Shown: positions 1 through 64,000 of the stretch, one piece after another
How positions within the stretch are numbered: position 1 is the stretch's first letter
How the letters are laid out: each line of letters starts with the position of its first letter
Source of the DNA: Chrysemys picta bellii
Lineage: Eukaryota
Reading direction: 5' to 3'
Assembly: GCF_011386835.1 (NCBI RefSeq)
Contig: NC_088800.1
Span: forward strand, 2,294,001 to 2,358,000
DNA length: 64,000 bases
Made by a program: the position numbers and the translations under genes
Notes under the pieces: model-generated
The model's input: the letters and a program-made list of their open reading frames with translations, nothing else
Told to the model about the DNA's origin: nothing
Databases searched by the model: none

Positions 1-668
1 TAAATAATCGAAGGAAATACATGAGATAATGGCACTGAGAATTCAAGGAGTGATTTCTTGTATTGTAAACATTCTGGACAGAATTATTTCTATGACTTGC
101 TGACCATAGTCTACTCCTCATGCTACCTGGCCACAAAACGCTTTGGATGGAATCAAAGTATAACTATAGGCACTGGATAATGATACTCTCCTTCTCTCTG
201 TGGTTTGTGCCATTATTATTCCTCCTGGAATGGCCATCATGCTTCTCTCTCAAGGGTTCTTCAAAATGCCCCTGGGAATTCAGACTCCCCCGTACAGTAC
301 AAATATGCTTCCTCCCGAATTTAAATAGGTTCATAATTGCAATTATGGCAGCCCAGCTGCACGGTGATGAGGGGTAACTGCTTAGGGTGGCAGAGGAAAG
401 GAATGTTACATTTTCACGCAACATATCAGAAGATCAACTAGTCTTTTGTAAGCAGCTCTCAAGTGACTGGTTTGTGGAAAAACCCTGCAGCTTCAGGGCT
501 GGCTTTCTGATTGTATGTGTTCCCAAATGTTGATTATCTGCACAGTCTGACTATCATAAAAGATACTCTTTGCAGCTGTCAGCTACATACTAGTATGTTA
601 GAGCAGAGTGTTAGAATAGGCTAACTTATGGAAATAAGTAAATTTCTGTCAGTCTGAACTCTTAGACT

Positions 669-792
669 TAGGGTGACCAGATGTCCCGATTTTATAGGGA
701 CAGTCCTGATTTTTGGGTCTTTTTCTTATATAGGCTCCTATTACCCCCCACCCCGTGTCCCAATTTTTCACATTTGCTGTCTGGTCACCCTA
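669..792. mobile_element. hAT-type MITE (TAGGGTGACCAGA termini)
   Basis: TIRs TAGGGTGACCAGA / TCTGGTCACCCTA; flanking direct repeat TTAGACT. Confidence 0.85.
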
Positions 793-1049
793 TTAGACTC
801 ATTCTACCACCAGAATTACTTAGTTGTATTGCAGAGCACTCCACTTTTCTCTAGGTTATTGTAGCACAATCTGATTTGGATTCAGCCCCCAAAATGCTCC
901 TGAACCCACCAAGTCTGGGGGAAAAGAGCAACAAAAACCAGAGCTGATGACAAGGAGGGTTTATAGCCAGAGCCACTTGAGGGATAAAGGCTCCTCTGCC
1001 ACTTTCCAGATGACTCTTGAGAGGCACTAAACAGTCCAGACTCTCAACG

Positions 1050-1638
1050 GCAGCAACTCCCCTCCTTGGCTGTATAAACAGAGTGATATTGAGTAGGAGT
1101 AGGGAGATTATATTATCTCTGCATTTGGCACTGGACTCCCGTGTCCAGTTCTGGTGTCCACAATTCAAGACGGCTGTTGATAAATTGGAGAGGGTTCAGG
1201 GAAGAGCCATGAGACTGACTGAAGAACTGGAAAACAGGCCTCTAGTGAGAAACTCCAGGAGCTCAATCTGTTTAGCTTAATGAAGAGACAACTCAGGTGA
1301 CTTGATCACTGTCTATAACTACCTACGTGGGGAACAAATGCAGGCTCTTCAATGTAGCTGACAAAGGTCTGACAAGATCCAATGGCTGGGAGCGGAAAGT
1401 CGACAAATTCAGAATAGAAACAAGGTGCAAATTGTTAATAGTGAAGGTAATTCTCCATTGGATCAACTTACTACGGAGTCTGCATTATCGGACATTTTAA
1501 AATTAATACTGGATGCTTTTCTAACAGATCGGCTCTTGTTCAAACAGGCATTAATATAGGGCAGTCCTATGGCCAGTGTCATGCAGCAGGTCAGACTGGA
1601 TGATAGCCGTGGTCCTTTCTGGCCTTAGAGTCTATGAA
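1050..1638 (+). mobile_element. CR1 LINE 3' fragment (old)
   Basis: Translates to VQFWCPQFKTAVDKLERVQGRAMR (CR1 ORF2 C-terminus); ends ggtcctttctggccttagagtctatga. Confidence 0.85.
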
Positions 1639-4600
1639 CCCTTCCTCCTGGCCTGCCACTTCCAGCCCTACCTGCCAGTTTGGCTTCCTTCCACTATAGC
1701 CAGCTAGGGGAAAGCTGCAGGTTTGGGGGAATTGCCTCCAAGCCAAACAACAATCCAAAAGCCAGCTGCTGTCACTGAAGTGGGCCTCCCACACCTCCAT
1801 AACTGGCACCTGGAGGCAGTCACTGGGCCATGGCCTCCTCAGCTTCCTGTCTGCTTCCCCCACCCCTGCATGGAGCAGGAAGTGAAGACAGGGGCCCAGG
1901 AAACTAACTAGGGTCTAAAATTAAACGATGCAAAAGGAGGTTTACAAACAAAACAGGCTGGGAGCCACCTGGTCAGAAATACTCCGATACTGTCAGATTT
2001 AAAGGGGAGAGATACCGGCACTTTAGATAACCTAGCTACAAATCCAGCCGTTGGTTTTCCTCCCCTTCCTTAATCCAAGAAACTGTTTTAGTCCCTCATA
2101 GTCCCAGCCACATTCCATCTCTGTTAAATGGAGGGTGGAGCTAAGCTGTATTGGTTCAGAGATTCAAAGAAAGCTGCCCATGTTATTCATCTGGGGCAAA
2201 AATAACTTGGGCAACTTTCTTTTCACCTTGCGGCTGGTGACTGCTGAAGCTGGTTTGGATAATTTTTGGATCAAGCAAAATCAGAGTGGGGGACATTATG
2301 ATTTACAAGGCAGTAAAGGTTATAACATGGTCATGTGTGATCAACCACTGCAAGCACAGCATGTGAGATTCCTTCGAGTCTGTCAGGGACGTAAGCAAAG
2401 AGGGCTCACACCTCACTGTATCAGTGACGCAGCAATATTTAAACTGGCCTAAGTGGGGTCAGAGGGTTTGCAGCCACTTCTCTCCTCCCCTGCATAGTCC
2501 ATCTCCTTTCACTCATGGGAACTGCATGTGCTCAATGTTAATAATAGATGTGCCTTATAGCAAGCTGGCTTTTGGGACTTTGCAGAGCCAGCTGTCAGAT
2601 GCTACCTGAGCACAATGAGCAAGGGGCATCGTCCCTTCACACAGTCACAGCTTCAGCAGGTTTTGAAGGGCATGAGCGTCAAGGTATCTCTGACCAGAGT
2701 GTGTCACACAACACAGTGCTACACTGCCTGCTGAGCTGCCCCCAGGGCCACTTTGCAAGCTTCTTCTGGGTCCAGCCACTTAACTCTGCCTGCAAACTCC
2801 GTCATAGTCTGTTAGGAACCTAGCCATGGCCATGAAATTCCATGGCTCTGAACCACTGCTGCATGAGGGAGTGACGGCTGTTTACGAACGGTGGACGTTT
2901 CCTTGACTGAACCAAAATGAAAATGTGCATCAAGAGTCTAAGGAAGAAATGACTTCTTTAGGGATATCTCACGTCAACTTGTCTGTATTTGGACAGGCTG
3001 TTTTCACAAGTAGGTTAGGTGACTGCCCTGTTCTCCGAATCTGCAGCATGTATTCTTTATTTTGTGTGAGAAGCACAGTCTCAATACGTTACAGTTGTTT
3101 GTGCCCATAGACTTGGTACAGCTGTTAACAGCTGTATCCCATGCATGGCTCTGATGATGGACAGAAATAATTGCCAGTTAAAGGCTATTTTAAATGGTTT
3201 ATCGTATCACTGACAATGGTTACCAGATCCACTGCTGGCTGGATGCGATGGGCTAGATTATGGCATTGACACTCCCACTGTCCTAGGAAAGGAGCATCGT
3301 GGAGATCCCCTGAAGCATGAGAATTTTCCCCACCTGGTGTGCATGAATTTGAACCATGAAAGGGTTAATAAGTGCTTCTTGTGCAGCCTTCACCCTGCAA
3401 GGATCATTGTGACCTGTCCTTTAATCAAGGAAACCCGTGTAGCAGGGGGCCATTTGTTAAAGGGCCCCTTACACCACGATGGGCCTTTGGCACACATTTC
3501 TCACTCTATGCCTCTGGCTGAGGCGTTCCTAGGCTAACAGAAATACAGTCCTATTACCACGGGGAAGCTACTCATCCAAATATGTATCAGTGCAGAGATA
3601 TTTTGAGCCTATTTATCACTGCTATTCAGCATGAGAACAAAGGGAGGAAAAGGAAGAGAACAATCATTGTATATTGCCGTATGATTTTCCATCCACAAGG
3701 ACTATCAATTGCCTGAGGTTCCATATTGGCAACATGTCTCTCTCTGCTGTTTTCCTTTTTAATGACGTGAAACCTCTGAATACCCTGATTTGGACCTATG
3801 TGCATGTCAGCTGCTTGCCTTGCCTTCCCCAGGGTAGATATTCCTTGCTGCCATTATACAACAACTCCAGTCAAGGACCCTGCAGACCTACACACCCATC
3901 GGCTAGGCTAATCAGGCGTAGAGAGCTGAAAAACACATGCTGTCCACACATTGTTTAAAAAACATGTGCCCGATCTATGGCCATTCACTTGCACAGCGAA
4001 AGGACTAAAACTTCGCCGAAAACTCTTTTTATTAATAGGAGAAAACCTGCCTTGAGTCAAGGGTGGTGAAGCAGGCAAAAGGGATGTCCCAGCTGCCCCG
4101 AGCGATCTGCTGTTATCAATGCTCTGCATTGCATTATTTTAAAGGCAAGACTGTCATCTCCTATTACGTTAGCAGCCTTCAGAAAGTTATGTTAATTTCA
4201 CAGATGACAGCCCCTCCCCCCTGTAAATATACAAACTGGGCAAAACTCCAGGCACAACCCTTTCCTGGCCAGTGCCGGGAGCTGAAAGGGACTAAACATT
4301 TCCCACGAACAATAAATGGTTCGAGTGTCACACTATGAGGAAGGGAACAGGGAAAGAGAATAACGTATCAGGGGTTAATGAAGGTCCTAAACATACATTA
4401 AAGCCATGCATAAAAAGAATTCTAGCTGCTCCTTATAAACGTCATAAAGGAATATAGCTTGGAAAGGCCCTAATTCTCAGCCCATCAACCTGCCAGAATA
4501 GCTGGGCTGGGTTCTGGGTAGCGCCAAAGGGCTGGGGGAAAGAAACAACCCCCTTCCCTTCCCTGCTGCAGCAGCGTGCCCCCTGGGCAGGGTAGGAAGG

Positions 4601-6301
4601 TCTATGCTGCGTATCATCCAATAGCACGGCCCCATGTGCATTGCTACATGGCAGCCGCTGCTCCGCGGATGTCCATGCCACAGGGCTGCGTACGCCTCCC
4701 TCTTTAGATCACTCCCTTCCCACGTAGCAGAACGGTGTTGGCTCCACTTTGCCAGGCAATGCTCTGCATAGCCATGGTGGAGACAGTGGGCAGGATTTCC
4801 CCCTCAAAGATTAGGTTTGCCCACTGTCGTTCAGCTTACCATCCACGATCTGCTCCCTCCAGTTAGTTACCCTGAGGGGTTCACGAGTGAAATGTGAGGC
4901 TGGGATAACACAAACAATGGGAGGCTTTAAGTTCTGTTAGAAACAATATTTACATTGACCGAACCCAGAAAACGCATCGTGTTCCGATGCAGTTTTCAGT
5001 CCTCTTCAGAGCACAGCTTAGTAAGGGGCAAAGAGACCATAAATCCAAGGAAGAGCCTGCCATTTAAACAACATTTACCAAGACAGTGTGAAATGATGCA
5101 GCGCTGTATTTCCCTGTACTTATTATAGGAGATAGCTGTGGGCACTCAGACCCTGTGGGCAAATGTTGAGTTTTTATCTAGTTCCTGGTCTGGTCAATGT
5201 AGCTGGCTGGTACAGTATGAGTTCTGGGATGTTTCCAATCTCTGCAGGAGATATGGTAATTGCATTATTGCACAGATGTGCCGAGTCCTGCACTGTAAAC
5301 CTGGAACTTACTTCACTCCTTCATAAAACTCAGTATTGAGGGGACTTCTCCTGTATGGCAGGACAATTATGTAACTCAATATGGCAAGTTCACTGCACAG
5401 ATGTTTAGGAGGCCTGAGAACCTGAAATTTCATTCTGTCTTTTCAGACGACACACTGCGCATTGTGCATGATTCATATCTGAAGTGGCATAATAAATCTT
5501 CGCCATGCAATGCTTGACTCCTCACTGAGTGGGTGGAACTGCAGGCTGACAAATGTTTATAACATATGAACTAGTCATGTTTATTTTACACGCTAGCCAG
5601 CCCCAATGAGGATGAGGGAAGCGAATGAGATGGCTGGGTGGAGGCATGGATGTTCAGATCAAACGCTTCAGTCTGTTTTTTTTCCCCCCAAGTAAATTCA
5701 AATTTCTTTGCTACATTTGCTCAGAATTAAATACTCCATCTCAGAAACAGAGAATAAGGGGCCTGATCCAAGACCCATTAAAGTCAATGAGGGGCTTTCA
5801 ATTGGTGCTGTCCTAACTGCTCTTACTGACGTCCACGGTAAATCTCATTTTGACTTCAATCAAAGCAGAGTTAGTCCAATGCTGAGCGCTTTTGAAAACC
5901 CCACCTGCACAGTATAGTACAATGTCTCTCCTGCTATTTAATAAGGCTGAGATGAAAATGTGATAGCCTCATGCAACATCTGCTCTGCAGCTAGCCAGAC
6001 ATTTTCAAGTCTAGGAAAACCGTGTTTTCTTGTAAAGCTATTTCTAAATTCCGCCGTGTGTTGGACATTACGTAAAGCACAACGCTGCATCACAAAGGGC
6101 TCAGTCCTTCCGGGGGCTCAGCCTGACCCAGCCAGGCACTGAGGCATGTGCTTAATTTGAAGCATGTGAGCAGTGCCATTCATTAAAGTGCTTTGCTGAC
6201 TTGGGCCAGAGTGTTCAGCACCTCGAAGGACTAACCCTCAAAAGCCCAATTCTCCTGTCTACCAAACTGGAACATCTGGATGGTTTTTAAACCATTCCTA
6301 T

Positions 6302-6677
6302 CAGGGCCGGCTCTAGGATTTTTGCCGCCCCAAGCGAAAACAATTTTGGCCGCCCCTCCCCCCCCGTTTTTTTCTTACCCCACCCCCGGCCCCGCCTCAA
6401 CTCTGCCCCTTCCCCAAATCAGCGTGAAACAGCTGATTCGCGCGCCGCTGCTCCCCCTCCCTCCCAGGCTCTCAAACCCGGGAGGGAGGGGGAGATCCCG
6501 AGCGGCCGCGCGAATCAGCTGTTTGAGAGCCTGGGAGGGAGGGCGAGTAGCGGCGCTGGAGCGGCAGCAGCGGAGGTGAGTTAGGGCTGCCAGGGCACAT
6601 TTTTGCCAGAATGCCACCCCTAAAAATGTGCCGCCCCAAGCACCAGCTTGTTTTGCTGGTGCCTAGAGCCGGCCCTG
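6302..6677. mobile_element. hAT MITE (CAGGGCCGGCTCTAGG termini)
   Basis: 16-bp TIR; perfect 8-bp TSD ATTCCTAT (6294-6301 / 6678-6685); CpG-rich interior with internal inverted repeats. Confidence 0.93.
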
Positions 6678-7373
6678 ATTCCTATTGCCTCATCGAAATA
6701 TCCTTGGCTCTCAGGCTGAACAGCAGCACTGACATCACCTATGCTTACCTGGAAAGGCCAGATCTGCCGTGGGTGTAAACCAGCATAACTCCAGTGACGG
6801 CAAGGAAGCTACTGATTTAGACAAGCTGAAGATGTGGCCCAGCTCCTGTGTATTGTGGCTGCTACAGTATCTTTACTTACCCCAGGTGAGCCCACTGGGA
6901 CAAGTCTGAGTACGGTTAAATTGGATCTACTGTCAACCTTTAGAGGATTAATAATTCTAAGTCATGATGATAAACTATGTTTTATTGTAACTTTCCTAAA
7001 TGGGCTCCACATTGTGTGTGATTCCAATTGGTTTAGCTGTGGCATCATTACAAGGTTACCAACAAGATTGCACTAGAATACAGAAGTGATTTAATGCAAA
7101 TATTTATTCTGAATGCAATCCCCCACTTTAGAGTTTCTTAACTGAAAGCAAAGTTCAATTGTCTACAGTTCCCTTAGATCATAACCAGACCTCAGCAGAG
7201 TTCATGAAATGCAGAATTTCTACACTGGAAAGCCTTGCACAAGCCCTTGTGCAGCTTGACTTGCTTAAAGAGAAAAATATGTAACGTTAATTTCACTGGA
7301 AAGAAGTATCCCTGAATTTTCTGTGCTAAGTTTTTGAAGCCATATGACCTTGCATTAGTTATTAAACACTTAC

Positions 7374-7533
7374 TTGACTCGCTATTGTCACAGTCCTGGG
7401 GATTGCACTTCTGGGTGTTCTCTGGCCACTGTTCATGGTCACACAGGCTACTGTCTTCTTCAGCTTCACCAGTTTTTGTGTTCATGCACTTCACCTGTCG
7501 CCGCTGGATGCCACCACCACAGGTAGCTGTGCA
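7374..7533 (-). CDS. ADAMTS7: ADAMTS7 coding exon (TSR8; penultimate coding exon)
   Basis: ctgcag|TGC ... TCA A|gtaagt; 160 bp; CTATCGGGIQRRQVKCMNTKTGEAEEDSSLCDHEQWPENTQKCNPQDCDNSES. Confidence 0.95.
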
Positions 7534-8149
7534 CTGCAGAAAGTTAATTAGCTGGGATATAATCAATTGCATCCAGAATTAAGGTTTATTTTTTATATGT
7601 TGCTGCTGGATTTGAGACTTCACTTAAATATCTATACGCTACATGGATATTCACATGTTTAAAGTGGGATCCGAGCAAAATTCCTACACTGTCTTTGTAG
7701 AACTTATTTCTCTTTTATCCCCTGCTCCAATTAGTTCTGTTTCTATGGGATACAAAGGCATTTCTATTGTACATAACCCAAAGTTTATCTGGTGCTGCTG
7801 CGCGCAATAGCTTCCGCTAAGTGAACAGACCTCTATTAATTCTGCTGACTGAGGAGGTGGGAGACATCTTGTCTGACTGAACACGAGGCACGGTTAGCAA
7901 CACACGTCCATTAACCTTTATTGTATTCAGAGCTGGCCTGGCTCCTCCAGTTTTTATAAAGTATCTGGTCAAAACAGGACTTCTTTAGAAACAAAATTCC
8001 CCTGTGTGCCTTTTCTCAGCAGAGCTAGTCAATGAGAAACTCTTCATTGTGGTTTATTTTTGTCAATATTCTGTACAATTTATTGAAACTGAGTCACTTA
8101 CAATACGTCTCCATTCACTTCTCAGATACATGGACATGGAATGGAACAT

Positions 8150-8415
8150 TGGTCTGCACTGAAAACTTTTATCACCATAACTATGTCAGTTAGGGGTGTG
8201 ATTTTTTTGCCTACATCGTTATATTGGGAAACGCCCTAGTATACACACAGTTATAGTGGTATAAGGTGATTTATACCAGCATCATTTATTTCGTTTTGCC
8301 AAACCAAAATAAGCTAGACTGGTAGAAGCACTTTTATACATCTACACTAGGTTTTTTTTGCTGCTTTAACTATGCCAGGATAAAGTGGCAAAATGTTTAA
8401 ATGTAGACAAGACCT
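8150..8415. mobile_element. PIF/Harbinger-type MITE (degenerate)
   Basis: ggtctgcact ... tgtagacaagacc termini resembling GTCTACAC/GTGTAGAC; boundaries approximate. Confidence 0.55.
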
Positions 8416-8611
8416 TATAAACTCTACTATCAATTGTGTGGGCTTGATTGCAGAAACCAGTGTTACAGACCAGGTAGTATAGCAGGTGTTTGCTTATCTG
8501 AGATCACAGTTAAGTCCCTGGAAAACTGCTGTACAAAAATAATACACGTGATTAATTCCCAAGAGAAATTCAGCCGCAGGAGACATTTATTTCCCTTAAA
8601 CATTTGCTCAC

Positions 8612-8758
8612 CTCTCCCCATGATCCCACTACCCATTTGGTACATGGGTGAGTGTTGCAGGGTCTTGTGTTATTTGGCCTTAACATTTCATCACACCGTC
8701 CGAATTCTGGACACGTAACTAAACGCTCCTGCTCGCCGCTGCCGCATGACTCAGAGCA
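8612..8758 (-). CDS. ADAMTS7: ADAMTS7 coding exon (TSR7/TSR8 start; not in the ORF track)
   Basis: ccttag|TGC ... GGA GAG|gtgagc; 147 bp; CSESCGSGEQERLVTCPEFGRCDEMLRPNNTRPCNTHPCTKWVVGSWGE. Confidence 0.95.
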
Positions 8759-10270
8759 CTAAGGAGAAACAAACAAGCCATCAAATTGGAATCAGTCTGG
8801 AGTAACAGGGAAAAACACCCCACTTACTTGTCTCTTACGGAATTACAGTGTGAAGTGGCCCTAAGAAAAATTTGCCTCCAGTGTTGAATGCCCATTTTTG
8901 TGATTATAACTATTGTCGGTGGGTGGTTTCAGTTGTGGAAGTGAGGCTACTAAATTGATTTGAAGTTAAACTCTTAGGCACACACCGCTTTGTAAGCATA
9001 CAGCAGATCTCAGCTCATATATATTCACTACTTCCTAGATCCAAATATTTAGAGGGTCAGATTCTGCCCACAAGCAAAGGTCACACAATACTCCCACTGT
9101 CTTCTCATCAACGACAGTCGCACAAGTCGAACTGAGTGTGGAATGTGGCCTACAAGCTGTCTGGCACTACTGTGTACTTCTTAAATAATAGCCAGTATAC
9201 GCTGCACTCTGAGGCTAAGCAAAAGTAAAATGCCAGCGAAATGTATTTGCAGGGAAGGGAATGAAAAATAAGTGCTGATGTGAAACATCACATCACAAAC
9301 CAGACAAAAAATATATTTACTGGATATACAGATAAGAAAATGAATGGGGCATCTAGTGATAAATGGATCCAAGTTAGGAAGATATTTGACTGGGAGAGTG
9401 TAGAGTAAACGATAGATTTCAAGGCCTTCAGATTCCTTTACTTAGCTGACAGGCTACTTTTAAAGCTGAAGGCAAAAATGAACATGGAATAAAAGATAAT
9501 GGGCTAATCCCATGCTGCAGTGTAAGCACGGGGGTTACGAAAGCGGGACTGTGCCAAGCTCAGACTGGTGGGGAAGGAGAAAATCAGTGAAGAAATAACA
9601 TTTAATTAACCATTTAAACATTTTTCTGTGGAATCTTCCAACTGAAGATACCCTGAGATGCATCATTACGGGGCTTCACAAATACCAGAAGTCCCCTTGT
9701 AATCCCAGAATGTCTCATTCAGTGACATCTCCAGTAAGCAAAGAAAAAACAGGAAAGGAAAACAGATAAGTTACAAGCTATTTTGGGGCTGAGTGCCTTC
9801 ACCAGCCTGCTCAGGGGACCCTCTGGTGGGCACCGCAGATGGCTAGCTTCAGCTGGATTCTCCTACGTCCAACTAACAGCAGGGTTTGGAACACAGCACC
9901 AGATTTATTAATCTCCTAGTTTGTGGGGCTATTGATCTGTCTGTGGAAACCTATGGGGGCAAGTGGAAGAGAACATAGAGCAGCAGTTGCCTACTGGAAT
10001 TTCCATTAGAACATTCAACCCATGTCTGAGATGAACCCAATTTTCATCATAGTTTGGCAATTCATCATTTAATAAACACTTGATAGTGTTGGGTTATTTG
10101 CAAACAGCTGTTAAAACATATTGAAAAGAACTTGGTCCATCTGTGCCTTCATGTATTCCTTACAGAGAGACCTGCTGCATCAGGACCCTCTGAACTCTAG
10201 TGATGTTTGGACCAGGCCCATCTCCGATGATGTATTGCGTGCACCTTCTCTCTCTAGAAATCCCGCTCAC

Positions 10271-10444
10271 CTCTCTCCAGGACGAGGTATACCAGTCCAG
10301 ACAAGGCTTGGTTTGGCAGGGAGTCTGCATTGGGGGCTTGTAGAAAACAGCTTGACAATGAAAGGGTCGCAGAAGCCTCTGTTCTCTGGTGTCAACGCAG
10401 TGCACGTCCCGAACCTTCAGTCCCCCTCCGCAGTTCTTGGAGCA
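10271..10444 (-). CDS. ADAMTS7: ADAMTS7 coding exon (TSR6/TSR7 start)
   Basis: tcccag|TGC ... AGA GAG|gtgagc; 174 bp; CSKNCGGGLKVRDVHCVDTREQRLLRPFHCQAVFYKPPMQTPCQTKPCLDWYTSSWRE. Confidence 0.96.
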
Positions 10445-10744
10445 CTGGGAAAACAATACAATGAGTCATGCTAGTGGAGCGGAGGCAGTAACAGTGTCCA
10501 GACATGAATCTCTCTGGCAAAGTGGAGTTTACCCAGATATTAAAGAAATGAATTGTCAAGCTCTGTCTTTCATTAACTCTTTCAGTATTTGCCTTTGGGT
10601 CTCTCCATGATTGTACCTGGCCCAAGCTGGAGAGGGTCCTAAGCATGACTACCACCACCAGGACTTTCCACTCTGAAAGGATTCTATTTGCATTTTCAAT
10701 GGCGACAGCTTTTTGAGGTCATGTCCCCACATCCACAGATCTCG

Positions 10745-10965
10745 AAAGTTAAGGCCTGTTAAAATCATCGCTAGTAATCCTGCCATTCCAGGAGTGTTGC
10801 CTACCATTTATTCTCAGTGGGATTGTCCAGCCTAGTTTTAAAAGTCTCCCGCTATGAGGGATTCTTGTGAAACTTTCTGAGAGCTGAACACCCCCAAGGT
10901 ATTCCCCAACATCCCCCCACAACTCCCCTTTATTTCGCTTCAGCCCAGGCCTCTTTCGACCACCC
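10745..10965 (-). mobile_element. Old CR1 3' fragment
   Basis: ttgtccagcctagttttaaaagtctcccgctatgagggattc resembles the antisense CR1 3' region; boundaries approximate. Confidence 0.45.
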
Positions 10966-11034
10966 TAAGTGATTCCACTCCTACTTTCGCTGACTCCCTT
11001 CCAAGCAGAGTGATTATGTTCCCCCCAGTTACTC

Positions 11035-11193
11035 TTTACACTCACTGGGTTTCCTAGTTTGGGCTTCAGCCCCAACAGGAATGTTTACACGGCTATTCTT
11101 AGCTCCGCAGCCTGAGCCCAGCGTGTCTGAGTCAACTGACCCTGGCTCTCAGACTTGATGGGGTGGATTTTTCTTTGCAGTGCAGCCATACCC
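11035..11193. mobile_element. Harbinger-type MITE fragment
   Basis: Similar to the 19538 element (gggcttcagcccc, gcctgagccca); right end gtgcagccataccc; left boundary approximate. Confidence 0.5.
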
Positions 11194-11239
11194 AGAGACA
11201 CCAATAAGGGGCAAGGAGAAGGGAAGTATATTTGTTTAC

Positions 11240-11392
11240 CTTACTCCAGTTTCCAATACGCCACGAGGAACATGGTCTCAGGTAACACCTTCGAGCAGGG
11301 ACAGGTTTTTTTGCAGCAACACAATCTTCATCTTTGCCTGTGCTACAATGCACTGTCCTCCAGCTAGCTCCTAAGCCACAGGTTGTGGAGCA
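11240..11392 (-). CDS. ADAMTS7: ADAMTS7 coding exon (TSR5/TSR6 start)
   Basis: ttccag|TGC ... AGT AAG|gtaaac; 153 bp; [51 protein letters not shown]. Confidence 0.96.
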
Positions 11393-11637
11393 CTGGAACA
11401 CAGTCAGTAACAGAGCAAAAATTAACCCCTGCCCCCACCCAGCCACAGAAACCAAAGCCCAGCAATCAGGGAGCAATGAGCTACACGAGCAGCAAAGCAA
11501 ACAACTTGTCTTCATGGGAAAATCCTATGGAATTTGACAGGGATGAAACCACAAGGATGCAATACAAATTAAATGGGATTCTGCAGAAATGTGTCTTAAA
11601 ACCTGCAGGGCCCAATTCACCACTGGATTACTGCGGG

Positions 11638-11862
11638 CAGGGCCGGCTCTAGGCACCAGCCTGGCAAGCAGGTGCTTGGGGCGGCCGCTCCGGAGAGGGG
11701 CGGCAGGTCCAGCTATTCGGCGGACGGTCCCTCACTCCCGCTCGGAGCGAAGGACCTCCCGCCGAATTGCTGACGCAGATCGCAATTGCGATCACAGCTT
11801 TTTTTTTTTTTTTTTTTTTTTTTTGGCTGCTTGGGGCGGCCAAAACCCTGGAGCCGGCCCTG
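11638..11862. mobile_element. hAT MITE (CAGGGCCGGCTCTAGG family)
   Basis: TIRs CAGGGCCGGCTCTAGG / CCTGGAGCCGGCCCTG; perfect TSD ACTGCGGG (11630-11637 / 11863-11870); internal poly-T. Confidence 0.93.
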
Positions 11863-14065
11863 ACTGCGGGTCAGTGGCGTTACATCACTGTCAATGCAAC
11901 AGTGAATCACAACCACAGAACGTAACAGAGACTGAAAGCCTTTCTCTAGAACATTTAAACCATCCTAAAGAAGTTAATAGAGAACTTTATCCCTGCTAGC
12001 GAATTCTTTGTGTTAGTTTACAATTCCCCAGCCATATTCTCATTCTCTAGTCTAATCAATTCCTAGAGGACTTCAGGCTTCTTTGTGTTTTGGGAGGAAG
12101 AAGAGTAGGAAAGGAGTTCCTTTAGAATAACTTTAGTTGTGTGAGCTCTGGCTGGGAGACTGTGTCCTTTCTTCTCCACTCCAGCTTTGCCTTTTGAAAT
12201 GCTTTACAGATTCATGCGTTTGACTGTTACTTGGCATTACCCACCATGAGTTTCTAACTGATTACGAAGTAGCTACACCTACTGGGCCATGAAGCCACGG
12301 GGTAAGTGGGTGCAGCTCCAGGGCCTTTAGTTGACCGGGGTGGATTTAGCCTGGTTAATTTTAGAGCTTCATTTAATTAGCATTGCTGGCTTCATTTAAC
12401 TGCTCTCTGCAAAGAAACTCCTCCTCATTTCCTTTAAGGCCAAGCATTCGTCTCAAGTCCTTTTATGTGATACAAGTTCTGATAAACTTCTCTCTCCTAT
12501 CAGTCCCCTTCCGAAGTGTAGAGCCTGCATCTTGTTCTCCTCTCTAGGCTCATCTCTAGCATCTTACTTTCCAGAGCACACATTATTCTCATGGTTAGGC
12601 AGCACTAAAGACTAATTACGAGGAGACTCTTGAGAAGTTTGCGTACAGAACTTAAGAATTTTGGGACAATCCTTAATATCAGTATAAGACAATCAAGCAC
12701 ACAAGATGTAGAAAAAGGGCATTGAACGTGGGCATTATTCTAGCCCTGCATTAGGAACTGATGAGCCACATTCAGAATATGTGATTAAATTGTGCTCTCA
12801 GTTAAACCAGCGTAATTCTGTTTCATTGCTGTGACATAGATGTCCCTGAGTAGCGTACGACCCACTGCACATTGTGAACGCTGTAAAAGACAGTCTCGAT
12901 AGAGAAAGTGCAGCTGAGGGAAATTCAGATTATACTGGGGAAGCAGACAGGCACACTAACCTAGTCTCTCTTTGTGCTTTTTTGACTCACTTTATTACCA
13001 TGCAATGAATTGCATCAGCCATTTGTCTGTCATTGTAAAGTCTATCCACAGAATAGTCCTAGGAAGCAATCACCATGCAATAAAGGGACACTAATAATTA
13101 GTGACAGTAGCTCAGTAAGCAGACTCGGTGCTGTAGGATTGTTCTGGTAAGCTGTAGTCTTGATGTGAATAGAATCCCTGTGATTTTATCATGTTTTGAG
13201 ACTCTCTCAGACAAAGGTGTAACTGAGCTTTCTGGGGCAGGGTCTGCGTACTATGGTGGGTCTGTACAGAGCACCACAGGGCCCTGACCTGACAGGCCCC
13301 CAGGCACTCCAGTTATACAGATAGTGGAAGTGAGTTGGAAGCCCATTTGTGGCCGGGAGCTGGCGCAATGCTAGTGCTATATATTTAACCACTGGGCGAA
13401 GTGAAGGGCTGGGCCTCATCACCGCTAGGGAACCGGGGGGGACCCTTCCCCGTGAGGCTTAGTGCACAATGGGAGTGTGCAGGCTGCTCCATGCGTCACC
13501 AAGTTAGGACTAAGTTAGGGTTAGGCCTCCAGTGGCTGCACAGCGTGAGGGAGGGACTACGGAGCCTTCTCCCTGCTCTCCCGCTTGCGAGGCCAACGTA
13601 AGGGCTGCTCTAACCACAGCCTTTGTGCTTGGGGGGCACAGGCTGCTTCAGTGGGAGGATAAGGTCGCAAAGGGGGTGGGTATAACTGCACCCCCCGTTG
13701 CACCAGCCAGCAGAGCCAGAGTGTGTGCAGGGGAGGCAGGCCGCGTCCCTGAGGAGCGTAACAATGTGTGTGCTCACCCATGCACTGGGAAGCTCTGGCC
13801 AGCCTCCTGCTCTTGGTCTCCACCCCCAGACAGGGCACCTCTGTGCCCCCCCCCCCCATACTGCTGACTAAGTGCCCCTAGCACCACCTCGCACTTCATT
13901 CCTTCTGCTAACGCATGGAAATGGAGCTTGGGACGGATCTGTCAGACAAGTAGCTTTCCTGTAAGCCCCACAAGCGCACCCTACCCGACAAAGCCCTGCG
14001 AAAGGACCGGGCCCATCTGCCAGACAGCGCCTGGGCTACTCTTTTCATCGGGTTCAGCTGTACTT

Positions 14066-14067
14066 GC
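14066..14067 (-). other. Non-canonical GC 5' splice site (GC-AG intron 14067-11393)
   Basis: GAG|GCAAGT matches the AG/GCAAGT consensus of GC donors; it is the only position giving phase-0 WSE|CSTTC continuity. Confidence 0.85.
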
Positions 14068-15972
14068 CTCACTCCAGCGCCCAACTTCCCAGCTGGTCGT
14101 CACTGTGGCTGCTGTGGTAGCAGGGAGCAATAGGAAAGAATCCTCCTTTGTGTCTGCCTCCTGCCGCTGCTGCTCTGGAAGGCTGGGCGTGGGGAGAGAC
14201 GTTCCACGGTCTCCAGCCCTGTCAGTAAATATCCTCTGGGTGCCCCATGGCGAGCTCTCATCCGGGTCCACGCTTTCATTTGGGTCTGCACGGGTGGCCC
14301 CAGGCACATCCGAAAACACATCCTTTCTATAATGCGTCATCTTTATTTCATTTGCTTCCCGCTCAGCCCACCATGCTGTGGTTAACTCAGCTGGCAAAGC
14401 AGAAAGTGTCCCTTCTGGACCAGCTGTGGGGTTTGGATCTGAGGATACTGGCACGGCTGGTGCTCGGGCACCCTGCTGGGCTAGACTGTTTGATGTAAGT
14501 GTCCTGCTTTCTTGTGTGGGTGGCTCATGCCCAGGGGGAGGCGTGGACCTCAGCGGGGCAAGAGCTGTCATGGTGGCTGCTTGCGTCTCATGCGTCTGTG
14601 AAACAGCATTGAAATCATCTAGCTGCTTCTGTACATCCTCTGCATGGGATGCATGGTCATCCGGTTCCTTGTTATCTGGCTTATATGAACCCATCGTGGG
14701 GTGAGTGTCTCCACTAGTGCCTCTTGTTTCCGGCTCAGATCTGTGTTCAGTGGAGAGGAAAGGGGTGTCTTTAGCTGCAGGATGCAGCGGCTCATTTGTC
14801 ATTGGCTGGGGAGGCAGGTTATGTGGGGGCCTGTTCATGTCTGCGGTTATATCGGCCTGTGCTTTTTCAGCTTCGGTTTTGGAGTCAGTGTCACCATCAT
14901 CGATGATGACCAAATCCATTTCATTGGTATCTTCCTGGCCTGGCTGGGCAATACCAGCCAAGCCATCATCTTCGCTGTCATTGTTAGCAGGAACTTCTGG
15001 GCTTTTACCATCCTCTTCTCTGCTTCCAGGCTCTCTTGTACTTCCCCAAATGTCATACATCTCTTCTCCACCAGCACTGCCCTTGTCAACAGGCAGTGGT
15101 GGAGTGGGGATGGCCGGATAAGGATAACTGATAGAGGGGATGGTGACTGTCGCATCCTCTTCAGAAATGGCCCTTGTCAGCAGGATTCCTCGGGTTTTAT
15201 CAGTGGGCAGATTATCCTGGCTGTTTATAGAATAAAGGCTTGTTCCATTCTCAGTGGATGGATGATCTTTGGAAAGTGGCGTATGCATTTCCTCCTCCTC
15301 GTCTCCAATGTAGGAGGGGGTTATGTAGTGCGCAGTAGCTGTCCCGATATCCTCATGTTCTTCAGTTATACTGAAGAGAGTTTTATTGTCTCCAACACCA
15401 GCCTTTTCCTTTTCTTCGTTATGCACATCTGCAGAAGTATTTGTCTCACTTCTTGCTGAGTTTCCTTCACTGGGTTCTCCTTCTGGTTTTACATTATACG
15501 GAATGTTAGGAGACATTTCATTAGAAGCCTCGCCCTCGGCATCTGGTTTAAACCCCTCACTCTTGATGTCTTTCTCACCCAGGGGATCATAGGACAGATC
15601 TTCATGGAAATTGATAAAATTATAATCATAGTAAAAATCATCCACAAACACATTTCCCTTTTTGTTACTGCTGCTTGAAAAATCTTCCTCTGTTATGACA
15701 TTCTCGTCTTTGGATTTTGGATTATTCGGAATTGAGGGGCTGAAGTGGGAAATGTGGTGATTGGGAATGTAATTTATTTCATTAAATAGTTCTCTGCTTG
15801 AAGATCCGCTGCCAGACCAGTCAGCGTTGGCATTTTCTATTTTCTTCTGGCATTGCTTCAGGGAGCAAGTCGTTTCTGACAGTGGTCTCTGTGTAAGATC
15901 ACAAGTTGTCCTAGTATTGTTACTGCAATAAACAAGGCGTCTTTGTGTTCCGTTTCCACATGTTACTGAGCA
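14068..15972 (-). CDS. ADAMTS7: ADAMTS7 giant exon: TSR4 body + mucin/proteoglycan domain + TSR5 start (equivalent to human exon 19)
   Basis: ctctag|TGC TCA GTA ... AGT GAG|gcaagt; 1905 bp, 635 codons, open; CSVTCGNGTQRR...DWSGSGSSSRELFNE...VFVDDFYYDYNFINFHEDLSYDP (diagnostic of ADAMTS7)...TSWEVGRWSE; the 3' boundary needs a GC donor. Confidence 0.92.
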
Positions 15973-17481
15973 CTAGAGAAGAAAAAGAAATGAAAATATC
16001 AAACGAGAGCATGTGAAACAGTAGTCAGTAAATGATAGTAAGGATGTGTATTATCATCCAACCAAGGGAGTGGCTATGCAAATGAGATGATTTAATATTT
16101 GCACGGGAGTGGCTATGCTAATATCAGTGCTAGCTTTCTGAGCCTGTAAAGCCAGAAGCCAGAAAACACTTGAACTGAGTAGCCTGCTTAGGCAATTAAT
16201 AAAAATTCTGTACCTTCTCCAACCAACTTGACTCAGGGGTGTTTTACTAAATATTATGGCACTTCGTTCTGCTGTACAGTACCGAGAAATCTATATATTA
16301 CAAAAAAAGTCTGGTAGTGAGACTATAATTAAGGGTCATTCATATTTCCGTTACAAACCACTTTTCTGGTGTATTTATATCTCGGCCTATTTTGCTTCAG
16401 GCTGAAACTTGGCCTACATGCCGGCCAGAAAGTTTTCTTGGAGTTGGGGTTTGTGGAGAGGACTGGAGAAGATGATCTAATAGCCCCAACTGCAGTTGCC
16501 ATGAATTCTGGCCCTTCTCATGAAAGAGATTGTTAAATAAAGGGGTGATACCATGGGTGTGGGCCTGGTAAATGGAAACCCAAGGATTAACAAGACGTTT
16601 TGTTGAGGAAAAGCACATAATGGACCCATTGACATTATTCAGTATAAAAGAGACCCACAAACAGGAAATAAGGTCAGTGAAATTATCCTACCTAATATGT
16701 AAGTCATAATTCCATTAACATCACACTTGCTCTGAATGAGCCACAGATCGTTCTGCTTAATTATAACTGATTTATGTAGCATTAGTCATGTATTACCAAG
16801 TCCCTTACATAATCAAACTAGAAAGGCAGACCTAAGCCCAGGGGATTTCAATAGAAATACCATCGATTTGGGTTGACAGGATATCAATTTGGGCAAAAGG
16901 TTAATTTACAGCGACCAAAGCAAGGCAATCAGAATTCAAGGTGAATTACACCGATTAAGTTCTCAGACTATTTGCAGAGTTCATAAGTAGGGTCTGGCCA
17001 AGCAGTGCGTGGGGGCAGACCCATGTGAACAGGTGTGTGTGTGGATGGGGGTGGGTACATTACATATGTGCAAAGGTCATTAGGTGCCATCTTTGTGCTT
17101 CCGCAGTTCCCCATGCTGCTGGGGGCCTAGCTAGCCCTTGGCACATAATAACGGCTCTCTGAGGGACTAATAAGGCAGCTGGGGCGTGAAGTGAGTGGAG
17201 TGGAGGTCACATCCTCTCCCGAGGGCACACAGTGCGGGAGTTGGTTATGAGGATGTGCACAGAGCCGGCACATGGCCGTCTATCCTGGGTGCTCGCCCAC
17301 ACTGGAGAAATCCTAGTTGCCCAGTGAGGGCTGTGATTTGGACCATTCGTGTCACTGGCCCATACACTAAAAAGGACAAATGTATTAATATCTTCAATCA
17401 AAATATGGGGAAAGCAGGCCCGTTCTCACGAACATACTAGGCCAGAGTTCAAGACTGTGTTTCTACTGCAATGGTTGAGGA

Positions 17482-17710
17482 GAGAGGAAGGTTGGCCCAA
17501 TGATTAGGGCACAAGCCTTACGTAATTCCCTGCTCTGTCCCAGACTGCCAGTGTGACCCTGGGTAAGTCATTTAGTCTCTTGGTGCCTCAGTTTCCCATC
17601 TGTACAATGGGGATAACAGCATTACCTTATCTCATAGGAGTGTTGTGAGGATAAATACATTGCAAATAGTGAGGTGCCCAGATACTGCGGTGAAGGGGGG
17701 CAGTGTGAAT
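17482..17710 (+). mobile_element. MIR-like CORE-SINE
   Basis: CORE motif gtgaccctgggtaagtcatttagtctcttggtgcctcagtttcccatctgtacaatgggg. Confidence 0.8.
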
Positions 17711-17715
17711 AACTT

Positions 17716-17734
17716 GGATGGATGGATGGATGGA
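17716..17734. repeat. (GGAT)n microsatellite
   Basis: ggatggatggatggatgga. Confidence 0.9.
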
Positions 17735-18634
17735 CAAGTAGGGGTGACATTGCGGTGGGGGAATCTTCATTCTGGCTTTATATGCATATGATGCTTAACG
17801 CTTTGGGGAAAACACTGGTTTCTTGAACTCTGTTCTCAGCATGTCAGTGAAGGATTTTCAAATACCTTTTTGGTTGTAAATGTAAATCAATTCATGATTT
17901 TCTAGTTTTGCTCTCCCCATTGGGGAACCGAGGGCCAGGCCTGGACTAGCAAAGAGCTTATGGTCCCCACTATGATTGCAGCTGGCTCCTGTGTGGGAGG
18001 ACAGACCCAGTGAAGCATCTTCCCCATCCTTGGCCAGCCCCAAGGTTCCCTGCATTTATTAATTGCTGACTCAGCAGCTTACAGCCTCTGCCTGAGTATC
18101 AAAAGGCAGGACTGAGCCTTTGTTTACTGTAGGTTACAGGCTCTTTGGAAATGTAAAATATGAGTGAATCTGGAGTAAGGAATGTGCTTGGCACAAGGAG
18201 CAGTTTATTTATAACAACAAGTGCTCATTGCCAGACATTCATACCAGTTACAACATAGCACTGAAATAACATGTTACAACGTACTAATATCTCTTAGCAG
18301 GATCTAAGCCCATTTCACGCCACCCTGCTGCCACCATAAAAACACAACCCGAACAAGGAGCAATGTCTCCAGCCCATTCCTTATTACGTACGCCAAAGCC
18401 TGAGAAAACAGGTGGCCCCAACACTGTACCCAGAACGTCAACAAGCTCAGGCAGCTAAGGCACAAGGGAACTGAGTCCCAGAGTAGAAAACCTCCCCTGA
18501 GAACGCTCTGGCCCCAGTCTCCTGATGTTTGAATCTAGGGGATCTCAGCAGGCTGATCTCAACTATCAGGACGGCACCAGGAGGGAGAGATTAGGAACTT
18601 CACAGGGGCGGCAACCAACAAGTACAGGAAAAGT

Positions 18635-19390
18635 TTAACAACATACTTTAGCCTTTTGACCACAGCATTGAACTGGGAGCTCAGGTTCTGCTGATTATCT
18701 ACCATGACCCCAGGGCCGCCCGGGGGGGGGAAGGGGGCGGAATTTGCCCTGCCGAAGATGTGGAGCGACTGAAGGGCCCCCCACGGCCAAAATGCCACCG
18801 AAGACCCGGGCCGCCGCCGGGTGAGTACAAGCGCTGCAGCTCCCCCGCTTTGCCCCAGGCCCCCTGAATCCTCTGGGTGGCCCTGCATGACCCCCAAGTC
18901 TTTTTCAGAGTAAGTTCTTCCCGGGCTAACAGTCCCTATCCTGTAAATATGGCTTGCGTTCTTTGTTTCTAGCTGCATGACTTTGCGTTTGGCTATGTTG
19001 CAATGAATATTGTTTGCTTGCATTCAGTTTACAAAGTGATTTGGATTGTTTTGGATCACTGACCTGTCTTCTTCATTATTTACCACTCCCCCAGTCTCTG
19101 TGTCATCTGCAAATGTTATCAGGAATGATTTTATGTTTTCTTCCAGATTGCTGATAAAAATGTGAAATAGCAAAGGGCCAAGAACTGTTCCCTGTGGGAC
19201 CCACTGCAAACACACCCACTCAGTGATGATTCCCTGTTTACAATTACATTTTGAGACCTATCATTAGCCTGTTTTTATCCATTTAATGTATGCCACATAG
19301 ATTTTGGATTATTCTAGTTTCTTTAATCAAAATGTCATGTGGTAACTTGTTAAACGCCTTACAGAAGTCTACGTATATTACAACAACAGG
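18635..19390 (-). mobile_element. CR1 LINE reverse-transcriptase fragment interrupted by a hAT MITE
   Basis: Minus ORF VPQGTVLGPLLFHIFISNLEENIKSFLITFADDTETGGVVNNEEDRS contains the CR1 QGxVLGP and FADD motifs. Confidence 0.88.
18711..18885. mobile_element. hAT MITE nested in CR1
   Basis: TIRs CAGGGCCGCCC / GGGTGGCCCTG; perfect TSD CATGACCC (18703-18710 / 18886-18893). Confidence 0.9.
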
Positions 19391-19537
19391 CATCATGTAA
19401 GCTGATCAGTGAACAGTCTGTGCAGCTCTGAATAGTCAGACACTCTAGCCTGCTCTCTGGTTGAAAAGTGAAGCGTCGATTTCCTCATGACCATATATGA
19501 CAGCGTGTGTACGGAGCAGTTAACCACTCACAGACAA

Positions 19538-19808
19538 GGGTCTGTCTACACAGCAATTACAAACCGACAGCAGGTCCGTGCCAGCGGACTCAGGCTTGCG
19601 GGTCTTGGGCTAAGGAGCTATTTAACTGCGGTGTAGATGTTCGGGCTCGTGCTGGAGTCCAGGCTCTAGGTTCCTCTGATGTGGGAGGGTCCCAGAGCTT
19701 GGGCTGCAGCCTGACCCTGAAGGTCTAGACTGCAATTAAACAGCCCCTGAGCCCGAGTCCCTTAGCCAGAGTCAGCTGGCATAGGCCAGCTGTAGTGTAG
19801 ACATACCC
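19538..19808. mobile_element. PIF/Harbinger-type MITE
   Basis: TIRs GGGTCTGTCTACAC / GTGTAGACATACCC; right flank TTA. Confidence 0.8.
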
Positions 19809-19814
19809 TTAGTG

Positions 19815-20137
19815 CAGTGTTTCCCAAACTTGGGACGCCGTTTGTTCAGGGAAAGCCCCTGGCGGGCCCGGCTGGTTTGTTTACCTGCCGCATCCGCAGG
19901 TTCGGCCGATTGCGGCTCCCACTGGCCGCGGTTCGCCGCTCCAGGCCAATGGGGGCGGCGGCCAGCACATCCCTCGGCCCGCGCTGCTTCCAGCCGCTCC
20001 CATTGGCCTGGAGTAGCGAACAGTGGCCATTGGGAGCCGCGATCGGCTGAAACTGCGGACGCGGCAGGTAAACAAACTGGCCTGGCCCGCCAGGGGCTTT
20101 CCCTACACAAGCAGCATCCCAAGTTTGGGAAACACTG
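19815..20137. mobile_element. hAT-Charlie-type palindromic MITE
   Basis: TIR CAGTGTTTCCCAAACTTGGGA; perfect TSD CCTTAGTG (19807-19814 / 20138-20145); almost entirely self-complementary. Confidence 0.93.
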
Positions 20138-20775
20138 CCTTAGTGTGTACACACATACAAACTCTCATGACTTCCCTAAAACTCCGTGTTGCAGTGGGCT
20201 CAAAACATTTGCAGGATTCTGCCAAAGTTTAGGGTGGAAACTCGTGGTGCTGTGAAATATTTAAAAGGCTTTAAAAGCTTTTATTCTGTCAATCTAATTC
20301 TTTGCACTAAGCACTGAGTATTTACTAGTCCCTGATGGAGGAAACAGCCAAATTTGAAGAAGGAAAAAAGATTATAACAGCCTCAGGGTGATTCTTTATT
20401 TTAAGATCTGTCTGGGTCACAAACCTGCCTTTCACTCGATAATTGCAGCTCCTCAAACAAAGAGAGAATTAAAATGAATTTTAATGTTTAAATTGTCAGG
20501 ACTCCAACTATTTCCAGGAATGTCTGACAGGTGGAGTTTGAATGAGAGCTAGACACCTCCTGCCCCTCCCCCAACCTGAGTTTTCTGTCTGAATTCTTCT
20601 CCTTCCCCCCTCTTTAAAATGGTTTAATCAGAGCCAGCCCCTGTGTAAAGTGTTTCACTGCTGAGATTGTTCTAGGATGTAGTGATTCCCCAGATAATTC
20701 TTAATGAGGGCCCTGTGCTTTGCATGTGAGTGCGGTAATGAACAAGCCACCTGAATCAAGGATTAGTTCTCCAAG

Positions 20776-20985
20776 CCGGTGGGTCTCAACTTTTTTTCAT
20801 TTTTGAATGGAGGTGCGGACCCCTTTGGAAATCTTAGACATAGTCTGAGGACCCCCAAGGGTCCATGCACCACAGGTTGAAAACCACGGTTCTACGGTAA
20901 CGACAACCTTTCACAGACCCCTTAGCCACAGTCTGCAGATCCCCAGGGGCTGAGAACCACAGGACTCCGGCTGAGAACCACTGCT
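20776..20985. mobile_element. Degenerate hAT-Charlie-type MITE
   Basis: cggtgggtctcaac ... ggttgaaaaccac / ctgagaaccactg termini. Confidence 0.55.
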
Positions 20986-21104
20986 CTAAAATTCACTGTG
21001 GTTCCAGCAGAGCCCAGTGTTCCCTGAGCATGTTTCTCTAAGTGACCCTTCAAGCTTCCCAAGGACCTGAGACTAATGTGCTCTTTACCCTTTGATTTTC
21101 TCAC

Positions 21105-21318
21105 CTCAGACCAGTTGCCCATGGCCCATTGAGCAGGACAGAGGATATCCCTATTACAGGGCGCAGTGGCGTCTGGCTTGGAGAGATGCTGACATTCTGT
21201 GTGCTGCAAAGCCCGCTGTTCGTCCAGCCACACACTTTGAATGCAAAGGACCGTCCTCTTCGTGAGCCCAGCTTCACCACAAGTGGCGGAGCATTTCTGC
21301 CACTCGCCAACCCACCAC
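21105..21318 (-). CDS. ADAMTS7: ADAMTS7 coding exon (TSR3/TSR4 start)
   Basis: tcctag|G TGG ... TCT GAG|gtgaga; 214 bp; RWWVGEWQKCSATCGEAGLTKRTVLCIQSVWLDEQRALQHTECQHLSKPDATAPCNRDILCPAQWAMGNWSE. Confidence 0.96.
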
Positions 21319-22175
21319 CTAGGAAAATGAAAGGGGAAAAGGTGGGCGCTGAAGTGAGCATTCATATTAGCAGGTTTGTTGCTAGTCACAATGCAGTATC
21401 TATCCTCCTTGATAAAGCAAAACACTCAGTGTTACAGACACGTTCACATCTCCACGTTCTCAAGCTGCACGGGCATTGGGAGCCTGGAGTGTGGTTTAGG
21501 TGTAAAGACAGAAGCCATTTGCAAAGCAGAGGCTAGTTGGGACTGCTCTCCTGCTCTTCTATCTAGAGATCAGAGGGGTGGGGGTCGCTAGGGAAACTTG
21601 GCTCCTGATCAGGGTTTTGGATTTCAACCTTCCCAAAAGTTCAGGGCATTGGGATTCAGGATCTGTGCTTGAGATTATCTGCAGGACTGTGTGGCATGAG
21701 TTGTCATCTACAGAGCAGCATGCGAGTTCATGGCCCTTTCCAGCAAGGTCTGAACCCAGAGGAGCTCAGACCCAGCTCCTCTTAACTTCCATTGATTTAA
21801 ATAGGAATTACGCACCTAAATACCTTTGAGGATCTGTCTACAGGCCCAAGCTGCAAATGCCTATTCACAGGGACATCAGTGAGGCTCTGCATAGGAGCAA
21901 AAGGTCTCTTGTATGGCTCCAGTTGCAGGATTGGGGCCATAGTTCTTACCAGATGCCAGGGTGGAGGGAGTCAGATGCAGAATCATGGAGTCCAGTGGTC
22001 ACTTTTATACAGACAGGCCAGCGCCCAGGCTGCTGTAGGTAAGTGTAGCTCTGCTGACTTCAGATGCTAATTTGCACCAGCTGAGGCTCTGCCCTCCTGC
22101 AGTCACTCTGTTAAGTAGTGAGAGCATTCAGGGCTGGATGAGAATGAGAAGATGGGAAAGCAAAGGAAAGCAAAC

Positions 22176-22302
22176 CTGGCTGGGCAGGGCTCTTCGCTAC
22201 ACGTCCTCTGCTTGTCGTCGGGTCGGGTTAACGAGTCACAGTACCGCTCCTCCACTATCCCAGCCATCTTTTCCACACAGTGCACGATCTGTCTCTGAAC
22301 AC
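22176..22302 (-). CDS. ADAMTS7: ADAMTS7 coding exon (TSR2)
   Basis: cgccag|GT GTT ... GCC AG|gtttgc; 127 bp; GVQRQIVHCVEKMAGIVEERYCDSLTRPDDKQRTCSEEPCPA. Confidence 0.95.
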
Positions 22303-23719
22303 CTGGCGACAGAGAGAGGCAGCAAACACGGGTTCAGTTTGGCAAGCAGGGCCCTCACTGAAAATGGCTTTGGCGTGTCAAGAGCTGAGTGTTTGAGCTG
22401 CACACCTGCAGGTAGCTGTTACAATCAGCCCCCTTGACAGGGGGCTCGAGGCATGGAATGTTATAATGAAGTGGCCTCGGAATGAAATGATTTGGGCCTC
22501 AGGTCAGCAGATGTCAGGTTAGATTGCAGCGCTCCAAGACACACATGCACAACACTTATCATAAAGTACGAACAACCAGTGCCTTTGTCTGAGCTTTCCC
22601 TTTGTTAGCCAGTCTGCCGGCAGCTCCCTCCCTCAACTCCCTAATTTAAATCAACCAAAAAAGTAGCCTCTAAAAATAAAAAATGAAAGATGATAACGCT
22701 GACTATGTAGGAGGAATAAAATGAACTCCCGACAATACAGCCTTTAAAATGGTAAGCTACAAAAACATCAGTCAGGCACTGGCGTAGTGTGGTTTTTATT
22801 CTCTTGTTTCATTAACCCCCAGGTGTTTGGCCATTAAAAATCCATTGCTAACAGGCCTTCATATAACCTGACTTACTAAGAAGAAAAGAAAAAATCCTTA
22901 AAAATTAAATGACTTGAAAAGTCTGTTTCTGCAGTTTGTCCGTGATGCCCGCCCAGAATCTTTCATATCGTTCATGAAACTCACAAATTGTCAACTTTCT
23001 GCTAGCAGTCATTTCATTATGCTCCCTCTCTCACTCATCTGCACTGGACCAGCTTGTTGGCGGAACAATGCTTGCATTGTCCATGGATGTGAAATGGGCA
23101 GGAGGAAACCCAATACGCGATATGTTATCACGATCAGATTTCTGGAACTGCACAGTGCTGGAAAAGAATCCTGGATACACATCTCCCACTGGTAGGTGCA
23201 GCGTGGAGGTGAAGGGTTAGAAATAGTACCAATCCACCCAGGGCACTGAGTCTCTAAAGTAAAAAACACAGCAGGCAATGCAAGATTTTCCCCAGGGAAG
23301 CAGGATGTGTTATCTGTTTGGCTGGAATGAGATAAATTCTTAGATTCTGACTTTAGATCCAATCTAGGGCACTCCAAGCAGAAACCTATAGATCAATAGT
23401 AGAAAGATCTTGTAAATGTGTAGCTGTCAAAAAAAAAAAAGCAAGCAAGAAAGAAATGTGTCAGATTATATTTTGCCAACTCACTTTCAAAGCTCAGGGT
23501 GGTCAGGTAATAACACAGAATAAGCAAGGACATTTAAGTTCCCTGGTCCCTTGAATACAGTAGGTATTTAAACAAATCAGAGTTTGCTCAATAATGTAAA
23601 ATGAATATAATTTGCCTCATTACACTTTAACCTTCACTCTGAGTGAAACTTCACATTCCATGTGTTCTGTTAATCCATTCCGAAAGAGTGAAGCATACAT
23701 TTCTCAGTCTAGCGGACTT

Positions 23720-23800
23720 TTCATACAAGTGTAGGACTGGAAGGGACCTCAACAGGTCATCTAGTCCAGTCCCCTGCACTCCAGGCAGGACAAAGTATTG
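23720..23800 (-). mobile_element. CR1/SINE 3' tail fragment
   Basis: ggactggaagggacctcaacaggtcatctagtccagtcccctgcac. Confidence 0.7.
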
Positions 23801-24711
23801 TATTTCACTTTAAGGAAAACAAGGAAGAAAGAGCAAATCTCAAGTCTCCAGGAGAGAATAAATACCTGTATTGTGGCTCACTCGGTTACAGTCTGTATCT
23901 GCACGCCGCCCATGTGGTAGCTGCCTCACAGTTGCCTCTGCAGCAGTCAGAGAGGCCATTCTACTTTAAAGTTCCAGCACACAAAGAAGTGGACTGCTAC
24001 TCTCTTTTTTTAATTGCACAATGTGCAGGTTTTGCTAATGGAAAAGCTCTCTGCAATGTGGTTTAGCAATCAGGTAAATTACACACAGCCTCTTCTGGCT
24101 GGAGTGCATAAACTGACTCTCTCAATGCAGAGCATTTCTGAACAGTAGAGCCTCAGAAACAATGTAGGTAGCATGATCTATACCTGCCACCATCTCCATT
24201 GGAGCCCCGGGGATAGGCTCCCCATGTCATGCATCTGGGGCAGTAATAAGGGTATTTCTGTAACATAGTGTAATTATGATAAGAACTCCAATGGGAGAGT
24301 GCAAGTTTCCCTACATGAAATCCTGGCCCCACTGAAGTCAATGGGAGTGTTGCTTAATTTTTCAGACCCTCCAGCTTATTTTAACACAATTGCTTGCACG
24401 AACAAACATGTATCTATCCACTTACTCATAACCTTGACTAGCTAAAATAGGAAGCATCTGGTGAAAGGATAAGAAAGATCCCCTGCTGACTCTTCCTGCA
24501 ATGGGCATGTTGTTCATTATTACCGATGACAACATTGTGTATGACAAACTTCATTTCCTTTCGATTATAAACAAGTTGAAACATTAAAAAAAAACAAAAC
24601 CCAGCTGTGAACCAATCTCTCTGCAGGTGGAGGGAGCTCACCATTCAAGGAGCTGGAGGGTTTCTCAACTTGCAATCATTGATAGTTTTTGATCCTTTGT
24701 ACATATTATTT

Positions 24712-25273
24712 CACAAGAAGTAATTCTTCCGCTCTACTCCACGCTGATTAGGCCTCAGCTGGAGTATTATTGTGTCCAGTTCTGGATGCCACATTTCAGG
24801 AATGATGTGGATAAATTGGAGAAAGTCCAGAGAAGAGCAATAAAAGTTATTAAAGGTCTAGAACACATGACCTATGAGGGAAGATTGAAAAAATTGGGTT
24901 TGTTTTGTCTGGAGAAGAGAAGACTGAGAGGGGACAGGATAACAGTTTTCAAGTACATAAAAGGTTGTTATAAGGAGGAGGGAGAAAAATGGTTCTCCTT
25001 AACCTCTGAGGATAGGACAAGAAACAATGGACTTAAATTGCAACAAGAGAGGTTTAGGTTGGAGATTAGGAAAAACTTCCTAACTGTCAGGGTGGTTAAG
25101 CATTGGAATAAATTGCCCAGGGAGGTTGTGGAATCTCCATCTTTGGAGATTTTAAAGAGCAGGTTAGACAAACACCTGTCAGGGATGGTCTGACAATACT
25201 TAGTCCTGCCATGAGTGGACGGGACTGGACTAGATGACCTCTTGAGGTCCCTTCCACGCCTATGATTCTATGA
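24712..25273 (+). mobile_element. CR1 LINE 3' fragment (young)
   Basis: Uninterrupted ORF2 C-terminus PHFRNDVDKLEKVQRRA...HWNKLPREVVESPSLEILKSRLDKHLSGMV*, 3' UTR and (ATTCTATG)-type tail. Confidence 0.95.
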
Positions 25274-25339
25274 ACATCTGCCTTTGTATACACAACCCGA
25301 AACGGCACCAGCCTTTCCTCCATCCATATTCTATTTCAA

Positions 25340-25545
25340 CCTCATGTCTGGTTTTTTGCCCACTGTCACCTCTAACAATCTCAGCATCTTGACTTTCTAG
25401 GTGTCTCCCTTCTATCAAGATAAGAGTTTGGGGTTATTTCCCCCTAAATGTACAGTTTGCATGTTTCCTAGTTGAGTTTCAATTTATTATTTTTCTGCCA
25501 GTGCATCCGATTCCTCTAAACTGGCTCACAATCATTTTGCTGCTT
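25340..25545 (-). mobile_element. Old CR1 RT-region fragment
   Basis: ttatttccccctaaatgtacagtttgcatg...ttgagtttcaat resembles antisense CR1 ORF2; approximate. Confidence 0.45.
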
Positions 25546-26774
25546 CTATTTGTTTATGCAGAACTAGCACACTCAAGAACATTGACTAGTTGAGTGGCTT
25601 TTTCCTCGATGAAAAATCTTTGTGTTCAAAACTAGCTAAGGACCCCAGTATCTGGTAGGTGAGCAGACAGCTCAGTTTATCATGGGAGCTGTGTGCCAGC
25701 CCCCCGTGTATTGACGGATTTGCTAATCTCACCAATAAGCATCTATATACGCCAGTGTGAGACCGTGAAGTGACCGGTGCTCTGCTGAGTTACACCAGAT
25801 GAGCACCCCTCCCTCAGTCACCTACGCTAGATTCTTCATGCAGCCTTGGTCGCCTCTGAAATGACAAAGGCCATGGCTCCCACAGTAAACGCTCGTTAGG
25901 CCCAGACCACAACTCCATAAACTGCAGGGAGTTTATAAAAATAAAAATCCCCAGTTCAACACCTGCTTGCTTTGTCCCCCAGCAGACAGCAGATTTCATT
26001 TCCTCGAGGGGGTGACCTTTGCCCTTCAGAGCAGGACCAGTGAATTTAATAGGATCACAAGATGGTGTCACACGTTTGCACAAGCAGTCCCATTAACAGC
26101 ATGGCCGGCTTAGCCTCTAACCCTAACCTCTTTCCTTAGCTGGGAAAGGGAGTAATTCATTACTACATGGGAACCAAAACAGAACGTACTGCAAGGTACA
26201 AGGGTCTGAAATTACTAGCAGGCGAGGATACTGTTTCAGAAAGGGGACTGTATATCAGTGTCGATGTTCCTTTCAGCCCCTTTTCCCAGAAGCTACGAGA
26301 ACCAGAAAGAAAGAACATGCTTTCTGACATGGAGACACTTCCTTGGTGTAAAAGAATAAATAAATCAGCAGTTCACTGTGCTCAGTAAGACCAGCCAGGG
26401 CTTTGGAGTCTTTCGGAGAAAGGCCTGGAGTGCAGAACAGCCAGGTGGGCAGGACAAAACACTGGTAAAAGTTGAAATGATCAACACACATTGCAGGGAA
26501 CGTTGTCATGCCCTTGTAGTGGCTGGTCATTTTCTGCTAGGTAAGCTCAGGGTGTGGAAATGGATCCAGGACTCTAGTGTTTGAGTCAGTGCAGCCTGGG
26601 TTGGTGATGGAAGCAAGGGATCTGGGAAGCACAAGGAGAAATCCACCTGCACTGGGCTGATAAGAAGCGGGTTAGATGTTCTGCGGGTGTAGCTATAGGG
26701 GGGACAGTTAAGAAGATGCTGGGTTTTAGTGATCATAGGTGAGAACAACAGACCAGTAAATAACTCCTCTGTGT

Positions 26775-26995
26775 TTCTATAGCATTTCCATTTGAGGAGC
26801 TCAAAGCACTTTACAAACACTCATCAATAGAGTCTCCCAAGACCTTTTAGTGCATGTGATTATTAGCTCCATTCTCCAGACAGGGAAGCTGAGGTTCAAG
26901 GAGGTTAAGTGATTTGTTCCAGAGCTGGAAACAGACACCAGGTCTCTTGACTCCCACTTCTGCCCTTGAACCACAGCCTCATCCTTCCTCTCTTC
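26775..26995 (-). mobile_element. MIR-like CORE-SINE
   Basis: ccattctccagacagggaagctgaggttcaaggaggttaagtgatttgttcc. Confidence 0.7.
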
Positions 26996-27660
26996 CTGTC
27001 TACGTCGAGAGTAGAAATGATGTCAAAAGCACTAGCTCGTCCAACCACTGAACTGCAGGGTAGGGATTAAACCACGTCAAGAACCCTTGCTAGACTCCAA
27101 GGTTACCTTAATCTCAACTAACTGCAATGAGCCTCATGGGTCTTCTCTGTGCCACAATGGCTGATGATCTATCTCTGCGTTTGAACAGTTCAGAGCCACA
27201 AGCCTGGTATAACAGACATGTTCTCTTTGCTAGCAAATTGCAGCCATTGCCACATTCACTCGGTGATGCCTCAGTGCTGGTATTTCTGACATCTGACTTG
27301 CGCCTTTCATCTCACCCATACTGGCCCGTGGCATTGCTGGGTGAATTAGGCAGGGAGGAGAGGCAGAGAATAGCTCCTTTGGACAGACAGAGTTTTATAC
27401 TCAACAGTGACAGAAAAGAAAATGATCTCCCTCGGTGAAGAGTCCAATGGAATTTACGAGAGACGAACCCAACAGGGGTCTGTAGAAATGATGCTAAGTA
27501 CATACAGGGCCAGGTCCTCAGTGTGTGTAAATAGGTGTAGCTCCACCGACCGACAATGAAGCGCTGCTGATTGACACCAGTGGTGGGCCACAGACTTTTA
27601 ATAGAGAATTATACCGTGTCCTTTCGATCAGTTTTTGAACCATCCTAAAAGAGAGTGAAA

Positions 27661-27855
27661 TAATAATAATAATCCCCAGCTCTTAGCTAGCACTTTTCAT
27701 CAGCAGAGCTCAAAACGTTTTACGAAGTATCAGGTCAGCATCGTTATCATGATCCACGTGTGACAGATGGGGAAACTGAGGCACAGAGCAGGGCTGTGAC
27801 TTGCCCAAGGTCACCCAGCAGGCCAGCAGCAGAGCCAGGAAGGAACCCAGGTCTT
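27661..27855 (-). mobile_element. MIR-like CORE-SINE
   Basis: gacagatggggaaactgaggcacagagcagggctgtgacttgcccaaggtcaccc; (TAA)n tail at 27661. Confidence 0.8.
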
Positions 27856-30247
27856 AATAAATTCTATAGGGCGGTTCAGAGAACCTACAGAAAGGCTGTC
27901 GTTTTCCGCTGCATTTTCTAGAGCTTTTCCACTCAGGTGGGATGAGAGCTCAGTGGGGTGTTAGAAGATGCTGTGGGCTAGATTCTGCTCTGGAGACCCA
28001 TCCAGCTGTCGGGGCATTTCATGCACAACGCCTCCAGGAGAAGCTGGTTTCTGGCTTGTTGTTTGAGAGGGTGCAGCTATGCTCTCCCTGGGAGGGGCCA
28101 GCTCGAGGAACCTTAGCTGGGCAAAGCTAATCACCTTGCTTTAAGCTCCCTCTGTTCCTCTGGGGGGGAGGAGGGGAATTTAGGGCTCTCAGTGGTGTTA
28201 GACTCATGTCATTGTGCTGCCAGAATGCAAGGGCTGGCATGGCCCCTGACCCCAGCTCATGGGAGGGGCTGGAGAAAGCAGAAAGTGCCTCTGTGCTAAC
28301 AGTTGTGCACAGAGGTGAGGTACGAGTGAGCCCTAGATAGTCGTATTATTTATCATTAATCATGTTTACTACAGTAGTGTCTACAGGTTAACCAGGAACG
28401 GGGCCCTGTTGTGTGGAAATGGCAGTGATTCTCAAAGCAGCGCTTTCAATTGTATAGCCTACCTCGGGGTCTCCGAATAAGCCCTCCCAGCCTAAGACAC
28501 CTACCACAAGCCGACTATAAGCAGTGGACTTGACCACTGTCCGAGTGAGCAGTGAAGATCTCACCCACGTGTCTGCTGTGAAACGCTAACCCCTCTGGTG
28601 GTAGTATTGTTACGGCTGAGCCGAGTGGAAACCGTCAGTACCCCACACTGGTGAGCTGCTGCGGTGTGTGACGGTGCTCAGGGCTCGCGCTTCGGTTCTG
28701 CTGCGGTTAGGGCCTATCTACAAGCTGGTCAAAAGCATCCAAGATTCCCTGCAAATAAGGAAGAGATGTGGAGGCTCATTTAATGTTTGAATGAGAACCA
28801 TACTCCAGGGACCCACTAGCATGCAGCCCTGACATCTCCCAGTTGGCAGGCTGGTAGCCTGTGTCTGTGATTGGATATGGGTTTTTTACAGCTGCACTTT
28901 TGGCAACAGTCTCAAAAAAAAAAAAAAAAAGTTTGACTGGCAAGAAACCAGCTCTTGCTTTCTTGGCACTCTCAGCGAATGGCTGAATCATCTGCGTCCA
29001 TTCGGCAGCGCTGGTGGGGAGAAGCAGCTAAGGATGAGCTCACGGTCCACAAGCTGCTGAGATACCGTGTTAATTCTTGCAGCACGCACTTCTGCCGTGC
29101 CTGTGGAGAGCTGTAACTAACGATAAGAACGAGTTTCTGTGAAGTAAGGAGGCAGAAGGAATTCCTGGACTCTGCTGAAAAGAGGAAACTCCCAGACTGC
29201 GTGGCTCAGCTTTGTCAGTGAGGATTTTCGGAGGGTATTTGGCGCTTGTGAAATGTGTGAGGCTGGCAGCTCCGGTGCCTGTTTATTTACAGAACAAGCA
29301 GAGCGCGAGCTTTCCCACAGCACTGGGCTTCGAACCTGAGCTGCAGGGGCCTTGTCCAGACGAGGGGAAGTTTGCACAAATTGTTGCTCTCGCTCCCCTT
29401 ACTGTGTGGCATGATGCTTCCAGCATCACGGTGGGCAGAGGAGAGCGTGGCTGCCATCACACTGCTGTTCCCTCTCCTGGGCGGGAGGTGGAGGTGTGGT
29501 GGGCAGGGGCGCAGCTGACATGCACAAGCCGAATGGGAAATAAGCTGTGCTGGGTGCATGACTGATGCAGCTTCCCCCATGCAGCAAGGGAAAGGAAGGG
29601 AGAAAACTGTGACCCCAAGTCATAGCTCAACCCTGCTCTGCTCCTGGATAGCACAACCAGGTGCTGCCCCTTCCCTGGGGCAGACGGTGACACTGCAGCC
29701 TAGCCCTTTGGCATTACATGGTAGTAACAAATGCCCTCTCAGACCCCCCCCCCCATCTACGATGGAAATCAATGGGCCTGATTCCGATTTCACCCCATTT
29801 TTACATCTCCATTGACTTCAACAGAGTGACTCCTGATTCACTCTGGGGTAAATAGGATCAGGATCAACTCAGTGGGTCAGGCTGGGTAGCTGTGACTCTA
29901 TATGACCATCTTCCATCTATTCTGAAACTTGATTAAGTAAAACAAACAAACAAGCAAATCCCATTGTGAAACGGGTTATAAATAAAAGCGCGTGAGCTAA
30001 GTTCTCTCTCTCTCATCTCAATCCTTTATCACACAGCAGTGTGCTATTTGGGGGACGAGTCCCAGCCCCGTGGAGATCCTGTGTAAAAACCTTGGAGTTT
30101 GAGACGTGCCAGGAACCCTCATGTTTCAGGGCCTAGGCCAACCTCTAACCGTTGGAGGCTAGGTAGAAATGTTCTCTGGGGATAAGTTATTACCTATCTA
30201 CTCAGGGCAGAGTTTCTTTGGCTGAAGCAGCTGGCACAGGCCACTAG

Positions 30248-30541
30248 CAGGGCCAGCTCCAGGCACCAGCGAAGGAAGCAGGTGCTTGGGGCGGCCAATA
30301 CAAAGGGCCTCCATCCGCTATTGGGGCAGCACGGCCAGGTCTTTGGTGGGAATTCGGCGGCGGGTCCCTCTGTCCCTCTCTTCCTGTTTGAGCTGCTGCC
30401 AAAGTGCTGCCAAAGAGGAAGAGAGGGAGCGAAGGACCCGCCGCCGAAGAATGGGGCGGCGCGATTGAGCTGCTGTCGATCGGCTTTTTTTCTTTTTTTT
30501 CCCCGCCGCTCAGGGCAGCAGAAAACCTGGAGCCGGCCCTG
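30248..30541. mobile_element. hAT MITE (CAGGGCCGGC family)
   Basis: TIRs CAGGGCCAGCTCCAGG / CCTGGAGCCGGCCCTG; TSD GCCACTAG / GCCAGTAG (7/8). Confidence 0.9.
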
Positions 30542-30620
30542 GCCAGTAGGTTCCATTAAGAATTAGGAGTTTGAGGGATAAAGTTTTCTCAGATGGCAAA
30601 AGCATCTTTGGACTGTTGGA

Positions 30621-30765
30621 NNNNNNNNNNNNNNNNNNNNNNNNNNNNNNNNNNNNNNNNNNNNNNNNNNNNNNNNNNNNNNNNNNNNNNNNNNNNNNNN
30701 NNNNNNNNNNNNNNNNNNNNNNNNNNNNNNNNNNNNNNNNNNNNNNNNNNNNNNNNNNNNNNNNN
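30621..30765. other. Assembly gap (145 N)
   Basis: Run of N characters. Confidence 1.
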
Positions 30766-32019
30766 CCAGTTAAAGATAATGGCAAAAATCTCCCAGGAAC
30801 TTCAGTGGGAGTAAGGATTGGGCCCTTTTATCTTTACATACTTGATCAGATACATAAAGAGAAATAACCACTTGGAAGTTCCAAAAATATTTACAAGCTG
30901 TGTGCCTCGTGCCCTATGCGATTACTGTCCATACATCTCAAGGTACCAGTCTCGGGGAGCTCTAAGAGATGGCTATGCAGACTTTTTAAACATTCTCAAC
31001 TGATCACAAGAACAATTCAGTTAGAAACAGATTTCTTAGAACCCACTGCAGGACAGGAAAAAATGTTTCTTTGGAGAATGAAGGTGCCTTGGTGTGTAAA
31101 ACATAAAATTCAGTTAAAAGAATGGAAATGGGTGAGCTCCCTGACAGAGCTGATCATTAAGGCGGGTTTAAATATTTCCTTTCAAAATAAAGAACGTGGG
31201 CTAGGCAGCATTTCAGCTTCTAATGACTTTCCACAGGGATTAGTGGACACACAAATGTTTTGTGTGTGAAGGACAAAGAAGAAAATCTTTCCACAAACTT
31301 TCCATGTACCCAGGTCACTGAATCTCTCTCTCTCAGAGCAGTGGGAAATGCTGACTATAATAATGTAATATAATCCAGAATGGCTTCTGAATAAGGCCAT
31401 CAGCAGTGCAGCGGTGGCTCCTACATTTGCAAACTGTGCACTCAAGTGTGAGCCGCTTTGCAAGGCAGCTACACAAAACCAGTGTTTTACATTCAGCTGC
31501 TAGACCACCGTTTTCATAATAGCCCCATGCTATGTCACCGCTCACCCTCAAAACTAATGAGAAAGGAAGATAATATGTCATTATAAAGCCAAAACCAAAA
31601 CAAGAGACAGATTCTTCTCATTTCTGTTTATGGAGTAAAATCAAAACAAAGTGTTCTGTTGCCTCTGAGAAGCTGGCGAGGAGATAGAGGACCACACACA
31701 CGTATACACACCTCAAAAGCTTCAACCTCCCAGGGGAGCCATGGGATCATAGGAAAGAAATCTAAAGTTCAAAGACATGTAGCAAAGTATATGCCTCTCT
31801 GCTGTATCTCTGTAACAAATACTTGAAAGTTTAACCTTCCTCATTTTGGACAAGTAGTTCTGTAAAACTCTCAGACAGCTGTACACCCCTTAGCCTCCCA
31901 CTCTTCTAACTGTGGAATAAATTGTCTCCATTATGCTGCCAGTTTGGAAACTCACTGGGACTTGTAGTTTACACGCAGCCTGACCAAGTGTCATTAATTG
32001 CTGGAGCTGTGTTTGTCCC

Positions 32020-32438
32020 AGGATATGAGAGAGACAAAGTAGGAGAGGTAATATTTTTTACTGGACCACCTTCTGTTGGTGGAAGGGACAAGCTTTAGAG
32101 CTTCAAAGAGCTCTTCTTCAAGTCTAGGGGAGGAAAACCGAGTGTCTGAGCTAAAGACAAGTTGGGACAGATTGTCAAGCTTAAGGGGTTTACCACGCTA
32201 TAGGAGACCATTTAAATTTAAAATGAAGTGGGCAATTAAGGGTTAGCAGAGAGTGGGGTGTGTTACAAAGAGTTGTGATGAGCCATAAAATCAGAGTCGC
32301 TGCTGAATCCATGGTTTATTGCATGAGTCTAGCAGAGCTGTGAATTTAAGTTCCCAGGCTTGTCTTTTGAAGGTGTTGTGTGGGTTCCTTTGGAGGATGA
32401 GGACTGAAAGGTCAGATGTGGGGTGATCACTTTGAATG
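32020..32438 (-). mobile_element. Penelope-like element 3' fragment (family 2)
   Basis: Minus translation QSDHPTSDLSVLILQRNPHNTFKRQAWELKFTALLDS resembles the PLE GIY-YIG C-terminus; pLTR end gaggtaatatttttta ctggacc. Confidence 0.8.
32086..32125 (-). pseudogene. Degenerate hammerhead ribozyme relic in a second Penelope family
   Basis: AGAC-UUGAAGA-A-GAGCU(CUUUGA)AGCUC-UAAA-GC-UU-GUCC; same architecture as 44570-44609 but with C3U and G12U core changes. Confidence 0.6.
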
Positions 32439-32781
32439 GGTGACAGGGTGTTTGGAAGTGGGTCCTGGCCTGGACCCCAGAGCAGAGGCTGGGACTGGGG
32501 TCTCCTGCCAGTCACAGGGAAGGGGGCCTACAAGGGTGGTGGAGCCCAGCAGGCGGAGCTGAGGAAAAGCCCCAGAAAGGGTGGAGGGATTTTTGTTTCC
32601 GTTAGAGACATTTTTAGACTTTTAGTTCGGGATGACTGGGACCCGGAAAGGGTGCACGAAAGCTGGTGTCCTGGCCGCAGGGCCGAGTTACTAGGCAGAG
32701 ACACAGTCCCAGTGCTGGCGTGACCATTGGCAGGGGGCGCTAGCCCAGCGAGAGGTCTGGCCGCGAGGGGGCACCATTACA
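32439..32781 (+). mobile_element. Solo-LTR-like segment
   Basis: (g)gtgacagggtg ... gggggcaccattaca with short terminal inverted ends and a GC-rich body resembling turtle LTRs; no TSD visible. Confidence 0.5.
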
Positions 32782-33742
32782 CACATCCTGAAACAGGCAG
32801 ACTGATCACCAGAGCGAAGGAGGAGAGCATAGAAGAAAGCTGTGGAGGGAATGGAAGGCAACCTGAGGGAAGAGTGACTGATGACCTGGCGTGCTGACTT
32901 TGGGGAGGGGACAGGCGAATCATGGATATAGATCAAGGAACAGCATGAGCCCTGCCCTGCATGCTTCAGGGATCTGCTGAATGAGGCATTTCCATGGAAT
33001 CTCTCAAGTCTGATCCTCTGCGAGTTGCCTGAAATTGTTTTTTTAAAGTAGTCTTGTGCAAACCCAAATACGGCAATTTTATGTTTGTTCAACTTCTTTA
33101 AAACTCTTTTGTCTGAATCAACCAGAAGGCCCTGAAACCTCCAGACAACCAGCATGGTAACAGGACACCAAGTTAAGAGGAAAAAGCTGATAAAGTGCAG
33201 ACTCCAAGCGCCTGAGCTCCACAGGGGGTCTGGTCTGGATATTTATGACCCCAGCAGCTGTTTCTGTGTTACAAACCCACTGAAACCTAAGGCCAAGGAG
33301 TTTCTGAGACAAATGTCAGCAAACTGTTCTGATGTGTATTTCCTAGGTTGTGATGTAAAATGTGGCCCAAATGAATTATTTTGTGTTGTTCCCTTTAAAC
33401 ATGATGTTTATAGAGATTTGGCCAGAACCGGCATGTTTCAGACCTATTTATTGGGGAGGTTACACTGTTCCTATGAGAACTGGACCTATTCTGGTACCTT
33501 AACTGTGACGGTAACCCCCAATGATTATGCAAATATTTTAGCGTGAGACAGTTCTGATCAGTGGACTAGCTAATCAAACTGATTTCAGATGGGATGTGCT
33601 GTACCAGAACTTTTTGCTTTCGATGTGCATGGAATACTTTACAAAAAATCACCTCTATTCCACTTACTATTGTAAAGCAGTGTGTGAGAGCAAAGCTACT
33701 GGCTTTAATCGTAACACGGCATGAAAAGGTCGACCAACTTAC

Positions 33743-33884
33743 CTGTCCCACATGTGGCAGTGCAGTTAGTCCAGGAGCCGTATCGCCAGAAAAACTCTGC
33801 GGGCTGAATCTCATTCTCCTGGTCAGACTCCCTTCGGATAGTGTACTGGTATCGAACTCCTGGGTTCGTCTCCTGGAACAACAG
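33743..33884 (-). CDS. ADAMTS7: ADAMTS7 coding exon (spacer end/TSR2 start)
   Basis: tcacag|CTG ... ACA G|gtaagt; 142 bp; LLFQETNPGVRYQYTIRRESDQENEIQPAEFFWRYGSWTNCTATCGT. Confidence 0.95.
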
Positions 33885-34059
33885 CTGTGAGGAGACAAAG
33901 TCACAGCTCATTCAGCAACGTCACCACTTTCTGTTGGCATTCATTGGGCTTTTCGGCATCTATGATAGGTCAAGACATTGCTATGCAGCAGCATAACATA
34001 CACAAACATACTTGCGCACAGTGATCTGGAGAGAGTCCTGTTCAATACACAAGGCCCTT

Positions 34060-34296
34060 GGCGTTGTCTACACAGCAAAGACAAACCTGCAGCTCGATGT
34101 GCCGGTTGACTTGGGCTTGTGGGGGCTGCCGGGCTGTTTCCTTGCTGTGTAAACTTCTGGGCTCGGGCTGAAGCACGAGCTCTAGGCCCCTGCAGCGTGG
34201 GAGGGTCTTTACATGCTGAAAAGCTCAACCAGAACATGCCGATTCTGGGCCAATACTTTGAGCGGAGCTACTTCATTGACACTGGTGTACATGAAC
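34060..34296. mobile_element. Harbinger-type MITE (related to the 19538 element)
   Basis: ggcgttgtctacac start; interior gggctcgggctgaagcacgagctctagg similar to 19640-19670. Confidence 0.55.
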
Positions 34297-34446
34297 TAGA
34301 GTGACCAGATGCCCCAATAGTATTGGGACCATCCTGCCATTAGGGCTTTGTCTTATATATGCAATTATACCTTCCCTCCCTCCCCCCCCCTCCCCCCCAC
34401 AAAAAAAAGTGTCCTGATTTTTCCCACTTGCTATCTGGTAACCCTA
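34297..34446. mobile_element. hAT MITE (same family as 669-792)
   Basis: TAGAGTGACCAGATG / TATCTGGTAACCCTA; TSD ACATGAAC / AAATGAAC (7/8). Confidence 0.8.
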
Positions 34447-34575
34447 AAATGAACTCAGAATCTGGCCTTTTGCCTCTTGTTCAGGGGATCACTGGCAACA
34501 AATCTGGCATTACTATAGAGATGTCATTCCATGGCTGCAGTAAAGGAAATGAGGAGGTGGGCCTGGATAATGCAT

Positions 34576-34680
34576 AAGCATAGGTTCAAAGGCCAGGAGG
34601 AACCATCATGATTATCTAGTTTGACCTCCTCTATAGCACGGGCCATACAATTTACCCAGCTGGCCAAGCGTAGCAAACTT
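34576..34680 (-). mobile_element. CR1 3' tail fragment
   Basis: aaggccaggaggaaccatcatgattatctagtttgacctcct. Confidence 0.6.
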
Positions 34681-34764
34681 ATTATACATTGATTCACACA
34701 GCACCTATTGCAAACAACAAAGTGCTTTCGAAAGTACAAAAATAAAGTGTTTATAAAGATCACT

Positions 34765-35075
34765 TCTCCTGCCCCACCACTGAGCTGCAGCCATCACAAT
34801 TACTCCAGCAACACTGCACAATAGCTTTAGAACAGGGGGAGAAAATTAGCAAATCCAAGTGAAGCAACAAGGAAGTTGCGGTAGGTGCAATGTAATTAAT
34901 CCAACGGAGACCTACTCACATCCATGGGCTCACACCTCTAGTTTTGTCTTCCCTCCTCCCCCATAAAAGTGCCATAGGACCTTTGATAAAACCAAAGCCC
35001 TGACAGTCTGGTTATGTTTTATCTGACAGACCTCACCCCCCCGCCCCCGGAACCCCAGTGCCTCCTAGCACCACA
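34765..35075 (-). mobile_element. AmnSINE1-like Deu-core/tail segment
   Basis: Minus strand ggtgctaggaggcactg...aaaggtcctatggcactttt...aattacattgcacctacc...gtgcagtgttgctg...atggctgcagctcagtggtgggg follows the recalled AmnSINE1 motif order. Confidence 0.6.
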
Positions 35076-35964
35076 TCAGCTTAGTGAAGGTTGGTGGTGT
35101 TAAAATTAGCCATTGCAAGGATATTATGGCTAGGAAATAGTTAAAGGCTTTCCCTTCTAATTAGAGATGAGGCCAAGCTGCCAAGTGCAGGCCAGATCAG
35201 GACTTTCCCAAAGTTCTTGGTCGTCTGGTTCAGTTCCTTATATAAAGGGCAAGCCATGAAGTTCAGGGCCAAGCTTTTCCAAAGGGGAGAAGGGTTTTGG
35301 CTCCAGAGTGCGGGCTGAAATACATCTTTAGTTCCAGCTGGATGAAAGGAGAATGGGAACAGGCTGTGTTAACTGCAGACTCAGTAGATGACCTCTTCCT
35401 CACTCTGTGGAATATAGCAAACTTTTGCGTGGGCCAGAGGGGAGCTATTGGATGGCTGCATGATTACCTGACTCTGGCTGCCTGAAGGCTAGTTCGTGTA
35501 AATTGCTTTTCCTGAGATCTCCATTGAGGAATTTTATAAGTAATGGGAATTTCTGAGCTTCTGGCTTTTCCTGGCTCTGTAGGCGAGACTAGCTGTTGTC
35601 ACCCCAGAGAAAGACAGAAAAGAAATGCTGACGCTGCAGAACATCAGGAAAAACACTGTTATGTGTGAACCTTTAAAGCTGACTTGTCTTAAGACGGTGT
35701 GAGAAGGAAGCAGGAAGGGAATGCAATTAAAGTTTGTATTTTAATAGGCGATGACAGAGAGACAGAGAGTGGGAACAAAAGCCTTCTGGCAGCAGCATGT
35801 TCAATCTAGAAGTCGTTGCTGTGAAGCATTTGAGCTGGTCAATCACAAAATGAGGCCTTTGGTTAAATCTTTGTTGGAGGAGGTAAAATACATTTGTTTT
35901 TAAAATAACTCTCTGGGCCTATGTCATTTCCACTGTTATCATGAACATCTGAATAAAGTGGGTG

Positions 35965-36128
35965 GCTCACACTACTGACTTGGAGACAAAAGTGCCACTG
36001 ACTAACACCATTTCCTGAAGCACCTGGGTTTTCCCTGGAGGTCTCCCAACCAAATACTGTCCATGCCCAATACTGGTTAGCAAATAGAATCTGTTGAGAC
36101 CATAGCCCCTGGTGATATGGCATCAAGC
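35965..36128 (-). mobile_element. 5S rRNA-derived SINE head (AmnSINE1-like)
   Basis: gccatatcacc...gctaaccag...ggcatggacagtatttggttgggagacctccagggaaaacccaggtgct aligns to 5S boxes A/IE/C, then gtggcactttt...gtcagta. Confidence 0.7.
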
Positions 36129-37062
36129 AAAGAGTCAGCATGGTGTCACACTGACTTGCAATGGTATAAGAATTGCTAGCACAGAGAGATGGAAAGTAGT
36201 GGAGATGAAATAAGTACCCAGAACAATCTTCAGTTAGCAAAAACACACTTGAAAAAATGTTATGCATTCCTCCCATGTGAAATGTGGGGCTCTTTCTCTG
36301 CATGACTGAAACGGATTCACTGGTTAATATAAATTCAATCCAAGCTGCCTCACATACCAATCAGCAGGGCCACAGCACTCATGAAAGCTTGTGGGCTTAG
36401 CCTTGTTTTCTTAGCCTAAGTGCTTCCATTATCGCCAAAGCTCTGTTGTTCTTGGAACTTTGGTGCAGCAGAGGGCTTCCTTCCAAGAACCTCCTGATGA
36501 ATAGTGAAACCTCATTGTCAGAAGGTTTTAATTAGGTTACAAATCCCAGGAAGCTTTCCAGAGATTTTCTGGTGTAAGGCATTCTGAATGGATAACATTA
36601 ACAAGGGGAAAACGATACTGACAATATTAGGACAAGAAAACTTTATGATTTCTCTTATTCTTTCTAAAAATGTATTAACACATCTGCTTACTACCCTTTC
36701 CATCAAAGCAGAGAACATGGCCAAAGTACCATAGGTTGCTGCGTACCTAACCACCACTTCTAACCCATCATGGTAGACTGGTAGCTCCAACATGCAGGAA
36801 GAGACACCTAAAGGGAGCATGAGGTGCCATCAAGAGCGTGAAAATACAGTATTAAGAGGTCTTGAACCACTTAGCCAAACTCTATAAGGGACTAGGAGGG
36901 TTCCATAACATGGCAGCAGTATCAGGCACTTCTTATAGTTAATATTTAATTAAATATAAGCTAAATAAATAAAAGCCACTGGCTGGATTGCCAGGGTTAC
37001 GCTGCCTGAGAGTTTGGCCAATTATGCAAAACTTCTTTTGTGCCATGAAGCATAGCATAGAC

Positions 37063-37262
37063 CAGGGGTCGGCAACGTTCGGCATGCGGCTCGCCAGGGT
37101 AAGCCACCGCTTCCCGCCACCCCCATTGGCCCGGGACGGCGAACCGCGGCCAGTGGGGTGTGCGATCGGCCAAACCTGCCGCGTCAGCAGATAAATAAAA
37201 CTGGCCCGGCCCGCCAGGGTGCTTACCCTGGCGAGCCGCGTGCTGAACGTTGCCGACCCCTG
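37063..37262. mobile_element. hAT-Charlie-type MITE, internally deleted
   Basis: TIR CAGGGGTCGGCAACGTT; perfect TSD GCATAGAC (37055-37062 / 37263-37270). Confidence 0.92.
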
Positions 37263-38919
37263 GCATAGACCCTTTGGCCAGCTAGGCTTGGGAATGCATG
37301 ACTTGCTCTACAATTAACTTCTGCAAGGAAAGGCTTGGGTTTGCAAGAGCATGAGGAAGGGTGTCCCAGATTGGGCTGAGATACTTTGCCTACAGGTGTT
37401 TGTTTACAAGTAGAGACAGAAACTAGTATTTATCTCCTGGATGAGGACTGTCAAAAACTGGTGGTGGCATGATGGGAAACATATTCGTTGTAAATAGATG
37501 ATCCCTGACATAACACTCAAATAATACAGGGTCAATAAGAATATGGGGCCTGACGGTCCACTGCTTTGCACCTTCTGCTGCCATGTGCACCTGTACAAAG
37601 TGGGCATGAAACAGTATCCAATCAGAATTCCCCATTTATTTACACCAGGGGTAACTTCAAACACCCCCGCGGCACTGAGTGCATGATCCTGCACCACTGA
37701 CTTCAGCAGGCAGAGGGTCAAGCCCTCACCTTCCACAGGCGTAAATGACAACCCAGGGTTCGAGGAAGCAGAGGATTAGGCCCCAGGATCTCCCGTCTCC
37801 CTCCCACCCCACTTGTGGAAGGGAATGTCATAAGGCTGTGGATGCTGGGGGCTGGGGTTCCATTTGACACATACAGCAAAACTCTGCATCCCAGGGAAAG
37901 GATACAGGCAGGCTTCTCATGCCAGCTGTTGCTGTCATTACCTTTTACCCAGGCAGCCTGCAAAGGACGGGAATGCAAACACAAGGGGAAAGAATTAAGT
38001 AGGGAAATCTGTGGTCTAAGCGTCTATCTGCAAAATTACAAAGCCGAGAACTCCTAGGGAGCCCTTCCTCCCCTTCAGGTATTTGAGACCAACTTGCCTC
38101 GCGCCGAGGGAATCTCTTATTTCCTTTTTTCCTTTGCTTTCCCCCCTTGAATTAACACAGCTCACAAAGCAGATGCAATCTGTCTTTCCATGTATTAAGG
38201 GGCAGTAAAACGGAAGAACGCAGTTAAATCAACACATAAACCCAAATGCCCACGTGGGATTCGCTCTGGCTGTATTTCAAAGAGGCATCATCGTATGCTG
38301 CATTTTGTGTGAACCTCTGGGCAACTGATTGTTCAGATGTGGAACTGCAGTCATTAGAAATGAACAAGCTATGAACCACAAGGGGGTAGAGGCTGGTTCT
38401 ACTGACACGAAAGTCAGTGGCAAAGTGCCCCTTGACTTCAATAGAAGGGTCAGGCTGGGCTCATAGTGCTAAAGAGAACTGTTCTCCGGTAACTCCCATT
38501 CAAAAGCTTCGAGAGGTTTCATCAGCTGGGAGACTTTGTGTTAAACCAACCAGGGCTGGCGTCTGCAGCAGTGAATATGTGCATCTGTACAGCCAGATCC
38601 ATAGCTGAAAATCGGGATCTGAATTGGCTTCTGTGAAATCCACACAGAAATCAATGCTTTTAAATGATTCGATTTCCTTGTTACTTTTCAGACTCTCTCT
38701 TCATATAGATTGAGAGCCCCCCACAACCAGGCTCAGCCAATTAAAATATAAAGCAGCTCTGAAAAAGAATACTTCCAGCAAGGCTTTTACATTGAGTGGG
38801 GTGACCAGTAAAATGGCAGGATTTGTTTGCAGAACAGGACAATTTTCAAATAAGCACCAGACCTTCTGTAACTGCCATTGAGCAGAGATTTATTGGGATT
38901 CAAGTCTTGCTCTTATTCA

Positions 38920-39174
38920 GGCTAGGTCTACACTACCCGCCTGAATCGGCGGGTAGAAATCGATCTCTCGGGGATCGAATTATCGCGTCTCGTCGGGACA
39001 CGACAATCGATCCCCGAATCGACACTCTTACTCCACCAGCGGAGGTGGGAGTAAGCACCGTCGACGGGGAGCCGTGGAGGTCGATTTTGCCGCCGTCCTC
39101 ACAGCGGGGTAAGTCAGCTCCGATACGTCGAATGCGTATCTTAAATCGACCCCCCCCATAATGAAGACCTGCCC
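38920..39174. mobile_element. PIF/Harbinger-type MITE (CpG-rich)
   Basis: GGCTAGGTCTACAC ... gaagacctgccc; 3-bp TSD TCA on both sides; ATCGA-rich interior. Confidence 0.8.
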
Positions 39175-39744
39175 TCAGAGTGTTCCTTGGACGTATTTGT
39201 GAAAAGGCTTCCTGGGGAACTGACAACAGAAGTGAATTCAGGCTGCCCAGTCCAGTCACAGGAGAGCCCAGGATACGTGGGGAACTTGTGGGTTAGAACT
39301 CCTGAGTAACCTACCAGCTGGAGTAAACCTAATACGCATTCTCATCATTTGGGAAAAGAAAAAAAGACTTTCCTTGTCAATGGGGGTGAGGGTGGGGGAG
39401 GAGAGGTGAAGGAGGGGAATGTTAAAGTAAACAGCTCACCATTGGCATAAATAAACTCTGAAATTCATTAACTGCTCCCTCTGCTCCCTGGGTTGTTTGC
39501 TCTAGTCTAAGCAAAGAAAAGAGCCTGTTGAAATTAACATTTGCAATAACCAGGGCAAAGGATACCAACCCCTCCCCCATCCCTGCTGCCCAGCAGACAT
39601 ATTTGTGTAGTGGATTTCTTAAAATGGACACTGACTTTTTAGGAACATGCACAAATAATAATAACCTCTCCTTCCTAGGCTGAGGTCCCCCTAGCTGATC
39701 CCCAGAACTGGGGCTTCATTTTCTGTTACGTGCGGCGATATCAA

Positions 39745-40442
39745 ACACACAAGTACAAAATGGGGAATGATGGTAGGCGAGCCGTACTGCTCACAAGGGT
39801 CTAGGGGAGTTACAGTGGGTCACAAATCGAATATGAGCCAACAATGTGGTGCAGCTGCAAAAAGGGCTAATGTCATTCTGGGGGGTATTAACAGCATTGT
39901 CGTATGTGAGACATGGGAAATAATTGTCTTGGTCTCCTCAACACTGGTGACGCCTCAGCTGGAGTGCTGTGTCCAGTTCCAGGTGCTGCACTTTAAGAAA
40001 GATGTGGATAAACTGGAGAGAATCCAGAAGAGAGCAACAAAAACGATAAAAGGTTTAGAAAAGCTGAGCTGTGAAGAAAGGCTAAAAGGGCTGGGCATGT
40101 TTAAGGAGACTGAGCGGGGACCTGATAACAGTCTTCAAATGTGTTAAGGGCTGTTCTAAAGAGGACGGGGATCAATTGTTCTCCATGGTCACTGAAGGCA
40201 GGACAAGAAGTAATGGGCTTAATCTGCAGTCAGGGAAATTTAGGTCAGAGAGTAGAAAACCCTTTTTAACTCTACGGCTAGATAAGCTCTGGAACAGGGA
40301 GGTTGTGGGGAGGTTTTTAACAAGTTAGACAAACACCTGTCTGGGATGCTCTCAGCAGACTTGGTCCTGCCTCAGAGCGAAGGGATAGACTAGATGGCCT
40401 CACGACGTCCCTTCCACGCCTACGTTTCTATGATTCAATGAT
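39745..40442 (+). mobile_element. CR1 LINE 3' fragment
   Basis: MSQQCGAAAKRANVILG...PQLECCVQFQVLHFKKDVDKLERIQKRAT; tail tttctatgattcaatg. Confidence 0.92.
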
Positions 40443-40743
40443 TTCTGATGTTCTCCCTCCGCCCCCACCTCCCAACTCAAGAGTTGACAAAAGCCAACAA
40501 AAATTCATGACCGTGGTGGAGCGCTGTCCTTAGCTCCTGCCACGGCGAGATTGGCCAATGACTGGGCACGATGTGGGCAAGGGGGAAGCTCAGGCTTCGT
40601 TCTGAATGTCCTGGGGTCTGACTGGTTTGCGTTGGAGTTTGCCACATAAGCCTGTCCCCACAGCCTGTCCCCAGGAGACCACTGCACAGTCACTGTGTAT
40701 GGGCTTCTTTCCCTCAGGGAGCTGTCTCTGGGCAGCATTTTAT

Positions 40744-40846
40744 GGGCCTTCTCCGCTAACACTAGTCTATAACGATCGTAGCTCCATTGAAGTCAAACAG
40801 TGACGCTGGTGTAAAGTGGTGTAAAATGAGAGGAGAAGTCAGCCCC
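40744..40846. mobile_element. Small palindromic MITE
   Basis: gggccttctcc ... ggagaagtcagccc termini with a central ccattgaagtcaa; similar cores recur at about 5775, 29810 and 63910. Confidence 0.45.
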
Positions 40847-41371
40847 TTCTATTTTTAAATCTTAAAGACTCACTCCTGGGCTGGAAGTTAAGTTGGCAGA
40901 GATCCAGCTGGAATGATAATTTTGAGCCTGCGTAATCAGAAACCTCTGACAATTGAGTTAGTTAATGTAAATAGTGACACGGGCCGGCCTTTACTGCAAA
41001 GTAGTGCTGTTTGGAAAGGTATTTAAACATGAGGGAGAGGGGACGGCTGGCTACTCCTAGAAGAGCTCGTGTTTTAAAAGGAAAAATGATCAAAACTTCA
41101 TTAGTGAAGTGAGTCTGGCTACCTGAAGGACACAAACCTACCTGCTAGTTAGTAGGAGGCAGATTCACACTGAGCGGAAGTTTGGGCAGGAGACAGAAAC
41201 TTTGTTCCCCTTGCTAAAAGTAAGTAATTAGATTAATAGATAAAGAGAATGGGCAGAAGTGAAGAGGACCCTCAGCCTGCTGAATTACATAGACAGAACT
41301 CCAATTCCTTCGTGGGGGCGTCCGGTGACCTGCTGAACCACAGGAGCAAAATCTGAATGGATGGCGAATAA

Positions 41372-41560
41372 TAATCTTTTCTATAGTGCTTTGAGATCAC
41401 ACGTTTTAATGCATTTACCCTCACAATAGCCCTGGGAGGGGAGAAGCGCAGTTAGCCCCATTGTGCAGAGAGGGAACTGAGGCACACAGAATCTGAGTGA
41501 CCTGCCTGATATCTCGCAGGAAGTCTGTGGCCGAGGAGGGAAATGAACTGGGATCTCCAA
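41372..41560 (-). mobile_element. MIR-like CORE-SINE
   Basis: cccattgtgcagagagggaactgaggcacacagaatctgagtgacctgcc. Confidence 0.7.
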
Positions 41561-41639
41561 CGTCCAGGACGAGACTTTTTTGGAATCCCCAAATGGAAAT
41601 TTAGGTTCTTAATTCAAGCTGCAGCTGATCCCTGTGTAA

Positions 41640-42195
41640 TGTTACGTTGGAAGGTGCTGATGGCTGCCAGCAAGGGGTCTGGGATCCAAAGCCACCACAG
41701 ACCTCGTTAAAGCCAATGGAGCAGGCACTCTCTTTCAGGCTCAAGGGAAGGACAATCAAGCCCTGTAGTAAAACCAGCTGGGGACTGTGGGGCTAGCACC
41801 TGGTACTAGGCTGCATGGTAGGTCATAGCGAAACCATGTGGGCTGAGGGGTTTCCCTGGGGACAGGCGCCGGGGCTGGGATATTGGTTCCAGGCTGTGTG
41901 TGCTGGAGGCAGAAAGACAGGGGAAGGAGTTGTGAGTGTGACCCAGAGAGGAAGCAGAGGGACAGGGCTTCTTGGGCACAGAGCTTGCTGGCGTGTCAGA
42001 CTTGGGGATTTCTGAGCATGGAAACTGCCTGCTGCTGCTTGTTTCTGCTTTGTTCAGGGAGATGGGAGTTTGGGTACATTTTTGGTGAATAAACAAGATT
42101 GCATCCACAATATATCTGATGCACATCATCGATTTATTATTCTAACGAAAGCAACCCTGCAAGGCCCTGAACTTTGACTTATCTACTCGGGAACA
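41640..42195 (+). mobile_element. Solo LTR (putative)
   Basis: TGTT...AACA ends, AATAAA at 42088, flanks GTAA / ATAA (4-bp TSD with one transition). Confidence 0.55.
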
Positions 42196-43606
42196 ATAAC
42201 TTAAAAGAAGAGTGGGGCAAAATCTTTGTCTCTATTTGCCTTGGAAAGTTTCTTGCTGCTATTACAGAGCTGTGTTCCTGAGAAAGGCCTCTTTATAGCC
42301 TAGAAACATGACTCTTGGGGGCTGGGGGGAACAGAGGGGCTGGATTTTGCCCTGAGTAAGAGATTCTCAGTGTTTGCGGTTCTGCCCTCAATCCCATGAG
42401 CGTCCGGAGCCGAAATTACACCCACCAAGTAGGCTGATTTGCAGAGCCTTTAACACTGCAACCCAAATATTATATTTGTATACATATCCATCAGCTCCCA
42501 CTCTCTGCCATAGTTAGTGCCCTAGTGCAGGCCAGGGGCTGACACTCATGCCAAGACTCTTGGCTACAGGATGGTTGAGGGGCTGGCGAGATGCCACCAG
42601 GTCACAATACTGCATTGTAATGGGATAATGGCTTTGTCATGGCATTGCATTGCAACCCAACCCAACCCTGCTGCTGCATTCAGGAAGGGGCATCGAGGCC
42701 AAGGGGTCTCATGTCAAAGCATCTTGAGGGCTCTGTTAACCCTGTTAAAAATGTTGTGATCTCTTTCCCCTTTCCCCATGAGATAAGAAAAAGGATTCAG
42801 GAAATAGACATTTCTTTTAGTATTCTCTCTCCTGTGGAAATGTTTTGAGGAATGCTGCTCTTTGGATTAGTTTCAGCTGGAAAGAACATGGGCTGGATCC
42901 ACCCACTAATTTGGAAATATGCGTGTCAGATCAAGCGAATCCTTCTGGCTGCTAATTACAGTTGTTCCCAAAGAAACATGCACGATTACTAGTTGCCGTC
43001 AAAGCACCAGTTTGCGCTGAAATTCTGACTGCCCCATGAGAGGAGAGAGCTAGGTATGCTGTGCTCTTCCACAGAGAAATCCCACTGGCAGCTGTGAGCT
43101 CTGATGGGAAAGGGAAGAGCACAAGGGGTTTCCAGAGTCTAAGGTGTGTCTGATGCCAGCACAGTACAACCGAGTTCCCCTAAAGGGATTACAGCGCTTG
43201 AGGTTTGCCTCTGCAGACCGCGAATGCAAGTGCTCCCGTTTCTCAGCTCAAGCAGCAGCGAGATGGTGTGATAACCAGGCCAACGTTTTCCTTGCATGAG
43301 ACTTTTAACAGTCGGTTGCTCTGAGCTCCACCAAATGCACACTTCATTTCGGGAGGGTCTGGCGGTAGGTTTGCCAGGTTCTGTTATGCATAGCTGTAAG
43401 TGTGCTGTCTAATCAGAGCAACTGTTTAAATTGGACTCAGCAAGAAAAATCAAAATTATTCCACTGGCTGCAATTACCATGAATTGAAAATATTTTGATA
43501 GGCTCAGCTGTGCTTTGCTGATTTGAAATCATACTGGGAGAGAAATTACACCCCGTTTGGCATGATAAGACATTTGCTCTGCTTTAAAACTTAATGCTTC
43601 CCTAAT

Positions 43607-43885
43607 CAAGAGGAAGGATGGTCTTATGGATAAGGCCTTGGCAGCTCTGGGTTCAAATCCCAGCTCTGCCACAGAATTCCTGTGTGACCTTGAGCAAGTC
43701 ACTTAATTCTCTATGTATCTGTTCCCCCCCGTAAAAGGAAGATAATTCCTTTGTCCATCGTGTCTATTTAGATTGTAAGCTCTCTGGAGCCGGGACTTAG
43801 GTGTATGTACAGTCCCTAGTCCAATGGGGCCTAGATTTTGGTTGTGGTCTCTAGGCAATATCATAATACTACTAATAATAATCAG
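43607..43885 (+). mobile_element. MIR-like SINE with L2-type tail
   Basis: gggttcaaatcccagctctgcc (box B), gtgaccttgagcaagtcacttaa core, gattgtaagctc tail. Confidence 0.8.
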
Positions 43886-44050
43886 AACTATGTTATCAGC
43901 GAATGCGGACTAAGTGCCCTTCCTAGCGGCCGCTGGCATTTTTCTAAGATTATATTTGTAAAGAGCTTTGCTGCATGTTGATCTGCCCCACACAGATCTT
44001 CGCACTTGTCATGAGTGGCTACATAGCAAAATAAAACATCATCCAAGTAC

Positions 44051-44295
44051 CTGGATCCAGACGGGCTCCCCTGTGGGCCCAGGGGATGTGAGGTTCTCCC
44101 AGTTTCCAGTCCTCTCGTAGGTGAAGGTTGTCCCAGCCACTTTGTAATCTCCGTTCCATTGGATGGTCCACCCGCCATTCAGAAAGTATTTCTCTGGATC
44201 TTCACTCCTCAAGGCCAGGAAATTTCCTGCTTCTGCCACTTCCTCAATTCTAATCTCCCGGGCTCCAGCTGGGATCATCCCAATGTCAACGTAAC
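44051..44295 (-). CDS. ADAMTS7: ADAMTS7 coding exon (spacer)
   Basis: tcccag|GT TAC ... ATC CAG|gtactt; 245 bp; [82 protein letters not shown]. Confidence 0.97.
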
Positions 44296-44569
44296 CTGGG
44301 AATTTCAATGACTGTCAGTCTCAGGCAGTCGAACCCCATGCCAGATAAATCAATCACTTCCAGTCCAATCGCTAGAGCAATGAGAGCCTCCAAGCTGATT
44401 AAACAGAACATTCTGTCTTTTAGCTGCTGATTTCCGCATCAGCGGATACCTGGGGGCTCAGATAAAATAGCTCTTTCTTTCCAGGTTTCAGGGGTAGCCA
44501 TGTTAGTCTGTATCAGCAAAAAAACCGAGGAGTCCTTGTGACACCTTAGAGACTAACAAATTTATTTGG

Positions 44570-44609
44570 GCATAAGCTTTCGTGGGCTAGAGCCCACTTC
44601 ATCAGATGC
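44570..44609 (-). ncRNA. Minimal type I hammerhead ribozyme motif in a Penelope pLTR
   Basis: GCAU-CUGAUGA-A-GUGGGC(UCUA)GCCCAC-GAAA-GC-UU-AUGC: stem I GCAU/AUGC, full core, 6-bp stem II, palindromic AGCU stem III; predicted cut between 44574 and 44573. Confidence 0.75.
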
Positions 44610-44751
44610 ACGGAGTGAAAAATACAGGTGCAGGTATAAAGACATGAAAGGATGGGGGTTGCTTTACCAAGTGTGAGGTCAGTCTAATGAGATAAATCAA
44701 TGAACAGCAGGATACCAAGGGAGGAAAAATAACTTTTGAAGTGGTAAGAGA

Positions 44752-44957
44752 GTGGCTCATTACAGACAGTTGACAAGAAGGTGTGAGTAACAGTAGGGAG
44801 AAATTAGTATTGGGGAAATTAAATTTGGGTTTTGTAATGACCCAACCACTCCCAGTCTTTATTCAGGGTCATTACAAAACCCAAATTTAATTTCCCCCAT
44901 ACTAATTTCTCCCTACAGTTACTCACATCTTCTTGTCAACTGTCTGTAATGGGCCAC
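44752..44957. repeat. 92-bp inverted repeat with a 22-bp spacer
   Basis: Arms 44752-44843 and 44866-44957; 4 mismatches counted by hand. Confidence 0.95.
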
Positions 44958-45524
44958 AAATATCAATCAGAATGAAATGAAGGATATTGATGGAATCCCT
45001 CCCTTCGCTTCCTACGTGTCCTAGCCAAAGCCTTTCAGAGCAATTACACTGGCAATAATTTACCTTCTCTTTATTGCTGATCCTACTTTCCCCTGTGGAA
45101 TTTCCTACCAGTCATGTTACTGAAGAGTTCCTGTTTGCAAACCAGTCCTGCGCCTCCCCCCACACTGCTGATACAGGGAAAATCTGGATCTACAGATTAA
45201 AGGTGTTTGTATTAAGAAAATCATTTAAAACAACAAGTCAGAATCTTTTTTTTCCTCTCTCTTATTCAAATAGGCGAGATCTTTGACCTAACCTCATTCT
45301 GTCCACTTGCTCAGTTTTCAGGGCCATGTTTAGTTACTAAGGGAGCTTAGTTATACTTTACAAAGTTCCAGTCATGTTTCTTTAATTAAAAGAAGTGCTG
45401 TCTCTATCTAGCTATATAAAAACCATCTTGGCATTTTAACATATAAAGCATGGGAACGGAAACAGAGCTTTCCTATTTTAAAAAAAAGTTGTGAGGGAAT
45501 TTCGTGCTCAAAGACATAATGATA

Positions 45525-45700
45525 AATAATAATAACGGTACATTGTACTTTTACAGCACCTTCTGCCAAAGGATCTCAAAGCCCTTTATAAATGGTGATG
45601 AACTACAATCTCCTTGTGAGACTGGAGTTTTCCCTGTTTCACAGACAGGGAAAACTGACGAACAAAGATGCTAAGTGACTCGCTATAGGTAACCATGTTG
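45525..45700 (-). mobile_element. MIR-like CORE-SINE
   Basis: cctgtttcacagacagggaaaactgacgaacaaagatgctaagtgactcgc. Confidence 0.6.
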
Positions 45701-46217
45701 TCCCGAGTCAAGCAGAGTACCTTAAAGGGTACCGCAAGGACCCTGAAAAACCAGGACTATCCACCACACTGACCCATGCACTGTGTCCCCTGAGCAACAT
45801 GGTGATCTGCCGAGTAGAGGCTTATCTATCCCCCAGAAGGTTACTACAAATGCTGCCACCACCGGCATGAACTGGCCAGGAGTACATGCTGCTCGCGCGT
45901 GCATTCCACAGCACATCCCTGCCTGCCAGTCCAGCAGTCTCCGGCCTTAGCTTGTAGGGTTCCTGGAGAAAAGGATCTGTGTGGTGGATTTGTCCCTTCT
46001 ACCTGCAAAACCTCTGAGCACCTTTTATTGGTATATCTTATCAGTATTTGTTTAACCTTTTATGACCCGCTTCCCTTCCTAAATGAGCCCGTCACGGAAC
46101 ACGGCAGGTGCTGTGCATTCTCACCAATTCATGCTGCTCACAAATGTTCCCTGTCAGAACAGGAACCAGCAAAAGTTCAGGGACAGGCTGGCAGACGGTT
46201 GTGACAGACAGCCTTAC

Positions 46218-46338
46218 CCAGCCCCTCGCTCTCCTCGAACATCTTTTTCACAGTCTGGCAGGTGGATCCATCCCCATGGCACACCCCGCACCGATCCTCG
46301 ACAGCGTTGGAGTCAATTTCATAGTCACAGCCCACGTT
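46218..46338 (-). CDS. ADAMTS7: ADAMTS7 coding exon (Cys-rich end/spacer start)
   Basis: tttcag|AAC ... CTG G|gtaagg; 121 bp; [40 protein letters not shown]. Confidence 0.96.
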
Positions 46339-58723: not shown

Positions 58724-60936
58724 GATATGATTCAAAACTCAATGGAAGAAATGGGAATCTTTCAATTTCCATTGTTTTCAATGGGTTTGAGATCAGGTCC
58801 TCAATGCTCCATGCTAATAATTTCTAAATGATGGAAAGAGTTTTTTCACTGTGCGTGTAGGAGGCCCAAGCTCTGCCTTGTTTTCTAGGGTAGAATGGGA
58901 AGGTTGTTCCAAAAGAAAAAAAAAAGAAGAAAAAAAAAAGAAATTAACGCTTCCCTAACACTAGCCCTAACCCTTTTTAAACGAGTAGAACTCTTTTTCA
59001 GTAAATAGAGTTATTCTCTGTCTGGAAGCTACCAGCACATCTGGGCACTATTTGTAGCTGTTTCCTGCTTCTTAACCCTTTGCCAACTTGAGCTTGTCAT
59101 GACATTTCCCATGGCGCATTTCCATATGACCATAAGGAAGTTACATTTTCCCTGAACAGTTTCTTCAGGGGAAACTTGAATTAAAGAAAATAAAATTAAT
59201 TTGTGTTTTATGGTTATGGAAACACCTAAAGAAGAAAAACTACCCTATTCATATACGTGTTCGCTCCATCTGAAAAGCAAGGCCAAAGAGATTTACCTAC
59301 AGCAGCCAAAACAAATAATTTCCTTGGGTGAGCTTTGCCAGCTTTGCAGTGTTTGCACTCCTACATGCCTGTGGTTGTGTTTAAAACACTCTGTAAACGA
59401 CAACTGCACTCCTCCAGCAAAACTCATGTCAAACATAAACTTTGCTCTTGACCTAGAAACAAGATTACATAAAGGGTTTTTTTTAAACAAGTTCAATTGC
59501 ACATGCTAAAATGATGTACTTATGAAAGTGGTTAACCAGGGAACCTATTCTGGGCTCATTAGAGACCTTTCTTTATCTGATTCTGAAACTCCTTAAGCCA
59601 TGAAAGGCTGAATGCCACCTGAAAAATAAGTAAAGACCATAAAATTGCTCTTGTGGTTGTGATTGATTGTGTACTCAAAAGACCTCAAGAAAACCAGGGG
59701 TGTGCATTAAAACACTTAGGGTGGGAGTGCTGTTAATCATGCACTTACATTGTGAGGTCTGTGTTGTTAGTTCTGCAAACCTGGAATGTCATTTCAAAGC
59801 TCATTTGGAAGGATGGACCATTGTGAAAATATTCCTCTGCCAGGAGCGTGGAGGCAGTCCCAACTTTACAGATTATCCTGCTTTATCCCCACTCTTTTTT
59901 ACCACCAGCCCTGGCACTTTTTCTGGGATCTCATTTTAGAAAACCTTCCTATCTTTTGCCCAGGTGGTGCCATTGCCTTTTAAGCAGAACTCATCATAGA
60001 CTTCATGGGAAGTTCTGCTTACGAACTGATGGCATGACATAGCCCCATATCCTTTAAACCCACTGTGTCGCTATGGTTCATTATAACTCCTGCTCCTCAC
60101 CTTGGGTCACAGGCTCTGACATTGTAACCTTTTGGAAAGCTTTGTTTCTAATACTGTCCAACAATTATCTGGTGGGGGAAGGAAGAGACATCTGGGGACC
60201 AGCTGTGTCAACCCAGAAATCATGGAATAGACAATGCTACACCATAGTTTGTTATTCAGATGCTTTGATTATAGGGCCACCTTTCTTAGAAAGTTATGCC
60301 ATATTTGGTCACTGCCACACTAAAGTCTGACAGAAAGAAATCCTCTTGTTGTGGCTCACACACCTTGTTATAACCTGTTTGCAAACTGCTCATTGAGAAC
60401 AAAGGGCAGTAAAGGGTGCTGGAATTTTCCCCAGTGATTCTGAATCTGCTTAAAGGAATGTTTTTTCTTTTTGGCATTAAAAAAGACATTGCATATGTGT
60501 TACATTCACAAGTGCTTCGTCTTTACCTTTGTTTTGAATTGGGTTTCAGGTGCTTTCTGCCTGGACTAATCACGAATGATTTGTATGTAAAGGTAGACAA
60601 AGAAAACTCTAAACCTCAATCCACAGACCTTCCACTGCACAGATTCCTAGCTAGCCCCATCAGTTGAACTGCTTGTGTGGTTTCAAATGTATGCTGTTTT
60701 AAAAGATATAATTAATGGCATTTGAAAATACCCTCTCTGGGGTCACCTCTTTGTTACTGTTTCACTGTGCAATACCTCATTAGGTCAGAGCCCAGTGGTC
60801 TGAGCTTGGGGCAGGGTCATACCTTGCTAGATGATAAGAAGATATTCAGATATGTGCTGTAAATGGGGTTTTCCTAATGAAGTCACCTAGTCAATGAATC
60901 TAATCACACCTGGACAAAGCAAGAGCCTTAACTTAC

Positions 60937-61082
60937 GTGGGGTTGTTGCATTGCCTTTCTGCGTTCTGCACGCCAGCACCACATGTCCGAGAGCAAGTAG
61001 ACCAAGAACTCCAGGTTCCCCAGCCTCCATCAATGGCGTCCGGGCGGTAGCCCACCTGCACACACTCTCCATTGAAGCACCA
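60937..61082 (-). CDS. ADAMTS7: ADAMTS7 coding exon (disintegrin end/TSR1)
   Basis: ccgcag|TGG ... CCC AC|gtaagt; 146 bp; [48 protein letters not shown] with the WxxWxxW TSR motif. Confidence 0.96.
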
Positions 61083-62651
61083 CTGCGGAGTAACCCAGAC
61101 AAGAGTGAGGCCAGCTGATGTTTAACAATACTCTTACAAGGCACTAACTGGCACTCGTTTATAAATCCCTAATCTGATGAACGTGCAGCACAGAGAAGAG
61201 AACTCCGAACGAGAGCGGTGTGCATCACAGCGCAATGGAACACACCGGGACACTTGGTTAGTGGGAGGTGTGCACATGGGAGTAAGATTAGTTTGGTTTC
61301 ACACACACCTATTTCACCACAACTCACGCTCCAGCTTCCTGGCAGTGCCTAGGCAGAACACATTAATCCAGCCTGAGATTAATGCTTTGGTTCTGGTGTC
61401 ATAACAAAGGCTCTACCAGCTGGTTACCCGGTTAACATGGAGAACGGGTAAGATGGTAGGTTCTACAGGGAAAGCCTCAGGAGTCCTTCACGATCTGTAG
61501 AATTGAACTAAACTCTTAGGGCCAGATTATTGGCACCCGCCATTCTGCATTTAGCTCTACCCAGGAGTGGGGGACGTGCAAATGTTTTTATGTTACAGTT
61601 ATTCTGTTTTATGCTACTTGAACCCGAAGCCACTGTCCTGGTCCCAAGATGCAATTTAGAAGAGTCTCAGGGTTGTTCTGTGACGTGCTCACTGGGAATA
61701 GCCCACAAAGGGTCATTAGAGCAGCCAGGGATTGGCTGGTTGTGGCTGCTCTCTGGCCATGCCTTCTACACCTGGAGAGGGGGCATAGGAGCCGCGACCC
61801 TAGCCCTATGCCACACAGGGATTTCTCTGCCTGTTGTGTGCTGCTACTGCAAAAAAGCAGGTGGAATGGCGGCCTCGATCTGGTTGTTAATTCTCCTCTT
61901 TAGTTCTAGCTGCACGCGCTGGGCTGGAAGAAAGTTGAGTGTGAATGAGGCTACAGTTGCATATGCAATGCTTGGAAAGTCAGGCCCGTAAGGCCAACAG
62001 CTGCCATGTGAACGCGTCACGGAGCAAAACATGACTCCGCCTCTTATGCTGCTTCAATGGATTTAGGGCCCAGTCCTGTCATTCTTACTGGGGCAGATCT
62101 CTCCCTGAAAGCCACTGGAGTTGTGCCAGAGTAAGGACTGCATGACTCGGTCTATAGTAAGCATCCCGACAGGGGTGGATTTTTGCCTGCAAAATTTTGG
62201 ATTTTACCCGTTACCTTTAAAGTTAAGCAGAGATCAAATCCCTCATTTTCCCCACACCCCACAGGTGTGCTGATCCTTGTGCAAGTTCACCCAATGTACC
62301 AGAAAAAATATACGTAGCTAGGTCCTTCTAGATCTCACCTTGGCAAAGCTGTGCCGGTAGCCGTGACATGGCAAACATTAGCACCTGGCTGCCTCGGTGA
62401 TTTGAAGCATACGCTGCTTGAATACTCAACAGTACTGAACGTTTAAATAATGACCAGAACACACAAATCCAATGGAGCCGAATGTATCCATTTCTAGGTA
62501 TGGTCGCAGCTGTAGTTCCGATGCTGCGGAATTGCATTCTGCAACTTGTCCTATTTTTTGACTTATATAATAAACCAGTGTGATGAACATCGTCCCTTAC
62601 ATACAGGAGAAGGAATCGACTGTGGCTGCGAATACAATTTACTCTAATTAC

Positions 62652-62744
62652 CTTGTTCTCGCCACACTTTGTGCCATCGACGGCAGCATCCAGCTTGGAG
62701 TGGCACGTGTTCCCCACTGAGCACCAGAGCGTATTGCAGACGTT
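62652..62744 (-). CDS. ADAMTS7: ADAMTS7 coding exon (disintegrin-like)
   Basis: ccgcag|AAC ... AAC AAG|gtaatt; 93 bp; [31 protein letters not shown]. Confidence 0.96.
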
Positions 62745-63131
62745 CTGCGGAAAACAAGTGTGGACACAGCCTGGGGGTTACTGAGCATTCCAAAGGGCCA
62801 CCCCAAATCTGACCTATTCGAAACGTGTTCACACACTGAATTATCCCACTGATCTAATCAGTCAGCAAAGAAAGCCACGGTGACCTTTTTGTCTATAGAA
62901 CTCCCCTTCTGGCCACCCTTTTCTCTGGCAGTTTGGACGTTCGCTTTCCCATATATAGCCCCCTTACTTTCCTCTCCTTTACAGTGAACCTTCCTTAAAC
63001 CAGGAGGAGAGAATGTTTGTGTGTTTGCTGTCAGTTTGGCTCCTTGGATCTATTGGAAGGGGAACTTTGGGGACAGAGGGCTCCACAAACAAACCAACCT
63101 CTCTCCTATAATAAATGGAGATATACCTCTC

Positions 63132-63302
63132 TCATAGAACTGGAAGGGACCCCAAAAGAGCATCGAGTCCAGCCCCCTGCCTTCACTAGCAGGACCAAGT
63201 ACTGATTTTGCCCTAGATCCCTAAGTGGCCCCCTTAAGGATTGAGCTCACAACCTGGGGTTTAGCAAGCCCATGCTCAAACCCCTGAGCTATCCCTCCCC
63301 CC
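63132..63302 (-). mobile_element. Tortoise PolIII SINE (second copy)
   Basis: Reverse complement gggggagggatagctcagggg...gagctcaatcc...gtcccttccagttctatga. Confidence 0.9.
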
Positions 63303-63469
63303 TAACTCAGGCAACATGACAAGGTCCTTTCTCCACTAACCATTCATAATGCAGGATTTATTCCCTTCATCAGCAGAGAGTGAGTTTCTATGCAAAGATT
63401 TTCACTCAGCAGTCACAAATTCTATCATTACATAAAGGAAAACTGCAGGAACACCCAACCCCGACTTAC

Positions 63470-63614
63470 ATCCATGTCATCGCAGAAGGCGGAGTATGCT
63501 CCATACTGCAGCCGGCACTGATGGCTGACGTCATAGAGAACTCCTGGTGGAACCAAGGGGTAGTCTACCACTTCTTTGGCAGGTGGGTCATCCAGACACA
63601 ACCCCCAGCCTCGA
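63470..63614 (-). CDS. ADAMTS7: ADAMTS7 coding exon (catalytic end/disintegrin-like; equivalent to human exon 9)
   Basis: ttgcag|T CGA GGC TGG ... GAC ATG GAT|gtaagt; 145 bp; encodes (D)RGWGLCLDDPPAKEVVDYPLVPPGVLYDVSHQCRLQYGAYSAFCDDMD, near-identical to recalled ADAMTS7. Confidence 0.96.
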
Positions 63615-64000
63615 CTGCAAACATGAAACGGACAAGTCAGAATCAAGCAGACGGGGATCAATGTAGGGCACGAAGAGACCCAGCAAAACAGGCACTTGTA
63701 GAACATTAGAATTGTTGTTAAAAACAAAGGAAGAATCGTAACTCTGGTGCATAAATGGCAACCAAGAGTCATCTGCAGCCGGTGAGCACCAGTAGCTCGT
63801 TGCTCTGATACCTTGCTGGAGCTGAGATTTCATTGGAGAGCCTGTTCTCACAGGCTTTCCAGACCACAGTTGCTGACTCAGCGCAGCTGGTGAAAGTGGG
63901 GGCAACTCCATAGACGTCAATGGAATTACATCCACTTAGCCCAAGAGGTTTCAATGAGCTCAATGTTAGGTACTCAGCTGAGCCCATGAGGCTGTGAGGA

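What the first reader, a model, noticed from the sequence alone, without database searches (positions are those of the whole stretch)
44570..44609. Apparently intact self-cleaving hammerhead ribozyme in the ADAMTS7 pre-mRNA
The minus strand (gene sense, intron 46217-44296) reads GCAU CUGAUGA A GUGGGC UCUA GCCCAC GAAA GC UU^AUGC. All catalytic core nucleotides are present, with a 4-bp stem I, a perfect 6-bp stem II and a palindromic AGCU stem III. Penelope-like elements are known to carry such minimal type I hammerheads that cleave best as dimers. An extra A after A9 is tolerated in a natural viroid hammerhead. Inference: this copy could cut the nascent intron about 280 nt upstream of the spacer exon, possibly by pairing in trans with transcripts of other family copies. 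That would give turtle genes a repeat-borne co-transcriptional cleavage layer.
Basis: partly seen in the sequence, partly recalled or inferred. Interest (0 to 1): 0.7.

Follow-up and report, generated by a model that had tools for sequence, protein, structure and literature searches.

The report
Relic Penelope retrotransposon hammerhead in intron
The hammerhead-ribozyme motif is really there and looks intact, but it is the inherited tail of a Penelope-like retrotransposon in an ADAMTS intron, a kind described in 2014 (turtles included), and a lone copy like this very probably does not cut the gene's RNA.

Summary
Observation confirmed. The minus (gene-sense) strand at 44609-44570 reads exactly as reported. 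It has a 4-bp helix I, CUGAUGA, one unpaired A, a perfect 6-bp helix II with a 4-nt loop, GAAA, a palindromic AGCU and U17. The predicted cut is 44574|44573, 278 nt before the spacer exon. It is the only such motif in the window; chance gives about 0.007 per window.

It meets every sequence feature of the published 'minimal hammerhead' of Penelope-like elements (Cervera & de la Pena 2014, which names turtle). It matches no Rfam hammerhead model. It lies about 100 nt from the 3' end of a roughly 486-bp insertion whose 5' end is a 92-nt fold-back, a layout typical of these elements.

The functional inference is not supported. Helix III cannot close within one molecule, and no partner copy exists in 64 kb. 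The modelled active dimer is less stable than two monomers. Published minimal hammerheads do not cleave as single motifs, and the Anolis one needs the element's own protein. Introns cut by slow hammerheads are still spliced.

Intactness fits a young insertion without selection. This scan has noted the same kind of motif many times elsewhere in this genome. Verdict: already known, low interest.

The parts
44570..44609 (-). Minimal type I hammerhead motif (min-HHR). Helix I is 44609-44606 / 44573-44570. The core CUGAUGA is 44605-44599, followed by an unpaired A at 44598. Helix II is 44597-44592 / 44587-44582 with loop 44591-44588. GAA is 44581-44579, the palindromic AGCU is 44578-44575 and U17 is 44574. 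The predicted cut is 44574|44573.
   Evidence: Sequence read directly. Only descriptor hit in the window; chance about 0.007 per window. The isolated 40-mer folds into helices I and II at -14.7 kcal/mol, z -2.49. No Rfam hammerhead match.
44472..44957 (-). Candidate full extent of the retroelement insertion carrying the motif (about 486 bp): 5' fold-back, about 140 nt of body, the hammerhead, then a 3' stem-loop and an AC-rich end. The 5' edge is set by the outer end of the inverted repeat. The 3' edge is tentative.
   Evidence: The inverted-repeat arm ends at 44957. GATATTT abuts the 5' edge and GCTATTT lies at 44471-44465, a weak candidate target-site duplication with chance roughly 0.15. 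There is no other copy in the window. CpG observed/expected is 0.15.
44752..44957 (-). Fold-back at the 5' end of the insertion. The 92-nt arms are 44957-44866 and 44843-44752, with 4 mismatches and a 22-nt loop. The left arm is an inverted copy of the first 92 nt of the right-hand body.
   Evidence: the repeat finder gives 96% complementarity. The RNA fold is -150.6 kcal/mol, z -23.7. An inverted 5'-truncated copy next to the 5' end is described as typical of Penelope-like elements (PMC8557442).
44499..44558 (-). 3' stem-loop of the element (outer helix UGUUAGUCU / AGACUAACA), followed by an AC-rich end at 44498-44487.
   Evidence: strand folding: -20.6 kcal/mol, z -2.55, 1 of 200 shuffles as good. 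The Anolis PLE starts reverse transcription in an AC-rich stem-loop downstream of its hammerhead (PMC11167929). Equivalence with that stem-loop is inferred, not shown.
44296..46217 (-). Host intron (GT at 46217-46216, AG at 44297-44296) between the ADAMTS cysteine-rich exon and the spacer exon. It is phase 1.
   Evidence: splice sites, reading frame. (Pfam ADAMTS_CR_3 and ADAMTS_spacer1 on the two exons, searched separately).

Best explanation
[quoted passage not shown] That element inserted, 5'-truncated and with a fold-back, in sense orientation into this ADAMTS intron.

In an active element the motif sits in the terminal repeat. It is thought to process element RNA only when two copies pair through the palindromic 15.1-16.1 segment with swapped helix I strands, and/or when the element's own protein assists.

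At this locus it is a passenger. The nascent intron most likely forms the helix II hairpin and alternative pairings. Helix III cannot form, so no meaningful cleavage occurs and the intron is spliced out normally. The motif looks intact because the insertion is young, not because the host selects for it.

Shown here: the sequence, the architecture, its non-random nature, the solo status and the sense orientation. Inferred: PLE origin, the lack of cleavage and the age.
For: Motif and class:
- The motif is exact and non-random.
[quoted passage not shown] Turtle is named as a carrier (PMC4209133).
- The Anolis Poseidon_Ac consensus, read across its tandem junction, shows the same plan: palindromic ACGU, no loop 3, and one unpaired base after A9.
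- A 92-nt fold-back sits at the 5' end of the insertion. This matches the inverted 5'-truncated copies typical of PLEs.

Why cleavage is unlikely:
- It is a solo copy. There is no second motif, even with one core mismatch allowed, and no other AGCUHAUGC substrate site in 64 kb.
- The double-hammerhead dimer scores -26.1 kcal/mol against -29.4 for two monomers, and the best dimer is an inactive extended duplex.
- Helix I pair probability is 0.28 in 101 nt of context and about 0 in 281 or 551 nt. The competent fold costs +5.9 kcal/mol.
- In the literature a single min-HHR shows no detectable cleavage, and dimers cleave poorly and mostly at non-physiological Mg. These motifs lack helix III and the tertiary contacts.
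- The Anolis PLE hammerhead is inactive without the PLE protein, and no RNA-seq reads begin or end at its site.

Why intactness needs no selection:
- The fold-back arms differ at 4 of 92 positions, about 2.2% per arm. The chance that about 25 constrained positions stay unhit is about 0.58.
- The insertion spans both sides of the cut site, so its own template RNA was uncut at this motif when it was reverse transcribed (sequence).
Against:
- PLE origin was not shown by alignment to a PLE consensus or to other family copies. None could be fetched: the metagenome, viral and prokaryote collections gave 0 hits, and an ORF-based protein search gave none.
- Nearest-neighbour energies ignore the core's tertiary structure and proteins.
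- Host chaperones, or PLE protein if any element is active in turtles, could raise activity. Many family transcripts in one nucleus could serve as partners.
- The age estimate assumes the arms were identical at birth and have not undergone gene conversion.
Confidence: 0.82

Rival explanations
1. The copy is an active ribozyme that cuts the nascent ADAMTS intron at 44574|44573. It would do so by pairing in trans with transcripts of other family copies, or with help from a chaperone or PLE protein. Such copies would together form a repeat-borne co-transcriptional cleavage layer in turtle genes.
For: - All core nucleotides and helices I and II are intact, and the motif is sense to the gene.
- PLE hammerheads are reported to cleave as dimers (citing Lunse et al. 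2017).
- The Anolis PLE motif cleaves when the PLE protein is present.
- The scan's unchecked notes list other sense intronic copies in this genome, and fold-back insertions whose arms end at the predicted cut site.
Against: - There is no cis partner in 64 kb.
- Trans pairing rests on 4+4+4 bp, and the active dimer is modelled 3.3 kcal/mol less stable than two monomers.
- A competing upstream pairing is predicted for the core.
- Single min-HHRs are inactive in vitro and dimers are weak.
- No read ends were seen at the Anolis site in vivo.
- Introns cut by a slow hammerhead are spliced as well as intact ones; only fast ribozymes abort splicing. Slow cleavage would therefore barely change mRNA output.
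Confidence: 0.05
2. The insertion matters to the pre-mRNA, but not through the hammerhead. Candidate features are the roughly 97-bp near-perfect RNA hairpin, which could be a substrate for editing or dsRNA-binding proteins, and the sense AAUAAA 8 nt after the motif, which could act as an intronic polyadenylation signal.
For: - The hairpin folds at -150.6 kcal/mol, z -23.7.
- AAUAAA lies at 44566-44561 with a U-run at 44527-44517.
Against: - There are four sense AAUAAA hexamers in this 1.9-kb intron alone, so the hexamer is unremarkable.
- No transcript data were available.
- Most intronic transposon fragments have no measurable effect (general knowledge).
Confidence: 0.08
3. A chance hammerhead-like string in unique intron DNA, unrelated to any mobile element.
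For: There is no second copy of the surrounding sequence in the window. No alignment to a PLE consensus could be made.
Against: - Chance expectation is about 0.007 per window for a relaxed descriptor and 0 of 300 for the strict one.
- The motif also carries features not needed for a chance core match: the unpaired base after A9, the G10.1-C11.1 pair and the palindromic AGCU. These are the hallmarks of PLE min-HHRs.
- It sits between a fold-back and a 3' stem-loop.
- Many similar motifs are noted elsewhere in this genome (leads only).
Confidence: 0.01

Closest known systems
Minimal hammerheads (min-HHR) of Penelope-like elements (Cervera & de la Pena 2014, PMC4209133; Lunse, Weinberg & Breaker 2017 as cited in PMC6765202)
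   Same: Core boxes. One unpaired nucleotide between A9 and 10.1. A G10.1-C11.1 pair. A long helix II (6 bp) and a short helix I (4 bp). Palindromic 15.1-16.1 (AGCU) with no loop 3. Found mostly as single motifs in truncated elements. Turtle is named as a carrier.
   Different: Nothing in the architecture differs. The link to a PLE reverse-transcriptase ORF could not be shown at this locus, which is a 5'-truncated fragment. Activity is untested.
Poseidon_Ac (PAc) hammerhead of Anolis carolinensis (PMC11167929)
   Same: It has the same minimal plan when read across the tandem junction of the consensus. It lies upstream of the site where reverse transcription starts, so genomic 3' ends fall downstream of the motif, as here.
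   Different: The sequence differs (ACGU not AGCU, and a different helix II). In PAc the ORF start lies in the motif. Here the AUG in the core opens only 18 codons. PAc cleavage needs the PAc protein, and no such protein is known to act at this locus.
Conserved intronic hammerheads of amniotes (HH9/HH10; RECK, CTCL/C10orf118, DTNB; de la Pena & Garcia-Robles 2010, summarised in PMC6155905)
   Same: A type I hammerhead lying sense in an intron of a vertebrate protein-coding gene. It is thought to derive from retroelement hammerheads, and a role in mRNA biogenesis has been proposed.
   Different: Those are canonical, monomer-competent motifs with a closed helix III and loop-loop contacts. They are conserved across amniotes, proven active in vitro, and have Rfam models. 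This motif matches none of those models even at E <= 10, has no helix III, and lies in a young repeat.
Double-hammerhead dimers of newt satellite 2 and ASBVd (Forster et al. 1988, as cited in PMC4209133 and PMC6765202)
   Same: An unstable or absent helix III that becomes a stable extended helix only when two units pair.
   Different: Those units are tandem on one transcript, giving a high local concentration. This copy is solo.
CChMVd (+) hammerhead with an extra A between A9 and G10.1 (De la Pena & Flores 2001, as cited in PMC4209133)
   Same: An extra unpaired nucleotide at the same place in the core.
   Different: That one is a viroid type III hammerhead with full helices. The shared trait is only this one nucleotide.

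Membership tests
PLE minimal hammerhead (min-HHR, Cervera & de la Pena 2014) | Catalytic boxes CUGANGA and GAAA, U16.1, and H17 that is not G | tested here: met
   CUGAUGA at 44605-44599, GAAA at 44581-44578, U16.1 at 44575 and U17 at 44574
PLE minimal hammerhead (min-HHR, Cervera & de la Pena 2014) | [quoted passage not shown] | tested here: met
   A at 44598; G 44597 pairs with C 44582.
PLE minimal hammerhead (min-HHR, Cervera & de la Pena 2014) | No closed helix III; palindromic 15.2-16.2 allowing an intermolecular helix III | tested here: met
   AGCU at 44578-44575 with no loop. The domain-swapped dimer can be drawn without a pseudoknot, though it scores only -26.1 kcal/mol.
PLE minimal hammerhead (min-HHR, Cervera & de la Pena 2014) | Short helix I (4-5 bp), poorly defined loop 1, and a larger than usual helix II | tested here: met
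   Helix I is 4 bp and is not extendable beyond a U/C mismatch. Helix II is 6 bp.
PLE minimal hammerhead (min-HHR, Cervera & de la Pena 2014) | Lies in the terminal repeat of a Penelope-like element, or in a truncated copy of one | tested here: inconclusive
   The 5' fold-back and the 3' stem-loop fit PLE insertions. There is no RT/GIY-YIG ORF here, and no family copies or consensus could be aligned.
PLE minimal hammerhead (min-HHR, Cervera & de la Pena 2014) | Self-cleavage (as a dimer) at H17 | not testable with these tools
   This needs in vitro transcription or end-specific RNA sequencing.
Rfam hammerhead families (Hammerhead_1, _3, _II, HH9, HH10) | Covariance-model score at or above the gathering threshold | tested here: not met
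   No hammerhead match at gathering on the window. None at E <= 10 on 401 nt or on 71 nt.
Domesticated intronic hammerheads of amniotes (HH9/HH10 type) | A monomer-competent fold: closed helix III and helix I/II loop contacts | tested here: not met
   There is no loop 3 and no helix I extension or internal loop. Helix I pair probability is about 0 in 281 nt or more of context.
Domesticated intronic hammerheads of amniotes (HH9/HH10 type) | Conservation of the motif at the orthologous intron across species | not testable with these tools

The most novel reading that the evidence does not exclude
Sense-strand intronic copies of this minimal hammerhead, this one included, are cleaved in turtle nuclei. 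Cleavage would happen when a second family transcript, a host chaperone or an expressed PLE protein supplies the missing helix III or folding help. Thousands of relic copies would then form a conditional, repeat-borne cleavage layer on pre-mRNAs, coupled to retroelement activity.
Probability: 0.04. Interest if true: 0.7.

Novelty: already known. Interest (0 to 1): 0.12.

Why it matters
As it stands this is one more copy of a repeat-borne motif that was catalogued in 2014, so it adds little. It would matter only if lone intronic copies were shown to cut host pre-mRNAs in vivo. That would make retroelement ribozymes a genome-wide modifier of gene expression in reptiles, fishes and amphibians. 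It would also help settle the open question of what PLE hammerheads do. One small, usable point comes from this locus: the insertion spans the cut site, so its own template RNA was reverse transcribed uncut. That agrees with published evidence that cleavage is not needed for PLE insertion.

Tried and rejected
- **Rfam.** No hammerhead family matched at the gathering threshold or at E <= 10. I take this as a limit of the models for loop-less helix III motifs, not as evidence against the motif.
- **Other copies in the window.** blastn and pattern searches found none. The one other GATGA...GAAAGCT string, at 32631-32664, lacks the core and is chance. A core-mismatch candidate at 35204-35227 has no helix I/III context and was dropped.
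- **Family copies from public collections.** Two metagenome scans, two viral scans and one prokaryote-genome scan all gave 0 hits. These collections evidently hold no reptile DNA.
- **ORF-based retrieval.** A word search with the 52-aa ORF upstream of the motif found no candidates.
- **Supplements of PMC4209133.** None are held, so the published turtle motifs could not be compared letter by letter.
- **An apparent match to PAc.** The AUG in the core lies 26 nt before the cut, as reported for PAc. On reading the PAc consensus, its AUG starts at A9 and ours at A6, so this is a coincidence of lengths. I rejected it.
- **Alignment to Poseidon_Ac.** This was left out because that sequence has no reference id here and would have to be typed. 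Only a by-eye comparison was made.
- **Paralogue identity (ADAMTS7).** Not tested.

Full report
**What is there.** In standard hammerhead numbering:
- Helix I is 44609-44606 paired with 44573-44570.
- C3-A9 is 44605-44599, followed by an unpaired A at 44598.
- Helix II is six Watson-Crick pairs (44597-44592 with 44587-44582) closed by UCUA.
- G12 A13 A14 is 44581-44579.
- A15.1 G15.2 C16.2 U16.1 is the palindrome AGCU at 44578-44575.
- U17 is 44574, so the scissile bond would lie between 44574 and 44573.

I scanned both strands of the window with my own descriptor. It required the core boxes, an optional bulge, helix II of at least 4 bp, 0-6 nt inside helix III, H17, and helix I of at least 3 bp. 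It found this site and no other. Markov-1 random windows gave 0.007 hits per window, and none in 300 for the strict version. The motif is real and not a chance string.

**Gene context.** The upstream exon ends ...EESEGLG followed by gtaagg at 46218|46217. The downstream exon starts after ...cccag at 44296|44295 with [15 protein letters not shown]. Searched separately, the two exons match Pfam ADAMTS_CR_3 (E 5e-5) and ADAMTS_spacer1 (E 9.6e-21). I did not test whether the gene is ADAMTS7 rather than another paralogue, and I built and searched no joined exon model.

**What kind of hammerhead it is.** No Rfam hammerhead model matches it. That holds at gathering thresholds on the whole window and at E <= 10 on 401 nt or on 71 nt around it. 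It does fit, feature for feature, the 'minimal hammerhead' (min-HHR) that Cervera and de la Pena defined in 2014 for Penelope-like elements (PLEs). Their features are:
- the two catalytic boxes;
- the G10.1-C11.1 pair;
- the palindromic nature of 15.2-16.2 with no loop 3;
- a larger than usual helix II.

That paper states that similar motifs are conserved in reptiles, 'turtle and snakes'. It also says most motifs occur as single elements, probably from truncated PLEs (PMC4209133). The Repbase consensus of the Anolis PLE Poseidon_Ac, printed in a supplement, shows the same plan when read across its tandem junction: CUGAGGA, one unpaired U, a helix II, then GAAACGUC with a palindromic ACGU and no loop 3.

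**The element around it.** The motif lies inside what looks like a single insertion of about 486 bp (44957-44472, minus strand).
- *5' end.* This is a fold-back. The 92 nt at 44957-44866 are an inverted copy of 44843-44752, with 4 mismatches and a 22-nt loop. As RNA it would form a hairpin of -150.6 kcal/mol.
- *Body and motif.* About 140 nt of body lead into the hammerhead.
- *3' end.* A stem-loop at 44558-44499 (-20.6 kcal/mol, z -2.55) is followed by an AC-rich end.
- *Fit with PLEs.* Craig et al. (PMC8557442) describe high 5' truncation and an inverted 5'-truncated copy immediately next to the 5' end as typical of PLE insertions. The Anolis study places the start of reverse transcription in an AC-rich stem-loop downstream of the hammerhead (PMC11167929).
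- *Target-site duplication.* A possible one exists (GATATTT at the 5' edge, GCTATTT at 44471-44465), but a match of that size is expected by chance about one time in seven.

I could not align the element to a PLE consensus or to other copies. The window holds no second copy. The public DNA collections at hand gave no hits to two family-specific patterns, and an ORF-based protein search gave nothing. Earlier notes of this scan report many such motifs in PLE fragments elsewhere in this genome. I treat those as leads only.

**Can this copy cut?** Several independent lines say probably not.
1. *Geometry.* A15.1 to U16.1 are four consecutive bases, so helix III cannot close within one molecule. Activity needs a second copy that supplies the other AGCU strand and swaps helix I strands.
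2. *No partner.* No other motif exists in the window, even allowing a core mismatch, and there is no other AGCUHAUGC substrate-like site. That covers 19 kb upstream and 44 kb downstream in gene sense.
3. *Energetics.* The domain-swapped double hammerhead evaluates to -26.1 kcal/mol against -29.4 for two separate monomers. The best predicted dimer (-36.5) is an extended, inactive duplex. These numbers ignore tertiary structure, but they show that the 4+4+4 bp interface offers no driving force for pairing in trans.
4. *Context.* Helix I has pair probability 0.28 in 101 nt of context and about 0 in 281 or 551 nt. The already-transcribed segments 44690-44683 and 44632-44628 are predicted to pair with UCUGAUGA and GUGCA. 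Forcing the competent fold costs 5.9 kcal/mol.
5. *Published biochemistry.*
   - A single min-HHR showed no detectable cleavage. Dimers and trimers showed low cleavage, mostly at non-physiological Mg.
   - PLE hammerheads lack helix III and the tertiary contacts that make natural hammerheads fast.
   - Reviews note very low rates even as dimers.
   - The Anolis PLE hammerhead showed no cleavage without the PLE protein. Catalytic mutants did not affect insertion, and no RNA-seq reads began or ended at its site.
6. *Consequence.* When an intron is cut in vivo by a hammerhead, splicing proceeds about as well as with an intact intron. Only fast ribozymes abort it (Dye et al. 2006 and Bentley and co-workers, as summarised in PMC2995048). 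A slow, occasional cut 278 nt before the exon would therefore be expected to change mRNA output very little.

**Why it looks intact.** The two fold-back arms were presumably identical when formed and now differ at 4 of 92 positions, about 2.2% per arm. At that divergence, the chance that about 25 constrained positions of the motif escaped any hit is about 0.58. Intactness is what a young neutral copy would show, and it needs no selection. The insertion is also continuous across the cut site, from about 280 nt upstream to about 100 nt downstream. The RNA it was copied from was therefore uncut at this very motif when it was reverse transcribed. This follows directly from the sequence. It agrees with the Anolis result that unprocessed RNA is the main substrate for insertion.

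**What could not be done.** Expression of the intron, read ends at 44574|44573 and family copy number all remain untested.

**Comparison and verdict.** The motif is a member, by every sequence criterion that defines it, of the PLE min-HHR class. It is not a member of the canonical or domesticated intronic hammerhead families (HH9/HH10), whose models it fails and whose monomer-competent fold it lacks. The idea that intronic hammerheads act in mRNA biogenesis is itself already in the literature for those conserved motifs. In Xenopus, about 44% of related hammerhead-bearing repeats lie in introns, so an intronic copy is ordinary.

- The identification as a PLE-type dimer-dependent hammerhead is right.
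- The inference of co-transcriptional cleavage at this locus is unsupported, and the available evidence disfavours it. I put it at about 5%.
- This is an already known kind of feature, seen repeatedly by this scan in the same genome, and of low interest. The genome-wide tests listed under next steps could change that.

Noticed in passing
window 44752-44957: A near-perfect fold-back: 92-nt arms, 4 mismatches and a 22-nt loop, with an RNA fold of -150.6 kcal/mol. It forms the 5' end of the same insertion. It would put a roughly 97-bp double-stranded RNA into the pre-mRNA about 140 nt upstream of the hammerhead. Its shape suggests snap-back priming or an inverted 5'-truncated copy at insertion.
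   Followed up: partly
window 44561-44566 (minus strand): A canonical AAUAAA lies sense to the gene 8 nt after the predicted cut site, with a U-run at 44527-44517. It could in principle act as an intronic poly(A) signal. Three other sense AAUAAA hexamers lie in the same 1.9-kb intron, so it is unremarkable by count.
   Followed up: partly
window 44487-44558 (minus strand): A stable 3' stem-loop (outer helix UGUUAGUCU / AGACUAACA, z -2.55) is followed by AC-rich ACAUGGCUACCCCUGAAAC. The Anolis Poseidon_Ac consensus has AACATGGCCAC shortly after its own hammerhead, against AACATGGCTAC here. The spacing from the cut site differs (19 vs 69 nt), and a match of that size has roughly a 0.1 chance. 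This is only a lead to homology of the reverse-transcription start region.
   Followed up: partly
window 44683-44690 and 44628-44632 (minus strand): Upstream segments within the element are predicted to pair with the hammerhead's UCUGAUGA and GUGCA. That would sequester the 5' half of the core in the longer transcript. It could be a built-in off-state of the element's RNA or just a prediction artefact.
   Followed up: partly
window 44546-44602 (minus strand): The AUG inside the CUGAUGA box opens an ORF of only 18 codons before a UAA. In the Anolis element the long RT ORF starts within the hammerhead, at A9 (here the AUG starts at A6). This turtle copy therefore does not carry an ORF start of that kind, or it derives from a non-autonomous family.
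   Followed up: yes
window 32631-32664 (+) and 35204-35227 (-): Two weak hammerhead-like strings turned up in relaxed pattern scans. Neither has a full core with helices I and III, so both were judged chance.
   Followed up: yes
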